Positions 1 through 64,000 of a stretch of DNA of 64,000 nt are shown one piece after another. How positions within the stretch are numbered: the stretch's first letter is position 1; every line of letters begins with the position of its first letter. This DNA comes from an uncultured Chloroflexia bacterium (GTDB taxonomy: Bacteria; Chloroflexota; Limnocylindria; Limnocylindrales; CSP1-4), in assembly GCA_963734535.1 (NCBI GenBank), contig CAVTHS010000003.1, forward strand, positions 320,001 to 384,000, written 5' to 3'. A model generated the notes under the pieces. It was not told where the DNA came from. It did not search any database and saw only the letters and a list, made by a program, of their open reading frames with translations. Both the position numbers and the translations under genes were made by a program.

Positions 1-2
1 CG

Positions 3-245
3 ATCGCCGGCGGCACACCCGGATCCCTCTCCGTTGAGGACACGCCGCTCTCGGACCCGGTCGAGGTCGTCGCGATCGGCAACGCGGCCACGATGACGGG
101 GACGCTCACCCGGGCCGGGGGGCTCGTGGCGCAGGAGATGGCAACGAACCAGGGCCTCGCGATCGAGGTCACGCCGGCGGACCGGGTCCAGGTCCCGGCC
201 ACGGCGCGCGACCTCACGCCGCGGGTCGCCAAGCCCCGCCTTTGA
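3..245 (+). CDS. DUF881-like protein, C-terminal part (5' truncated by window)
   Basis: Open frame from position 3, ...DPVEVVAIGNAATMTGTLTRAGG...VQVPA, ending TGA 243-245; resembles DUF881 C-terminus. Confidence 0.55.
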   Translation: MAGGTPGSLSVEDTPLSDPVEVVAIGNAATMTGTLTRAGGLVAQEMATNQGLAIEVTPADRVQVPATARDLTPRVAKPRL

Positions 246-389
246 GCCGGGACCTCCGGGTGTTCCAGCGGCCGACGTCCGGGCCCCGGGAGATCGCTGC
301 ACACGTCAGGCTGCCCCCATGTCCGGCGGCCGGGCGCCCCGCGTCCGGCTGGTGCTACCCTCGCGGTCGATGCACGCGATCCGCACGCC

Positions 390-602
390 ATGACCCCGCC
401 CATCCCATTCCGCCTGGGTGATCGGATCGAGCTCCGTCGACCGCACCCGTGCGGGGGCCGAACGTGGGACGTCGACCGCCTGGGAGCTGACCTGGGACTC
501 CGCTGCGCCACGTGCGCCCGGCGCATCCTCCTCGAGCGCCGCCAGGTCGAGCGCCGCCTGGTGGCATTCGTCGTCCGCGGAGCCGAGGACGGCGGATCAT
601 GA
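390..602 (+). CDS. DUF951 family small protein
   Basis: GDRIELRRPHPCG...W...RLGADLGLRCATC pattern. Confidence 0.85.
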   Translation: MTPPIPFRLGDRIELRRPHPCGGRTWDVDRLGADLGLRCATCARRILLERRQVERRLVAFVVRGAEDGGS

Positions 603-1984
603 TCGAGCTCCCGCGCCCGACCGAGGCACCGGCGTCGGCGATCGCCGTCTTCGGGAACCGCCCCTTCCTGATCCTGTGGCTCTCGCAGGTCGCGACGCAG
701 GTGGGCGGCAACATGGTCCTCTACGGCCTCACGGTCCTCGTCTTCACCGCGTCCGGCTCGAACAGCGCGGTCTCCATCCTGCTGATCAGCTTCCTGGCGC
801 CTGCCGTCATCTTCGGCGCCGTCGCGGGCGTCTACGTGGACCGCTTCGATCGTCGCCTCGTGCTCGTCGCGACCAGCCTCGTCCGCGCGGTCCTGTTCTT
901 CTTCCTCGCGCTCGTGGGCACGAATGTGGGCGTGATCCTCCTGCTGAACCTGATGGTCTCCATCGCCACCACGTTCTTTGCCCCGGCTGAGCTCAGCGTG
1001 ATCCCGCGGGTCGTCCCCCGAAGCCAGCTCACGGCGGCGAATGGCATCTTCACGCTCACGCTCAACGCGGCATTCGCGATCGGCTACACGGTCCTCGGGC
1101 CCCTGGTGGTCTCGATCGCGGGCCCCACGATCCTCATCAGCGTGGTGGCCGTCCTGTACCTGGTTTCGGCGGTTCTCTGCTGGACCCTTGCGCCGGCACC
1201 CCCGCTGCCGCTGCCCGCCGGTCACGCCACGCTGCACGACGCGGGGGTGGCGGTGAGCTCCGTGTTCGGCCAGTTCCGCGAGGGCATCCTCTACGTGCGC
1301 GCAAACCCGACCGTCTCGTGGGCGCTGACCTACCTGGGAGTGGCGGCATCGATCGTCGGGGTCCTCGGCGCGCTCGGGCCCGGGTTCGCGGTCCACGTCC
1401 TGGGCCTCACGTCGAAGGACTTCGTGGTCGTCGTGCTGCCGCTGGGGTTCGGCGTCGTCGCCGGGGTCCTCCTCGTGAACGCGATCCGCAGCATGATCCC
1501 GCGCCGGCGGGTCATCGAGATCGGCCTCGTCACCCTGGGGGTCTGCCTCGTCCTCATCACGATCGCGAACCCGATCAGCCAGCTCCTCCAGCGTGTCAGC
1601 GCAGCCCAGCCGGTGGTGGACGCATCGGCGCTCGTCTCGGTGATCTCGGTCGTGGTGTCGATCGCCTTCATCGCCGGGATCGCCTACGCGACGATCGCGA
1701 TCCCGGCCCAGACGGAGCTCCAGGAGGTGATCCCGGAGGATGTCCGCGGCCGGGTGTTCGGGATCCTGAACACGCTGGTCTCGATCGCGAGCTTCCTGCC
1801 GATCATCATCGTCGGGCCCGTCTCGGACGCGTTCGGCCCCGCGCCCGTGCTCCTGGCCGCCGCGGGCCTGGTCGGCCTGAGCGGCGTCGGCTCGATCGTC
1901 TTCAGGGGGCGCCCCCCACGGACGCCACCGGCCACCCCGGACGACGAAAGCCAGGTTCCCGGCCCCTCGCCCGACGAGCCTTGA
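599..1984 (+). CDS. MFS transporter
   Basis: About 12 hydrophobic segments, motif A GVYVDRFDRR; ATG 599 overlaps upstream stop (ATGA). Confidence 0.9.
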   Translation: MIELPRPTEAPASAIAVFGNRPFLILWLSQVATQVGGNMVLYGLTVLVFTASGSNSAVSILLISFLAPAVIFGAVAGVYVDRFDRRLVLVATSLVRAVLFFFLALVGTNVGVILLLNLMVSIATTFFAPAELSVIPRVVPRSQLTAANGIFTLTLNAAFAIGYTVLGPLVVSIAGPTILISVVAVLYLVSAVLCWTLAPAPPLPLPAGHATLHDAGVAVSSVFGQFREGILYVRANPTVSWALTYLGVAASIVGVLGALGPGFAVHVLGLTSKDFVVVVLPLGFGVVAGVLLVNAIRSMIPRRRVIEIGLVTLGVCLVLITIANPISQLLQRVSAAQPVVDASALVSVISVVVSIAFIAGIAYATIAIPAQTELQEVIPEDVRGRVFGILNTLVSIASFLPIIIVGPVSDAFGPAPVLLAAAGLVGLSGVGSIVFRGRPPRTPPATPDDESQVPGPSPDEP

Positions 1985-2985
1985 TCCGGACGAGGACCCC
2001 GATCCCGCGGGTCGCGGTGATCTTCACCGGCGGGACGATCAGCATGCGCTTCGATTCCGCGGCCGGCGGGGCCGTCCCGGTGCTCGGGGGCACGGACCTC
2101 CTTGCCCTTGCTCCCGGCATCGAGGCGATCGCGGAGATCGACCCGGTCGACCGCGGGCGGACCCCCGCCAGCCACTTCTCGTTCGCGGACGTCCTGGCGA
2201 TCGGCGCCGCGGTCGAGGCGGCCCTGGTGGATCCGAGCGTCGCCGGCGTGGTGGTGGTCCAGGGGACCGACACGCTGGAGGAGACGGCCTTCGCCTGGGA
2301 CCTTTGCCACGGGGACCCACGGCCGGTCGTCGTGACGGGCGCGATGCGCAACGCAAGCGATGCCGGCTGGGATGGTCCGGCGAACCTCCGCGGTGCCGTG
2401 CGGGTCGCGGTCCACCCGGCGGCCCGGGGCGCAGGCGTGCTCGTGGTCCTTGCCGGGCGGGTCATCGCGGCCGACGACGTGGCCAAGCGCCACAGCACGG
2501 CGCTCGATGCCTTTGCGAGTCGTGCCGGCCGGCCACTCGGAAGGGCAGGGGAGCGGCGCGTCTCCCTCGGCCCGCGGGGACCCCGACGCCACCTTGACCC
2601 CGTGCCGGCCGCGCCCGGTGGCCCCGTCGAGATCGTGACCGCTGCCCTGGACACGGACGGCCGCGCCCTCGATCGTGCGGTCGCGGCCGGGGCGCGCGCC
2701 GCGGTGGTCGCGGCGACCGGGTCCGGCAACACGCACCCTGACCTCCTGCGCGCCGCCGTCGACGCGATGTCCGCGGGAATCCCGGTGGCCCTCGCGAGCC
2801 GGACGGGCGCCGGTCCCGTCGGTCCGTTCTACGCGTTTCCGGGGGGCGGCACAACGTGGCAGCGCGCCGGCATCCTCATGGCGGGCTCGCTCACCCCGAT
2901 CCAGGCGCGCGTCGCGCTCGCGCTGGGCCTGGGGGCCGGGCTGCCGATGGAAGGGCTCCGGGCTCTCCTGGCGGACCCTGCCTGA
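1981..2985 (+). CDS. L-asparaginase
   Basis: FTGGTISM and QGTDTLEE catalytic Thr motifs, TGAMR; TTG start overlapping the MFS stop (start uncertain). Confidence 0.88.
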   Translation: MIRTRTPIPRVAVIFTGGTISMRFDSAAGGAVPVLGGTDLLALAPGIEAIAEIDPVDRGRTPASHFSFADVLAIGAAVEAALVDPSVAGVVVVQGTDTLEETAFAWDLCHGDPRPVVVTGAMRNASDAGWDGPANLRGAVRVAVHPAARGAGVLVVLAGRVIAADDVAKRHSTALDAFASRAGRPLGRAGERRVSLGPRGPRRHLDPVPAAPGGPVEIVTAALDTDGRALDRAVAAGARAAVVAATGSGNTHPDLLRAAVDAMSAGIPVALASRTGAGPVGPFYAFPGGGTTWQRAGILMAGSLTPIQARVALALGLGAGLPMEGLRALLADPA

Positions 2986-3050
2986 CGCCGCCCACGGGAC
3001 GAGCGCGGCACGCTATCCTCGCCCCCGAGTCTCACCCCAGGAGGACCCAC

Positions 3051-3386
3051 GTGACCAGCGGCATGACCCCGGCGAAACACGAGCTGAACCACCGCCTCGA
3101 GACCATCAGCTGGGGCCTGTTCCTGATCATGCTTGGCGGCTTTGCGCTGCTCCCGTCGGTGAAGGAGGGCACCTGGCTGATCGGCGCGGGCGTGATCATG
3201 CTGGGCCTGAACGCCGTCCGCCTCGCGCTCGGCATCCGGACCAGCGGGTTCACGGTGATCCTGGGGACGGTTGCGCTCCTGGCCGGCATCGGGAGCGTCT
3301 ACGGCGTCGACATCCCGGTCGGACCGCTGCTCATCATCCTGATCGGGCTCGCGATCATCGTCCGCGCGCTCGACCGCTCGCGCTGA
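3051..3386 (+). CDS. Small 4-TM membrane protein
   Basis: AGGAGG SD before GTG 3051; four hydrophobic helices. Confidence 0.75.
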   Translation: MTSGMTPAKHELNHRLETISWGLFLIMLGGFALLPSVKEGTWLIGAGVIMLGLNAVRLALGIRTSGFTVILGTVALLAGIGSVYGVDIPVGPLLIILIGLAIIVRALDRSR

Positions 3387-3452
3387 CGGACCCGCTGACG
3401 GTCGCGCCCTTCCCGGGCGGACCGGCGATGTCCGGCGCGATCGCGGATGGGC

Positions 3453-6218
3453 TCAGCGAGGCAGCGGCAGCTCGATCCGGATCTTCGCGTCGATCACGAC
3501 CGCACCCTGCTCCAGCACCATCAGCGGGCTGCAGTCCATCTCGACGATCTCGGGGTGCGCCTCCACCATCGCGCTGACGCGGAGGAGCGTCTCCTCGAGG
3601 GCGGCGACATCGGCGCGCGGCGCGCTCCGATAGCCGTCGAGCAGCGGGAACGTGGCGAGCGACCGGATCATCTCCCGCGCGTCCCGGTCGGTCAGCGGGG
3701 TGATGCGCACGGCGACGTCCCGCAGCAGCTCGACCTCGGCACCGCCTGCGCCGCACGCGATGACCGGTCCGAACAGCCGGTCGTGGACGACGCCGACGAG
3801 CATCTCCACGCCGCCGGCCACCATCTGCTGGACGAAGAAGCGCTCGACCGGGTGCCCGGCGGCGGCGAGCGTCGCCGCCATGCCGCGCGCAGCCTCCTCG
3901 ACCGCGGCAGCTCCCTCGAGGGAGAGCATCACGGCGCGTGCCTCGGCCTTGTGGACGATCCCGGTCGCGACGGCCTTCAGGGCGACCGGCCCGCCGATCT
4001 CGGCCGCCGCGCGCCCGGCATCCTCGGCCGTGTCCACGAGACGCCAGCTCGCCGTGGGGATCCCGTAGCACTCCAACAGGCGGGCGACCTCGTCCGGTCG
4101 CAGCCAGCGCGAACGGCCGTTCCCCGGGGTGCCTGCGATGGACGAGCCGGCCAGCGTCCCTCCCGCGCCGGGCTCGCCCGGGTCGATCTGCGCCAGGGCG
4201 GCGGCCAGCGCCGCTGCTGCCTGGTCCTCGCGGAGGTCGGCGAAGTGAGGGACGCTGCCGAGCGGCGCCGCCCGCCATTCGGCGTAGCGCACGGCGTGGG
4301 CGAGCGCCCGGGCCGCCTCCTCCGGGTAGCTGTACGCGGGCACCTTGACGGGGCCATCGCGAAGGGCGCGCGGCCCCCCTTCGGCCGACATGAACACGGT
4401 GAGCACGGGGACCGGCCGCGGAAGGTCCAGCACGGCGTCGCGGATCGCGGCCGCCACGTCCTCGGTCTTCGTGACCAGCGGGGGGACGAACAGGACGATG
4501 ATCGCGTCGATCCCCTCCCAGGCGGCGAGGACCTCGATGGCGCGGCGAAACGCGTCCGGTGTCCCTTCGATCGTGTCCACGGGATTGCCGAGGGCTGCCT
4601 CGGCGGGCAGGAACTCCGCGAGCGCAGCTCGGACCTCGGCGGGCAGCGCCGGCACGACCAGGCCGTCCGCGTCGCAGGCATCGGCGGCCAGGATCCCCGG
4701 GCCGCCGCCGTTCGTGAGGATCGCGACCCGCCGCCCGGCGGGAAGCGGCTGGTTCGCGAGCAGGGAGGCCACGTCGAAGAACTCGCCCAGCGTGTCGGTT
4801 CGAACGACGCCTGCCTGGTGGAAGAGGGCCTCGACGGTCACGTCCGACGCGCCGATCAGCGCCCCGGTGTGCGAGGACGTGGCCCGCGCCCCGGCGGCCG
4901 ACCGGCCGCTCTTGACGGCGATGATCGGTTTGCTGCGCCCGACCCGTCGCGCGATCCGGGCGAACTTGCGGGGGTTTCCCACCGACTCGAGGTAGAGGGC
5001 AAGGACCGCGCTGGCCGGGTCGTCCTCCCAGTACTGGAGGAAGTCGTTGCCCGAGAGGTCGGCCTTGTTGCCGATCGAGATGAAGCTGGAGAGGCCGAGC
5101 CCCAGGCGGTTGGCGTGCTCGATGATCGCCAGGCCGAGGGCGCCGCTCTGCGACAGGAAGCCGACCCGGCCGCCGATCGGCGCGGTCGGCGAGAACGTCG
5201 CGTTCATGCTCACCGACGGCGCGAGGTTGATGACGCCCATGCAGTTCGGCCCGACGAGGCGCATCCCCGCCTGGCGACAGACGGCGAGGAGCTCCCGTTG
5301 CCGGGCGATGCCCTCCCCGCCGATCTCCGCGAACCCGGGCGAGACGACGACGATCGTCTTGACGCCCTTGCCTGCGCAGCCGCGGGCGACGTCCACGGCC
5401 GAGGTCGCCGGGACCACGAGCACCGCGAGGTCCACGGGGCCGGGGATGTCGCCGATCGCGCGGTAGGCTGCCACCGACTGGACGACGTCGGCATTGGGGT
5501 TGACGGGATAGACCGGCCCGGTGAAGCCGCCGCTCAACAGGTTGTGGAAGAGCTCGCCGCCGATGGTCCCGCGGCGGCGCGACGCCCCCACCACGGCCAC
5601 CGAGGCGGGGTAGAGCAGGCCGTGAACCGCCGCGGCGGCCGCGATCTGCTCGCGGCGCTCGAAGCGCTCGCGTGCCGGGCCGGTGAGCGCGGTCGGGAAC
5701 TCCACGAGGACGGCCCCCGGCTCGGCTCGCAGGCGCGTCGGGAAGCCGCTCTCGTGGAAGACCCGGAGCATCCGGCCGTTCTCGGCCAGGACGTCGGCGG
5801 AGAACGTGGAGATGCCCGCCTCCTGCGCCCGCTCGGCGAGCTCCTCGAGCAGCAGCGTCGCGATGCCACGGCCCTGCAGCTCGTCGGCCACGATGAACGC
5901 GACTTCCGCCGAGTCCGGCCCGATCCGGTCGTAGCTGGCGTGGGCGATGATCCGGTCGGCGATCCCGGTCTCGGCAACCAGCGAGCAGCCTGCCGGGTCG
6001 GCAGGAGCTGCCCACCGGAGCGCCTGGGCCTCCAGGTCCGAGACAAGGCCGGCGAAGCGCATGCGGCGCGACTCGGGGGCAAGCCCGGTGAGGAAGGCCA
6101 CGAGCGCCGGCTCGTCCTCCGGGCGCGCCGGGCGAATGCGGATCGCCGACCCGTCCCGGAGGATGGTGTCGCGCGCGCGGTCCCGTGAAGTCGCGGTGCT
6201 CATGGCGTTGCCTGCCAT
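3453..6218 (-). CDS. Pat-type protein lysine acetyltransferase (N-terminal GNAT fused to NDP-forming acyl-CoA synthetase domains)
   Basis: LRDG..IRIRP and VADELQGRGIAT GNAT motifs; GPNCMG, SQSG, SHTGAL, ATP-grasp C-terminus; start 6218 or 6203. Confidence 0.9.
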   Translation of the reverse strand: MAGNAMSTATSRDRARDTILRDGSAIRIRPARPEDEPALVAFLTGLAPESRRMRFAGLVSDLEAQALRWAAPADPAGCSLVAETGIADRIIAHASYDRIGPDSAEVAFIVADELQGRGIATLLLEELAERAQEAGISTFSADVLAENGRMLRVFHESGFPTRLRAEPGAVLVEFPTALTGPARERFERREQIAAAAAVHGLLYPASVAVVGASRRRGTIGGELFHNLLSGGFTGPVYPVNPNADVVQSVAAYRAIGDIPGPVDLAVLVVPATSAVDVARGCAGKGVKTIVVVSPGFAEIGGEGIARQRELLAVCRQAGMRLVGPNCMGVINLAPSVSMNATFSPTAPIGGRVGFLSQSGALGLAIIEHANRLGLGLSSFISIGNKADLSGNDFLQYWEDDPASAVLALYLESVGNPRKFARIARRVGRSKPIIAVKSGRSAAGARATSSHTGALIGASDVTVEALFHQAGVVRTDTLGEFFDVASLLANQPLPAGRRVAILTNGGGPGILAADACDADGLVVPALPAEVRAALAEFLPAEAALGNPVDTIEGTPDAFRRAIEVLAAWEGIDAIIVLFVPPLVTKTEDVAAAIRDAVLDLPRPVPVLTVFMSAEGGPRALRDGPVKVPAYSYPEEAARALAHAVRYAEWRAAPLGSVPHFADLREDQAAAALAAALAQIDPGEPGAGGTLAGSSIAGTPGNGRSRWLRPDEVARLLECYGIPTASWRLVDTAEDAGRAAAEIGGPVALKAVATGIVHKAEARAVMLSLEGAAAVEEAARGMAATLAAAGHPVERFFVQQMVAGGVEMLVGVVHDRLFGPVIACGAGGAEVELLRDVAVRITPLTDRDAREMIRSLATFPLLDGYRSAPRADVAALEETLLRVSAMVEAHPEIVEMDCSPLMVLEQGAVVIDAKIRIELPLPR

Positions 6219-6331
6219 TCTCCGGCAGCGCGACCCATCTCGCTATAGTCTCGCGACATCGGTCGAGGCGCTCCGCTCGCGGTGGCCGACCCCGGTCCGC
6301 ATGGCCAGCGAAGGAGCGAAACCGAGCGCCC

Positions 6332-7510
6332 GTGCACGACACGAATGCAGAACGTGCCCAGCCCCTGGTGGTCTACGGCGCGGCTTCTCTCCACTACGAT
6401 TTCGGCAGCCACCACCCGCTGACGCCGCGGCGATTCGGTCCCGGGATCGACCTCCTGCGCGTCCTCGGCGCCGACCGCTTCCTGGCCCCGGCGGCGGTCC
6501 CGGACTCCCAGCTCGAGCGCGTGCACGACCCGGAATACGTGGCGACGGTGCGGATGCTGTCCGAGTACCCCGACGTCGGCCCGCAGGCTGGCTTCGCATC
6601 GTGGGGGGACGATCCGCCCTTCTACGGCATGCACGAGGCGGCGGCCGCAGTGGCCGGCGGATCGCTGGCCGCGATGGAGCGGATCCTGGACGGGGAGGAG
6701 GTCCACGTCTTCCATCCGGGCGGCGGCCTCCATCACGCGATGCCCGGTCGTGCCAGCGGGTTCTGCATCTACAACGACGTTGCGCTGGCCATCGGTCGGG
6801 CCAGGGACGCCGGTCACCGGGTGCTCTACGTGGACCTCGACGTCCACCATGGCGACGGCGTCGAAGCGATCTTCTGGAACGACCCCAAGGTCCTGACCGT
6901 CTCGCTCCACGAGACGGGCCACTCGCTCTTCCCGGGAACCGGCTTCGTCGACGACCGTGGCGGTCCCCGGGCGCACGGGGCCGCCGTCAACGTTCCCCTC
7001 GAGCCGGGCACGGCCGACGCGTCCTGGCTCGAGGCGCTCGAGATGCTGCTCGCGCCGCTCGCCGCCGCGTTCCGGCCGACCATCCTGGTCAGCCAGCACG
7101 GCTGCGACAGCCACCTCCTGGATCCGCTTGCACACCTGCGCCTGGGCACGGGGGCGATCTCTCGTGCCGCCCGGCTGCTCGACGGGCTCGCTCACGAGCA
7201 CACATCAGGGCGCTGGCTGGCGACCGGCGGTGGGGGTTACGACGTCTATCGCGTCGTCCCGCGCGCCTGGGGGCTGGTCTGGCTGGCACTGGCCCATCGG
7301 GACGTCCCGTCCGGCACGCCGGGGGCGTGGCGATCACGCTGGGCCGCCGACGCGGCGTCGCATCGGCAGGGTCCGCCGCCGGAAGCATGGATCGATCCGC
7401 CGGGGCTCGCGCCCCTGGAGTCGCCCGACCTCGCCGTGCGTAATCGCGAGGTGGCCCGGTCCGCGCTCGCCGGGGCGCTCACTGCCCTCGCCGCCTCGGA
7501 CGCCGGCTGA
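6332..7510 (+). CDS. acuC: AcuC-like Zn-dependent (HDAC family) protein deacetylase
   Basis: [37 protein letters not shown] motifs. Confidence 0.9.
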
Positions 7511-7595
7511 GGCCGAACTCCGCCCGCAGCGACCCGGCACGCGCAGCCGGTCCGCGTCCTGCGCGCGGCGTCATCCATGCGTGCGTGCGCACTTC

Positions 7596-7623
7596 TTGAC
7601 ATGGCGACCCGACGGGCTAGTCT
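7596..7623 (+). promoter_or_regulatory. Sigma70-type promoter of acs
   Basis: TTGACA-16 bp-TAGTCT. Confidence 0.6.
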
Positions 7624-7715
7624 TTCGGCGTGGCGCGTCCCGGCGCCCGCGTGCGACGCGTCCCGGCCGCCGGGCCGCGACCCCCAGATCCAGGCCCGTT
7701 GTCGGAGGCGGCTGC

Positions 7716-9683
7716 ATGAGCGCGATCCAGCCCGAGATCGAGGCCCTCTTCGCCGAGCAGCGAGAGTTCGCCCCGCCGCCCGACTTCGCGGCGCAGGCCA
7801 ACGCAACATCCGAGCTCTACCAGCGGGCAGAGCAGGACGTCGAGGCGTTCTGGGCGGCCGAGGCGGAACAGCGCCTCAGCTGGTCGCGCACGTGGGATAC
7901 CGTTCTCGAGTGGGACCTGCCGTACGCGAAGTGGTTCGTGGGCGGCCATCTCAACGCCGCCTACAACTGCGTCGACCGTCACGTGGAGCGCGGCATCGGA
8001 TCGAAGGTCGCGTATTACTGGGAGGGCGAGCCCGGTGACACGCGGACCATTACCTACGCCGAGCTCCAGCGCGAGGTGAACCGCTGCGCCAACGCGCTGA
8101 CGGGGCTCGGCGTGAAGGCTGGCGACCGCGTCGGCATCTACATGCCGATGATCCCGGAGCTGCCGATCGCGATGCTGGCCTGCGCGAAGATCGGCGCTCC
8201 GCACGTCGTCGTCTTCGGCGGGTTCAGCTCCGATGCGCTCGAGGGCCGGATGATCGACGCGGAGGCAGTGGCGCTCATCACCGCGGATGGTGGCTGGCGC
8301 AACGGCAAGGTCCTGGACCTGAAGACGGCCGCGGACGTCGCGGTGAGCAACGCACCCACGATCGCAAGCGTGATCGTCGTTCGGCGGACCGGGCACGCGA
8401 TCCCCATGACCGAAGGCCGGGATCACTGGTGGCACGACCTGGTGGAGCGCCAGTCGGACCAGTGCGAGCCGCTCGCCGTCGATTCCGAGCACCTGCTCTA
8501 CCTGCTCCACACCTCGGGAACGACCGCCAAGCCGAAGGGAATCATGCACACGACCGGCGGCTACCTGGCCGGCGTGAGCACCACCCACCACTACATCTTT
8601 GACCTCAAGCCGGACGACGTGTACTGGTGCGCGGCCGACATCGGCTGGGTCACCGGTCACTCGTACATCGTCTACGGGCCGCTCGCCAACGGGACCACCG
8701 GCCTGCTCTACGAGGGCGCGCCCCAGTTCCCGGATCCCGATCGGTGGTGGTCGATCGTGGAGAAGTACCGGGTCTCGATCCTGTACTGCGCCCCGACGGC
8801 CATCCGCGCCTTCATGAAGCATGGCGACGCATGGCCCGCCAGGCACGACCTCACCTCGCTGCGCCTGCTTGGAACGGTCGGCGAGCCCATCAATCCGGAA
8901 GCCTGGCTGTGGTATCGACGCACCATCGGCGGGGATCGCTGCCCCGTGGTCGACACCTGGTGGCAGACCGAGACCGGGATGATCCTGATCACCCCGCTCC
9001 CGGGGGTCACGACCCTGCGGCCGGGCTCCGCGACGCGACCGTTTCCCGGGGTCGGGGCGAAGGTCGTGGACGCCGATGGGAATGACGTCCCGGACGGATC
9101 GGGTGGGGGATACCTCGTGCTCACGCAGCCGTGGCCCGCCATGGCGCGCGGGATCTACAAGGATCCCGAACGTTTCATGAGCACCTACTGGCGCCGATTC
9201 CCGGGGATGTACTTCGCGGGCGACGGCTGCAAAGTCGATGCCGACGGCTACTTCTGGCTCCTCGGCCGCGTCGACGACGTGATGAAGGTGTCGGGCCACC
9301 GGATCAGCACGATCGAGGTCGAATCGGCGCTCGTCGACCACCCTGCCGTCGCCGAGGCGGCGGTGGTGGGGCGGGCCGATCCGGTCACCGGCGAGGCGAT
9401 CTCGGCGTTCGTCATCCTGAAGTCGCACATCGAGGCGAGCGAGGGGCTCGCCGCGGAGCTCCGCGAGCATGTCGCCCACCGGATCGGAGCAATCGCCCGG
9501 CCGAAGATGCTGCTGTTCACCCCGGAGCTGCCAAAGACGCGGTCCGGCAAGATCATGCGGCGGCTGCTGCGGGACATCGCGGAGCATCGGGCCCTCGGCG
9601 ACGTGACCACGCTGGCGGACGCGGGGATCGTGGAGACGATCCGGGTGAAGGCCGACTCGAAGGACGCCGACCAGCTCGTCTGA
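7716..9683 (+). CDS. acs: Acetyl-CoA synthetase (AMP-forming)
   Basis: [30 protein letters not shown] (acetylatable Lys); GGAGG SD. Confidence 0.95.
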
Positions 9684-10010
9684 CCGGGGACGGCGCCGGT
9701 GGTCGCGGCCAGGCGTGACCACCTTGATGGGCCACCGGGATCGAGCCGCGTCCCGCTTGCTGGCCGTGCACCGGGTGAGCCCTCGGACCGCCGGGGCGTC
9801 CCGGAGCGCCTGACCTGCGTCACGACGTGTACCGCGCGACCGCTGGGCGGTCGTTCGGGTCACGCGGTGAGCAATTTCATCCTGATTGGGGTCCCCGCCG
9901 GTCGCAGGGGTCACTCGGTGCACGCGTCCTCTCGCCGCGCGCCGGCTCTTCAACTCAGCAGGCCCGGGCTCATCCCTGACAATTCCACTGGTGCTCGGCG
10001 TTGTCGGAAC

Positions 10011-10300
10011 CTACGGCGAGGCCACCGCGAACGCCCACGAGGTCCCCGGTGCGATAGCAGCCGACGCCGGGAACGTGATCTGCCCTTGAAGCCGTTCTCG
10101 TCGCCTGTGCCGGTCCACGGGACCCGCTTCAGGTCCTGAGGCGGGATCGCGGTGATGTTGGCCCCGGTCTTCTCGCAGCCCTGGACCGACCCACGCAACG
10201 TCAGCGACGCGGTGCCCTTGAAGCTCGTCTTGCCGGGTGCCGCCTGGGCGCCGACCAGGTCGCCCCGCACCTCGGTCGTGGTCGTGCACCCTCGCAGCTG
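10011..10300 (-). pseudogene. Gene fragment of a possible secreted protein, one frameshift
   Basis: Coding-like frame CTTTTEVRGDLVG...GDENGFKG continues after a frameshift near 10083 as QITFP...VASP*; no clear start. Confidence 0.3.
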
Positions 10301-10369
10301 TCGGGCATCGGCGATGGGTCGATGCCGAGTGCCCCCTGGCCCACGGCGGAGTGAATGGCGCTGGACCCT

Positions 10370-10882
10370 TCACTTTGCGGCCAGAGCCGTGCAGAGGTTG
10401 ACGACCTTTCCCTTGAACGAGTGCGTGACGGTGTTGAAGCCGGCGTCCAGCGTGTCGTGAGTGTGGCCAAGTGCCCACGACAACGACGGACCCGGCGAGT
10501 CCGTCGGGTACAGGTACCCGACGACGACGGTCCCGTCGATCCACACGTCGAGTGTCTTGTCCGCGTGGGTGACGAAGGTCTGGAGGGTTGGCCCTCCGAC
10601 GATCATCGAGGCGCCGGAGGTGATGTCCGTCACGGTCGACCATTGGGGTCCGTATGCGATGACCAGCAGGTCGCCGTTCCGCTGCACGGGAAACGTGAGG
10701 ACGTCCATCCTCGAGCCGTCCTCGACCCACCGGACTGGGAACGTGCACAGGACGCCCGCGTTGAACATGGAGTCGAAGGTCGTCCACCCTTTGGTGTGTG
10801 TCGGCCCGGCGGCGGCCGCGGGTGTGGCCAAGGTGACGACCAGCAGCAGCGCGCTGAGGCCAGCGGCGAGGAAGCGACGCAT
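10370..10882 (-). CDS. Secreted hypothetical protein
   Basis: Signal peptide MRRFLAAGLSALLLVVTLATPAAA; two Cys; GGGAGG SD. Confidence 0.8.
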   Translation of the reverse strand: MRRFLAAGLSALLLVVTLATPAAAAGPTHTKGWTTFDSMFNAGVLCTFPVRWVEDGSRMDVLTFPVQRNGDLLVIAYGPQWSTVTDITSGASMIVGGPTLQTFVTHADKTLDVWIDGTVVVGYLYPTDSPGPSLSWALGHTHDTLDAGFNTVTHSFKGKVVNLCTALAAK

Positions 10883-10904
10883 GGGGACCTCCCGGGACGC
10901 CGTT

Positions 10905-10979
10905 CACGGGTCGGTCTCGCCAGTGGCTCGGCGCGGTCCCGGCGGCCAGAATGTGGGCCGCGTGTCCAAGCCTCCCGCA
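10905..10979 (-). ncRNA. c-di-GMP-II-like riboswitch, copy 1
   Basis: GCGGG-A-GGCUU...CGCGG..UGGCCGCC..CCGCG..GAGCCACUGGCGAGACCGACCCGU; P1/P2/P3 plus pseudoknot; -10-like GATAAT just upstream. Confidence 0.75.
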
Positions 10980-11162
10980 GGCCTTCATTATCCCACCGAG
11001 GGGTAGTCACTCAGTGCACACGACCACCCCCCCCGGTCGCCCGGTGCGCCTCCCATCGTCCGGGCGGAGCGGAGCGCCCAGTGCGGAGCCGAGGGCCTGG
11101 GTCGTCGATGACCCATAGGCGTCTCGAGCGCCCGTCGGGCGGCTCCCGTGCTGGTCCGGCTG

Positions 11163-11785
11163 TCAACCGACGGCGACGGCCTCGTCTGCCCTCACGTCGT
11201 CCGCGGGCCGTACGGACATGGGCTTCACGGCCGCGACGATCGTCATCTCGTCAGTTCCCATCAGGAGCCGGCCCAGGAAGTTGTAGAGGCGGCTGTCGCC
11301 GAGGCGACCGTAGGAGTCGAGACATCATCGAACCCTGCTGCCTCCGTCATCCGCCGCACCTCGGCCTCGTTCCACACCCGGACCGTGCCGAGGACCTTGT
11401 GGGTCGCGGTCGCCTCGGCGACCGTCCGCCCGATCTGCATCGCGGCGCGCCCGCCGGGACGGAGTACCCGGCACATGTCGGACAGGACGCGTTCAGGATC
11501 GGCGAAGAGCGTGAAGGCGTCCATGGACGTGACAGCGCTGAAGCGAGCGTCCTCCCACGGGAGTGCCCCGGCGTCGTCCTCGACACCTCCGCTGTCCCCG
11601 CGGCGATGCGGTCGGCGAGGCGTCGTCGGGCCAGACCGACCTTGACCGCCGAGAGATCCACGCCCGCCACGTCTCGCACCCGCGAGGCGTGCTCGGCCAG
11701 GAAGGCTCCCTCCCCGCAGGCAACATCGAGCAACTCGTCCTCCGGCTGGGGGTCGAGCGTCGCGGCCATCCGCCGGTAGGGCGGG
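11163..11785 (-). pseudogene. Class I SAM methyltransferase, 5'-truncated with two frameshifts
   Basis: LDPQPEDELLDVACGEG...RRRLADRIAAGTA, shift near 11585 to LPWEDARFSAVT...VLRPGGR, shift near 11315 to YGRLGD...AVG*; paralog of the 13173 and 14203 genes. Confidence 0.7.
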
Positions 11786-11788
11786 CAA

Positions 11789-12346
11789 TCAGCCTCCGGA
11801 CGCGGGCGGCCCTCCACGATCAACGGCAACCGATGGATGTCGTTGCCAGAAGACCGCGACGAAGAGGTTGAGCGCGCCCATGAGCAGGCCGAGAGCGACC
11901 GCCGTGAGGTAGAGCGCCCGCTCCTGGTCCGGGAAGGGTCCGAGCACCACGAGCGCGAGGGCGAGGACGGCGAGCACGAAGGGCAGCCAGAAGGTGGGCC
12001 CCATCACCAGCGCTATCTTCGCCCGTGGGATGGTGGCAAGGTTGACAGCCAGCTCCGCCCGATTCTCGGGTGTCCGCGCGAACACGACGATCATGACCAC
12101 GAGGAGGGCGAGAGCCAGGAGGCTGCCCACGAGCCACAGCTCGTGGCCGGTGATGCCATAGCTGCTGATGATGACCGGCGCGAGGGCGGCGATAACCACC
12201 CAGATCGCGGTCGTCACCACCCAGCGGATGTCATTGACCTCGCTCACCTCGAGCGTTGCGCCGCTCCGCACGGCGATGAGCGCACCGAAGCCCACGAACA
12301 CGCCAGCGATCTCAGCAAGCGAAAGGAACAGACTGGTGTCCTGCAT
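11789..12346 (-). CDS. Multi-TM hypothetical membrane protein (paralog A)
   Basis: MQDTSLFLSLAEIAGVFVGFGALIAVRSG; about 5 TM segments. Confidence 0.8.
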   Translation of the reverse strand: MQDTSLFLSLAEIAGVFVGFGALIAVRSGATLEVSEVNDIRWVVTTAIWVVIAALAPVIISSYGITGHELWLVGSLLALALLVVMIVVFARTPENRAELAVNLATIPRAKIALVMGPTFWLPFVLAVLALALVVLGPFPDQERALYLTAVALGLLMGALNLFVAVFWQRHPSVAVDRGGPPASGG

Positions 12347-12505
12347 GTCCCGCCATCTCCCACGCGTGTCACGGCCTTCGTGAAGGAGGGGAGTCTGGGT
12401 CGCGCCTGCGCCCGCTGAACAGAGGCATCGGTCGTGAAGGAGCCCCCAGCCAGCGAAGGAGCCCCCAGCCAGCCGTCCCTGGGCTGGCCGGAGTCGCGAT
12501 GATCG

Positions 12506-13030
12506 TCAGGCGCTCGCGGGCCGTCGCTGCATGTAGACGAGCGAGAGAAGGGTCCACCCGGCCCCCAGCAGGATCAGCACGGTGTACGTGAAGTAGAGCG
12601 CCGCCTCGAGGTCCGGGGCCACGCCCAGCATGATGATGATCGGCGCGAGCACCATCACGAGCATGTAGAGGACATAGAACGCCCATCCGACCAGGTCGCC
12701 GGGCGTGAGCCTGGCCGCCGCGACGCTTGTCGCCCAGCCCGCCCTGTACTCGGGGGTCCGGGCGCTGACGGCGATCATGCCGAGCAAGCCGACGAGCGCG
12801 AGCGCGCTGCCGAGCGCCCAGACCTGGTGGTCGGTGAGGGCATAGCGGCCGAGGGCCACCGGGGCGAGGGCCGCGACGACCGTCAGCATCCCCAGCGCCA
12901 CCACGGTGCGCATGTACGCAACCTCCTCCACCTCGCTCGGGCCTCCGCTCCGCACGGCGATGAGTGCCCCGAAGCCGACGAACACGCCGGCGATCCCCGC
13001 GACCGAAAGGAACAGATCGGCGTCCTGCAT
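12506..13030 (-). CDS. Multi-TM hypothetical membrane protein (paralog B)
   Basis: MQDADLFLSVAGIAGVFVGFGALIAVRSG; AGGAGG SD. Confidence 0.8.
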   Translation of the reverse strand: MQDADLFLSVAGIAGVFVGFGALIAVRSGGPSEVEEVAYMRTVVALGMLTVVAALAPVALGRYALTDHQVWALGSALALVGLLGMIAVSARTPEYRAGWATSVAAARLTPGDLVGWAFYVLYMLVMVLAPIIIMLGVAPDLEAALYFTYTVLILLGAGWTLLSLVYMQRRPASA

Positions 13031-13172
13031 GTCCCGCTACCTCCTGCACTTCGTGATCGGGGTCAGGATCGGCCGCAGGGCCCGCTCCAGCTCCTGGGCT
13101 GTCAGCCGCGACCGAGCCATCGACGCGAATGCACTTCGGCTCCCACGATGAATGCCTGGCAGAGGCGCTGGT

Positions 13173-13976
13173 TCAGGCGGGCGCGGCGCTGCCCGTCAAC
13201 TCGCGCTGGCCGCCGACGCCAACGGCGGTGTTCCGCGGCGACGCGGCCGGCTTGCGGCAGCTCAGGACCAGCGCGGCCTCGTACAGCGGTTTGAGGCTCT
13301 CGTGGCGAACGGTGACGTCCGTGAACCCGGCGTCCTCGAACATCCGCAGGTAGTCGGCCTCGTCGCACCACCGGACCCCCCAGCTCACGGCCGGCTGCTT
13401 CGGCGACCGCCGTGGGTTGTAATCCACGAACACGAGGCGACCGCCCGGCCGCAGCACCCGGAATGCCTCGGCGTGCTTGATCGGCGCGTTGATCGCAGTC
13501 ACCGCGGAGAACCCGCCGTCCTCGAAGGGCAGCTCGGCGGCGCTGCCGGTGACCAGTTGGGCCGTCCCGGTGGCGATCCGGTCGGCGAGGCGCCGCTCGG
13601 CCGCCCGCAGCATGACCCGCGAGAGATCGAGGCCGACGACTCGGCGCACATGCTGCGCCTTCGCGCCCAAGAACGCCCCCGGCCCGCAGCCGATGTCCAG
13701 CAGCTCGTCCTCGGGCTGGAGGTCGAGCATCTCGGCGACGGTCTGGTACAGGCGAGCCTCGATCCACGGCATAACCTTGGCCATCACCCACCCCGTCGGC
13801 CCGTTACAGAAGAAAGCGCACTTCCCCCCGGGCGCGAACACCGTGAACATGGCGTCATCGTTGGGCGGCATGGCCTCCGATGCGCGCCCCCCGAGCCGGC
13901 CGCGGAGGATAGCGCCACCTGCCGCGGCGGCCGTGGCGCCGCCGGCGAGGAGAGCGAACGTGGTCCGTCTGCGCAT
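13173..13976 (-). CDS. Class I SAM-dependent methyltransferase with N-terminal hydrophobic anchor
   Basis: LLDIGCGPG, LPFEDGGFSAV, RVLRPGGR. Confidence 0.88.
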   Translation of the reverse strand: MRRRTTFALLAGGATAAAAGGAILRGRLGGRASEAMPPNDDAMFTVFAPGGKCAFFCNGPTGWVMAKVMPWIEARLYQTVAEMLDLQPEDELLDIGCGPGAFLGAKAQHVRRVVGLDLSRVMLRAAERRLADRIATGTAQLVTGSAAELPFEDGGFSAVTAINAPIKHAEAFRVLRPGGRLVFVDYNPRRSPKQPAVSWGVRWCDEADYLRMFEDAGFTDVTVRHESLKPLYEAALVLSCRKPAASPRNTAVGVGGQRELTGSAAPA

Positions 13977-14004
13977 GGCGCTATCCTCCCTGGGACGCCT
14001 GCGC

Positions 14005-14074
14005 GCGGGTCGGTGTCGCCAGTGGCTCGGCGCGGTCCCGCGGCCGGGGTGTGCCGCGTGTCAGAGCCTCCCGC
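14005..14074 (-). ncRNA. c-di-GMP-II-like riboswitch, copy 2
   Basis: GCGGGAGGCUCUGACACGCGG...GGCCGC..CCGCGCCGAGCCACUGGCGACACCGACCCGC; -10 TACAGT at 14084-14089. Confidence 0.7.
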
Positions 14075-14202
14075 CAGTCCGTGACTGTAGGCGTCGAGTT
14101 CGCGTCCGTCGAGGGCCGGTCGGCAGGGACCCGGCCCGGGAACCCCGGCGCCGCCGCGAGCGTCCTCCTCGGCTCCCCGGGGAACGCACGCCGGGCGCCG
14201 AC

Positions 14203-15006
14203 TCAGGCGGACGCGGCGCTGGCGGTCAGCTCCTGCTGGTCGCCGACGTCGATCGAACGGCTCGGCGGCGCCGCCGCCGGCCTTCGGCAGACGGCGATCC
14301 GGTTGTCGGCGAGGAACAGGACGGGCTTGTAGCGGACGGCCACGTCCACGAAGCCCACATCCTCGAGAACCCGCTGAGTATCGGCCTCGGTCCAGTTCCA
14401 GGGGGGACCGGCAGTCCGCTCGCTCGACGGCTTCCTCGGGTCGGGGATGAGCTCGTCCACGAACACGAACCGTCCTCCGGGACGCAGCACGCGGAAGACC
14501 TCGGCCATGTTCGCCGGCGCCGTGATGGCCGTGACCGCGGAGAACTCGCCGTCGTCGAAGGGCAACACGGCCGAGCTGGCGGGCACGAGCCGGGCCGTCC
14601 CGCCGGACAGCCGGTCCGCAAGCCGCCGCTCGGCCTCGCGCAGCATGGTCCGCGAAGGATCGAGGCCGACGACCCGGCGAACGTGGGGAGCCTTGGAGGC
14701 CAGGAACGCCCCGGACCCGCACCCGATGTCGAGCAGCTCGTCCTCGGGCTGCAGGTCGAGCATCTCGGCAACGACCTCGTACACGCCCGCGTGACCGATC
14801 GGCTGGAGCTTCCCGAACGCCCAACCGATCGGCCCGTTGAAGAAGAAGCCCTGGGGTCCACCGGGCGCCCACTGCGTGAACTGCAGGTCCTCCTCTGACG
14901 ACGGCGGCGTCTCTCGCCCCTGGATCCTTGAGCGGGCGACCGCTGCGGCCGTGACGACGGCCAGCGTCCCGCCGCCGATGACAGCAAGGGTGGTGACACG
15001 GCGCAT
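14203..15006 (-). CDS. Class I SAM-dependent methyltransferase with N-terminal hydrophobic anchor
   Basis: LLDIGCGSG, LPFDDGEFSAV, RVLRPGGR; start moved to ATG 15006 (GGGAGG SD, parallels the paralog). Confidence 0.88.
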   Translation of the reverse strand: MRRVTTLAVIGGGTLAVVTAAAVARSRIQGRETPPSSEEDLQFTQWAPGGPQGFFFNGPIGWAFGKLQPIGHAGVYEVVAEMLDLQPEDELLDIGCGSGAFLASKAPHVRRVVGLDPSRTMLREAERRLADRLSGGTARLVPASSAVLPFDDGEFSAVTAITAPANMAEVFRVLRPGGRFVFVDELIPDPRKPSSERTAGPPWNWTEADTQRVLEDVGFVDVAVRYKPVLFLADNRIAVCRRPAAAPPSRSIDVGDQQELTASAASA

Positions 15007-15035
15007 GGTGCGACCCCTCCCCAGGGACGCCTGCG

Positions 15036-15111
15036 CGCGGGTCGGTCTCGCCAGTGGCTCCGCGTGGTCAGTGGCGGCCGGGGTGGGGATCACGCATCAG
15101 AGCCTCCCGCG
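15036..15111 (-). ncRNA. c-di-GMP-II-like riboswitch, copy 3
   Basis: CGCGGGAGGCUCUGAUGCGUGAUC...GGCCGCC..GACCACGCGGAGCCACUGGCGAGACCGACCCGCG; kink-turn-like CUGAU/GGAG; compensatory P3 changes relative to copies 1 and 2. Confidence 0.8.
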
Positions 15112-15366
15112 TGGCTGTCAGGGTCGTGGTCCATACCACCGGCCGCAAGGGGCATTGGATGTGTAGTGCCCCGGTCGCCCGACCGTCGACTCGTCACCAG
15201 CAGGCGAGATCGTCCGGCCGGCGCGGAGCCGGGTGCGAGCAGGCGGTGCGGACTTGACCTTCGAGGAACCCGCACCCAAGCCGGGCTCAGCGGCGCCGGC
15301 TGGACTCCTCAAGTCAGCGGCATCCCTTCGCGGACGCTGGCCTTTGCGGCCCTCGGACTGCCAGCG

Positions 15367-16752
15367 TCACCGGAGGAAGGTCTTGAGCTGCTCCCACCAG
15401 GCGTAGAGGGCGGCGTAGTTGGAGTCATCGCGGGTCGCGAAGGCGAGGTAGCGTCCCTTGCCGAAGGTGAAGTAGATCCAGGGCCGCCCGTCGTACGGGT
15501 TCATGCAGGCGAGCTGCCCGCTTCCGCTCGGGCTGCTCCACAGCTGGTAGGCTCGCGCGTCGGTTACGCACGATCCGAAGGCGAGCTTGTGGAGGCCGGC
15601 CAGGAAGCCCAGATACTCATCGCCGGCGGTCGAATCTCTGGACGCGCCGGACAGGATCGGGGGGTCCGTGGAACTCGTGGGTTCCATGACGTACAGGCGG
15701 GTCGCGCCGGTCGCCGGGTGACACGTGACGCCGCCGCGTGAGCCGGTTGGTGTCACAGCGAGCAAGGTGTCAGGGCCGACCACCGGCATATGCTGGAGGA
15801 TGTACCCGGAGAAGCCCGCCAGGCTGGCATCATTCGGTGTCCCGCCGCGGACGCACGTGCGTGCAAGGTCGGGCGGCAGCGCGGCAAGGATCGCGGCCTC
15901 GGCCGCGTTGGGGAAGGGCCCGGGGCTCGCCGAGGCGGTGGGCGCGGCGGACGCCGAGGCCACGGCTGCCAGTGAGCCACCCGCGGACGCCCCGGGCGAT
16001 GCCGACGGGCCTGCCGGGCTCCCCGCCACGGAAGGGCCGGGCGTCGGGGTCGCGGCCCGGCCTCCACCGAGGAGGACGACCCCGACCGCAGCGACCACGA
16101 TAAAGGCGGCGAGCCCGAGGCCCGCGGCGATGAGACCGGACGGACGGCGCCCAGCCGGAGACGCAGCTGGAGCGCCGGCACCGGCGGTCCCCCGGGCCAC
16201 GACCCGGTAGCAGGCGACCGGCTCGGGGACGCCCTTGAGGCGGCGCAGGCCGAGGGGCTGGAACTCGACCTCGATCTGCGTTCGGGTCAGGCTGCGGACG
16301 GTCTCGGATACGACGAGCTCGCCGGACTTCGCCTCGGCACAGAGGCGGGCTGCGATGTTGACCGCCGAGCCGACGAAGCCTTCGGCGGTCTCGACGGTCT
16401 CCCCGGCGTGCACCCCCACGCCCACGTGGATCGGGTCGGGGTCGCCTGCCGTCACAACGGCTGCCGCGATGATCGCGAGGCCGCAGCCAACCGCGGCGCT
16501 CACCGAGTCGAAGACCACGTAGAAGGAGTCGCCCTCGGTCCGGATCTCGGCCCCCGCAGCGGCCGCCACGACCTCGCGGACGAGGGCGCGGTAGCGGGCA
16601 AGGAGGGCCGCCCCGGCGCGGTCCCCGTGGGCCTCGACGTAGCCCGTGTAGTCGCGCAGGTCAGCGAACAGGAAGCCGCGGGTCAGGTGGGGCGCATCGA
16701 CACCCGGCGCCGCGACCGGCAGTGGATACGCCGCAGGACCCGGTTCGGCCAT
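15367..16752 (-). CDS. Class III nucleotide cyclase domain protein with TM helix and Cys-containing extracytoplasmic domain
   Basis: FLFADLRDYT, EGDSF, VHAGE, GSAVNIAARL motifs; TM, P/S/A-rich linker. Confidence 0.85.
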   Translation of the reverse strand: MAEPGPAAYPLPVAAPGVDAPHLTRGFLFADLRDYTGYVEAHGDRAGAALLARYRALVREVVAAAAGAEIRTEGDSFYVVFDSVSAAVGCGLAIIAAAVVTAGDPDPIHVGVGVHAGETVETAEGFVGSAVNIAARLCAEAKSGELVVSETVRSLTRTQIEVEFQPLGLRRLKGVPEPVACYRVVARGTAGAGAPAASPAGRRPSGLIAAGLGLAAFIVVAAVGVVLLGGGRAATPTPGPSVAGSPAGPSASPGASAGGSLAAVASASAAPTASASPGPFPNAAEAAILAALPPDLARTCVRGGTPNDASLAGFSGYILQHMPVVGPDTLLAVTPTGSRGGVTCHPATGATRLYVMEPTSSTDPPILSGASRDSTAGDEYLGFLAGLHKLAFGSCVTDARAYQLWSSPSGSGQLACMNPYDGRPWIYFTFGKGRYLAFATRDDSNYAALYAWWEQLKTFLR

Positions 16753-16899
16753 GGGGAGCGACCTCCGCCCGAAGGTTCCGGCTGGCGGGACACAGCCGCC
16801 AGAGGCGTTCGTCACCAATTCGAGCCTGCGGCCCCCGGGCGTCCGGAGTCAGTCGCTGACTTGATCCCAGCACGGCGGTCGCACCATCGAGGGCGCCCC

Positions 16900-17075
16900 G
16901 TTTGCGCCATGCCGTGACGTGCTCGTCTCGGATCCCGTCGTGCGCCGTCGGGTAGCCGCGCGCCAGGAGGACGTCGGTGAACATGCGCAGCGCCGCGCCA
17001 TGGTCGAGATCGTGTTGGGGCCCCTCGTCGCCCGGGTCGCCCGGTGTCTCGATCTCTGGTATCGTCTCGATGCTC
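16900..17075 (-). pseudogene. Decayed tyrosine integrase N-terminal fragment
   Basis: Joining two frames gives PNTIST(Y)GAALRMFTDVLLARGYPT...IRDEHVTAW, resembling an integrase core-binding domain; adjacent to a tRNA. Confidence 0.45.
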
Positions 17076-17179
17076 CAGGGGCCGGACTCCCAGCAGCGGT
17101 ATGCGCGACTGCGAGAACGGGCTCGAAACGGTTGACGGGTGGGACCCGGGCCGCTTCCTGCTGAGCCTGAGCACACAAC

Positions 17180-17256
17180 GGGCGGTTAGCTCAGTTGGTT
17201 AGAGCGCATGCTTGACATGCATGAGGTCAGAGGTTCAAGTCCTCTACCGCCCACCA
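17180..17256 (+). tRNA. tRNA-Val(GAC)
   Basis: GGGCGGT/ACCGCCC acceptor stem, CATGC-TTGACAT-GCATG anticodon arm, GGTTCAAGTCC T-arm, encoded CCA. Confidence 0.97.
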
Positions 17257-17261
17257 TCGAG

Positions 17262-17507
17262 ATGAACGCGTTGAGCGGGACGCGCCTCCCGGGCCCGGGA
17301 CCCCAGAGAGTGGCAGGCATCGGCTGAAACCTGCCACGGCACCCGGCGGACGAGGTACCACCCGCGAGCGGCCGGCGAACCGGTCCGGGATCCGCCCGTT
17401 AGCGCGGCAACCCAGAGCGCGCGACGCGGCAGTCGCGAAATCGGGTGGAACCGCGGGAGGCCGCAGCGGCCCTCTCGTCCCGTGTGGACGAGAGGGTTGT
17501 TCGTTTT
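17262..17507 (+). ncRNA. T-box riboswitch (Thr) with intrinsic terminator
   Basis: AGAGA bulge, GCUGAAA distal loop, specifier ACC at 17357-59, T-box AAUCGGGUGGAACCGCG at 17439-55, terminator CCCTCTCGTCC/GGACGAGAGGG plus T-rich tail at 17470-17507. Confidence 0.92.
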
Positions 17508-17523
17508 CAGGAGGCAGACGGCC

Positions 17524-19383
17524 ATGGCGGACCAGCAGCGACCCGGCGACGCGGCCGGACCCGGCGTCATCGAGGGTGACGATCTCGCCCTGGAGGCGCC
17601 TGATCGGGGCTCTGCGGACGAGCTCCTCGACGCGGGCGCTCATGCCCCGCTCGACCTGATGCGTCACTCGGCGGCCCACGTGATGGCAGAGGCGGTCCTT
17701 GGCCTCTTCCCGGGGGCGCGCCTGGGAATCGGACCGGCCGTCGCGGAGGGGTTCTACTACGACTTCGAGCTTCCGCGGCCGCTCACCCCGGATGACCTCG
17801 CGGCCGTCGAGGAGCGGATGCGGACGAGCATCGCGGCGGACCATCCGTTCGTCCGGCGTGAGCTGCCGTTCGACGAGGCGCGAACGCTTGTTGCCGCCGA
17901 CGACCAGTCGTTCAAGGTGGAGATCCTCGACGACCTGGCCGCGAAGGCCGCGGCGGCGGGGGAGCCGCTGCCCGTCACGACGTTCTACGAGCACGGCGCG
18001 TTCCGCGACCTCTGCCGCGGGCCGCACGTCGAGTCGACCGGGCGGATCGGCCCCTTCCGGCTCCTCGCGGTGGCCGGCGCCTACTGGCGCGGGCAGGAGT
18101 CCAGGCCGATGCTCCAGCGCGTCTATGGCACGGTCTGGGAGAGCCAGGAGGACCTGGACCGTTTCCTGTGGCGCCGCGAGGAGGCCAGGAAGCGCGACCA
18201 TCGCCGCCTCGGCGTCCAGCTCGACCTGTTCAGCTTCCACGACGTCAGCCCGGGATCCGCCTTCTGGCACCCGAAGGGCCAGCGCCTCTGGCGGACGCTC
18301 GAGACCGCCATGCGCGAGCTCCAGGAGCGCCACGGGTACGAGGAGGTCTCCACGCCGATCCTGGTCAACCACCGGCTCTGGGAGCAGTCCGGCCACTGGG
18401 ATCACTACCGCGACAACATGTTCGTCCTCGACATCGAGGACCAGGCCTACTCGCTCAAGCCGATGAACTGCCCCGAGAGCACCTTCATCTACCGCTCCAA
18501 GACGCGTTCCTACCGCGACCTGCCCCTCCGCCTCTCCGAGTTCGGCCGGCTCCACCGCAACGAGCGAAGCGGCGTGCTCCACGGGCTGACGCGGGTCCGG
18601 CAGTTCGTGCAGGACGACGCCCACGTCTACGTGCGGCCCGACCAGCTGGCGGACGAGATCGGCCGGCTCATCGCGATGGTCCGCGAGTCGTACGGCTGGT
18701 TCGGCCTCCAGCCCCGCTACACGTTCGCGACCAAGCCCGACGGCGCGATCGGCGACGACGCCCTGTGGGAGCGGGCCGAGACGATGATCCGGTCCGCCCT
18801 CGACGACGCGGGCGTGACCTACACGGTCAAGCCCAAGGACGGCACGTTCTACGCGCCGAAGATCGACATCTACATCGACGACGCGCTGGGGCGCGAGTGG
18901 CAGATGGCGACGATCCAGGCCGATCTCACCATGCTGCCCGAGCGCTTCGATCTCACCTACATCGACGAGCACGGCGCGCCGCAGCGCCCGATCGCCCTCC
19001 ACCGGGCCATCTACGGCTCGCTGGAGCGGTTCATCGGCATCCTGATCGAGCACTTCGGAGGCGCCCTCCCGCTCTGGGTGGCGCCCGTCCAGGTCGCGCT
19101 CATCCCGATCGCCGACCGGCACGCAGATCCGGCCGACGAGCTCGCCACGCTCCTGCGCGGGCGCGGGCTGCGCGTCGACGTGGACCGCACGGACAGCCGG
19201 ATGCAGAACAAGATCCGGCTCGCCCAGGAGCAGAAGGTGCCCGTGATGGTGATCCTGGGCGACCGCGAGGTGGAGGCCCGCACCGCGTCCGTTCGCCGGC
19301 GCGACGGCAGCCAGGAGCAGGGCGTGGCGTGGGACGACCTCGCCGCGCGCCTCGCCGAGGAGGCCGCCGCTCGCGCCGTCTGA
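17524..19383 (+). CDS. thrS: Threonyl-tRNA synthetase
   Basis: RHSAAH, DLCRGPH, KPMNCP, RDHR motifs; AGGAGG SD. Confidence 0.97.
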   Translation: MADQQRPGDAAGPGVIEGDDLALEAPDRGSADELLDAGAHAPLDLMRHSAAHVMAEAVLGLFPGARLGIGPAVAEGFYYDFELPRPLTPDDLAAVEERMRTSIAADHPFVRRELPFDEARTLVAADDQSFKVEILDDLAAKAAAAGEPLPVTTFYEHGAFRDLCRGPHVESTGRIGPFRLLAVAGAYWRGQESRPMLQRVYGTVWESQEDLDRFLWRREEARKRDHRRLGVQLDLFSFHDVSPGSAFWHPKGQRLWRTLETAMRELQERHGYEEVSTPILVNHRLWEQSGHWDHYRDNMFVLDIEDQAYSLKPMNCPESTFIYRSKTRSYRDLPLRLSEFGRLHRNERSGVLHGLTRVRQFVQDDAHVYVRPDQLADEIGRLIAMVRESYGWFGLQPRYTFATKPDGAIGDDALWERAETMIRSALDDAGVTYTVKPKDGTFYAPKIDIYIDDALGREWQMATIQADLTMLPERFDLTYIDEHGAPQRPIALHRAIYGSLERFIGILIEHFGGALPLWVAPVQVALIPIADRHADPADELATLLRGRGLRVDVDRTDSRMQNKIRLAQEQKVPVMVILGDREVEARTASVRRRDGSQEQGVAWDDLAARLAEEAAARAV

Positions 19384-19490
19384 CGAGGGGCATGTGGTAT
19401 TCTCCGCCGGCGAACCGCGCCCGCTGGCGCGCGTGCTCCTGCACGCCGTCGACGGGCGCATGATGACTCGAAAGCACGAAGGGGTCGACG

Positions 19491-20183
19491 ATAAGCCGAG
19501 AGCTGCGTGTCAACCAGATGATCCGGATCAGCCAGGTGCGGGTCATCGACGAAGAGGGGACTCAGCTCGGCGTCATGGCGACGGGCGATGCTCTTCGACT
19601 GGCACAGGAGCGCGGCTACGACCTCGTCGAGGTTGCGCCGACCGCGTCGCCTCCCGTGACGCGTCTTCTCGACTACGGCCAGTACAAGTACGAGCTGGCC
19701 AAGCGCGAGAAGGAAGCCAAGCGGAAGTCCCGGTCGGTCGAGTTCAAGGAGGTCCGCCTCAAGCCGAAGATCGGCGTGGGCGACTTCGACACGAAGGTCC
19801 GACGGGCAATCGAGTTCCTGGAGGATGGCGATCGGATCAAGGTGGCCGTCCAGTTCCGCGGTCGAGAGCTGACCCACCCGCACCTTGGGCGGGAGCTGCT
19901 CGCGAAGTTCGCGGACCAGATCAAGGACCATGGCGTCCTCGAGCGAGCGCCGCTCCTCGAGGGAAAGTCGATGCATATCACGATCGCGTCGACCCACAAG
20001 CCGAAGCCGCGCGAGGCGACCGGCGGGGCAACCGCCCCGGACGACGCACCGCAGCCGGCGGAGACGGAGGGTGCTGCACCAGCGGCACCTGAGGGTGTCG
20101 CACCGGCGGCACCCGAGGGTGTCGCACCGGCGGCCGCGGTCGACGCAGCGGGCACCATGCCCGCCGCACCAGCGGGAGAGTGA
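19491..20183 (+). CDS. infC: Translation initiation factor IF-3, probable AUA start
   Basis: ISRELRVNQMIR...DLVEVAP...DYGQYKY; GAAGGGG SD before ATA 19491; Ala/Pro-rich repeated tail. Confidence 0.92.
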   Translation: MSRELRVNQMIRISQVRVIDEEGTQLGVMATGDALRLAQERGYDLVEVAPTASPPVTRLLDYGQYKYELAKREKEAKRKSRSVEFKEVRLKPKIGVGDFDTKVRRAIEFLEDGDRIKVAVQFRGRELTHPHLGRELLAKFADQIKDHGVLERAPLLEGKSMHITIASTHKPKPREATGGATAPDDAPQPAETEGAAPAAPEGVAPAAPEGVAPAAAVDAAGTMPAAPAGE

Positions 20184-20190
20184 GTCGGGC

Positions 20191-20397
20191 GTGCCGAAGC
20201 TGAAGACCCATAAGGGAGCCCAGAAGCGGATCGGGGTGACCGGGAGCGGGAAGCCGATCCGTGTCAAGTCGTGGCGCGGCCACCACCTGGAGCTGAAGTC
20301 GTCGCGGCGAACCCGCCGCTACGACGGCAAGGCTGTGCTCGGCAGCGAGCATGCGCGCCAGATCCAGCACCTCCTCCCGTACCTCAAGAAGGGCTGA
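20191..20397 (+). CDS. rpmI: 50S ribosomal protein L35
   Basis: PKLKTHKGAQKRIGVTGSGK; position between infC and rplT. Confidence 0.95.
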   Translation: MPKLKTHKGAQKRIGVTGSGKPIRVKSWRGHHLELKSSRRTRRYDGKAVLGSEHARQIQHLLPYLKKG

Positions 20398-20400
20398 CCC

Positions 20401-20751
20401 ATGGCTCGCGTCAAGCGGGGCGTCACCGCCCACAAGCGCCACAAGCGGCTCCTGAACGCGTCCGAGGGCCGCAAGGGGACGCGCTCGAGGCTGATCAAGC
20501 CGGCCCACGAAGCGCTCCTCCACGCCCTCGCCTACGCGACCCGCGACCGCAAGGTCCGCAAGCGCGACTTCCGCCAGCTCTGGATCATCCGGATCAACGC
20601 CGCGGCCCGGATGCACGGCATCACGTACAGCGCCTTCATCCAGGGCCTCAAGAAGGCCGAGATCGAGATCGATCGCAAGATCCTTGCCGACATCGCCGTC
20701 CGCGACGACGGCACGTTCGGCCGGATCGTCGAGGTTGCCCGGGGCGCCTGA
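20401..20751 (+). CDS. rplT: 50S ribosomal protein L20
   Basis: MARVKRG...[16 protein letters not shown]. Confidence 0.97.
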
Positions 20752-20757
20752 CGGGAC

Positions 20758-21801
20758 GTGGACCTTGCCACGCTGACCAGCCAGCTCCACGCGCTCGGCG
20801 AGGAGGCGCTCCCGAAGATCGCCGCGGCGCCGGACGTCGCGACGCTCGACGATCTTGATATCGCCTACCTCGGCCGCAAGGGCGGCGCGCTCTCGAGCCT
20901 CATGCGCGGCATCGGACAGCTGCCCGCCGACGATCGGCCGCGCGTCGGCGTGGTGGTCAACGAGGTTCGCCAGGCCGTCGAGACGGCGCTCGAGGAGGCA
21001 CGCCGGCGAACCGCCGACGCGGCCCTGACCGCGCGCCTGGTGGCCGAAACGGTCGACGTCACAACGCCCGGGCGGCCGCTCGCGCGCGGGAGCCTCCACC
21101 CGATCGTGGAGACCATCGGGCGGATCGCGGAGATCTTCGGCCAGTTCGGGTTCGTGACCTACGAAGGGCCGGAAGTCGAGAGCGACGCGACGAACTTCCA
21201 GATGCTCAACATCCCGCCGGATCACCCCGCCAGGGACCTCTGGGACACGATGTACGTCGACATCGAGGGCGGGCTCCTCCGCACGCACACATCGCCGGGC
21301 CAGATCCGGGTGATGCACACCGAGAGCCCGCCGATCCGCGCGCTCCTGCCGGGCCGCTGCTTCCGCTACGAGGCGGTCGACGCGTCGCACGCCTCCGAGT
21401 TCTTCCAGGTCGAAGGGCTCATGGTGGACGAGGGGACGAACCTCGGCGACCTTCGCGGGCTCCTCGACGAGTTCGCCCACGCGATGTTCGGCGCGGGGCG
21501 CGCCACGCGGTTCCGCCCGGGCTACTACCCGTTCACCGAGCCGTCGGTGGCGTTCGACGTGGGGTGCCTCGTGTGCGGCGGCATCGGTTGCCCGGCCTGC
21601 GGGCGGACCGGCTGGATGACGATCCTCGGGGCCGGCATGGTCCACCCGGTCGTGCTGCGGCACGGCGGCATCGATCCGGAACGCTACCAGGGGTTCGCGT
21701 TCGGGATGGGCGTGGAGCGGATCGCGATGCTCCGCCACGGGATCGGCGATATCCGGGTCTTCCTCGACAACGACCTCCGCCTCATGGAGCAGTTCCGGTG
21801 A
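20758..21801 (+). CDS. pheS: Phenylalanyl-tRNA synthetase alpha subunit
   Basis: HPARD, LRTHTS, YPFTEPS, GFAFGMGVER. Confidence 0.97.
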   Translation: MDLATLTSQLHALGEEALPKIAAAPDVATLDDLDIAYLGRKGGALSSLMRGIGQLPADDRPRVGVVVNEVRQAVETALEEARRRTADAALTARLVAETVDVTTPGRPLARGSLHPIVETIGRIAEIFGQFGFVTYEGPEVESDATNFQMLNIPPDHPARDLWDTMYVDIEGGLLRTHTSPGQIRVMHTESPPIRALLPGRCFRYEAVDASHASEFFQVEGLMVDEGTNLGDLRGLLDEFAHAMFGAGRATRFRPGYYPFTEPSVAFDVGCLVCGGIGCPACGRTGWMTILGAGMVHPVVLRHGGIDPERYQGFAFGMGVERIAMLRHGIGDIRVFLDNDLRLMEQFR

Positions 21802-24302
21802 GGGTGCCGCTCGAGTGGCTGCGCGACTACGTGGACCTCGACCTGGACCCGGAGGCGCTGGCCGAGCGCCTGACGCTCCTGGGGTTCGAGGTCAGGAGCC
21901 TCGAGCGATGGGGGTCCGAGTGGCGCAACGTGGTCGTGGGCGAGCTGCTGACGGTCGAGAAGCATCCGCGCGCGGACCGCCTCTCCCTGGCGACCGTTCG
22001 CGTGGGGGCGGGAGAGCCGCTCCAGATCGTCTGCGGCGCGACCAACATCGCACCGGGCCAGCGAGTGCCCGTCGCGTTGCCGGGCGCCCTCCTTCCCGGC
22101 AACCGCGCAATCGAGCGCACCGAGAAGATGGGCGTGGTCAGCAACGGGATGCTCTGCTCCGGCGACGAGCTCCGCCTGAGCGTCGACGGCGAGGGGATCC
22201 TGATCCTTCCGGCAGGGACGCCGCTCGGGGCCGCCCTCACGGACCTCTACGGCGACTGGGTCCTGGACGTGGATGTGAAGCCCAACCGCGGCGACGCCCT
22301 CTGTCTCGTCGGCCTGGCGCGCGAGGTGGCCGCCGCGACCGGGGTGCCGGCGCGCTTCCCGCAGGTCACTCTGACCGAGGACGGTGCGCCGATCGACGAG
22401 CTCCTCGCGGTGCACGTCGAGGACCCGGGGCTCTGTCCCCGGTTCGTCGGCCGCGTGGTTCGGGGCGTCGGCGTGGCCCCCTCGCCCCAGGACGTCCAAC
22501 GGCGCCTCCTCGCCGCCGGGATGCGGCCCGTCAGCAACGTCGTGGACGCCACGAACTACGCGATGCTCGAGCTGGGCAAGCCGACCCACGCCTTCGACGC
22601 CGCCGCGGTCGCGCGGGACGCCTCGGGGCGGGCCGGGCTGGTGGTCCGGACGGCCGCCGCGGGCGAACGCCTCGAGACGCTCGATCACGTCGAGCGTTCG
22701 CTGTCCGGGGAGACGCTCCTCATCGCCGATGCGAACGGACCGCTCGCGATCGCCGGGGTCATGGGCGGAGCCGCGTCCGAGGTGGCGGAGTCGACGGCAG
22801 AGGTGATCATCGAGTCCGCGGTCTTCGACCCCGTGAGCATCAGGCGAACCGCGTTTCGGTATGCGCTTCGATCGGAGGCCAGCCTCCGCTTCGAGAAGGG
22901 CCAGGAGTCCCGGCTGGCCAGGATCGGCGCGGACCGCGTCGCCGGCCTCATCGCCACCTGGGCCGGCGGGAGCGTGGTCGCGGGCCGGATCGACACGGCG
23001 CCCGATGAGCCGGCCCCCGCGCGGGTCGGGTATCGGCCGGCGCGCGTCAATCGACTCCTCGGCACGAGCCTCGATCCTGCTGCACAGGCTGCGCTCCTCG
23101 CGCGGGTCGGCATCGAGAGCGACCCGGCGGCCGCCGGGTCGAACATCCTGATCGCGGCGGACCCGACCCCGCACGACGTGCTTGTCGGGCCCGGCGAGGC
23201 ACGAGACGCCATCGTGCCGTCATGGCGGCGCGACCTGGTCGTCGAGGCGGACATCGCGGAGGAGATCGTGCGCCTTGCCGGCTACGAGACCGTGACCGGG
23301 AAGACCCCTGACACGTCGATGCCCCACGTGCGACCGAACCCGCTGGAGCTCCGCGACGGGCTGCGACGCGCCCTCGCCGCGGCGGGCCTGGTGGAGGTCG
23401 TCACGCCGGCCCTGGTGCCGGCGTCGCAGACAGCGGCGCTCGGGTGGCCCGTCCGGGCGGCGGACGGCGTGCCCGGCGAGCGGGCGGTTGATGGCCCCGT
23501 CATCACCGTCACGAACCCGCTCTCGGAGCGACATTCCGTGCTGCGGCGGGGCGTCGTGGGAAGCCTCCTCGACGTCCTTGCCTTCAACGAGCGGCACGGC
23601 CGAGCGGACGTCGCGATCTTCGAGATCGGGAAGGGCTACGCGAAGGCGCCGGACGGCAGCCCGGCCGAGTGGTGGCGCCTCGCGTTCCTCCTTGCCGGCA
23701 CCGCGGGCCCCCCGGCATGGAACCGCCCCGCACGCCCGTTCGACCTCGACGACGCGAAAGGGATCGTGGAGCTGGTCGGCCGCGTCCTTGGTTTCCCCGA
23801 GCCGCTGTTCACGCTCCACGCCGACGGCGCGCCGCTGCATCCGGGCCGCGCGGCGCTCGCGACAGCCGGCGAAGGGTGCGCCGGGCTCGTCGGCGAGCTC
23901 CACCCGTCGGTCGGAGCCGCGTGGGACCTCCGAGCCGAGCGTGTGCTCGTCGCGGAGCTCGCGATCGCCGGGCTGGCAGGCGGCCAGCTGGCCCCGGTCA
24001 GGATCGTGCCCGTGGGGCGCTTCCCACCGCACGAGCGGGACATCGCGCTCGTCGTGCCGGAGTCCCTCGCCGCCGCGGAGGTGCGCGCGACGCTCCGCGC
24101 CGCCGGGGGCGCCACGCTTCGGCGGATCGGGCTCTTCGACATCTACCGCGGGACGCCGCTTGCGGCGGGGGAGAAGAGCCTCGCCTGGCGGGTCGTCTTC
24201 GCCGCCGAGGATCGGGCGCTCGCGGACGATGAGGTCGACGCCGAGGTCGGCCGGCTCGTCGCGGCGGCCGCGTCCGCGCACGGAGCCCGGCTTCGAACCT
24301 AG
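21798..24302 (+). CDS. pheT: Phenylalanyl-tRNA synthetase beta subunit
   Basis: VPLEWLRDY, IVCGATN, PNRGD, RFEKG; GTG overlaps pheS stop. Confidence 0.95.
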   Translation: MRVPLEWLRDYVDLDLDPEALAERLTLLGFEVRSLERWGSEWRNVVVGELLTVEKHPRADRLSLATVRVGAGEPLQIVCGATNIAPGQRVPVALPGALLPGNRAIERTEKMGVVSNGMLCSGDELRLSVDGEGILILPAGTPLGAALTDLYGDWVLDVDVKPNRGDALCLVGLAREVAAATGVPARFPQVTLTEDGAPIDELLAVHVEDPGLCPRFVGRVVRGVGVAPSPQDVQRRLLAAGMRPVSNVVDATNYAMLELGKPTHAFDAAAVARDASGRAGLVVRTAAAGERLETLDHVERSLSGETLLIADANGPLAIAGVMGGAASEVAESTAEVIIESAVFDPVSIRRTAFRYALRSEASLRFEKGQESRLARIGADRVAGLIATWAGGSVVAGRIDTAPDEPAPARVGYRPARVNRLLGTSLDPAAQAALLARVGIESDPAAAGSNILIAADPTPHDVLVGPGEARDAIVPSWRRDLVVEADIAEEIVRLAGYETVTGKTPDTSMPHVRPNPLELRDGLRRALAAAGLVEVVTPALVPASQTAALGWPVRAADGVPGERAVDGPVITVTNPLSERHSVLRRGVVGSLLDVLAFNERHGRADVAIFEIGKGYAKAPDGSPAEWWRLAFLLAGTAGPPAWNRPARPFDLDDAKGIVELVGRVLGFPEPLFTLHADGAPLHPGRAALATAGEGCAGLVGELHPSVGAAWDLRAERVLVAELAIAGLAGGQLAPVRIVPVGRFPPHERDIALVVPESLAAAEVRATLRAAGGATLRRIGLFDIYRGTPLAAGEKSLAWRVVFAAEDRALADDEVDAEVGRLVAAAASAHGARLRT

Positions 24303-24449
24303 CTCGCCGAGCACGACCCGCGCGAGTCGCCGCAAGTCCGGGTTACATGCGCCCCGACCGCCGACGTATTCTTGCGTGCGGTCCACCCAGCGCGCGCTCG
24401 GGAGGGCCGGAGTCGGCGCCGCACGCGCGCCGCGACACCGGGAGAATGC

Positions 24450-25031
24450 GTGGACATCGTCGGCGCGATCCGGAGCCTGGACCTCTTCGACCTGCTGTTC
24501 GTCTTCTTCGTGTGCGGGTTCTTCCTCGCCGGCTTCGTGCAGGGGACCCTGCGCCGCCTTATCGGCCTGGCGATCCTCCTGGTCTCCATCCTCTTCGCCC
24601 TCAACCTGCGGGACCCGCTCGGGTCCTGGCTGGGCCAGTACTGGACGCAGTTCCCGAAGGAATACTCGACGATGCTCGCCTTCGGGATCAGCTTCGTCGT
24701 GATCTACCTTGGCGCGTCCATCGCGGCGCAGGTGTTCTACAGGCGGACCCAGCTGTTCAGGCGGTCCACCCTGGTGGACGAGCTCATCGGGGGAGCCCTG
24801 GGCGTGCTCCAGGCCATCCTGCTGGTCGGTGCCATGATCATGATCCTGGACTCCTTCTTCCGGGTCCCGGGGATCGCGCCGAGCCCGAACGAGCTGGGGT
24901 TCCTGCGCGACATCTTCCGGTTCTACGATCTGTCGCAGGCGGCCATCCTCTTCCGCGACGTGCTGATCCCGGCGTTCCTGACGCTCTTCGCCTGGATCAC
25001 GCCGGCCAGCCTGCGAGCCTTCTTCGCCTGA
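24450..25031 (+). CDS. CvpA family membrane protein
   Basis: GFVQG, DELIGGALG motifs; pheT-cvpA-mutS2 context. Confidence 0.8.
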   Translation: MDIVGAIRSLDLFDLLFVFFVCGFFLAGFVQGTLRRLIGLAILLVSILFALNLRDPLGSWLGQYWTQFPKEYSTMLAFGISFVVIYLGASIAAQVFYRRTQLFRRSTLVDELIGGALGVLQAILLVGAMIMILDSFFRVPGIAPSPNELGFLRDIFRFYDLSQAAILFRDVLIPAFLTLFAWITPASLRAFFA

Positions 25032-25054
25032 CGAGCGGCACGCGTTCGAGGTCC

Positions 25055-25744
25055 GTGGGAACGAGGGACGACGCGTCGGCCGACCTCCCGCGGCTGCTCG
25101 CCGGTTCCGTGCTGGACGCCGCCCGCGGGCTGCTGGGCGCCCGCCTGGTCCGCGACGGCGGGGTCGACGCGCGAGTCGCCCGCATCGTCGAGGTGGAGGC
25201 ATACGGCGGCCCGGATGACCTGGCCTCCCATGCCCGCTTCGGGCCGACGGCGCGCAACGGCTCGATGTTCGGCCCGCCCGGGAAGGCGTACGTGTACGGT
25301 GTCTACGGCATGCACACCTGTCTCAACGTCGTCTGCGGACCCGCGGGCACGGCATGGGCGGTCCTCGTCCGGGCAGTCGAGCCGCTTGCGGGCGTTGCCG
25401 CGATGCGGGAGGCGCGACACGTGAAGGCGCTGGCGACCCGGCGGGCAGAGCGCGACGCCCCGGGCCGCGCGGCCGCCCGGATCGCGGCGATCCCCGTGAT
25501 GCGCCTCGCGAGCGGACCCGGCAACGTCGGCGCGGCCTTCTCGATCGTGCCCGCCGACGACGGCTGCGACCTGCTCGACCCGGCGGGCCGGCTCCGGCTG
25601 GAGGCGCGGCCCAGCACGGACCCGTTCCCGGCGCCGGCTTCCGGGCCACGGGTCGGGGTGGGCTTCGCGGGCGCGTGGGCCGAGCGGCCGTGGCGGTTCT
25701 GGGTCGCGGACAGCCCTGCGGTGTCGGGACGGCGGGGACGCTGA
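25055..25744 (+). CDS. mpg: DNA-3-methyladenine glycosylase (MPG/AAG)
   Basis: RIVEVEAY, ASHA, AYVYGVYGMHTCLN, GPRVG, PWRF. Confidence 0.9.
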   Translation: MGTRDDASADLPRLLAGSVLDAARGLLGARLVRDGGVDARVARIVEVEAYGGPDDLASHARFGPTARNGSMFGPPGKAYVYGVYGMHTCLNVVCGPAGTAWAVLVRAVEPLAGVAAMREARHVKALATRRAERDAPGRAAARIAAIPVMRLASGPGNVGAAFSIVPADDGCDLLDPAGRLRLEARPSTDPFPAPASGPRVGVGFAGAWAERPWRFWVADSPAVSGRRGR

Positions 25745-28107
25745 TGGACGCCAAGTCGATCGCCCTCCTCGAGTTCCCGCTCATCCGCGAACGCCTCGCG
25801 GCCGCGGCCGGGTTCGGGCCGGGCCGGAGGCTCGCGGCGGCGATCGCTCCGTCCGCGGACCCCGTGCTCGTCGAGATCGGCCTCGACGAGACGTCGCAGA
25901 CGCGCGAGCTCCTCGCCGAGAAGCCCCAGGCGGGAATCGGCGGCGCCGCGGACATCGGACCGGCCGTGGAACGCGCCGCCCGGGGCGGCCGCCTCGACGC
26001 CGCCCAGTTCGCCTCGATCGCCACGACGCTCGAGGCGGGCTCGCGGCTCCGCGACGCGCTCGCCGGCGACCGGCGGCCCCTCCTCGGCGCGCTCGCCCGC
26101 GATCTCCACGGGCTGCCCGCCCTGCGCTCGACGCTGGAGCGCAGCTTCGACCCGGTCGGCGAGCTTCTCGACACGGCGTCGGCGCGGCTCGGCGGCCTGC
26201 GCAGGGCCACCCGGCATGCCTACGAGCGCCTCCGGAGCCGCCTCGAGCAGCTGGTCCACTCGACGGATGTCGGGGCGGCTCTCCAGGACCCCATCATCAC
26301 CCTCCGGAACGGCAGGTACGTGGTGCCGGTCCGGGCCGACTCGCGAAGCCGCGTCAAGGGAATCGTCCACGACGCGTCGGGGAGCGGCCAGACCCTGTTC
26401 GTGGAGCCGCTCGTGGCCGTCGAGCTGGGGAATGCATGGCGGGAGGCACAGGTCGCGGAGCAGCAGGAGATCGAGCGGATCCTCGACGAGCTCTCGGCGC
26501 TCGTCGGCAGCCAGGCGGGGCCGCTCCTGGAGCTGCTCGGCGCGCTCGCCCGGTTCGACCTGTGGAGCGCCAAGGCGCGCCTCGCCGAGGAGATGGACGC
26601 GACCCGTGCCGAGCTGGGAACGCGCACGGAGATCATCCTCAAGGGCGCCCGCCATCCCGGGCTGACCGGACGCGTCGTCCCCATCGACGTGGAGCTCGGC
26701 ACCGACTTCCAGGCGCTCCTCGTCACGGGCCCCAACACGGGCGGCAAGACCGTGACGCTCCGGACGCTCGGCCTGCTCGCGCTCATGCACCAGGCCGGCC
26801 TGCACGTCCCCGCCGATCCCGGGAGCCGCCTGCCGGTCCTGCGCGACGTGTTCGCCGACATCGGCGACGAGCAGTCCGTCGCCCAGTCGCTCTCGACCTT
26901 CTCGGGGCACCTCCGCTCGATCGTCCGGATCTCGGAGGAAGCCGGTCCGGGCACGCTCGTGCTGCTCGACGAGCTGGGTGCCGGGACCGACCCGACCGAG
27001 GGTTCGGCGCTGGCGCAGGCGCTCCTGGACCACTTCCTGCGGGCGGGCGCGCTCGTGGCGGCCACGACCCACTACGCCGAGCTGAAGGTCTACGCGCACA
27101 CGACGCCGAAGGTCCGGAACGCGTCGGTCGAGTTCGACCTGCAGACGCTGAGCCCCACGTACCGGCTCCGGATCGGCCTGCCGGGCGGCAGCCAGGCGTT
27201 CGCGATCGCCGAGCGGCTCGGTCTCGCGTTGTCGATCGTCGACGAGGCGCGCGGGCGGCTGACCGAGGGCCAGAAGGCATTCGAGGAGACCCTCGCATCC
27301 ATCCGGGAGGCCGACACGGCCGCCCAGACGGCGCTCGACCGGGCCCGGGCCGCGGAGATCAGGGCCACCGAGGCGCAGCGGACCGCGGACGAGGAGCGCC
27401 GGCGCGCCCGCAAGGATCGCGATGCGGCGGTGGCATCCGCGCGGGCTGACGCGGAGCGGATGGTCGACGACCTCCGGTCGGAGATCCGCGGCGCCCGGCG
27501 CCGCCTGGAACGCGAGACGGTCACGGCACCCGCGCTCGACGAGGTCATGGAACGGGCCGAGGCGCACCTTGCGCGACTCCCCGAATCGACGCCCGCGCCC
27601 GTCGCTCCCGAGCCCGGCGAGCCCGTCGATTGGCGCGTCGGCGCCCGCGCACGGAGCCTCAGCCGCGGCTGGGAAGGGCGGATCGCTGCCCTGGAGCGGG
27701 GTGGCCGCCGGGCGACGCTCGAGGTCGGGGGCATGCGCGTCACGGTCGGCGTCGAGGATCTCGTGCCGGCCCTCGTCGACGCCGCTTCCGGCGGCCCGGG
27801 TCGACGGGAGCAGGCCGAGGAGGCCGCGTCGGGGATCACGGCCCTGCGACTGGACCGCGCCCGCTCCATCGCGTCATCGCTGGACGTCCGCGGCGCACGG
27901 GTGGACGAGGCGCTCGAGGTGGTGGGGCGCTACCTCGAGGACGGCGCCCTGGCTGGGCTGTCGAAAGCCACGATCATCCACGGGCATGGGACCGGAGCGC
28001 TCCGTGACGCGGTCCGTTCGATGGCCGCGGCACACCCGCTGGTCAGGTCCGCCCGGCCGGGCGAGCGCGGGGAGGGCGGCGACGGGGCGACCGTCGTCAC
28101 GTTCTAG
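25744..28107 (+). CDS. mutS2: MutS2 with C-terminal Smr domain
   Basis: TGPNTGGKT, DIGDEQS, LDELGAGTDP, IIHGHGTG. Confidence 0.95.
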   Translation: MDAKSIALLEFPLIRERLAAAAGFGPGRRLAAAIAPSADPVLVEIGLDETSQTRELLAEKPQAGIGGAADIGPAVERAARGGRLDAAQFASIATTLEAGSRLRDALAGDRRPLLGALARDLHGLPALRSTLERSFDPVGELLDTASARLGGLRRATRHAYERLRSRLEQLVHSTDVGAALQDPIITLRNGRYVVPVRADSRSRVKGIVHDASGSGQTLFVEPLVAVELGNAWREAQVAEQQEIERILDELSALVGSQAGPLLELLGALARFDLWSAKARLAEEMDATRAELGTRTEIILKGARHPGLTGRVVPIDVELGTDFQALLVTGPNTGGKTVTLRTLGLLALMHQAGLHVPADPGSRLPVLRDVFADIGDEQSVAQSLSTFSGHLRSIVRISEEAGPGTLVLLDELGAGTDPTEGSALAQALLDHFLRAGALVAATTHYAELKVYAHTTPKVRNASVEFDLQTLSPTYRLRIGLPGGSQAFAIAERLGLALSIVDEARGRLTEGQKAFEETLASIREADTAAQTALDRARAAEIRATEAQRTADEERRRARKDRDAAVASARADAERMVDDLRSEIRGARRRLERETVTAPALDEVMERAEAHLARLPESTPAPVAPEPGEPVDWRVGARARSLSRGWEGRIAALERGGRRATLEVGGMRVTVGVEDLVPALVDAASGGPGRREQAEEAASGITALRLDRARSIASSLDVRGARVDEALEVVGRYLEDGALAGLSKATIIHGHGTGALRDAVRSMAAAHPLVRSARPGERGEGGDGATVVTF

Positions 28108-28123
28108 GATCCGTGAGCGCGCC

Positions 28124-30859
28124 TCAGGGCGACGGGCTGGGACGCCCGTGGCCGCCGCCGTTCGGAGGCGACGGTGAGGGTTGGGGCGGGGGTGACGGCG
28201 GGAAGGAATCGAGGGGTCCGAGGCTCGGGCACGGGTTGAACGGGTCGAGCGGGTCACACGACGGCCCGGGGGACGGGGACGGGACGAAGAGGTCGCAGGT
28301 CTTCGACGGCGGGAACGGGGCGCCCCAGGTCAGGCCGTACGGGTTCCAGACGCCGGTCTCGTAGAAGTAGCTCGTCCGCGTCTTCTGCGGCCCACCGGCA
28401 ACGCCCGAGCCGCGCCGGGCACGGGCGATCCAGCCGTCGTTGAACGTCTTCCACGCCGGGAAGTCCGTCTCGATGGCGCTGAGATCCAGGAAGCCCTTCA
28501 CCTCGGGCGGGCCTTCGCAGCCGTCCTGCCAGAGGTCGCCCGAGACCGAATCGACCTGGATGCCGACCTTGGTGTTGTCGACCTGGGTCGGGACGGTCCC
28601 GTCGATGAACCACTCCTTGACCGTCCTCGACGAGAAGGGCCCGGGCTTCATCCCGGAGTAGGCGTCGACGGTTGCCTGCACGACGCCCGGCGGCGACTGG
28701 AAGTCCGCGATCGGCTGGCCCTTCGTGGCCGCGGTCAGGAAGGACTGCCAGAGCGAGGCGGCCGATTCCAGGGAGACGACGCCGGCCGGCGGAGCGGAGT
28801 TGTCGGAGTTGCCCATCCAGGCCCCGACCACGAACGCCGGCGCCTTGGGGTCCTCGGGCGGGGCCAGGAAACCCATCGCCGTCAGGTCCTTCGTGTCGTT
28901 CGTCGTTCCCGTCTTGAGCGCCGCGGGTCGGCGGGTCGTGCCGTCCAGGATCGCGCGCTTGCTCCAGAACGGGTTCTGGGCCGGATCCGTGTTCCCGGCG
29001 AGGATGTCGGTCATGATGAACGCGGCCTGCGGGCTCACCGCGACCTTGCCCAGGGGGAGCGCGCCGGCCGGCGGCCAGATCTTCTGCCCGCTCGGGCTGC
29101 GGACCTCGAGGATCGTCGTGCGCGGCATGAGGACGCCGCCGTTCGCGATCGCGCCGTATGCGCTGATGAGGTCGATCATGTGGACCTCGAGGGTGCCGAG
29201 CGCGATCGAGGATCCGGCCTTGAAGGTCGATGACTGGTAGCGGAGGCCGAAGTCCTTCGAGCGCTGGAACACTCGTTCGGGCCCGATCTCGATCGCGGCC
29301 TTGACGGCCGGGATGTTGATCGACACGTGGATCGCGTCGCGCATCCTGACGGGCCCTCGCTCGAGGAGGTCGGCGTCGGTCGGCGTGTAGCCGCCCCCGA
29401 AGTCGGTCACGACGTCCATGAACAGCGACGCGGCGGTGAGCGAGTGGTCCTCGAGCCCCACGAGGTAGTTGATCGGCTTGAAGGCGGACCCGGGCTGCCG
29501 CCAGCCGTCCTCGAGCACGTCGAACTGAGGCTGGAACTTCTTGTTGCCCGGGAGGTAGAAGCCGGCGCTGCCCGTGTACGCGTAGACCTGGCCGGTGCGG
29601 TAGTCGATCGCCGCGAGCGCCCCGTTGTTGACGCCCGCGCCCACCAGGTGCTTGATCCAATCCTGGTAGGGGACGCCGACGGCCTTGACGTATGCCGCGG
29701 GATCCTTGGCATTCGGGCCCTGGGCGCCGGCCTGGGTCCACTTCTCGGCGAGTCGCTGCATCCGCCAGTCCAGCGTCGTGACGACGGTGAAGCCGCCCGT
29801 GTCGATCGCGGGGCAGTTGTCGGCGAGGGCGGCCGTACACAGGATCTCGCCGAGCTGGTGCCGGACCTGCAGCACGAACTGGGGAGCCAGCCAGCGCTGG
29901 TTGGCGGGTGGCGTGACCACCACCGGCTCCTGCATGGCCGCGTCGTAGTCGGCAGCCGAGTAGGTGCCCACCGTCAGCACGGCCCGCGTCCTCATGAGGC
30001 CCAGGATGTAGTTTCGCCGCTGCACGATCGGTGAGTCGGGGGGAACGACCAGGTGGACCTTGCCGTCGGCCCCGGTCTGCTCGACCGCGTTCTGGACCAG
30101 GTCGAACTCGGAGGGGGACTGCGGGATCGCGGCGAGGATCGCGGCCTGGGCCAGGGTCAGCTTCTTCAGGTCGCTGATGCCCCAGTAGCCGCGAGCGGCC
30201 GCGGCGACCCCGTAGCTGCTGTTTCCGTAGAAGTTCTGGTTCAGGTAGGCGGTGATGATCTCGCGCTTGCCCTCGACGCCGGGGAACTCCTGCGTCAGGC
30301 GCACCGACTGGATGATCTCGCGGATCTTCCGCTCGTATGTCGAGCCCTTGAACGCCGAGGCAGGCAGGAGCCGTGCCCGGACGAGCTGCTGGGTGATCGT
30401 CGAGGCGCCACGGGAGTTGCCGCTGAGCGTGTCCAGCCCCGCGGAGATGATCCCGGCTGGATCGAACCCGGCGTTGTCCCAGAAGGTCTTGTCCTCGATG
30501 GACGTGGTGGCGTCGACGATCGCGGGGTTGAGCTGGTCGAAGGTGACCACGTCGCGCTGCTCGCGCGCGAATGAGGCCAGCTGCACCTTCCCGCTCCGGT
30601 CGAGGACCGTCGTCGCCTGGTTGAAGACGAGGTTGCTGAAGACGTCCTTCGGATTCGGGAGGCCCTGGCTGTAGTAGCTGAACGCGGTCACGGCGCCCGC
30701 AAAGCCCACGATCCCGGCCACCAGGAAGGAAGCGAAGAGGAAGATGGGAAGCGCGATCGCGATCCGTGCGACGTTCTGATCGCCCGAGGACCGGCGGCCT
30801 GCGCCGTTCCGGCGGCGTCGTTGCCGTCGGGCAAGGCTGGTCTGCATGGCGTCCGTCAC
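28124..30859 (-). CDS. Class A penicillin-binding protein (transglycosylase-transpeptidase)
   Basis: EDKTF, GASTITQQL, QPGSAFK, SIN, KTGT; N-terminal TM. Confidence 0.93.
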   Translation of the reverse strand: MTDAMQTSLARRQRRRRNGAGRRSSGDQNVARIAIALPIFLFASFLVAGIVGFAGAVTAFSYYSQGLPNPKDVFSNLVFNQATTVLDRSGKVQLASFAREQRDVVTFDQLNPAIVDATTSIEDKTFWDNAGFDPAGIISAGLDTLSGNSRGASTITQQLVRARLLPASAFKGSTYERKIREIIQSVRLTQEFPGVEGKREIITAYLNQNFYGNSSYGVAAAARGYWGISDLKKLTLAQAAILAAIPQSPSEFDLVQNAVEQTGADGKVHLVVPPDSPIVQRRNYILGLMRTRAVLTVGTYSAADYDAAMQEPVVVTPPANQRWLAPQFVLQVRHQLGEILCTAALADNCPAIDTGGFTVVTTLDWRMQRLAEKWTQAGAQGPNAKDPAAYVKAVGVPYQDWIKHLVGAGVNNGALAAIDYRTGQVYAYTGSAGFYLPGNKKFQPQFDVLEDGWRQPGSAFKPINYLVGLEDHSLTAASLFMDVVTDFGGGYTPTDADLLERGPVRMRDAIHVSINIPAVKAAIEIGPERVFQRSKDFGLRYQSSTFKAGSSIALGTLEVHMIDLISAYGAIANGGVLMPRTTILEVRSPSGQKIWPPAGALPLGKVAVSPQAAFIMTDILAGNTDPAQNPFWSKRAILDGTTRRPAALKTGTTNDTKDLTAMGFLAPPEDPKAPAFVVGAWMGNSDNSAPPAGVVSLESAASLWQSFLTAATKGQPIADFQSPPGVVQATVDAYSGMKPGPFSSRTVKEWFIDGTVPTQVDNTKVGIQVDSVSGDLWQDGCEGPPEVKGFLDLSAIETDFPAWKTFNDGWIARARRGSGVAGGPQKTRTSYFYETGVWNPYGLTWGAPFPPSKTCDLFVPSPSPGPSCDPLDPFNPCPSLGPLDSFPPSPPPQPSPSPPNGGGHGRPSPSP

Positions 30860-30936
30860 GATAGCATAGGTGGCATGACCTCCCGATCGACCTCGCCGGC
30901 CCGGTTCGACGTGTCCGAGCCGCGAGATCGAAGCTC

Positions 30937-32277
30937 GTGAGCGCCCCCGGCCTCGCCGGCCTGCTCCCGGATCTGCGCTGGCGCGGGCTCGTCCACGCCA
31001 CGACCGACGGTCTCGAGGCGCGCCTCGCTTCGGGCCGGCCGCTTCGCGCCTACAACGGCTTCGATCCCACGTTCCGGTCGCTCCACGTGGGGCACCTGAT
31101 CCCGATCTTCGGGCTGGTGCGGCTCCAGCGGTTCGGGGGCCAGCCGGTTGCCGTCGTCGGTGGCGGCACCGGCATGATCGGCGACCCGTCGGGGCGATCG
31201 GCCGAGCGGCCGCTGCTCGATCGCTCGGCGATCGCGGCCAACCTCAACTCGATCCGGGATCAGCTCGCCCACTTCCTGGATTTCGCGCCCGGCCCGACGC
31301 AGGCGCTCGTGGTGAACAACCTCGACTGGCTCGGGGATGCCCGCCTGCTCGACTTCCTGCGCGATGTCGGCAAGCACTTCACGGTGCCGTACATGCTGGC
31401 CAAGGACTCGGTCCAGGTGCGCATCGAGAAGGGGCTCTCGTACACCGAGTTCAGCTACATGCTGCTGCAGGCAACCGACTTCCTGCACCTCCATCGGTCC
31501 TACGGGGTGGAGCTCCAGTGCGGCGGCGCGGACCAGTGGGGCAACATCACCGCGGGCCTCGAGCTGATCCGTCGCACGACGGGCGCGCGCCACGCGGAGG
31601 CCGACGGGGAGTCCGAGCCGGCCCACGGCCTTGCCTACCCGCTCCTGCTGAACGCCTCGGGCGCCAAGTTCGGGAAGAGCGAGTCCGGCGAGTCGATCTG
31701 GCTCGACGCCGGGCTCACCTCTCCATACCGCTTCTACCAGTACTGGCTCGACGCCGAGGACCGGGACGTCGGCACCTACCTGCGCTGGTTCACGCTCTTC
31801 GACCGCGTCCGCATCGAGGAGCTCGACGCCGAGCTCCTCGCGCATCCCGAGCGGCGCGAGGCCCAGCGCGCCCTTGCGCGTGACCTCACGGAGCGAACCC
31901 ACGGGCGCGGCGCGGCCGAGCGGGTGCGGCGCGTCAGCGAGCTCGTCTTCGGCGGGGACCCTGCTGCCGCCGATGCCCAGACCCTCGCCGACCTGGCCGC
32001 CGAGATCCCGGCGGCGCCCTGGCCGGAAGGCGATCCCGCCGATCCCGACCGACCGGGGCTGGACCTCGTGGAGGTCCTGATCCTGGCCGGCACGGCTGCA
32101 TCGCGGGGCGAGGCGCGGCGGCTCGTGGACCAGGGCGGCGTGCACGTGAACGGCCGGGCGGCGCGAGACCCGGAGGAGCGCTTCACCACCGACGACCTGC
32201 TGGCCGGCCGGTTCCTCCTGGTGCGACGCGGCAAGCGCGACCAGCGGCTCATCGTGCGCGGGCTGGGGAGGGCGTGA
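30937..32277 (+). CDS. tyrS: Tyrosyl-tRNA synthetase
   Basis: GFDPT..SLHVGH, GGADQWGNI, KFGKS. Confidence 0.96.
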   Translation: MSAPGLAGLLPDLRWRGLVHATTDGLEARLASGRPLRAYNGFDPTFRSLHVGHLIPIFGLVRLQRFGGQPVAVVGGGTGMIGDPSGRSAERPLLDRSAIAANLNSIRDQLAHFLDFAPGPTQALVVNNLDWLGDARLLDFLRDVGKHFTVPYMLAKDSVQVRIEKGLSYTEFSYMLLQATDFLHLHRSYGVELQCGGADQWGNITAGLELIRRTTGARHAEADGESEPAHGLAYPLLLNASGAKFGKSESGESIWLDAGLTSPYRFYQYWLDAEDRDVGTYLRWFTLFDRVRIEELDAELLAHPERREAQRALARDLTERTHGRGAAERVRRVSELVFGGDPAAADAQTLADLAAEIPAAPWPEGDPADPDRPGLDLVEVLILAGTAASRGEARRLVDQGGVHVNGRAARDPEERFTTDDLLAGRFLLVRRGKRDQRLIVRGLGRA

Positions 32278-32873
32278 TCGAGGTGGCTCGCGGCCATATC
32301 CAGGTGATCGCCGGCTGCATGTTCAGCGGGAAGACCGATGAGCTGCTGCGGCTTCTTCGGCGAGCCGAGATCGCGCGGCGGCGGATCCTGCTGGTCCGTC
32401 CGAAGATCGACGACCGCACCGAGGCCGAGGTCGTGCGGAGCCGATCGGGCGCCGCCTACGGCTCGACCTCTGTGGAGAGCCCCGCCGAGATCGAGACGCT
32501 GGCGAAGGACGCCTGGGCGGACATGATCGCGATCGAGGAGGCGCAGTTCTTCCCCGCCAGCCTGGTGCCGGTCGTGGAGCGGCTCGCCGTCGCCGGGAGG
32601 ACGGTGATCCTGTCCGGCCTCAACACGGACTTCCGCGGACGCCCGTTCGGGCCGATGCCGGAGCTCATGGCCATCGCGGACGGGATCACCTCGCTGACCG
32701 CCATCTGCACGGTGTGCGGCGACGAGGCGACCCGGACGCAGCGGCTGATCGACGGACGCCCGGCCGGCGCCAACGAGCCGGTCGTGGTGGTCGGCGGCCT
32801 GGCCTCGGAGATGCCGACGCCGCGCCGCGAGACGTACGAGGCGCGTTGCCGCGGCCATCACGAGCTGCCGTAG
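32274..32873 (+). CDS. tdk: Thymidine kinase
   Basis: GCMFSGKT, EEAQF, Zn-binding Cys residues, YEARCR. Confidence 0.93.
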   Translation: MIEVARGHIQVIAGCMFSGKTDELLRLLRRAEIARRRILLVRPKIDDRTEAEVVRSRSGAAYGSTSVESPAEIETLAKDAWADMIAIEEAQFFPASLVPVVERLAVAGRTVILSGLNTDFRGRPFGPMPELMAIADGITSLTAICTVCGDEATRTQRLIDGRPAGANEPVVVVGGLASEMPTPRRETYEARCRGHHELP

Positions 32874-32982
32874 CGCGGCCCGCGTGTCGGCCCGGCTGGG
32901 TCCCCCTGTGGGTCGCGGCCTGCCTCGATCACCCGTACCCGGGCTGCGTCCGCGTCACCTCGGGCTTGGGTGCCCGCCGGCC

Positions 32983-33762
32983 TCATCCGGCGTGGCGCTC
33001 GCGGAGCGTCTCGATCACCGCGGCCGGCGGAAGGCCGCGCTCGGCGAGGAGCACCAGGGCGTGGTACAGGAGGTCCGCGGCTTCGCCGGCCAGCGCGGCG
33101 CGCAGCGCGGTTCGGTCCTCGCCGGCGGCCTCCGCGACGGCATCGTCCTTCGCCGCCATCAGGACCTCGGTCGCCTCCTCGACAACCTTGCGTGCGGGAC
33201 CGTCGACGCCGGCGGACAGCAGCCGCGCGGTGTACGAGCCCGCGGGTCGCGCCGCGGCGCGGCCGGTGATCGTCGACCAGAGCGTCTCGAGCCACGCGAA
33301 ACCCTGCGCGCGGTCGGCGGGCACGGGCGACCCGGCGGCCGGAGATGCCGGCGCTGGACCAGTGGCCGGAGATGCCGGGGCCGAATCAGCGGCCGCGGCT
33401 GCCGCCGGAGCGCCGTCGGGGTCGAAGCAGCTCCGGGTGCCCCGGTGACACGCCGGGCCGGCCGGTTCAACCCTGGCGAGGATCGCATCGCCGTCGCAGT
33501 CGAGCGCAAGGCTTCGCAGGCGGAGGGTGTTGCCGCTCGTCTCGCCCTTGCGCCAGAGGCGGCCCCGCGACCGCGAGAAGAAGTGGACCTCGCCGGTCGC
33601 GAAGGTTGCCGCCAGGGCCTCCGCGTTCGCATACGCGAGCATCAGGACGCGGCCATCGGCGGCATCCTGCACGACGACCGGGACGAGGCCGTCGGACGCC
33701 CACCGGACGCTGCCCGCGTCGGTGATGGGTCCGGCCGCCGAGGGCGCCTCCCTGCCGCTCAC
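32983..33762 (-). CDS. hisIE: Bifunctional PR-AMP cyclohydrolase / PR-ATP pyrophosphatase
   Basis: [39 protein letters not shown]. Confidence 0.95.
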
Positions 33763-34550
33763 GCGACTGCCGCCGTCGTTCGGCGCACCGGGATCCCGGC
33801 GGCAGCCATCGCCGCCTTGACGGCCGCGATCGAGTGGCGCCGGCGATGGAAGATGGACGCGGCCAGGACCGCGGACGCGCCCCCGTCGCGGACCGCGGCC
33901 ACGAAGTCGTCGGGGCCGGAGGCGCCGCCCGAGGCGATGACCGGCACCGGCACGCGATCCGCGATCGCCCGGAGCAGCTTGGTGTCGAAGCCGGCGCCGG
34001 TCCCGTCGCGATCGATCGAGGTGACCAGGAGCTCCCCCGCGCCGGCAGCGACGGCCCGCTCCGCCCATGTCAGCGCGTCGAGGCCGGTCGCCTCGCGGCC
34101 GCCCTTGACCACGACCTCCCAGCCCGCGCCGGGATCGTCGGGGCCTGCGCGGCGGCGGGCGTCGATCGCGACGACCACGGCCTGGCTGCCGAAGCGCCGG
34201 GCACACCGCCGGACCAGGGCCGGATCGCGAACCGCGGCCGTGTTGAACGAGACCTTGTCGGCTCCCGCCCGCAGGACGTCGCGCATCTCGGTCACGCTCC
34301 GGACCCCACCCCCCACGGTGAGCGGCACGAACGCGCGGCGGGCGGTCCGCTCGACGACCTCGAGGAGGGTGCCGCGGCCGTCCGGCGCGGCGTCGATGTC
34401 GAGGAAGACGATCTCGTCGGCGCCCTCCGCGGCATAGCGCTCTGCGAGCTCCGGCGGGTCGCCCTCGTCGGTCAGATCCACGAACCGGGTCCCCTTGACC
34501 ACCCGGCCGCGGGCGACGTCGAGGCAGGGGATGACGCGAACGCGGAGCAT
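33759..34550 (-). CDS. hisF: Imidazole glycerol phosphate synthase cyclase subunit
   Basis: [22 protein letters not shown]. Confidence 0.96.
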
Positions 34551-35305
34551 CAGCCGGCCACCACGGGTTGGCGCGACCCGCCCGGCGCCGGAGCGGCCGC
34601 GCCTGCCGAGGAAGCGGCCGCGCCGGCCGCGTCCCAGCCCGCCGCGGAAGCGGCCGCGCCGGCCGCGGCAAGCCCCACGAAGTTGGCGAGCAGCCGGAGC
34701 CCGTCCCGGCCGCTCCGCTCGGGATGGAACTGCACGCCGGCGAGCGGTCCGCGGGCGATCGCGGAGACGAATCGCGCGCCATGGGTCGTCTCCGCGAGCG
34801 TCAGGGCGTCTGCGCCGGGCCCGGGCGCCGCGGCGTACGAGTGGACGAAGTAGAAGTCGGCAGCGTCGTCGATCCCCTCGAACAGCGGGTGGGCCCGCCG
34901 GCGCTCCACCTGGTTCCAGCCGATGTGCGGCAGTCGCGGCGCATCCTCGAGACGAACCGTCCGCCCGGGCAGCACGCCCAGCGTCTCCGCGCCGTCCTCG
35001 TCGCTCCCCTCGAAGAGAAGCTGGAGGCCGAGGCAGATGCCGAGGACGGGTCGCCCGTCCGCGATCCAGGCCCGGATCGGTTCGTCGAGGCCGCGCCGCC
35101 GGAGGCGGGACATCGCCGGCGCGGCGGCCCCCACGCCCGGCACGACGAGCGCGTCGGCCCCGGAGAAGGCCCGAGGATCGCGTGCCATGACGACGTCGGC
35201 TCCGGCGGCGGTGAGCGCCTGCTCGATGCTCACCAGGTTGCCGGCCCCGTAGTCGACGACGGCGACCCGGGTGACCCGGGACCGGGTGACCCCGGACCGG
35301 CTCAT
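34550..35305 (-). CDS. hisH: Imidazole glycerol phosphate synthase glutaminase subunit
   Basis: DYGAGN, PGVG, GICLG, QFHPE. Confidence 0.95.
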
Positions 35306-35931
35306 CCGAGGCTGCCCTTCGTCGAAGGGACCGCGCCCGCCCGACGCGGATCCTTTGCCACGGCCGCACGCAGCGCGCGCGCAAGCGCCTTGAACGCCGC
35401 CTCTGCGAGGTGATGGTCGTTGCGGCCGGTTCCGCGAAGGTGGAGCGTGGTGCCCGACGTGCGTGCGAACGCCTCCAGCGCGTGCTCGATGAGCTGGGTC
35501 GGCAGGGCCCCCACGCGCTCGCCCCGGAATGGCAGGTCCACCACCGCGTACGGGCGGCCGCCGACGTCGACGACCGCGGTCGCGAGCGCTTCGTCCATCG
35601 GCACCGACGCCTCCCCGAAGCGAGCGATGCCGGCCCGCTCGCCGAGCGCCTCGGCGAGCGCGTTCCCGAGCACGAGCGCCACGTCCTCGACGGTGTGGTG
35701 CTCGTCGACCTGGAGGTCCCCGGTCGCGCGCACGGCGAGATCGAACATGCCGTGCTGCGCGAACGAGCCGAGGAGGTGGTCCAGGAACCCGACCCCGCTC
35801 CGCACGTCGGCGGCCCCCGTGCCGTCGAGGTCGAGCGTCACCGCGATGTCGGTCTCCCTGGTGTGCCGGGCGACCGTGACGCGTCGCCCCTCGCGGGCCG
35901 CGACCTCGAAGGTGCCGTGGGGGGTCGTCAT
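35302..35931 (-). CDS. hisB: Imidazoleglycerol-phosphate dehydratase
   Basis: [25 protein letters not shown]. Confidence 0.96.
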
Positions 35932-37108
35932 GACGCGGTCTCCTTCGCAGGGTCAGGGGGAGGGTGGGGGAGGGACGGGACGATCTCGGCCAATGCCGCG
36001 ACCAGGCGGTCGTCCTCGGCCGGGGAGCGGACCGTGAAGCGGAGGTGATCGGCGAGTGCGTGGGAAGGCCCGAACGTGCGTGGCACGAGCCCGCGCCGCA
36101 GCAGCCCCTCGGCGACGGCCATCGCCCGGGCCCGATCAGCCGAATCGGACGAGCAGGAAGTTGGTGACGGACGGGCCTGCCGGGATCCCGAGGCTCGCAA
36201 GCGCATCAGCCAGCCGCGCACGCTCAGCCGTGACGCGCAGGACGTTCTCCCGGAGCGCGTCGGGGTCCCGCAGCGCGGCCGCCACGATGGCGACCGAGGG
36301 GACCGAGACCGACCCGGGCGGCCGGTATGGCTCCATCTCGCGGACGAGGTCGCTGTGCGCGATCGCGAACCCGACGCGGAGCCCGGCGAGCGCGTAGGCC
36401 TTCGAGGCGGTCCGGACGACGATGAGCCGCGGATAGGACGCGCGCAGCCCCACGAGGGACGTGCCGACGAACTCGGCGTACGCCTCGTCGAGGACCACCA
36501 CGGGCGCGTCTCGGCCCGCGGCATCCGCGTCGGCGCGCAGCTCGCTCAAGAGCGCAGCGATCGCGCCGGATGGCTCGGGAAGCCCGGTCGGGTTGTTCGG
36601 GCTGCAGAGCCAGACGACGGCCGCGTCGCGGGCAGCCTCTCGGACGGCGGGCCGGTCGAGGGCAAACCCGTCGGATGCCGGGCCGCGCGGGACCGCGATG
36701 GGCTGCGCCGGCCGCTGCTCGGTCAGGATGCCGTACATGGCGTAGGTGGGCGTTGGGATGACGGCGCGGGAGCCCGGTCGCAGGAACGCCTTCGCGACGA
36801 GGTCGAGGATCTCGTCCGCGCCCGCGCCCACCAGGAGCTCGTCGCTGCCGACCCCGTAGGTCTCGGCTGCCGCCGCGACCAGGTCACGATAGTCGGACGG
36901 CGGGTACTCGGAGATCGGGCGCCCGAACGCGCCCGCCCGGAGCAGCCGCAGGGCGAGGTCGGGCGGGGCAGGGGAGGTGTTCAGGTCGAAGCGCGACGAT
37001 CGCCGACAGGGCGACGCCGTAGCGTGCGCTCACCTGCTCGTCGGTTGCCTCCCAGGCGTAGCCGGAAGGCGTGACGGCGACGGCCTGCGCGGCGGGCGCC
37101 TGGCTCAT
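35928..37108 (-). CDS. hisC: Histidinol-phosphate aminotransferase with two apparent frameshifts (near 36995 and 36140)
   Basis: RFDLNTSP, GADE, CSPNNPTG, DEAY, RTASKA; N- and C-termini lie in other frames and overlap the neighbours by ATGA. Confidence 0.85.
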
Positions 37109-38031
37109 GCGATCAGCTTCTCGATGGGCAGGACCAGGATCCCGGACGCACCGGCGGCCTTGAGGCGCGGGAGGAGGTCCCACACGTCGTCCGATCCGAC
37201 CACGGCGTGGATCGCGATCATGCCGGCGTGCGCCAGCGGGATCACCGATGGGCTCTCGAGCCCCGGAAGGAGCGCCTCGAGATCGGCCAGGCGCGCGACC
37301 GGCGCGTTCATCATCACGTACTTCCGCCGGCGGCCCGCCAGGACCGCGCCGAGCATCGTGTCGAGCCGGTCGACCGCGTCGGCCTCGGCGACGAGACGGG
37401 CCGGGTTCCCGACGAGGACGGCCTCGGACGCGAGCAGGTCACCGATCGGTCGCAGGCCGTTCGTGCCCAGCGTGACGCCCGTGGACACGAGGTCGACGAT
37501 CGCGTCCGCGAGCCCGAGGCGCGGAGCGACCTCCACGGCACCCGACAGCGGGATCACGACAACGGGGATCCCGCGGCCTTCGAACCAGCGCCGCGTGGCG
37601 CCCGGGTGGGCCGTCGCGATGCGGAGGCCGGTGAGATCCGCGATCTCGCGCTGCGGGGCATCCCGCGGGACGGCTGCCGCGAGGCGGCAGCGACCGTAGC
37701 CGAGGGATCGCACGATCGGCAGGGTGGCGTCCGCCTCGGCAAGCAGGTCGCCGCCGGTGATCCCGAGGTCCGCGACGCCGTCTCCCACGAACTCGATCAC
37801 GTCGTTCGTGCGGACGAACAGGATGTCCAGCGGCACGTTCTCGACGTGGCTGACCAGGCTGCGGTCCCGCTCCTCGAAGACGAGCCCCGCGTCGTGGAGG
37901 AGGGTGAGGGTCGGCTCGACAAGGCGACCCTTGTTGGGAACGGCGAGCGTCATCCGGCGCAGCGCGCCCGCGGCTCGACGCTCCCGAAGGGCGGGGTCGT
38001 CCACCGTGGACTCCACCTCGGCCGCTTTCAT
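37105..38031 (-). CDS. hisG: ATP phosphoribosyltransferase (long form)
   Basis: AVPNKGRL, ADLGITG, GAVEVAP, IVDLVSTG, C-terminal regulatory domain. Confidence 0.95.
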   Translation of the reverse strand: MKAAEVESTVDDPALRERRAAGALRRMTLAVPNKGRLVEPTLTLLHDAGLVFEERDRSLVSHVENVPLDILFVRTNDVIEFVGDGVADLGITGGDLLAEADATLPIVRSLGYGRCRLAAAVPRDAPQREIADLTGLRIATAHPGATRRWFEGRGIPVVVIPLSGAVEVAPRLGLADAIVDLVSTGVTLGTNGLRPIGDLLASEAVLVGNPARLVAEADAVDRLDTMLGAVLAGRRRKYVMMNAPVARLADLEALLPGLESPSVIPLAHAGMIAIHAVVGSDDVWDLLPRLKAAGASGILVLPIEKLIA

Positions 38032-38486
38032 CGGGTCGCACCCGACGGTTCGATCGGGGCGGAGCGATGCTCGTCGGCCTCAGGGTATCGAGCTGTTCCA
38101 GCCTTCCCGGAATCGGCCGCACCCGCGGAATCGGCCGCACCCGCGGAATCGGCCGCACCCGCGGAATCGGCCGCACCCGCGGAGGAGCCCCGGCGGCGCG
38201 AGCGCTCGAGCAGGAGCCGGTACCCACCCTCGCCGTGATTCAGCCACGACGCGATCCGGGTGATCGTCGCGGTGCTCGCGCCCGTCCGCCGGCTGATCTC
38301 GCTGTAGTGGAGGCCGGCGCCGAGCAGCCGCACCACCGTCCAGCGCTGCGCCAGGTCGCGGATCTCGCCGAGCGTGCAGAGGTCGCGGAGGAACGCGGCC
38401 GCCTCGTCGCGGCTCTCCAGGTCCAGGAGGACGTCGAAGAGCGCCTCGACATCGGCGGAGCGCCAGTCGTCGGCCGTGGACTGCAT
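38028..38486 (-). CDS. YerC/YecD TrpR-like transcriptional regulator (probable HisR)
   Basis: FLRDLCT..E...LAQR, TGASTATITR, GEGGY; first gene of the his operon. Confidence 0.9.
   Translation of the reverse strand: MQSTADDWRSADVEALFDVLLDLESRDEAAAFLRDLCTLGEIRDLAQRWTVVRLLGAGLHYSEISRRTGASTATITRIASWLNHGEGGYRLLLERSRRRGSSAGAADSAGAADSAGAADSAGAADSGKAGTARYPEADEHRSAPIEPSGATR
38108..38183. repeat. 18-bp tandem repeat x4 (SAGAAD) in regulator C-terminal tail
   Basis: CGGAATCGGCCGCACCCG x4. Confidence 0.95.
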
Positions 38487-38525
38487 CGCGTCATGCCTCG
38501 TGGTAGCGGGGTATCGGGGTAGCGA

Positions 38526-38621
38526 GTTCGTCGTGGCGGAGTGCCGTGTTCGTGGTAGCGGACCGGCGAGTTCGTCGTAACGGGGTGAGGTGTTCGTGGT
38601 AGCGTAGTAGCGTGTTACAAC
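38526..38621. promoter_or_regulatory. 22-bp-phased repeat array plus imperfect palindrome, candidate HisR operators
   Basis: GTTCGTSGTRRCG at 38526, 38548, 38570, 38592; GTAGTAGC-GT-GTTACAAC at 38604-38621. Confidence 0.6.
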
Positions 38622-38637
38622 GTTATCACAGAATCAG

Positions 38638-39393
38638 GTGACCGGCAACGGGGCATTGCCGGCGGCCTTCGACCTCCTACCGGCAATCGACCTCAGCGGC
38701 GGCCGCGTGGTCCGCCTGCTGCGCGGGGACTACGGCACCGCGACGACATACGGCGAGGACGCCACGGCTGTCGCGGATGCATTCGCCGCGGGCGGCGCTC
38801 GATGGCTCCATGTCGTCGATCTCGATGGTGCCCGCGACCCGACGGCTCGGCAGACCCCGCTCGTGGCAGCGATCATCGCCCGCGTCGGGTCCCGCGCGGC
38901 GGTCGAGGTGGCGGGCGGGCTGCGGGACGATCGAGCGGTCGAGGCGATCCTGGAAGCGGGGGCGGCGCGGGTGATCCTCGGGACCGCGGCCCTGCGCGAC
39001 CCTGCGTTCGCAGGACGCCTGGCGGCGCGGTTCGGCCCGGAGCGGATCGGCGTCGCGCTCGACGTCCGGGACGGCCTCGCGGTCGGCCACGGCTGGGTGC
39101 CGGGCGCGACGGGTGTGGCGGTGGCAGACGCTCTCACGCGACTTGCCGACGTGGGCATCCGCACCTTCGAGGTAACCGCGATCGATCGGGACGGGACGCT
39201 CGAGGGCCCCGACCTCGCGCTCCTGGCGAACCTCGTCCGTCGGGGATGTGGCGCGATCATCGCCTCGGCGGGCATCGCCCGCGCTGCGGACATCACGGCC
39301 GTCCGGGCACTGGGCTGCGCGGGCGCGATCGTGGGCCGCGCGCTGTACGAGGGGCGCCTGTCCCTGGACGACGCCCTCGCGGCATCTCGCTGA
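38638..39393 (+). CDS. hisA: ProFAR isomerase
   Basis: LPAIDL..GRVVRL, HVVDLDGA, GGLR, TAIDRDGT. Confidence 0.93.
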   Translation: MTGNGALPAAFDLLPAIDLSGGRVVRLLRGDYGTATTYGEDATAVADAFAAGGARWLHVVDLDGARDPTARQTPLVAAIIARVGSRAAVEVAGGLRDDRAVEAILEAGAARVILGTAALRDPAFAGRLAARFGPERIGVALDVRDGLAVGHGWVPGATGVAVADALTRLADVGIRTFEVTAIDRDGTLEGPDLALLANLVRRGCGAIIASAGIARAADITAVRALGCAGAIVGRALYEGRLSLDDALAASR

Positions 39394-39494
39394 CGAGACG
39401 ACCGCAGGACCGACCGGGTCGCCGCATCGGTCCGGACCGGACACGCTGGGTGGTGGTCGACGACGGGCCGCTTCTTCTGTTCGCCTGAGCGCCC

Positions 39495-39643
39495 CGGGTG
39501 CTGGTATCGGGTCCCGGGCGTTCCTTCTGCACGCCTCAGCACCGCGGGTGCTGGTATCGGGTCCCGGGCGTTCCTTCTGCACGCCTCAGCACCGCGGGTG
39601 CTGGTATCGGGTCCCGGGCGTTCCTTCTGCACGCCTCAGCACC
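39495..39643. repeat. 50-bp perfect tandem repeat x3 (intergenic)
   Basis: CGGGTGCTGGTATCGGGTCCCGGGCGTTCCTTCTGCACGCCTCAGCACCG with period 50. Confidence 0.95.
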
Positions 39644-40133
39644 CGCGGCGGTGCGTCCGGTAGGCGCGCATCGGGCGGGCGCCGGGCGTCACCTGGCGGC
39701 GGTCAGTCCGCGGTTCGTGCTCACCGCCATCGGGTTGGCGCGGCCACTCGCCGCCGAACGCGGACCGTCGCCGCATATCAGCACCACCACGACTAGGGCG
39801 CACAACCCGGCCGACGCGCAGTGCCGCCGCTCGGCATCCCTGGGCCTTTGAGAGGCTGGCCGCCTGCCGCCAGCCGTGCGCCCACGAGCTGCGAGCCGTC
39901 ACGAGGTCGCAGGCGCTTCGCGGTGCAGCCGCCGCGCACCGCTGCCGCACGCCACCCGCCAGGGGCCGCTGATGCAGTCGCGCCCAGCGACCCCGCGCAA
40001 CAGCCGCCGCGCGACGGTGAGCCGCCACGGAGGTCGCTGGCGCTGCCGCGCAACCGCTGGCGCTGCCGCCGGCCGCGATGCGTCGCGCCCAGCGAGTCGC
40101 GCGCCAGCGAGCGAGCCTCAGCGACCGGAGCCG

Positions 40134-42224
40134 TCAGTGAGCGGCGGCCTCCTGCTCCTTGCGATGGGCCTCGATGACCTTGTCGCCGATGTGGGACGGC
40201 ACGTCCTCGTAGTGGTCGAGCGTGGACGAGAAGGTGCCCCGCCCGCCGGTGATCGAGCGAAGCTCGGTCGCGTAGCTGAACAGCTCGGCCTGCGGAACGT
40301 GCGCCGTGATCACCTGCATCCCGTCGCCCGTGACGTCCATGCCGAGGACGCGGCCACGGCGGCCGTTGAGGTCACGGTTGACGTCGCCCATGAAGCGCTC
40401 CGGGACGCGGATGGCCACGGCCATGATCGGCTCCTGCAGCACGGGCTTGCAGTCCATGACGCCCTTCTTGAGCGCCATCGATGCCGCGATCTGGAACGAG
40501 AGGTCGTTGGAGTCGACCGTGTGGAAGGAACCGTCGTACAGGGTCGCCTTGAAGTCGATGAGCGGGTAGCCCGCGAGCACGCCTTCGACCGCGGCCTGCC
40601 GGATCCCCTTCTCGACGCCGGGAAAGAAGTTCTTCGGGACGGTGCCGCCGACCACGTGCTCGGCGAAGGCGACGCCCTCGCCGGGGTTCGGCTCGATCTC
40701 GATCCAGACGTGGCCGAACATGCCATGTCCGCCCGTCTGCTTCTTGTACTTCCCCTCGACCTTGGTCCGGCCGCGGATCGTCTCGTGATACGGGATCCGC
40801 GGGGTGTGCGTGACGATCGCCGAGCCGAACTTGCGCTTGAGCCGCTCGCCGATGACCGCCACGTGCGTCTCGCCCATCGAGATGAGCAGCTGCTCGCCCG
40901 TGGCGCTGCGCTCCACGCGCGCACACGGCTCTTCCTCGAGCATGCGCTGGAGGGCGGGGCCCATCTTGTCGAGGTCCGCCTTGGTCTGCGGCTCGATGGC
41001 GACCACGAGCGTCGGGACCGGGTACTCGGGCCGGTCGAGGACCAGCGGGCGCTCCTTCGAGGAAAGCGTGTCGCCGGTCGCGGTGGCGGTGAGCTTGGCG
41101 ACCGCCCCGACCTCGCCGGGCCGGAGCTCGGCCACCGGTTCCGAGTCCTTCCCGTGCAGCCGGAGGAGCTGACCGATCCGCTCGTCCTCGCCCTTCTCCG
41201 CGTTCCACAGGTGGGCCTGGCTGCGCAGCGTGCCCGAGAGGACCCGCAGGTAGGTCAGCCGGCCCACGAACGGGTCGGCGGTCGTCTTGAAGACCCGCAC
41301 GAGGAGCGGGCCGTCCGGATCCCGCGAAACCTCGATCGGGTCGTTGGTCTTCGGGTCGTGCGCCACGACGGGCGGCTCCTCGGACGGCGCGGGGAGGTAG
41401 CGGACGATCGCGTCCAGCAGCCCGCGCAGGCCGATCCCCTTCGTGGCGGATGCCACGAGCACCGGTGCCAGGATCGAGTCGCGGACGCCGCGGTGGAGGC
41501 AGGCGTCGAGCTCCGCGTCGGTGATCTCCTCGCCCTCGAGGTACTTCGACAGCACGTCGTCGTCCGCCTCGGAGGCGGCCTCGAGCAGCTGGTCGCGGCG
41601 GGTCGCGATCTCGGCCTCCATCTCGGGCGGGATCGGGACCTCCACCTCCTGCCGGCCGTCCCAGTGGTACGCCTTGCGGTGGACCAGGTCCACGTACCCG
41701 CTGAACGTGTCGGCCTTGCCGATGGCGAGCTGGAGCGGGGCGATCTTGTTGCCGAACTCGGCACGCAGCGCGTCGAGGACGGCTGCCGGCTCGGCATTCT
41801 CGCGATCGCACTTGTTGACCACGAACAGGGCGGCCGTCCGGGTGGTCCGGCCGAGCGAGACGGCGACCTCGGTGCCCGCCTCGACGCCGCCGGTCGCGTC
41901 CATGCACACGAGCGCCGCATCGGCCGCCTGGAAGCCGGCGACCACCTCCGCCACGAAGTCCGGGTATCCCGGCGTGTCGACGAGCGTGACGATGTTGCCC
42001 TCGTCGTCGAGGGAGGCGACGGAGAGCGACAGCGAGATGTGGCGCTTCTGGGCCTCGGGCTCCGTGTCCAGGCTGGTGGTGCCGTCCTCGACGCGCCCGA
42101 GGCGGGAGATGGCTCCCGTCCGGAAGAGGAGTGCCTCGGCGAGCGTCGTCTTGCCGGCACCGGAGTGTCCGGCCAGGACGACGCTCCGCAGGTGGGGGAG
42201 GTCAGCGCTCTTCGTCGTCGCCAT
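40134..42224 (-). CDS. Elongation factor G-like protein (EF-G2)
   Basis: GHSGAGKTT, DTPG, NKCD, KQTGGHG; switch I is HISL rather than RGITI; not in an str operon. Confidence 0.9.
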   Translation of the reverse strand: MATTKSADLPHLRSVVLAGHSGAGKTTLAEALLFRTGAISRLGRVEDGTTSLDTEPEAQKRHISLSLSVASLDDEGNIVTLVDTPGYPDFVAEVVAGFQAADAALVCMDATGGVEAGTEVAVSLGRTTRTAALFVVNKCDRENAEPAAVLDALRAEFGNKIAPLQLAIGKADTFSGYVDLVHRKAYHWDGRQEVEVPIPPEMEAEIATRRDQLLEAASEADDDVLSKYLEGEEITDAELDACLHRGVRDSILAPVLVASATKGIGLRGLLDAIVRYLPAPSEEPPVVAHDPKTNDPIEVSRDPDGPLLVRVFKTTADPFVGRLTYLRVLSGTLRSQAHLWNAEKGEDERIGQLLRLHGKDSEPVAELRPGEVGAVAKLTATATGDTLSSKERPLVLDRPEYPVPTLVVAIEPQTKADLDKMGPALQRMLEEEPCARVERSATGEQLLISMGETHVAVIGERLKRKFGSAIVTHTPRIPYHETIRGRTKVEGKYKKQTGGHGMFGHVWIEIEPNPGEGVAFAEHVVGGTVPKNFFPGVEKGIRQAAVEGVLAGYPLIDFKATLYDGSFHTVDSNDLSFQIAASMALKKGVMDCKPVLQEPIMAVAIRVPERFMGDVNRDLNGRRGRVLGMDVTGDGMQVITAHVPQAELFSYATELRSITGGRGTFSSTLDHYEDVPSHIGDKVIEAHRKEQEAAAH

Positions 42225-42353
42225 TGTCTCGGTCAACCTCACGCAGGATGTGGGCAGTCGGGTGGTCGGGACGCACGGGCCTGCCGCCGACCGACGTCAT
42301 GGATCGGGCGGGAGCGGGGTTCCGCCAATCATAGTCCGCTATACTTCCGCCCG

Positions 42354-43103
42354 ATGTCCGGTCACTCCAAATGGTCCCAGATCAAGCGCGACAAGGGCGT
42401 CAATGACGTCAAGCGCGGCGCCATCTTCACGAAGATGGGGCGCGAGATCGCGGTGGCGGCGCGGGCCGGCGGCGGCGACCCCGATGGCAACTTCCGGCTG
42501 CGCCTGGCGATCGAGAAGGCACGCGCGGCCAACATGCCGATCGACACGATCAAGCGCGCCGTGGAGAAGGCCACCGGGTCCGGCGAGGGCGAGCAGTTCG
42601 AGGAGATCGTCTACGAGGGCTACGGCCCCGGCGGCGTCGCGCTCATCGTGGAGGCCGCGACGGACAACCGCAACCGGACCGCGGCAGAGGTGCGTTCCAT
42701 CTTCACGAAGGCGGGCGGCCAGCTCGCGGTCTCGGGCGCGGTGGCCTGGCAGTTCGAGCAGCGCGGCCTCATCGCGGTGCCGGCCGCGGGCATCGACCGG
42801 GACGAGGTGACGCTCCTCGCGATCGACGCCGGGGCAAGCGACGTGGACTCGGACTCGGACCCGCTCGAGATCTACTGCGAGCCCGGGGACCTCGAGTCGC
42901 TCCGCCGGGCGCTGGAGAAGGCGGGGGTCGCGATCGAGAGCGCGGACCAGGCGATGCTGGCCAAGCAGACCACGACCGTCGACGTCGCCAGGGCCCGCCA
43001 GAACCTGCGCCTCGTCGAGCATCTCGAGGACCTCGAGGACGTGCAGCGCGTCACCAGCAACCTGGAGATCTCCGAAGAGCTCCTTGCCGAGGTCGCCGGG
43101 TGA
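42354..43103 (+). CDS. YebC/PmpR family protein
   Basis: MSGHSKW, YEGYGPGG, TDNRNRT. Confidence 0.96.
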   Translation: MSGHSKWSQIKRDKGVNDVKRGAIFTKMGREIAVAARAGGGDPDGNFRLRLAIEKARAANMPIDTIKRAVEKATGSGEGEQFEEIVYEGYGPGGVALIVEAATDNRNRTAAEVRSIFTKAGGQLAVSGAVAWQFEQRGLIAVPAAGIDRDEVTLLAIDAGASDVDSDSDPLEIYCEPGDLESLRRALEKAGVAIESADQAMLAKQTTTVDVARARQNLRLVEHLEDLEDVQRVTSNLEISEELLAEVAG

Positions 43104-43137
43104 TCGGCCGGATGGGCGGCCGGGAGGCCGGCACCCG

Positions 43138-43764
43138 GTGATCGTCCTGGGGATCGATCCCGGGACGGCGGCACTCGGCTACGGAGTCATCGATCGGACG
43201 GGCGGCCACCTGCGAGCGATCGACCACGGCGCATTCCATACCCCGTCGGACCTGACGCTCCCGGAGCGCCTGCTCGCGATCCACTCGTTCCTCCAGGACC
43301 TCATCGAGCTGCACGGACCGAAGCTCCTCGGCGTGGAGCGCATCTTCCACAGCCGCAACGTGCAGACCGCCCTTGCCGTGGGACATGCCCGCGGCGTGGT
43401 CCTGCTCGCCGCGGCCGAGCACGACATCGAGGTTCGCGAGGCCACCCCGTCGGAGGTCAAGCTCGCCGTGACCGGCTACGGCGGGGCGGACAAGGCGCAG
43501 GTCGCCACCATGGTCGCGACGATCCTCGGTCTCGCCGAGGTCCCGACCCCGGATGACGCCGCGGACGCGCTGGCAATCGCGATCTGGACCGCCCACCGCG
43601 AGCGGGCCGGCGAGCGACTCAACGCCGGCCGCCTCGATCGTGGCGCGATCGCGCCGCAGACGCCGGGCGAGAGCCCGTACGATCGCGCCGTCCGCGAGGC
43701 GATCCGCCGCGAGCGGCCGTCCCGCAGGGAATCGGACGCGACCCCGACCGAGCCAGTGCGTTGA
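43138..43764 (+). CDS. ruvC: Holliday junction resolvase
   Basis: LGIDPG, VTGYGGADK.QV, DDAADALAIA. Confidence 0.95.
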   Translation: MIVLGIDPGTAALGYGVIDRTGGHLRAIDHGAFHTPSDLTLPERLLAIHSFLQDLIELHGPKLLGVERIFHSRNVQTALAVGHARGVVLLAAAEHDIEVREATPSEVKLAVTGYGGADKAQVATMVATILGLAEVPTPDDAADALAIAIWTAHRERAGERLNAGRLDRGAIAPQTPGESPYDRAVREAIRRERPSRRESDATPTEPVR

Positions 43765-44361
43765 TCGCGTCGCTCGACGGCGTGGTGGGCGCGGTCGCGG
43801 CGGATTCGCTGGTGCTCGAGGTGGGCGGCGTCGGGTATCGCGTCTTCGCCGCGCCGGGCGTCCTCGCAACGGCCGAGCCCGGGAAGCGCCTCCGCCTCCA
43901 CACCCACCATCTGGTTCGCGAGGACCTCCAGGCGCTCTACGGGTTTCGAACGCCCGAGGAGCTTGGATTCTTCGGGCTGCTCCTGACGGTGACCGGGGTG
44001 GGGCCGAAGGTCGCCCTGGGCCTGCTCGGCAGCCGGCCGGTCGCCGACCTCCAGCTCGCGATCATGGCGGAGGACCAGGGCCTCCTGACCGCGGTCCCCG
44101 GGGTCGGCAAGCGCCTGGCGGCGCGGATCGTGCTCGAGCTCCGGGAGAAGGTCTCCGCGGCCGGCGTCGCGGCCAGCGTCCCGGCCGGGACGGGAGCGGG
44201 CACCCGGTCGGCCGAGGGCGACGTGGTCGGCGCGCTCCAGGCGCTGGGCTACACGCTCGCGGAGGCGCGCGACGCCGCCCGCCACGCCCAGGCGGCCGGA
44301 CGCATCGGGCACGCTCGAGGATCGCGTGAAGGCGGCCCTCCGGTCCCTTTCCGGCGGTTGA
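43761..44361 (+). CDS. ruvA: Holliday junction branch migration protein with apparent frameshift near 44305
   Basis: VGGVGY, LYGF, GVGPK, ALQALGY; a typical end TLEDRVKAALRSL lies in another frame with TGA at 44359-61. Confidence 0.9.
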
Positions 44362-44376
44362 CGCCCGCCGCGACGG

Positions 44377-44394
44377 TTCGAACATCCGTGCGAA
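44377..44394. promoter_or_regulatory. Candidate LexA (Gram-positive-type) SOS box upstream of ruvB
   Basis: TTCGAAC-ATCC-GTGCGAA, one mismatch to CGAAC-N4-GTTCG; extended -10 TGG-TAGACT at 44409-17. Confidence 0.55.
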
Positions 44395-44424
44395 ATTGGC
44401 GACCGGCATGGTAGACTCCGGGCG

Positions 44425-45528
44425 ATGACGGACGGCCACGGATTCCTCGCGGCGGATCTCCTCGACCAGGAGGAGATCGCGGTCGAGCGCTCCCTGCGGC
44501 CGCGGTCGCTCGACGAGTACCTGGGCCAGCGAGAGGTGAAGGCGGGCCTCTCGGTCCTGCTCCAGGCCGCGAAGCAGCGTGGCGAGGCGGCGGACCACGT
44601 CCTCCTCCACGGCCCGCCCGGGCTCGGCAAGACCACCCTCGCCACGATCATCGCCCGCGAGCTGGGCGTGAACATCCGCTACACGTCGGGGCCGGCGATC
44701 GAGCGGGCAGGGGACCTCGCCGCCGTCCTCACCGCCCTCGACGAGCGCGACGTGCTCTTCATCGACGAGATCCACCGGCTCAACCGTGCGGTGGAGGAGA
44801 TCCTCTACCCGGCCATGGAGGACTGCGCGCTCGACGTGATGATCGGCAAGGGGCCGTCCGCACGCTCGCTGCGCCTCACCCTGCGGCCGTTCACGATCGT
44901 GGGCGCGACCACGCGGGCCGGGCGGATCAGCGGGCCGCTGCGCGACCGCTTCGGGGCGGTCTACCGGCTCGACTTCTACGCGGAAGAGGACCTGCGCGCC
45001 ATCGTCCGTCGCTCCGCCGCGATCCTCGGCCTCGAGGTCACGGACGACGCCGCGGCGGCCATCGCCGCTCGCGGTCGCGCGACCCCGCGAATCGTGAACC
45101 GGCTGCTCAAGCGCGTCCGGGACCACGCGGAGGTCCACGGCGACGGCCGCGTGACCCTGGGCGCGGTCGACGAGGCGATGCGGGTCCTCGAGATCGACGC
45201 CGAAGGCCTCGACGCAACGGACCGGCGCCTGCTCGCCGCGATCATCGTGAAGTTCGGTGGCGGGCCGGTCGGCGTCGCGGCGCTCGCGGCGGTCCTCGCC
45301 GAGGAGGTCGAGACGGTCGAGGACGTCTACGAGCCGTACCTGCTCCGGATCGGCTTCCTGGACCGGACCCCGCAGGGACGCGTGGCGACGGACCGCGCGC
45401 GGGCGCACCTGGTCGCCCTCGGCTACGACGTGCCCCCGAGGAGGGCCGTGCGCGAGCCCAGCATCTGGGAGGCCGCCGCGCCGCCCGGCTCCGAACTCGG
45501 CCTCGCCATCCCCATCGATGAGGCGTGA
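44425..45528 (+). CDS. ruvB: Holliday junction helicase
   Basis: [29 protein letters not shown]. Confidence 0.97.
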
Positions 45529-45535
45529 GCCTCGC

Positions 45536-46699
45536 GTGACGGGCGCCGCCAATTTCGAGGTCCTCGTCCCTCCGCCCGCCGACGGCTCGACCCGGGCGCG
45601 GCTGGGCCGCCTCCGCCTGCCGCACGGTGTCGTCGACACGCCCACCTTCATGCCCGTGGGCACGAACGCGACGATCAAGGCGCTCCACCCCGACGACATC
45701 GAGGAGACCGGCGCCCAGATCATCCTCGCCAACACGTACCACCTCTACCTCCGGCCCGGGCACGAGCGCATCGAGCGGCTCGGGGGCCTCCACGAGTTCA
45801 TGAGCTGGCCCCACCCGATCCTGACCGATTCCGGCGGCTTCCAGGTCGTCTCGCTCGGCGATCTCAACGCGATCGACGACGACGGCGTCACGTTCCAGAG
45901 CCATCACGACGGGTCGCGCCACCGGTTCACCGCGGAGCGCTCGATGGAGATCCAGGCGGCGCTGGGGGCGGACGTGGCGGTCGCCTTCGACCAGCCCGTC
46001 CCGCCCTCGTCGACCGATCTGCGCGACGTGGCGATCGCGACGGAGCGCACTCACCGCTGGGCGGTCCGGTCGCTGGAGGCGCACCACCGTCCGGACCAGG
46101 CCCTCTTCGGGGTGATCCAGGGCGGCCTGGACCCGGCTCTCCGACGGCATTCGACCTCGTTCATCGCGGGGCTCCCGTTCGACGGCCTCAACATCGGGGG
46201 CCTCGCCGGCGACGAGACCCCGGCAGAGCGCGAGGCGGTCCTGGACCTCGTGGTCGCGGCGCTCGACGAGGACCCGCGCGTCCGCTACCTCATGGGTCTC
46301 GGCTCGCCGGCGGACCTGCTGGAGGCCGTTCATCGCGGGGTCGATCTCTTCGACTCCGTCCTGCCGGCACGGGTTGCCCGAAACGGCCAGCTCTGGGTCC
46401 CCGGCGGCCGGCTCAACATCCGCAACGAGCGCTTCCGGGACGACCCGGGGCCGGTCCAGGAGGGCTGCCGGTGCCTCCTCTGCCGGCGCTTCAGCCGCGC
46501 ATACCTGGCCCACCTGTTCCGGGCCGACGAGCTGCTTGCGTACCGGCTCGCGACTTGTCACAACCTGACCTTCACCCTAGACTTCATGGCGGGGATCCGG
46601 GCAGCCCTGGGCACCGGAAACCTCCCTGAACGCCTTCCGGAGCTGCGCCGGCACGCTCGCCGGCGAAGCCACGATGCAACCGCGGTGCAGCTCGCGTGA
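45536..46699 (+). CDS. tgt: tRNA-guanine transglycosylase
   Basis: FMPVGT, LANTYHL, TDSGGFQ, CxCxxC...H Zn site. Confidence 0.95.
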   Translation: MTGAANFEVLVPPPADGSTRARLGRLRLPHGVVDTPTFMPVGTNATIKALHPDDIEETGAQIILANTYHLYLRPGHERIERLGGLHEFMSWPHPILTDSGGFQVVSLGDLNAIDDDGVTFQSHHDGSRHRFTAERSMEIQAALGADVAVAFDQPVPPSSTDLRDVAIATERTHRWAVRSLEAHHRPDQALFGVIQGGLDPALRRHSTSFIAGLPFDGLNIGGLAGDETPAEREAVLDLVVAALDEDPRVRYLMGLGSPADLLEAVHRGVDLFDSVLPARVARNGQLWVPGGRLNIRNERFRDDPGPVQEGCRCLLCRRFSRAYLAHLFRADELLAYRLATCHNLTFTLDFMAGIRAALGTGNLPERLPELRRHARRRSHDATAVQLA

Positions 46700-46741
46700 A
46701 GGCCATTTCGGTACCCTCGAGTTCCGCGGAGGCGTTCGACG

Positions 46742-46903
46742 ATGGGTTCGCGAGACCGTCCCCACCGCGAGGTGAAGAAGAAGTCAAAGGCCCCGGAGGC
46801 GAAGCCGAGTCTCCAGCCATTCCTCGAAGTCCCGCAGAGCGTCGAGCTCATCAAGCCGAAGCGCAAGCCGCGCACCGTGGTCGAGGAAGAACCGGAGGGC
46901 TGA
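46742..46903 (+). CDS. Small Lys-rich hypothetical protein (53 aa), absent from the ORF track
   Basis: GGAGG SD, ATG, mostly G/C third positions: [53 protein letters not shown]. Confidence 0.7.
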
Positions 46904-46970
46904 GCATTCCGGGCGGGCGCGTCATCGTCCGCTCCGTCGGGGCCACAGAACCAGACAGGAGCAGGACGAG

Positions 46971-48020
46971 ATGGCGATGACGGAGCGGAACGGGGCATCG
47001 GGCGCGGAGCGCACCAAGGCGGTCGAGGCGGCGATCCTCGCCATCGAGAAGCAGTTCGGGCGGGGCTCGATCATGAAGCTCGGCTCTGCCGAGCGACAGC
47101 AGGTCGACTTCATCCCGACGGGCTCGATCGCCCTCGACCTTGCGCTCGGCGTCGGGGGGATTCCCCGCGGCCGGGTCACCGAGGTGTTCGGCCCGGAGTC
47201 GTCCGGCAAGACCACGCTCTGCCAGCACGTCATCGCGGAGGCGCAGCGGCGCGGCGGCGTGGCTGCCTTCATCGACGTGGAGCACGCCCTCGACCCGGGC
47301 TACGCGCGCGCCTGCGGCGTCAACGTCGATGAGCTCCTGGTGAGCCAGCCGGACACGGGCGAGCAGGCGCTCGAGATCACCGAGACGCTCATCCGCTCGG
47401 GCGGGATCGACATCGTCGTGGTCGACTCCGTCGCGGCCCTCGTCCCGCGGGCCGAGATCGAAGGCGAGATGGGCGACAGCTTCGTCGGCATCCAGGCCCG
47501 CCTCATGAGCCAGGCCCTCCGGAAGCTCGCCGGGGCCGTGAGCCGCTCCAACACGTCGCTCGTCTTCACGAACCAGCTCCGGGAGAAGATCGGGGTCATG
47601 TTCGGCAACCCCGAGGTCACGCCGGGCGGTCGCGCGCTCAAGTTCTATGCCACCGTGCGGCTCGACATCCGGCGCGTGGAGACGATCAAGAACGGGACCG
47701 AATTGATCGGCAACCGGGTCCGCGTCAAGGTGGTCAAGAACAAGGTCGCGCCGCCCTTCCGCGTGGCCGAGTTCGACATCATGTACGGCGAAGGGATCAG
47801 CCGCGAGGGCGGGCTCCTCGACGTCGGGGTGGCGATGGACGTCGTGACGAAGACGGGCGCCTGGTTCACCTACGGCGAGACGCGGCTCGGCCAGGGCCGG
47901 GAGGCGGCCAAGGGGTTCCTGCGCGACAACGCCGCCGTCGGCGCCGACATCGAGACGAAGATCCGGGCGAGCATGGCGACGACGGCGATCCCGGTCGAGG
48001 GGATCTCCGAGGCCGAGTAG
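46971..48020 (+). CDS. recA: Recombinase A
   Basis: [30 protein letters not shown]. Confidence 0.98.
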
Positions 48021-48054
48021 CCGCCCGGAGGGACGGGACCAGGCTCGAGCCGGC

Positions 48055-48690
48055 ATGCCGCGCTCGTCGCGGGAGTCGCTCGCGGAGCGACGGGCGCGGC
48101 GCGCGGCCGTCGACGACCCGGACCATGTGCTCGCAGCTGGTGCACGCTTCCTCGAGGCGCGCCCGCGGTCCACGGACGAGGTCCGGCGACGGCTCCGGGA
48201 CGCGGGCTACCGGGCGGACCTGGTCGAGGGCGCCATCGACCGGTTGACCGCGCTCGGCTTCCTCGACGACGCGGCGTTCGCGCGGTCATGGGTGGAGTCG
48301 CGCGACCGGGCGCGCCCGCGCGGGGCACGCGCGCTCCGCGCCGAGCTGCGCCGGATGGGCATCGACGCGCCCGACGCCGAGGCCGCGCTCGCCGCGCGGG
48401 AGGCGCTCGCGACCGGCGACGATCCCGACGATCCGCGACGCGGGCCCGGGGCGGGGGAGCGGGCGGCGTCCGACGCCTCGGACGAGGCGGCTGCGGCCCG
48501 GCTTCTCGTTCGGAAGCGAGCCGGCCTGCTCCGCGAACCCGACCCCCGGAAGCGCCGGGCGCGCGCGTACGCGCTGCTCGCCCGGGCCGGGTTCGACCCG
48601 GGGACGGCCGGGCGTGCCGCGGCGGCGTGGCTGGCGACGCTCGGGTCGACGCTCGCCGACGAGGATGCGGAGCCCGATTCGGAACAGTAA
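48055..48690 (+). CDS. recX: Regulatory protein RecX
   Basis: RPRS..EVRRRL, GFLDDAAFA, LARAGF; follows recA. Confidence 0.88.
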   Translation: MPRSSRESLAERRARRAAVDDPDHVLAAGARFLEARPRSTDEVRRRLRDAGYRADLVEGAIDRLTALGFLDDAAFARSWVESRDRARPRGARALRAELRRMGIDAPDAEAALAAREALATGDDPDDPRRGPGAGERAASDASDEAAAARLLVRKRAGLLREPDPRKRRARAYALLARAGFDPGTAGRAAAAWLATLGSTLADEDAEPDSEQ

Positions 48691-48700
48691 CCGGGCACGT

Positions 48701-48729
48701 TTGACCCTCCCGCCCGCCGGCCGTAGGCT
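48701..48729 (+). promoter_or_regulatory. Sigma70-type promoter of rny
   Basis: TTGACC-17 bp-TAGGCT. Confidence 0.65.
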
Positions 48730-48919
48730 ACGCGCACCAAAGGACGGCGCCGCGGATGCGGCGCCGGTTGCCCCGCATCGAACCCATCCATCCCGGCGAG
48801 CCCACGCCGGCGCCCGACCCAGGCAGCACTCGAGAGTCATCGGGTCGGTCCGACGGATCGCCGTTCCCGCACAATCACTCGCCGGCCGCTCGCGCGGCCG
48901 GTCGGGAGGCGAGAGCATC

Positions 48920-50452
48920 ATGGAGAACCCCGTCGTTGCGGCGGTGGCCCTTGTCGTGGCCATCGTCGGCGGCCTCGTTGTCGGATTCGTCGCGCGCGGC
49001 CTCGTCGCCGCCCAATCCGTCCGCGGCGCCCAGGAGAAGGCCGGCCGGATCCTGGCCGAGGCCCGGACCCAGCAGAAAGACCTGATCCTCGAGGCCAAGG
49101 ACGAGAAGCTCCGGTTCCAGCGCGAGGCGGAGGACGAGGCGCGCGCCAAGCGCGCCGAGCTCAGCGGCCTGGAGCGCCGTCTCCTGACCCGCGACGAGCA
49201 GCTGGACCAGCGGACGGACATGCTCGAGCAGCGCGATCGGAAGCTGCTGGAGAAGGAGCGCGACCTCGACCACCTGCGCGACGAGCTCGCCTCCTCGCGG
49301 GCGGAGCAGATTGCCGCGCTCGAGCGGGTCAGCGGGATGACCGCCGAGGATGCCAAGGCGGTGATCCTCGACGCGGTGCGCGCCGAAGCCGAGAACGATG
49401 CCGTCCGGCTCTCCCGCTCCATCGAGCGCAAGGCTCGCGACGAGGCCCAGGACCGGGCCCGCGAGGTGATCGTCACGGCCATCCAGCGCGTCGCGGCAGA
49501 CCACACGGCGGAGCACACGGTCTCCGTGGTGCACCTGCCGTCCGACGAGATGAAGGGCCGGATCATCGGCCGCGAGGGACGCAACATCCGGGCGCTCGAA
49601 CAGGCCACGGGCATCGACCTGATCATCGACGACACGCCCGAGACCGTGATCCTCTCGGGCTTCGATCCGGTCCGCCGCGAGGTCGCCCGGATCGCGCTCA
49701 CGAAGCTGATGGCCGACGGCCGGATCCATCCGGGCCGGATCGAGGAGGTCGTGGCAAAGGCGCGTGCCGAGGTGGACCTCGTGATCCGCCAGGCCGGCGA
49801 CGCGGCCGCCTACGACGCCGGCGTGCCGGGCCTGCCCTCCGAGATCACGCGCCTCCTGGGCCGGCTGAAATACCGCACGAGCTACGGGCAGAACGTGCTC
49901 AACCACGTCATCGAGACCAGCCGCCTCGCCGCCGTCATCGCCGCGGAGCTCGGCGCGGACGTGCTGGCCGCCAAGACGGGCGGCCTCCTCCACGACATGG
50001 GGAAGGCGGTGGACCACGAGGTGGAGGGCCCGCACGCGGCGATCGGGGCCGCCATCGCCGCGCGCCACAACCTCTCGTTCAAGATCGTGAACGGGATCGC
50101 GGCGCACCACCAGGAGGTCGAGTACGCCTGCGTGGAGGCGCCAATCGTGCAGGTCGCCGATGCCATCAGCGCGTCGCGTCCGGGCGCGCGGGGCGAGTCC
50201 GTGGAGCTCTACCTCAAGCGGCTCGAGGACCTCCAGGCAATCGCCGGGAGCTTCGCGGGCGTGGACCGGTCGTTCGCCGTCCAGGCCGGTCGCGAGGTGA
50301 GGATCCTCGTCCGGCCCGAGGAGATCGACGACGTGTCGGCGTCGCGGCTTGCCCGCGACATCGTCAAGAAGATCGAGGATTCGCTGACCTACCCGGGCCA
50401 GATCAAGGTGACCGTCATCCGCGAGACGCGCTCCGTCGAGTACGCGAAATAG
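48920..50452 (+). CDS. rny: Ribonuclease Y
   Basis: N-terminal TM, coiled coil, KH KGRIIGREGRNIR, HD LLHDMGK, SRPGAR. Confidence 0.96.
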   Translation: MENPVVAAVALVVAIVGGLVVGFVARGLVAAQSVRGAQEKAGRILAEARTQQKDLILEAKDEKLRFQREAEDEARAKRAELSGLERRLLTRDEQLDQRTDMLEQRDRKLLEKERDLDHLRDELASSRAEQIAALERVSGMTAEDAKAVILDAVRAEAENDAVRLSRSIERKARDEAQDRAREVIVTAIQRVAADHTAEHTVSVVHLPSDEMKGRIIGREGRNIRALEQATGIDLIIDDTPETVILSGFDPVRREVARIALTKLMADGRIHPGRIEEVVAKARAEVDLVIRQAGDAAAYDAGVPGLPSEITRLLGRLKYRTSYGQNVLNHVIETSRLAAVIAAELGADVLAAKTGGLLHDMGKAVDHEVEGPHAAIGAAIAARHNLSFKIVNGIAAHHQEVEYACVEAPIVQVADAISASRPGARGESVELYLKRLEDLQAIAGSFAGVDRSFAVQAGREVRILVRPEEIDDVSASRLARDIVKKIEDSLTYPGQIKVTVIRETRSVEYAK

Positions 50453-50454
50453 CG

Positions 50455-51276
50455 GTGGCCGATTCGCGGGCGGCGCGCCCCTGCCGGATCCTCATGCTCG
50501 GCGACGTGATCGGCCGCCCGGGCCGCGAGGCCGTCGAGCGCGAGCTGCCCGGCCTGCGCGACGTGCACGGGGTGGACTTCGTCACGGCCAACGGGGAGAA
50601 CCTCGCCGGCGGGATGGGCCTCACCACGTCGACGGCCGAGGCGCTCTACCGGGCCGGCGTCGACGTGATCACGTCGGGCAATCACATCTGGGACAAGAAG
50701 GAGATCCTGCCCGCCCTCGAGAAGGACGAGCGGATCCTGCGGCCCCACAACTACGGGACCGACGGCGTGCCGGGCCGCGGCTGGGGCGCGTACGTGGCGG
50801 CCGACGGGACGGACGTCGCCGTCCTCAACTTCCAGGGCCGCACCTACATGATCCCGATCGAGAACCCCTTCACCGACGCGGACCACCTGCTCGACGAGGG
50901 CGCCGACGCCCTGCCGCCCGTCCGACTCGTCGACTTCCACTGCGAGGTGACGAGCGAGAAGAACGCCTTCGGGCTGCACCTCGACGGGCGGGTCAGCGCC
51001 GTCGTCGGGACCCACACCCACGTCCCGACCGCGGACGAGCGCATCCTGCCGCGCGGGACGGCATACCAGAGCGACCTGGGGATGACGGGCCCCCTGCACA
51101 GCGTGATCGGCTTCGCGCCGGCCACCGTCCTGCCCCGCTTCATCAACGGCCTGCCGACGCGCTTCGAGGTCGGGACCTGGCCGGTGGTCCTCAACGGCCT
51201 CCTCATCGACGTGGACCCGGCCACCGGCCGCGCCCTCAGCGTCGAACGCCTCCGGCGGATCGTCGAGGCGGCCTGA
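50455..51276 (+). CDS. YmdB-like (TIGR00282) metallophosphoesterase
   Basis: GDVIG, NGEN, TSGNH, GTHTHV; follows rny. Confidence 0.92.
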   Translation: MADSRAARPCRILMLGDVIGRPGREAVERELPGLRDVHGVDFVTANGENLAGGMGLTTSTAEALYRAGVDVITSGNHIWDKKEILPALEKDERILRPHNYGTDGVPGRGWGAYVAADGTDVAVLNFQGRTYMIPIENPFTDADHLLDEGADALPPVRLVDFHCEVTSEKNAFGLHLDGRVSAVVGTHTHVPTADERILPRGTAYQSDLGMTGPLHSVIGFAPATVLPRFINGLPTRFEVGTWPVVLNGLLIDVDPATGRALSVERLRRIVEAA

Positions 51277-52191
51277 TGGGTCGCGGGCGCCGCGCGCCGC
51301 TCGTCGGGCGACTCGTCCCGCCCGAGCCCACGTCCGTGGACCTGCACACGCACACGAGCCGATCGGACGGGCTCCTGCGGCCCGGCGCGCTCGTGGCGGA
51401 CGCGGCGGCCGCCGGCATCCGGACCCTGGCCATCACGGACCACGACACGCTCGCCGGCTATCGCGACGTGGTCGCGCCCGGGGGACCGCCCCTGCCGGCC
51501 GGCCTCACGCTTCTTGCGGGCGTGGAGATCAACGCCGTCGGCGGGGGATTCGACGTGCCCGACGGCGAGCTCCACCTCGTGGGCCTCGGCGTCGACCCGG
51601 ACGACGAGTCGTTCGAGGCGGCCCTCGCCGAGCAGCGCGATGCTCGCCGGCGACGCTTCGAGCGGATGTCGGCACGTCTTCGCGCCGCCGGGCTCGGCGT
51701 TGATGCGCAGCTGGCCGGCCTGGACATCGCGCACGACGACGCGCTGGGCCGCCCGACCCTCGCCCGCGCCCTCGTGGCGGCCGGCTTCGCCGTCAGCGTC
51801 CAGGACGCGTTCACGCGGTTCGTCGGCCGGGGCGGGCCCGGCTACGTCCCCCGCGAGGGGCTCGGGCCGCTCGAGGCGATCCGTGCGATCCGGGGCGCCG
51901 GCGGGATCCCGGTGCTCGCCCACTTCTCCGCGGCCCCGTCCCGCCGGGTCCTCCTGCAGGAGCTCATGGACGCCGGCCTCCGCGGCCTCGAGGTGCACCA
52001 TCGAAGCTTCGACGCCGAGACCGTGAGCGCGGTCGGAGCCGTCGCCCGGGACCTCGGCCTGCTGGCGTCGGGCGGCACGGACTACCACGGCGACGACGAG
52101 CCGTATGCCGAGGCGATCGCCGAAACGTGGGTGCCGGCCGCCATCGCCGGGCGGCATCCTGGCGGCGCTCGAGGTGGGGGCAGTCGCATGA
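51276..52191 (+). CDS. PHP-domain phosphoesterase; apparent frameshift near 52153 fuses it to miaB
   Basis: DLHTHT..SDG, TDHD, LAH, GGTDYHG; alternative frame ILAALEVGAVA* ends in an ATGA overlap with the miaB start. Confidence 0.85.
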
Positions 52192-53909
52192 CGACCCGGA
52201 GCCTGCCGGTGATCGAGCTCGTCCTTCCCGCGGCCTCGCCCGCGGGACCGCGTCCCGCCGCGGCGGCCGACGCGCGCGTCGCCGAGTTCCGCCCCGAGGA
52301 CCAGTCGCTGCCGCGCTTCTGGGTCTGGACCCTGGGCTGCCAGATGAACCGGAGCGACTCGGAGGAGATGGCCGGACGGCTCCTGGCCGCGGGCTGCGCC
52401 GAGGCTCCCGGGATGGAGGCGGCCGACCTGGTCGTCATCAACACGTGCGCGATCCGGGAGGCAGCCGAGGCGAAGGTGATCGGCCGGCAGGGCGCGCTCG
52501 CCGCCCTCAAGGAGGCGAACCCGGCCCTCCGCGTTGTGCTGACCGGCTGCGCCGTGCGGGAGCGGGACCGGGCCGGGCTCCGGCGCCGGTTCCCCGCGGT
52601 CGACCTCTTCCTCCGCCCCGACGAGGAGCCGGAGCTCGTCGAGCGGCTGGGTCTCGCGTCCGCCCAGGGTGCCGTCGGCCTCGCCGGGGCGGCCGGATCG
52701 CCGCCGCCGGGTATCGTCGCCGCGCCGCCGGGCATCGTCGCCGCGCCCCCGCGCACGGCGGCGACCACCATTGTCAAGGGCGTCGCCGTCTCCGCGGCCG
52801 ATCACCTCGCGGGTTCCCGCGCCGACGCCGTCGCGTCGGGCGCCGTCCGGCGCGAGTCGGCGGTCGCCGCCTGGCTCCCGATCATCTACGGCTGCGACAA
52901 GACCTGCACCTACTGCATCGTCCCGTTCAGCCGCGGCCCGGAACGGAGCCGGCCGTTCGACGCCGTGGTGGACGAGGCGCGGGCGCTGGCCGCAGCCGGC
53001 TACCGCGAGATCACGCTCCTGGGCCAGAACGTCAACAGCTACGGCCACGACCTGCCGGCCGAGGCGCGCTTCGCCCACGTCGCCGAGGCGCGCCGCGCGG
53101 GGCGGCAGATCGACCGCGCCTCGCGGCCCGACCTCGCCGAGCTGATCCGGGCGATCGACGCGCTGCGCAACCCCGACGGCAGCCAGGCCGTCCCGCGCCT
53201 CCGCTTCGTCACCTCGCACCCGTGGGACCTCTCGGACCGGCTCGTCGACGCGATGGCCGGGGCGCCCGCCGTCTGCGCGGCGCTCCACCTGCCCGTCCAG
53301 TCCGGCGACGACGAGGTCCTCCACCGGATGGGCCGCCAGTACACGATCGAGCACTACCAGGAACGGCTCGGGCGCATCCGCGACGCGATCCCCGGCATCG
53401 CCGTCAGCACGGACGTGATCGTCGGCTTCTGCGGCGAGACCGAGGCCCAGTTCGGCGCGACGCTCCGCCTGCTCGAGTCGATCAGATACGAGCAGGTGTT
53501 CGCGGCCGCCTACTCGCCGCGCCCGGGGACCCCGGCGATGCGGCTCGCCGACGACGTCCCGGCCGCGGTGAAGCGGGAGCGGCTGAACCGGCTGCTCGCG
53601 GTCCAGGAGGAGATCGGGTTCGCCCGGAACCGGGAGCGCCTGGGGACCATCGCGTCCGTCCTCGTCGACACGCTGGAGCGGCCACGCGGGCACGACCATG
53701 ACGACGAGGGCGCGGAGCCGCCCGCCGCGACCCTTGCCGGTCGCGACCCGTTCGCCGCGCCGCTGCCGGACGGCTGGGTCCGCCTGGCCGGCCGCTCCCG
53801 GGAGAACCGGCTGGTCCACCTCGCCGGGCCCGCGGAGCTCGTCGGGAGGATCGTGGACGTGCGCATCGAGGCCGCCGGCCCGTACAGCCTGCGGGGAAGC
53901 CTCGCCTGA
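52188..53909 (+). CDS. miaB: tRNA ms2i6A37 methylthiotransferase
   Basis: TLGCQMN, NTCAIRE, CDKTCTYC radical SAM motif, LLGQNVN, C-terminal TRAM. Confidence 0.93.
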   Translation: MTTRSLPVIELVLPAASPAGPRPAAAADARVAEFRPEDQSLPRFWVWTLGCQMNRSDSEEMAGRLLAAGCAEAPGMEAADLVVINTCAIREAAEAKVIGRQGALAALKEANPALRVVLTGCAVRERDRAGLRRRFPAVDLFLRPDEEPELVERLGLASAQGAVGLAGAAGSPPPGIVAAPPGIVAAPPRTAATTIVKGVAVSAADHLAGSRADAVASGAVRRESAVAAWLPIIYGCDKTCTYCIVPFSRGPERSRPFDAVVDEARALAAAGYREITLLGQNVNSYGHDLPAEARFAHVAEARRAGRQIDRASRPDLAELIRAIDALRNPDGSQAVPRLRFVTSHPWDLSDRLVDAMAGAPAVCAALHLPVQSGDDEVLHRMGRQYTIEHYQERLGRIRDAIPGIAVSTDVIVGFCGETEAQFGATLRLLESIRYEQVFAAAYSPRPGTPAMRLADDVPAAVKRERLNRLLAVQEEIGFARNRERLGTIASVLVDTLERPRGHDHDDEGAEPPAATLAGRDPFAAPLPDGWVRLAGRSRENRLVHLAGPAELVGRIVDVRIEAAGPYSLRGSLA

Positions 53910-53911
53910 CG

Positions 53912-54877
53912 ATGGGGGAGGGGACCACGGCGGGCGAGCTCGCGGCGGCGCGGCGGCCACCGCTCGTCGTGATCGGCGGGCCCACCGCGACCGGGAAGAC
54001 GGACCTCGCGATCCGGCTCGCGCTGGCCCTCACCGACACCGGCCACCCCACCGAGGTGATCTCGGCGGACTCGCGCCAGGTCTACCGTGGCATGGATGTC
54101 GGGACGGCCAAGCCCACCATGTCCGAACGGCGGGGGGTACCCCACCACGGTCTCGACCTGGTCGATCCCGACGAGCCCTTCTCGGTTGCGGACTTCGCGA
54201 GCCACGTCGAGGCGATCCTGCCCGCGATCGCGGATCGGGGCGGGGTCGCGCTCCTCGTCGGCGGCACCGGCTTCTGGCTGCGCGCCATCGCCGATGGCAT
54301 CGCGCTCGACGCGCTTCCGTGGGACCCGGCGGTCCGGGCGGCGCTCGAGACCGACCTCGCCGGGCAGGGGCTGGGCTCCCTGGTCGCGCGCCTGCACGCG
54401 GTCGCGCCCGGGCTTGCCGGCCGGGTTGACCTGCGCAACCCGCGGCGGGTCGTGCGCGCCCTGGAGATCGCGACCCTCCAGGGCGACGGCCCGCTTCCGA
54501 CCCCGCGTGGCTACGGCGGCCCGGTCCTGCGCGTCACGCTCGACGTCGCCGATCGGCGAGCGCACGCCGCGTGGATCGCGAACCGAGCCGCGGCGCAGCT
54601 CGACGGCGGCATCCTCGAGGAGGCTGCGGCGCTGCGGGCGCGGTTCGATCCCGGCCTGCCGGCGTTCTCGGCGATCGGCTATCGCGAGGCGTGGGACCTG
54701 CTCGACGGCCGGCTCGACCGGCCCGCCTACCTCGAGGTCAACGTCCGGCGCAACGTGGCCTATGCGCGGCGCCAGCGGACGTGGATCCGCCGGGCGCCCG
54801 TCGACCTCGCCCTCGACGCGGCCGACGCGGGCGCGACGTCCGCCGCCATCGCCGCCGCGCTCGCCGCGGTCTCCTGA
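53912..54877 (+). CDS. miaA: tRNA dimethylallyltransferase
   Basis: GPTATGKT, ADSRQVY, GGTG, YARRQRTW. Confidence 0.95.
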   Translation: MGEGTTAGELAAARRPPLVVIGGPTATGKTDLAIRLALALTDTGHPTEVISADSRQVYRGMDVGTAKPTMSERRGVPHHGLDLVDPDEPFSVADFASHVEAILPAIADRGGVALLVGGTGFWLRAIADGIALDALPWDPAVRAALETDLAGQGLGSLVARLHAVAPGLAGRVDLRNPRRVVRALEIATLQGDGPLPTPRGYGGPVLRVTLDVADRRAHAAWIANRAAAQLDGGILEEAAALRARFDPGLPAFSAIGYREAWDLLDGRLDRPAYLEVNVRRNVAYARRQRTWIRRAPVDLALDAADAGATSAAIAAALAAVS

Positions 54878-54960
54878 GCTTCGCGTCCGCGCAGCGGGGG
54901 CCGGCGGGCGCGCCCGCGCGGTGCGAGAATCGCGCCGCCCACGCCCAGGAGGTACGCACG

Positions 54961-55425
54961 ATGCCCGCATTCGAGATCCAGGAGCGGGTAGCCCGGCCGG
55001 CGCTCGCGATCCGCCTCCACACGCAGGTCAGCGAGATCCCCCAGGCGCTCGCCGTGGCGCTGCCCGAGGTCTGGCAGGCGGCCGGGGCGATCGGCCTCGC
55101 GCCCGATGGGCCGCCCTTCACGCGCTACCTCACGGAACCCGCCGGCGGTGACCTCGACTACGAGGCCGGCGTCGGGCTGCTCGAGCCCGCGACCGCGGGC
55201 CACGGCCGGGCCGTGCCGATCGAGCTGCCCGGCGGCTCGGTCGCCGTCGCCTGGCACGTCGGCCCGTACGAGACGCTCGACCAGACCTACGGCGCCCTGA
55301 TGGGCTGGATCGCCGGGCAGGGCCGGTCGGTCGCCGGGCCGATGTGGGAGGTCTACTGGACCGATCCGGGAGCCGAGCCCGACCCGACCCGCTGGCGGAC
55401 GGAGGTGATCGTCCCGGTCGCCTGA
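54961..55425 (+). CDS. GyrI-like small-molecule-binding protein
   Basis: HVGPYETL..Y..L..WI...WEVY..DP; AGGAGG SD. Confidence 0.85.
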   Translation: MPAFEIQERVARPALAIRLHTQVSEIPQALAVALPEVWQAAGAIGLAPDGPPFTRYLTEPAGGDLDYEAGVGLLEPATAGHGRAVPIELPGGSVAVAWHVGPYETLDQTYGALMGWIAGQGRSVAGPMWEVYWTDPGAEPDPTRWRTEVIVPVA

Positions 55426-55511
55426 GGCGGCGGGGGACGGGCCGGTCGCCTCGACGCGGAGCAGAGCCCCGGGCGACTGCCGGCCGCGAGCCGGGCGGCT
55501 ATCCTGCCCGC

Positions 55512-56831
55512 ATGCCCAGGTCCTCCACGATCGATCTCGCCCAACCCGCCGAGAAGGCCTTCCTCGTCGCCGTCGACACGGGCGACGACCCGGGCTGGAA
55601 CGCCCAGGATTCGCTCGCCGAGCTCGCCTCGCTGGCCGAGACCGCGGGCGCGGTGGTCGTCGGCGCGGAGTGGCAGAACCGGCGCCACGTGGACCCGAAC
55701 TGGTACGTGGGCAAGGGCAAGGCGGAGGAGCTGGTGGCCGCGAAGGCCGAGACCGGCTTCGACCTTCTCGTCGCGGACGACGAGCTCTCGCCGGGTCAGC
55801 AGAAGGCGCTCGAGAGCCTCCTGGGCGTCAAGGTGATCGACCGGAGCCGGCTGATCCTCGACATCTTCGCGCAGCACGCCCGGACGCACGAAGGGCGCCT
55901 CCAGGTGGAGCTGGCCCAGCTCGAATACCAGCTTCCACGCCTCACCCGCCTGTGGACCCACCTCTCCCGGACCGGCGGCGGGATCGGCACCCGGGGCCCC
56001 GGCGAGAGCCAGCTCGAGACCGACCGCCGGCTGATCCGCGAGCGGATCAAGAAGATGAAGGAGCGCGTCGAGCAGGTCCGCCAGCAGCGCGCGACCGCGG
56101 CCCGCGGACGGGACCGGCGCCTCTACCCGACGGTGGCGATCGTCGGGTACACGAACGCCGGCAAGTCAACGCTCCTCAACGCCCTCGTCGGCAGCGAGGT
56201 GGCCCTTGTCGAGGACAAGCTCTTTGCCACGCTCGACCCGACGAGCCGCCAGGTCAAGCTGGGCGACGGCCAGACGGCGATCGTGACCGACACGGTCGGC
56301 TTCATCCACAAGCTGCCGCACCAGCTCGTGGACGCGTTCCGGGCGACCCTCGAGGAGGTGACCCGCTCGGACGTCCTGGTCGAGGTCGTGGATGCCTCCG
56401 ACGCCCACTTCGCGGAGCACCGGGTGACCGTCCAGACGGTCCTCGACGAGCTCGGGGCGGGGACCAAGCCGCGCCTTGCCGCCTTCAACAAGGCGGACCG
56501 GCTCGTCGCCGACGGCGGGACGGCGATCCAGGCCCCCATCGTCGCGGGCAGCGTCCTGGTCTCGGCGCTCACCGGGTTCGGCCTCGACGCGCTGCGCGAC
56601 GAGGTCGCGGCGCTGCTCGCGTCGCTCTGGGAGGACATCGACGTCGCCGTCCCGTACGCCGCGGGCGAGCTCCTGGCGCGCGTCCGGGAGCGCGGCACCG
56701 TGGACCTCGAGTACGGCCAGCGCGAGGTTCGCGTTCGCGGGCGCGTGGCGCCCGCCCTCGCGGGAGAGCTCTCGGCGGCCGCCGCGCGCTGGGAAGAGTC
56801 GGTCCGCGAGGCGCAGCGGGCGGACGCCTGA
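55512..56831 (+). CDS. hflX: Ribosome-splitting GTPase
   Basis: GYTNAGKSTL, FATLDPT, DTVGFI, NKAD. Confidence 0.96.
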   Translation: MPRSSTIDLAQPAEKAFLVAVDTGDDPGWNAQDSLAELASLAETAGAVVVGAEWQNRRHVDPNWYVGKGKAEELVAAKAETGFDLLVADDELSPGQQKALESLLGVKVIDRSRLILDIFAQHARTHEGRLQVELAQLEYQLPRLTRLWTHLSRTGGGIGTRGPGESQLETDRRLIRERIKKMKERVEQVRQQRATAARGRDRRLYPTVAIVGYTNAGKSTLLNALVGSEVALVEDKLFATLDPTSRQVKLGDGQTAIVTDTVGFIHKLPHQLVDAFRATLEEVTRSDVLVEVVDASDAHFAEHRVTVQTVLDELGAGTKPRLAAFNKADRLVADGGTAIQAPIVAGSVLVSALTGFGLDALRDEVAALLASLWEDIDVAVPYAAGELLARVRERGTVDLEYGQREVRVRGRVAPALAGELSAAAARWEESVREAQRADA

Positions 56832-56837
56832 GGCACC

Positions 56838-58706
56838 ATGACCGACGAGACTCCGCGCGTCCCGCCGGGCCCGGGAGATGTCGTCCGCGAGGTTCGCGGC
56901 CTGGGCGGCATCCCGTGGCGCCGCCTCGCGCGGTATCTCCGGCCGCACGTCGGGCGCTTCGTCCTGGCCCTCGTGGGGCTCGTCCTGTCGGCGGGCCTCG
57001 GGCTGCTCTTCCCGCTCCTGATCGCCCAGATCACCACGGTCGTCGTGGCCGGTGGCGAGATGGCCGGGCTCGACCGGATCGTCCTGCTCCTCATCGTCCT
57101 CTTCTCGGTGCAGGCCGTGGGGAGCTTCCTCCAGTCGTACTTCCTGGGGGTGGTGGGGGAGCGGATCGTGGCCCGGATGCGATCGGAGCTCTTCGCGCGG
57201 CTCGTGACGCTCTCGCTCGACTTCTATGTCACGGCGCGCGTGGGCGAGCTCGTCTCGCGCCTCTCGAGCGACGTGACGCAGGTCCGCACGATGCTGACCC
57301 AGACGATCACGAACCTGCTCGCCGCCTCGGTCGGGCTCTTCGGGTCGATCGTCATCCTGTTCGTGCTGAGCCCGACGCTCCTGCTGGTCGTCCTCGTGCT
57401 CGCGCCCGCCCTGATCGGCGTGGCCTACGCCTTCGGGCGCCCGCTCCAGCGGGTCAGCACCCAGGTCCAGGACGAGCTGGCCCGTGCCACGACGACGGCC
57501 GAGGAGGCGCTCTCCGGCATCCGGATCGTGAAGAGCTTCGTGCGCGAGGACTGGGAGACCCGGCGGTACGCGACGGACCTCGACCGGGTGGTTGCGCGGG
57601 CGACCCGGCTCGCCTTCTGGCGCGCGCTCTTCGGGGCCGTCATGACGTTCGTGGGATTCGGGGCGATCGCGGTCCTGCTCTGGTACACGGGCCGCCAGGT
57701 GATCGAGGGGACGCTCGCGATCGGGACCCTGACCAGCTTCCTGCTGTACGGCGTCTCCATCGCGGCGAACCTCGCGAGCATCGCCGGCCAGTACGGCCAG
57801 CTCCGCGAGGGATCGGGCGCGGTCCAGCGCGTCTTCGAGCTCCTCGACACCGAGCCGACGATCCTGGATCCCGTGCCCGCGCTGCCGCTGCCACCCGTCG
57901 CGGGCAGGATCAGCCTCGTCGACGTGTCATTCGCGTACCTGGCCGGCCGGCCCGTCCTGCGCCGGATCGACCTGGACATCTCGCCCGGCGAGATCGTGGC
58001 GCTGGTCGGCCCCTCCGGGTCGGGCAAGACGACGCTGTGCAACCTGATCCCGCGCCTGTGGGACGTCACGGACGGGGCGATCCGGATCGACGGGATCGAC
58101 ATCCGGGATGTCAGCGTGCAGAGCCTTCGCAACCAGGTCGGCCTGGTGCCGCAGGAGGCGACGCTGTTCGGCGGGACGATCCGCGAGAACATCGCGTACG
58201 GCAGGCTGGATGCGACCGAGGCGGAGATCATCGAGGCGGCCCGGGCCGCGTCCGCCCACGAGTTCATCGCCGAGCTTCCCCACGGCTACGAGACGCCGCT
58301 CGGCGACCGGGGCGCGCGGCTCTCGGGCGGCCAGCGCCAGCGGATCGCGATCGCGCGGGCGATCCTGAAGGATCCCCGGATCCTCCTGCTCGACGAGGCG
58401 ACCAGCTCGCTCGACAACGAATCGGAGCGCGCGGTCCAGGCCGCCCTCAACCGGCTCATGGTGGGCCGGACCACGCTCATCGTGGCCCACCGTCTCTCCA
58501 CGATCCGGGCCGCTCACCGGATCGCGGTCCTCGACGACGGCTGGCTCGTGGAGCTCGGCACGCACGACGAGCTCCTCGCGCGAGACGGCCTCTACGCGCG
58601 CCTCTACCGGCTCCAGTTCACCGCTGCGCCGGACCCCGATGTCGGCCTCCCGGTCCCCCCGGAAGGGTCCATCCGGACCCTAGACTCGCGCACCGCGCCC
58701 GCCTAG
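56838..58706 (+). CDS. ABC exporter, fused permease/ATPase
   Basis: TM domain plus GPSGSGKT, LSGGQRQR, LDEATS. Confidence 0.93.
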   Translation: MTDETPRVPPGPGDVVREVRGLGGIPWRRLARYLRPHVGRFVLALVGLVLSAGLGLLFPLLIAQITTVVVAGGEMAGLDRIVLLLIVLFSVQAVGSFLQSYFLGVVGERIVARMRSELFARLVTLSLDFYVTARVGELVSRLSSDVTQVRTMLTQTITNLLAASVGLFGSIVILFVLSPTLLLVVLVLAPALIGVAYAFGRPLQRVSTQVQDELARATTTAEEALSGIRIVKSFVREDWETRRYATDLDRVVARATRLAFWRALFGAVMTFVGFGAIAVLLWYTGRQVIEGTLAIGTLTSFLLYGVSIAANLASIAGQYGQLREGSGAVQRVFELLDTEPTILDPVPALPLPPVAGRISLVDVSFAYLAGRPVLRRIDLDISPGEIVALVGPSGSGKTTLCNLIPRLWDVTDGAIRIDGIDIRDVSVQSLRNQVGLVPQEATLFGGTIRENIAYGRLDATEAEIIEAARAASAHEFIAELPHGYETPLGDRGARLSGGQRQRIAIARAILKDPRILLLDEATSSLDNESERAVQAALNRLMVGRTTLIVAHRLSTIRAAHRIAVLDDGWLVELGTHDELLARDGLYARLYRLQFTAAPDPDVGLPVPPEGSIRTLDSRTAPA

Positions 58707-58765
58707 CATCGGACGCTGGGGGTCCTCTCACGCAGCGCGCCGTCCCAGCCGAGGATGACCTGATC

Positions 58766-60604
58766 ATGGATGGATGGACCGGACAGTTCCTGCGGGTCGA
58801 CCTGACCACCAGGACGTTCAGGATCGAGACGTTCACGGAGGAGTTCGCCCACACCTGGATCGGCGGCCGCGGTTTCGCGGTGAAGATCCTGTACGACGAG
58901 CTCGCCCCCGGAATCGATCCCCTCGGGCCGGAGAACAAGCTGGTCGTGGCCGTCGGCCCCATCTCCGGCATCCCGGCGCCCAACACCGGCAAGACGATCG
59001 TGGCCGCCAAGTCGCCGGCAACCGGCGGCTACGGCGACGGGAACCTCGGGACCCGGATCACGGACCAGCTCCGCAAGGCGGGCTACGACGCCCTCATCAT
59101 CGAGGGCCGCGCCGAGCGCCCCACGCTCCTCTCGATCGAGGACGACCGGGTCGAGTTCCTGCCCGCCGACGAGGTCTGGGGCAAGGGCACGATGGAGACG
59201 AACGACTGGATCTACGCCCGCTACGGGAAGGGTGTCGGCGTCCTGAACATCGGCCAGGGCGGCGAGAACATGGTCAACTTCGCGGTCGTGCGCAGCCTCG
59301 AGGGCCGCTCCGGCGGCCGGCCCGGGATGGGCGCCGTGATGGGCTCGAAGCTCCTCAAGGCGATCGTCGTCAAGGGCTCCAGGCCGATCCCGCAGGCGTT
59401 CCCCGTCGCCATGAAGGAGCTCGGCCGCGACGACCTGCGCGAGGTCCACGCGATCGACAAGGAGATGGCCTGGTCCACCCAGGGCACGACCGGCGTGCTG
59501 CCCTGGTGCAACGAGGTCGCGGCGCTGCCGGTCCACAACTTCCGCGGGACGCACCACCCGGACGCCTGGCAGGTGGACGGGGAGCGCGTCAACGCGGCCC
59601 GCGTCGCCACGTACGGCTGCCCGAACTGCACGATGCGCTGCGGCATCGGGATCCTCGACGACGAGGGCCGCGAGGCCGAGGTCGACTACGAGAACGTCGG
59701 CCTCCTGGGGCCGAACCTGGACCTGTACGACCTCTCCCAGGTCGCGGCGCTCAACTACCTGTGCGACGACTACGGGCTGGACACCATCTCCGCGGGCGGC
59801 GTGCTCGGCTTCTACGCCGACGCGATCGAGCGGGGAGCCGTCGAGGGCGACCTCCGGTTCGGCGACGCGGCCGGCATGAAACGGGTCCTCGGCATGATCG
59901 CCCGGCGCGAGGGCGAGATCGGCAACCTGCTCGCCGACGGGACGCTGCGCGCGGCGCGGGCCTTCGGCCACGGGTCCGAGGACTACGCGATGCAGGTCAA
60001 GGGCCTCGAGATCTCGGCCTACAACTGCAAGTTCATCCCGGGCATGGCCCTCGCGTTCGGGGTCAGCCCGATCGGCGCCCACCACAAGGAATCGTGGATC
60101 ATCACGTTCGAGGTCAAGCAGACCACCCGCGGGTCGTACGGGCGCGACAAGGCCCAGAAGATCGTTGACCTGCAGCGGATCCGCGGCGGCCTGTTCGAGT
60201 CGATCGTCACCTGCCGCTTCCCCTGGGTCGAGCTGGGCTGGGGCGTGGAGCACTACCCGACCTACTTCAACACGATCACCGGGCAGGACTGGAAGCTCGA
60301 GGACTTCTGGCCCATCTCGGACCGGATCTACGCGCTCATGAAGCTGTTCTGGCTGCGCGAGCACCCGGAGACGGACCGCTCGGCCGACTTCCCGCCCGCC
60401 GCCTGGTTCGACCCTGCCAACGCCGACACCGAGGGCCCGATCGCGGGCATGATCCTCGACCGCGAGCAGTACGACGGGATGCTGGCGCACTACTACGACA
60501 TCCGCGGCTACGACACGCGCGGCATCCCCACCCGGGCCACGCTCGAGAGCCTGGGGCTCGGCGCCGAGGCCGCGGCCGCGGAGGCGTTCGCAACGATCCG
60601 CTGA
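58766..60604 (+). CDS. Tungsten aldehyde:ferredoxin oxidoreductase family protein (FOR-like)
   Basis: GMGAVMGSK, CPNCTMRC, DYEN, DDYGLDTIS, GAHHKE, CRFPWVE. Confidence 0.92.
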   Translation: MDGWTGQFLRVDLTTRTFRIETFTEEFAHTWIGGRGFAVKILYDELAPGIDPLGPENKLVVAVGPISGIPAPNTGKTIVAAKSPATGGYGDGNLGTRITDQLRKAGYDALIIEGRAERPTLLSIEDDRVEFLPADEVWGKGTMETNDWIYARYGKGVGVLNIGQGGENMVNFAVVRSLEGRSGGRPGMGAVMGSKLLKAIVVKGSRPIPQAFPVAMKELGRDDLREVHAIDKEMAWSTQGTTGVLPWCNEVAALPVHNFRGTHHPDAWQVDGERVNAARVATYGCPNCTMRCGIGILDDEGREAEVDYENVGLLGPNLDLYDLSQVAALNYLCDDYGLDTISAGGVLGFYADAIERGAVEGDLRFGDAAGMKRVLGMIARREGEIGNLLADGTLRAARAFGHGSEDYAMQVKGLEISAYNCKFIPGMALAFGVSPIGAHHKESWIITFEVKQTTRGSYGRDKAQKIVDLQRIRGGLFESIVTCRFPWVELGWGVEHYPTYFNTITGQDWKLEDFWPISDRIYALMKLFWLREHPETDRSADFPPAAWFDPANADTEGPIAGMILDREQYDGMLAHYYDIRGYDTRGIPTRATLESLGLGAEAAAAEAFATIR

Positions 60605-60606
60605 CG

Positions 60607-60834
60607 ATGACGGTCACGGTCAAGCTCGTGGGCGGCCTGGTCCACACCCTGGGCTTCAGCGAGCGCGTGCTCGAGCTCCCGGCGGGGACGACGGTCGCGG
60701 GGCTCCTCGAGGCGATCGGCACCGACCCTGCCCGGCCCCTCATCGTCGGTCGCAGGGGCTGGGCGATCGAGTTGGACGACGAGGTCAGCGACGGGGACCG
60801 CATCCTGGTCTCCCCGGTCTTCTCCGGGGGCTGA
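60607..60834 (+). CDS. MoaD/ThiS family sulfur carrier
   Basis: Ubiquitin-like size with C-terminal SGG; follows the oxidoreductase. Confidence 0.88.
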   Translation: MTVTVKLVGGLVHTLGFSERVLELPAGTTVAGLLEAIGTDPARPLIVGRRGWAIELDDEVSDGDRILVSPVFSGG

Positions 60835-61256
60835 GCGGGTCGGGGAGGGGAGGGCAGCCCGGGACCGGGCGTCCGGACGATCGCATCGCGTCACTTGCAT
60901 CGTGGGCGTAGCATCGACATATAGACGCTCGGTTCTGCCGCGTGCGGGGTGCGCAGTGACGTCGTCGGCCATGGTCGGAAGACCGGATCGTGCACGAAGG
61001 GCTCGCTCGGCGATGCCGATTGCGACACTGCCCTGCACGGCCGACTCGACGCGCGGTGTGACGAACCTCGCCACCCGGCCCCGGGCGGGCAACTTCAGCT
61101 CCGATACCCGCGCCGGCCTCTGAGGGCGGGCGGGCCAGTGCCCGGCCCCGCCCGCCCGCTGCAACCTGTTGATGTCAACTGACATCAGATCGAGACACCG
61201 GCGCCCGTGGGAGGGCGCCGGTGTCGTTGCCGGCGGGAGGGACTCTCCAAGGTTGG

Positions 61257-61283
61257 TTGACGTGCGTTGTAGTATGCTACAAT
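61257..61283 (+). promoter_or_regulatory. Promoter with overlapping palindromic operator of the TA operon
   Basis: TTGACG...TG-C-TACAAT; TTGTAG-TATG-CTACAA inverted repeat at 61267-82. Confidence 0.6.
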
Positions 61284-61323
61284 AACCTTCCGCACGAGAA
61301 CTCGGTCTGCACCGGAGGAACCG

Positions 61324-61956
61324 ATGACCCTGACCGTGCCAGAGGCCGCTCGACGCATCGGCCGCAACCCTGAGACGATCCGTCGCTGGATCAGGGCAGG
61401 GAAGCTGCCATCGCGGAAGGTCGGAACACAGCACCTCATCGACGAAGACGATCTGATCGATTCAACTGGTGGCGTGGGTGCAGATCGTCCGACCGCGCTC
61501 GACGCGGATCGGACCGTGGACGATCAGTCGATTCTGCGAGCCCTCCACCAGGGCCGGCAAGAACGCGATCACCAGGTTCAGGAGGCATGGGCGCCGTACC
61601 TGTCCGCTTCAACGGACCGCCGAGCCGTTACGATCGACCCGTGGCAGTCGACGATCGTGGGACGGATCGTTCGCCTCGTTGATCCCGCCAGGATCGTGCT
61701 GTTCGGCTCGCGCGCGCGCGGAAGTGCCCGGCACGACAGCGACTACGACCTGCTCGTGATCGTTGATGCGGTTGCGAACCGTCGCGCGATGCGCATCGCC
61801 ATCCGTCGATCCTTCGCGGACCTTCCGGTGGCCGCGGACGTTGTCGTGAGCACGGTAGAGGAGGCCGACGGTCGCGTTGCCGGTCGTCCAGTCGGCGTGG
61901 TGTACTGGGCCCTCCAGGAGGGCCGGGTCATCTATCACCGCGGCAATGCCGCCTGA
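61324..61956 (+). CDS. Excisionase-like HTH fused to minimal nucleotidyltransferase (MNT antitoxin)
   Basis: LTVPEAA..IG..PETIRRWIR.GKL; LFGSRARG.....SDYDLLV. Confidence 0.85.
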   Translation: MTLTVPEAARRIGRNPETIRRWIRAGKLPSRKVGTQHLIDEDDLIDSTGGVGADRPTALDADRTVDDQSILRALHQGRQERDHQVQEAWAPYLSASTDRRAVTIDPWQSTIVGRIVRLVDPARIVLFGSRARGSARHDSDYDLLVIVDAVANRRAMRIAIRRSFADLPVAADVVVSTVEEADGRVAGRPVGVVYWALQEGRVIYHRGNAA

Positions 61957-62365
61957 GGCTGCGCTCTGGTGGCTTCGGACGGCGATCGGGGACCTCGACG
62001 CCGCGCGGGCACTCCTGACCGTTGCAACAGTGGTGCCCCGCCAGGCGGCCTACCTCGCCCAGCAGGCCGCCGAGAAGGCTATCAAGGCGACCATTGCGCT
62101 CCAGGGCCGCGAGCCTCCCTTGACGCACGATCTGCTCTTCCTGCTTGACCGAAGTCCGGACGAGGCGGGCCTTCGCGGCGTGCTCGTCGACGTCGTCGCC
62201 CTGTCAGGTGCCCAGGCGGTCGCGCGCTATCCACAACCGGATGAACCCCCGTACGACCTCGAAGAGGCCGAACAGCTGGTCGCGGACGCTTCACGTCTCG
62301 TGGTCGGCGTGCAGGACTACTTCGATCGGCTCGGTTTCGCCGGTACCGGCCTTGCACCTGTCTGA
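61946..62365 (+). CDS. HEPN-domain protein (MNT partner)
   Basis: QQAAEKAIKA, THDL, ARYP; start overlaps the MNT gene. Confidence 0.88.
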   Translation: MPPEAALWWLRTAIGDLDAARALLTVATVVPRQAAYLAQQAAEKAIKATIALQGREPPLTHDLLFLLDRSPDEAGLRGVLVDVVALSGAQAVARYPQPDEPPYDLEEAEQLVADASRLVVGVQDYFDRLGFAGTGLAPV

Positions 62366-62455
62366 GCCGGCTTCGGTCTCCGTGCGCCCGTCGGGCGGGG
62401 ACTCCTGCAGGACTAGCTGGACGTGGCTCTGGAGGTCGTTCTGGTCTGGACCATA

Positions 62456-62483
62456 ACTTCCGATAATGTAAGTTATGTTCTGG
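62456..62483. other. dif-like Xer recombination site
   Basis: ACTTCCGATAA-TGTAAG-TTATGTTCTGG, 11-6-11 layout with ATAA/TTATGT inner arms. Confidence 0.55.
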
Positions 62484-62518
62484 CGCGATCCCGCGGCCAA
62501 GGTTGTCCGGTCAGTCGG

Positions 62519-63097
62519 TCAGTCGGGCAGCACCTCGTCGAGCACTGCCCACACCCAGCCCGCGAGTTTCCAGACCGCCGGTTGGTCGGTTCCGGCGTGA
62601 AACTTCCCGCTGCCGACGGCGTAGGTGCGCCGGCTGACCTGGCCTACGAGCTCGTCGATGAGCGCATCGATGTCCTGGACCTGATCCTTCGAGCCGCGAC
62701 GCTGCTGGACGGCGTAGCGCGTTCGCTCCGCCTGGGTTGGGTTGCGCTTGCCTCCCTGCTCGATGCCGAGATACCAGGGCTGCCGACGGATCTCGTCGTC
62801 GGGTGCCATGAGCTGGACCGTCGCCCGCATGACCTCGCGGACCTCGCCCGCTGGCCCGACGTAGCTAAGCCGGCTCTGGTTGTTCATGTCGCGGAGTGCC
62901 TGCTCCATGGAGTCCGACAGCGGCGGCGACTGGCGGCGCAGCCTAGTCAGGATCCCGGTCTCGCGGGCCGACAGCGGTCCGCGCGCCGGCACGACGGCTT
63001 CGACCGGTCGGGACGGCTGACGCAACTTCGTCTGGAACTCGCGCAACCGTCGAAGCCGGTCGGGGTCGACTCCGTCACTCCGTGTCGGTCTGGCCAT
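62519..63097 (-). CDS. Predicted pPIWI-associated (HEPN-like) nuclease domain protein
   Basis: EQALRD...RLSYVGPAGEVREV..LMAPD...PTQAER.RY...TY..GS...H pattern recalled for this family. Confidence 0.6.
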   Translation of the reverse strand: MARPTRSDGVDPDRLRRLREFQTKLRQPSRPVEAVVPARGPLSARETGILTRLRRQSPPLSDSMEQALRDMNNQSRLSYVGPAGEVREVMRATVQLMAPDDEIRRQPWYLGIEQGGKRNPTQAERTRYAVQQRRGSKDQVQDIDALIDELVGQVSRRTYAVGSGKFHAGTDQPAVWKLAGWVWAVLDEVLPD

Positions 63098-63935
63098 CTT
63101 CGGCCTTGCCGTTGTTCAGGACGTACCGACGCATGTTCTTGAAGATCTCCTCGACGGTCTCGGACGTCGCGTCGGCCGCGATGTGGATCTCGATGTTGAT
63201 GTGAATGCCCGGCCCAACGGCCACCGAGACGGGCGTCGCGGGAGCCTGCATGGCGCGCGGCCCTGCCACAGCGATCGGCGTCGCGGGCAGCGCCTCGACG
63301 GCCGTGGGTACGGCGTTGAGGCCCACCGGGATCGGCCCGGCCAAGTCGACACTCAGCTTGCCGTTGCCAAAGTCCCGGATGAAACCGACCGCCGTCCCGC
63401 CCTCGGTGATGAGCGCCAGGACGCTCGCCGTTCGGTCAAGCGGCACACCCATCTGATGCAGCACGTTCTTCGCGACCGTATCGGACGGGAGTGTCGCGGC
63501 GTCGTAAGCGCGCAGGAACTCCCCGACGATCTTGGGTCGGAGCAGCGCCTCACGCTTCGCCGCAATGTCGTCGCCGTCTACGGTCGGCTGGAGGATCCGC
63601 ATGCCTAGCGGTGTGATGCCGATCTCGGCGCCCTGGGCCGCGCCCGTTGTGATCCCGTATGCGGCCGACGCGCCAGTGATCGTGCGGAACGGGCCCGACG
63701 TATGCGTCATGCCCATGGCGCCGGCGACATTCACTGGCTTCGTCGGCCTGAACGCATACTCGTCGGCGATCGCATGTGCGACTCGCAGCGCTGCGTCGAT
63801 CGACATGCTGGGCACGTCTTCCTGGAACAGTCGCGGCCTCGCAGCCTTAGCGGCCGCTACTCCGCCGGCCGGCGCCGCTGCGGGAACTGCCACGGCGGGC
63901 GCAGCCGCCGTATTCCGAGTAGCCATCACCGCCAC
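63075..63935 (-). CDS. DUF5343-like hypothetical protein
   Basis: N-domain DVPSMSI..ALRVA.AI...AYGIT..ITPLG; C-terminal IHINIEIHI...IF..MR motif; overlaps the downstream nuclease gene. Confidence 0.65.
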   Translation of the reverse strand: MAVMATRNTAAAPAVAVPAAAPAGGVAAAKAARPRLFQEDVPSMSIDAALRVAHAIADEYAFRPTKPVNVAGAMGMTHTSGPFRTITGASAAYGITTGAAQGAEIGITPLGMRILQPTVDGDDIAAKREALLRPKIVGEFLRAYDAATLPSDTVAKNVLHQMGVPLDRTASVLALITEGGTAVGFIRDFGNGKLSVDLAGPIPVGLNAVPTAVEALPATPIAVAGPRAMQAPATPVSVAVGPGIHINIEIHIAADATSETVEEIFKNMRRYVLNNGKAEDGQTDTE

Positions 63936-64000
63936 CTCCGAGACAAGTTCGTTCCTCGTCGCTCAAGGCGGCCGGTGCTTCGACATCCGTGATTGTAGCC

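Follow-up and report, generated by a model that had tools for sequence, protein, structure and literature searches.

Three c-di-GMP-II-GAG riboswitch-family leaders in a methyltransferase locus of an uncultured Chloroflexota-like bacterium

In the 64,000-nucleotide stretch of DNA analyzed here (the window), three genes on the minus strand are each preceded by a similar leader, which raises the question of what kind of RNA these leaders form and how it would act on the genes behind it. The original prediction had placed a c-di-GMP-II-like element at positions 10905-10979, 14005-14074, and 15036-15111. By cmscan, the c-di-GMP-II-GAG model (RF03169; gathering score, 40 bits) was the best model of its clan for all three copies, overlapping clan matches being dropped in its favor, and the matches exceeded the gathering score with ends within 5-6 nt of the predicted ones (Table 1; E-values are against all of Rfam). 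All three matches are far beyond chance expectation. The canonical c-di-GMP-II model (RF01786) gave 41.2 bits for copy 3 and 38.1 bits for copy 1, both below its cut-off of 53.5, and copy 2 was absent from the RF01786 matches in a covariance-model search of the window copies. These checks, which the prediction had itself proposed, bore out its call of a c-di-GMP-II-like variant and not the canonical class. The three leaders belong to a riboswitch family that has been catalogued before and do not represent a new RNA class.

Table 1. Features of the riboswitch locus, in window coordinates
Feature	Position	Strand	Evidence
Aptamer copy 3, RF03169	15031..15116	-	cmscan, 76.1 bits, E 1.6e-13, model 1-86 in full
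Copy 3 leader: GCGUCCC, SD GGGGAGGGG, ATG at 15006	15007..15030	-	sequence
MT1, class I SAM methyltransferase, 267 aa, hydrophobic N-terminal anchor	14203..15006	-	Pfam Methyltransf_25 6.4e-15, Methyltransf_11 3.4e-14
-10-like hexamer TACAGT, copy 2	14084..14089	-	sequence
Aptamer copy 2, outlier RF03169 member, probably impaired	13999..14080	-	cmscan, 45.3 bits, E 1.2e-05
Copy 2 leader: GCGUCCC, SD GGGAGG, ATG at 13976	13977..13998	-	sequence
MT2, paralogous class I SAM methyltransferase, 267 aa	13173..13976	-	Pfam Methyltransf_25 2.5e-16
M1, multi-pass membrane protein, 174 aa	12506..13030	-	Pfam/NCBIfam, no match
M2, M1 paralogue, 185 aa	11789..12346	-	47-49% identity to M1
Remnant of third methyltransferase gene (pseudogene)	11315..11817	-	tblastn
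-10-like hexamer GATAAT, copy 1	10987..10992	-	sequence; position fits conserved offset
Aptamer copy 1, RF03169	10900..10984	-	cmscan, 72.7 bits, E 1.2e-12
Copy 1 leader: GGCGUCCC adjoining SD GGGAGG, ATG at 10882	10883..10899	-	sequence
170-aa protein, signal-peptide-like N-terminus MRRFLAAGLSALLLVVTLATPAAAA	10370..10882	-	Pfam/NCBIfam, no match

In copies 1 and 3, P1, P2, and P3 can all form, as can a pseudoknot that joins the P3 loop to the 3' tail. The features that had been predicted as common to the elements, namely P1, P2, the pseudoknot of loop and 3' strand, and a 3' GAGCCACUGGCGA[G/C]ACCGACC, were found in all copies. The signature 3' strand UGGCGAGACCGACC, the upper-case consensus of the RF03169 model, is matched exactly by copies 1 and 3, and GAC replaces GAG in copy 2. 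The proposed covariation of P3 held only in part: copy 3 has U-A in place of C-G at pair 30-61, but an A.C mismatch at pair 33-59. Homologues were compared as the prediction had suggested, and in 93 related aptamers 87% of cells were paired in this structure, compared with 29-38% when the partners were slid; the pseudoknot helices were 96-98% paired, and double changes occurred at 16 pairs against 7.0 +/- 1.4 in shuffles. Because the aptamers are so highly conserved, the covariation is modest, and the support comes mostly from conserved pairing.

All three copies lie on the same strand as a gene and in its 5' leader, which is the placement of cis-regulatory elements. Copy 1 precedes the 170-aa protein, copy 2 MT2, and copy 3 MT1. 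As described earlier, the downstream genes encode two paralogous methyltransferases (55% identical, both membrane-anchored), which Pfam searches identified as such, and an unrelated protein of secreted type. MT1 matched no specific NCBIfam equivalog at cut-off, and its best solved relative was a phosphatidylethanolamine N-methyltransferase, at only 9.4e-09. M1 is possibly co-transcribed with MT2; Atlas searches with M1 and with the 170-aa protein yielded only clusters of hypothetical proteins. In the remnant of the third methyltransferase the N-terminal 63 residues are missing, and the frame changes between residues 64-141 and residues 142-224. RF03169 is very common in this lineage, with matches in 86 of 151 related genomes, including 40 of the 41 other genomes of the same genus, and a single 3.2-Mb genome carries 45 of them; the fold is present in 42 of 61 sampled genera, and an orthologue of aptamer copy 1 with the same leader occurs in a relative (L015). 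Methyltransferases had been regarded as atypical targets. Among 73 genes downstream of the aptamers in sampled relatives they are instead the commonest Pfam family (7 genes) and so are not atypical of the GAG variant, and the aptamer before homologous methyltransferases in relatives is of the GAG or of the GCG type. The locus would be a small piece of a regulon that extends across the lineage and comprises genes for exported proteins, membrane-anchored proteins, and methyltransferases.

The literature searched reports neither a ligand nor switching for c-di-GMP-II-GAG. Judged by homology, a guanine-containing cyclic dinucleotide or a related compound is the probable ligand. The genome has ample c-di-GMP machinery (19 GGDEF, 9 EAL, and 1 DAC domain matches), and "second-messenger regulon", the label originally given to the locus, is one that we infer. 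The GAG variant might be a c-di-GMP sensor of altered affinity, the locus belonging to an ordinary c-di-GMP regulon with no new ligand. We regard this as possible, if on balance doubtful. The fold and most conserved nucleotides are common to the variant and c-di-GMP-II, the two are in the same clan and cross-match (38-41 bits with RF01786), GGDEF and EAL domains are numerous in the genome, and the targets are exported and membrane proteins, as is usual under c-di-GMP control. However, the variant has AGA opposite an extra loop C between the pseudoknot segments, where the parent has AA, and the bases at this place contact the ligand in the parent class; the study that described the GAG family reportedly set it apart since its pocket bases differ from those of c-di-GMP binders. 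Furthermore, a separate canonical c-di-GMP-II riboswitch is kept in the same genome (L004, 61.4 bits), and RF01786 matches above the cut-off occur in 29 of 41 genomes of the genus. Because the canonical type is kept as a separate copy beside GAG, this suggests that the two types are not interchangeable. GGDEF and EAL were also absent from the 25 top families listed for the 73 downstream genes. A broader proposal takes the GAG and GCG variants as sensors of some nucleotide-type signal that is not c-di-GMP. The signal would govern a regulon of as many as ~44 transcription units in a 3-Mb genome, its most frequent enzymatic output would be membrane-tethered SAM methyltransferases, and copy 2 would be a further-diverged sensor; we consider this proposal, taken as a whole, unlikely. 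If true, it would point to signal-controlled methylation at the membrane or envelope in uncultured soil Chloroflexota-like bacteria.

As a whole, the locus is best explained by GAG-family cis aptamers that would control translation initiation (probability about 0.8), perhaps as ON switches and with a copy 2 that is probably decaying. The three elements would act as 5'-leader aptamers of RF03169 (clan CL00127) on the genes in cis. Because a positioned -10-like hexamer precedes them, copies 1 and 2 look like separate transcription units, whose transcripts would start a few nucleotides before P1. Both hexamers had been predicted, and of 92 related aptamers 33 have TAnnnT at offset -15/-14, with just one occurrence at other offsets, -16 aside; copy 3 lacks a clear -10 hexamer where one would normally lie. 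The ATG had been placed 22-30 nt downstream with a GGGAGG-type SD, and the measured distances, counted from the originally predicted aptamer ends, are 22, 28, and 29 nt for copies 1, 2, and 3; in related leaders the distance is mainly 16-30 nt. A terminator scan of 10000-15400 found none between the aptamers and the ATGs, and the sole terminator-like site in that region, where 1.5 are expected by chance, lies within the MT1 coding sequence. Because the aptamers end 22-29 nt before the start codon with no terminator between, the output would be control of translation initiation, and SD proximity likewise fits the original claim to this effect.

In the absence of ligand, the 3' tail ACCGACCCG, consisting of the pseudoknot strand and the P1 3' strand, would be available for pairing with the GGGAGG SD region; in its presence, P1 and the pseudoknot would hold the tail and the SD would be freed. 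We weakly favor this ON direction on the basis of folding models. In RNAfold ensembles of 79 leaders, the main partners of the SD were aptamer columns 85-87 and 81-82 (CCGACCC), and the mean unpaired probability of the SD was 0.44 unconstrained versus 0.55 with the aptamer and pseudoknot enforced, rising by >0.2 in 24 leaders and falling in 2. For the window's own copies the modeled ON direction is weak, and only copy 3 gains accessibility (0.48 to 0.73, compared with 0.53 to 0.50 for copy 1 and 0.67 to 0.67 for copy 2). Pairing of the aptamer tail with ribosome-binding regions was stronger for riboswitch genes (-14.6 kcal/mol) than for 2382 controls (-12.8 kcal/mol; Mann-Whitney p 5.5e-05, which is overstated since the leaders are related by duplication), and the reversed tail used as a control gave no such effect. 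GGGAGG occurs in 18 of the 79 riboswitch leaders versus 2.3% of controls, and the stronger complementarity of tail and SD may merely reflect stronger SDs. RNAalifold found no conserved hairpin in the leaders.

The ON model leaves the GCGUCCC motif unexplained. This is a real, enriched leader motif: of 84 related leaders, 35 carry G[CT]GTCC immediately upstream of the SD, and a comparison with control genes gave 32/79 for riboswitch leaders versus 35/2382. Since it is enriched at this place, the motif is part of the expression platform, which agrees with the opposite logic, where GCGUCCC in the ligand-free RNA pairs with the aptamer 5' GGGAGGC, as originally predicted, and leaves the SD open. 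On binding, P1 and P2 would form and the freed GCGUCCC would help to block the SD together with the start codon, which would make this an OFF switch. In line with this, the constrained "bound" MFE structure of copy 3 has GCGUCCC paired with the 3' half of the SD region, and in several leaders the 5' part of the motif is complementary to the bases just before the ATG. Nevertheless, the proposed pairing contains an internal G.G mismatch and shows no covariation because both partners are nearly invariant, and neither RNAalifold nor ensemble folding picked it. RNAalifold on 31 motif-bearing leaders gave only a 3-bp helix with zero double changes, the motif is absent from over half of the leaders, and in most others it adjoins the SD with no space for a loop. 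The ensembles, in which the aptamer-formed state opens the SD far more often than it closes it (24 and 2 of 79 leaders), also argue against an OFF switch, which we hold to be improbable.

Copy 2 has ACA where the others have AGA, and deletions have removed 2 nt from its P3 and 1 nt from its pseudoknot loop; the GAC-for-GAG difference noted originally was confirmed. AGA occurs in 81 of the 93 aligned aptamers, and ACA, the gaps in the P3 5' strand, and the gap at the pseudoknot-loop C are each unique to copy 2. We lean toward the view that copy 2 is weakened or decaying through three lineage-specific lesions. It may still be functional, given that its score exceeds the Rfam cut-off and that the gene behind it is undamaged. 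It has also been considered as a functional sub-variant, in which the G-to-C pocket change and the short P3 would give another ligand or set-point; the score over the Rfam cut-off, the intact gene, SD, and -10 hexamer, and a GAC change upstream of a gene for a membrane methyltransferase-like protein in a different genus (L102) agree with this. Yet of the 101 family genomes just 3 have GAC, the contexts are unrelated, and one of these copies is without its 5' half; the orthologous MT2 leaders of L065, L066, and L071 have canonical, full-length aptamers with AGA or GGA. The loss of two P3 pairs and one pseudoknot pair resembles decay, and the C of copy 2 is unable to pair with loop C49, where 87 of 93 aptamers can form a standard pair. 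A functional sub-variant is thus quite unlikely.

That the copies sense no small molecule, being merely duplicated leader or promoter DNA or a site bound by a protein or an sRNA, is very improbable: c-di-GMP-II-GAG has no validated ligand and entire cassettes (-10, aptamer, leader, even an MRR... N-terminus) recur as duplication would give, but an ~85-nt fold is kept before many unrelated gene families across genera, is homologous to a structurally solved class of ligand-binding aptamers, and shows conserved pairing with some compensatory changes, pseudoknot included.

Among the known families, the sister variant RF03170 (c-di-GMP-II-GCG) gives 61.4 bits for copy 1 and 61.3 bits for copy 3 and is outscored by RF03169 on all three window copies. 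It directly precedes homologues of the same methyltransferase in L058, L063, and L075 and is also called elsewhere in that methyltransferase locus in L077. Its members in relatives, however, read GGCG[G/A]ACCCGG, true GCG-type sites being GGCGGACCCGG, and their leaders lack GCGUCCC. With RF01786, the copies have in common the clan, the overall fold, and the GAGCC...ACCGACC frame. The window pseudoknot has the 3' strand GGCG-AGA-CC(G) and the loop GG-C-CGCC, whereas the parent has GUGC-AA-CC and GG-GCAC; accordingly, the window copies carry GGCGAGACC with the loop GGCCGCC and not the pocket-forming GUGCAACC with GGGCAC found in the true member L004. For the parent c-di-GMP is the ligand, and for the GAG variant it would be a candidate ligand. 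RF03169 shares with the copies full-length matches over the gathering score, the architecture of P1, P2, P3, and pseudoknot, the signature GAGCCACUGGCGAGACCGACC in copies 1 and 3, and the 5'-UTR position before genes for exported or membrane proteins. Copies 1 and 3 differ from it in nothing essential; copy 2 differs in its GAC signature, its P3 shorter by 2 nt, and its pseudoknot loop shorter by 1 nt. The host, the very high copy numbers, and methyltransferases as the leading target also set this setting apart, and what is new here is a set of further members, from an uncultured Chloroflexota-like bacterium, of a family already catalogued as c-di-GMP-II-GAG.

A cmscan run over the whole window, with the Rfam 15 models at their gathering thresholds, returned four matches, namely one tRNA gene and three minus-strand sites of RF03169 (c-di-GMP-II-GAG), for which the cut-off is 40 bits. 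Each of these sites, designated copies 1, 2, and 3, spanned the full model, and the three could be aligned together with their leaders up to the ATG. A minus-strand reading of 10200-15300 and the cmscan result both placed the elements where the original prediction, made without database searches, had located them, and its interpretation of them as variants of the c-di-GMP-II type was correct, since all three exceeded 40 bits with the GAG model. The model of the canonical parent class, RF01786, gave 41.2 and 38.1 bits on copies 3 and 1, under its cut-off of 53.5 bits, and that of the sister variant c-di-GMP-II-GCG, RF03170, gave 61.4 and 61.3 bits on copies 1 and 3, lower than the RF03169 scores. 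A search of the genus with RF03170 was rejected as a means of separating the variants because this model cross-hits GAG sites. The variant classes reportedly originate from Weinberg et al., PNAS 2017, and are said to have been set apart for altered pocket bases. For the window itself, the three leaders are members of an already known family and amount to ordinary annotation.

Features in and near the aptamer cluster, from high to low coordinate (the reading order of the minus strand)
Feature	Position	Strand	Remarks
tRNA gene	17180-17253	+	73.7 bits; about 2 kb off the cluster
Class III adenylate/guanylate cyclase ORF, 483 aa	15367-16818	-	PF00211, 39.8 bits; directly upstream of copy 3
Aptamer copy 3, RF03169	15031-15116	-	cmscan 76.1 bits, E 1.6e-13
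MT1, class I SAM methyltransferase, 267 aa	14203-15006	-	after copy 3
Aptamer copy 2, RF03169	13999-14080	-	cmscan 45.3 bits, E 1.2e-05
MT2, class I SAM methyltransferase, 267 aa	13173-13976	-	after copy 2
M1, multi-pass membrane protein	12506-13030	-	matches no known family
M2, multi-pass membrane protein, M1 paralogue	11789-12346	-	matches no known family
Third methyltransferase remnant	11315-11817	-	directly after M2; first 63 residues missing, frameshift near 11584
Aptamer copy 1, RF03169	10900-10984	-	cmscan 72.7 bits, E 1.2e-12
170-aa protein	10370-10882	-	after copy 1; signal-peptide-like N-terminus

MT1 and MT2 are 55% identical, both with a hydrophobic N-terminal segment after MRR, and M1 and M2 are 47-49% identical. 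The two methyltransferases matched nothing more specific than generic models (Methyltransf_11/25, UbiE-like). Neither reached the cut-off of an NCBIfam equivalog, and their solved relatives are distant (best 9.4e-09). Pfam, NCBIfam, and Atlas returned nothing besides "hypothetical" for the 170-aa protein and M1. Between M1 and M2, at about 12436-12475, there is a tandem duplication of a 19-nt unit (GCTGGCTGGGGGCTCCTTC-like), and the absence of 19 nt at 12436 in one contig of the public sequencing run X2 suggests a length polymorphism. The cyclase ORF next to copy 3 was considered and rejected as a clue to the ligand, because no class III cyclase gene lay near the aptamers in any other locus examined and the genome holds six class III cyclase domains; the adjacency is probably coincidental.

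Relatives of the aptamers were collected from loci fetched by riboswitch match and by methyltransferase homology (135 nhmmer hits, 114 distinct), and a MAFFT alignment of 93 aptamers was used to evaluate a structure comprising P1 (8 pairs), P2 (3+2), P3 (8), a pseudoknot (3+4), and a candidate pair C49-G79. Standard pairs occupied 87.0% of the 2690 cells, compared with 28.8-38.4% when the partners were slid by 1-3 columns, and the two pseudoknot helices were paired at 95.7% and 97.8%. Double changes were found at 16 pairs against 7.0 ± 1.4 in shuffles, the observed value being reached in 0 of 500, although this control overstates the support at a mean column identity of 80% among sequences related by descent. 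Because the sequences are so similar and share descent, the structural support is mostly conservation. The P3 covariation predicted for copy 3 was reduced to one double change, C-G to U-A, as the other proved to be an A.C mismatch.

Copy 2 was the outlier of this alignment. The triplet between the pseudoknot segments was AGA in 81 of the 93 aptamers, GGA in seven, AAC in two, and GAC, AAA, and ACA in one each, the ACA being that of copy 2, and its row alone was missing two bases from the 5' strand of P3 and one from the loop CGCC. C49-G79 was C-G in 76 rows, U-G in 10, U-A in one, and unpaired in six including copy 2. The divergence of copy 2 near the predicted pocket, pointed out from the sequence beforehand, is borne out. 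Full-length AGA or GGA aptamers were found in the leaders of MT2-like orthologues (L065, L066, and L071). We regard copy 2 as probably a weakened or decaying aptamer. That it is instead a functional sub-variant seems unlikely: when 101 genomes of the family were searched by pattern, GAC did turn up at three sites, in this genome and two others, and GAA in one genome, but GAC as a recurrent sub-class was rejected on this small number and on contexts that were unrelated or degenerate, GAC preceding an ICMT-like membrane protein in locus L102 and belonging to an aptamer without its 5' half in L103. A contig of the public run X1 spans copy 2 without gaps, which is not independent support for it since X1 may be the source sample.

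The family extends across the lineage. With at most 27 candidates scored in each of 151 genomes, the present one included (3.2 Mb in 14 contigs, 89.9% complete), RF03169 matched in 86. By group, a match was found in 40 of the 41 remaining members of the genus, in 77 of 90 in the family, and in 8 of 9 from a further family within the class; a sister family with small genomes had none among 42. Three genomes were searched more fully, with 45, 19, and 23 matches at E <= 1e-5; 44 of the 45 in genome G021 passed the cut-off, and the remaining one was its canonical c-di-GMP-II site. The copy number in the genome containing the window is at the low end for the genus. Besides the three copies, one RF03169 match was found on contig C14 (C14:279173-279258; L004:1501-1586, minus strand), and cmscan reassigned it to canonical RF01786 at 61.4 bits. 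Canonical matches exceeded their cut-off in 29 of 41 genus genomes, and the strongest (at least 59 bits) occurred once per genome among the matches listed. Two sub-threshold copies, C3:286069-286152 (locus L005; 38.3 bits, with a broken 3' strand in P1) and C7:266433-266523 (L006; 34.7 bits), and a partial copy on contig C5 at about 58846-58888, a 3'-half match by motif search and nhmmer, look like decayed aptamers. The same genome gave 19 GGDEF matches (some of them from split domains), nine EAL matches, and one DAC match. In named records, the closest methyltransferase loci belonged to metagenome-assembled genomes labelled Chloroflexia, Chloroflexota, or Ca. Limnocylindrales, which makes a member of the Chloroflexota the probable source of the window. 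At 10792-10955, many contigs from four public runs, three of them DNA or unclassified soil-type and one an RNA library, crowd on the conserved aptamer core and diverge at its edges, as would fit an aptamer present in many copies in those communities. The single RNA-library run covers a small share of the window, as contigs only, many of them on the aptamer core; because such contigs reveal neither transcription nor its start and end points, the run was set aside as evidence of expression.

To survey the target genes, one downstream ORF per aptamer was picked by script in the riboswitch-fetched loci and the window, giving 99 ORFs. Eighteen from methyltransferase-homology loci were left out so as not to bias the survey, as were eight doubtful ones marked by low third-position GC, a missing SD, or a long gap (L015:1698, L044:12460, L010, L049:1311, L049:2301, L035, L022, and L038:5474), and 73 were scanned. 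Among the 25 Pfam families with the most members, Methyltransf_11/25 accounted for seven of the 73 proteins, Polyketide_cyc2 (SRPBCC) for six, Abhydrolase_1 for three, and RCC1_2 for two, and many others had one instance each. In the 24 closest methyltransferase-homologue loci, an aptamer match lay directly upstream in eight, a same-strand aptamer lay within 1.2 kb in seven (leading an intervening gene in six of them), and no aptamer was found in nine. According to cmscan, the sites before the homologues were c-di-GMP-II-GCG in L058, L063, and L075 and GAG in L071 and L067; L077 has a GCG-type site at 3986-4070, and a weak aptamer-like match adjoins its methyltransferase homologue. Both the GAG and the GCG variant thus target the methyltransferase repeatedly, and the original remark that methyltransferases are atypical targets holds for the parent class only. 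An N-terminal MRR was present in 32 of the 99 downstream proteins. An MRRxTTLALVAGG...-like N-terminus is common to different enzymes (in L048, L037, L060, and L012, and in MT1/MT2), comprising methyltransferases and proteins of about 340 aa, some matching alpha/beta-hydrolase, in one BLAST cluster; the shared N-termini appear as if the copied cassette extended into the coding region.

Upstream of the aptamers, TAnnnT hexamers start at -15 or -14 relative to the G of GCGGG in 33 of 92 cases, at -16 once, and at any other offset once. It is this positional count alone that suggests -10-like hexamers. Of the hexamers originally proposed for copies 1 and 2, TACAGT of copy 2 lies at the conserved offset and GATAAT of copy 1 is one base off, although a sigma-70 consensus scan of 10000-15400 detected no promoter; copy 3 has no hexamer at that offset. 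In the relatives, about one aptamer in three has a conserved element ahead of it whose end, CCGGGGGCCGTTCGCCTCTCGCCAGA, falls some 25 nt short of the -10 hexamer; a second GCACCGGGCG repeat often lies farther out. In L042, L016, L007, L009, L050, and others, the element is found about 25-110 nt ahead of the aptamer. nhmmer returned 84 hits to it in the loci examined, 56 of them no more than 80 nt upstream of an aptamer, and none in the genome of the window. The element may represent a -35/operator region or belong to a duplicating cassette.

As originally claimed, no terminator-like site was detected between the aptamer and the ATG for any of the three copies; the only one in 10000-15400 was inside MT1, with 1.5 ± 1.2 expected. 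Partition-function folding of 79 aptamer-plus-leader RNAs identified columns 85-87 and 81-82, in the tail CCGACCC, as the main partners of the SD. When P1-P3 were enforced and the pseudoknot bases blocked, the mean unpaired probability of the SD changed from 0.44 to 0.55, rising by more than 0.2 in 24 leaders and falling in two; in the window it went from 0.48 to 0.73 for copy 3, from 0.53 to 0.50 for copy 1, and from 0.67 to 0.67 for copy 2. The RBS also paired better with the aptamer tail in riboswitch genes than in controls (-14.64 vs -12.82 kcal/mol, p 5.5e-05) and no more strongly with a reversed tail (-11.45 vs -12.61). The effect in these folding and pairing results is modest and confounded by SD strength and relatedness, the GGGAGG SD core being present in 18 of 79 leaders vs 2.3% of controls. 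Because the SD opens in the constrained folds and the RBS pairs better with the tail, we favor an ON switch (probability about 0.6), in which a ligand would hold the tail ACCGACCC and so release the SD.

The ON switch, however, gives no role to the GCGUCCC motif. Of the 84 leaders whose gap was at most 45 nt, 35 had G[CT]GTCC immediately ahead of the SD; under a stricter selection the proportion was 32 of 79, vs 35 of 2382 in a crude set of control genes from the same genome. The pairing of this motif with the aptamer 5' GGGAGGC, as originally proposed, did not hold up, as it contains a G.G mismatch and lacks covariation. As possible partners of the motif, we considered the 5' strand of the aptamer, the 3' strand of P3 (GGGACCGC), and the SD with the bases ahead of the ATG, and adopted none; all are nearly invariant, so covariation does not separate them. 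A conserved leader hairpin was likewise rejected, RNAalifold yielding three pairs without double changes in 31 motif-bearing leaders. An OFF switch is a distinctly less probable direction than the ON switch, and a leader acting in neither direction is less probable still.

The name c-di-GMP-II-GAG appears in a model listing in the accessible text of PMC9943018 and as a string in that of PMC11539752, and the accessible reference list of PMC6847200 includes Weinberg et al., PNAS 2017. No ligand of the GAG or GCG variant was found in the literature searched, and the accessible portions of PMC5737381, PMC10043782, PMC5473149, PMC9481103, PMC12747935, and PMC12564702 contained nothing on one. c-di-GMP-II-GAG is thus an orphan riboswitch-like class with a known fold and no validated ligand in that literature. 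The present lineage may help to de-orphan it, as copies run to dozens per genome and GAG and GCG aptamers alike precede a recurring type of enzyme, the anchored class I methyltransferase, and also SRPBCC proteins and hydrolases. What is added here is how large the family is across the lineage, the link to methyltransferases common to GAG and GCG, the positioned -10-like element, the enriched GCGUCCC leader motif, and copy 2 as an outlier. The canonical c-di-GMP-II aptamer is kept separately in the same genomes of the lineage. In its copy at L004, the 3' strand GUGC-AA-CC pairs with the loop GG-GCAC, whereas in the window copies GGCG-AGA-CC pairs with the loop GG-C-CGCC.
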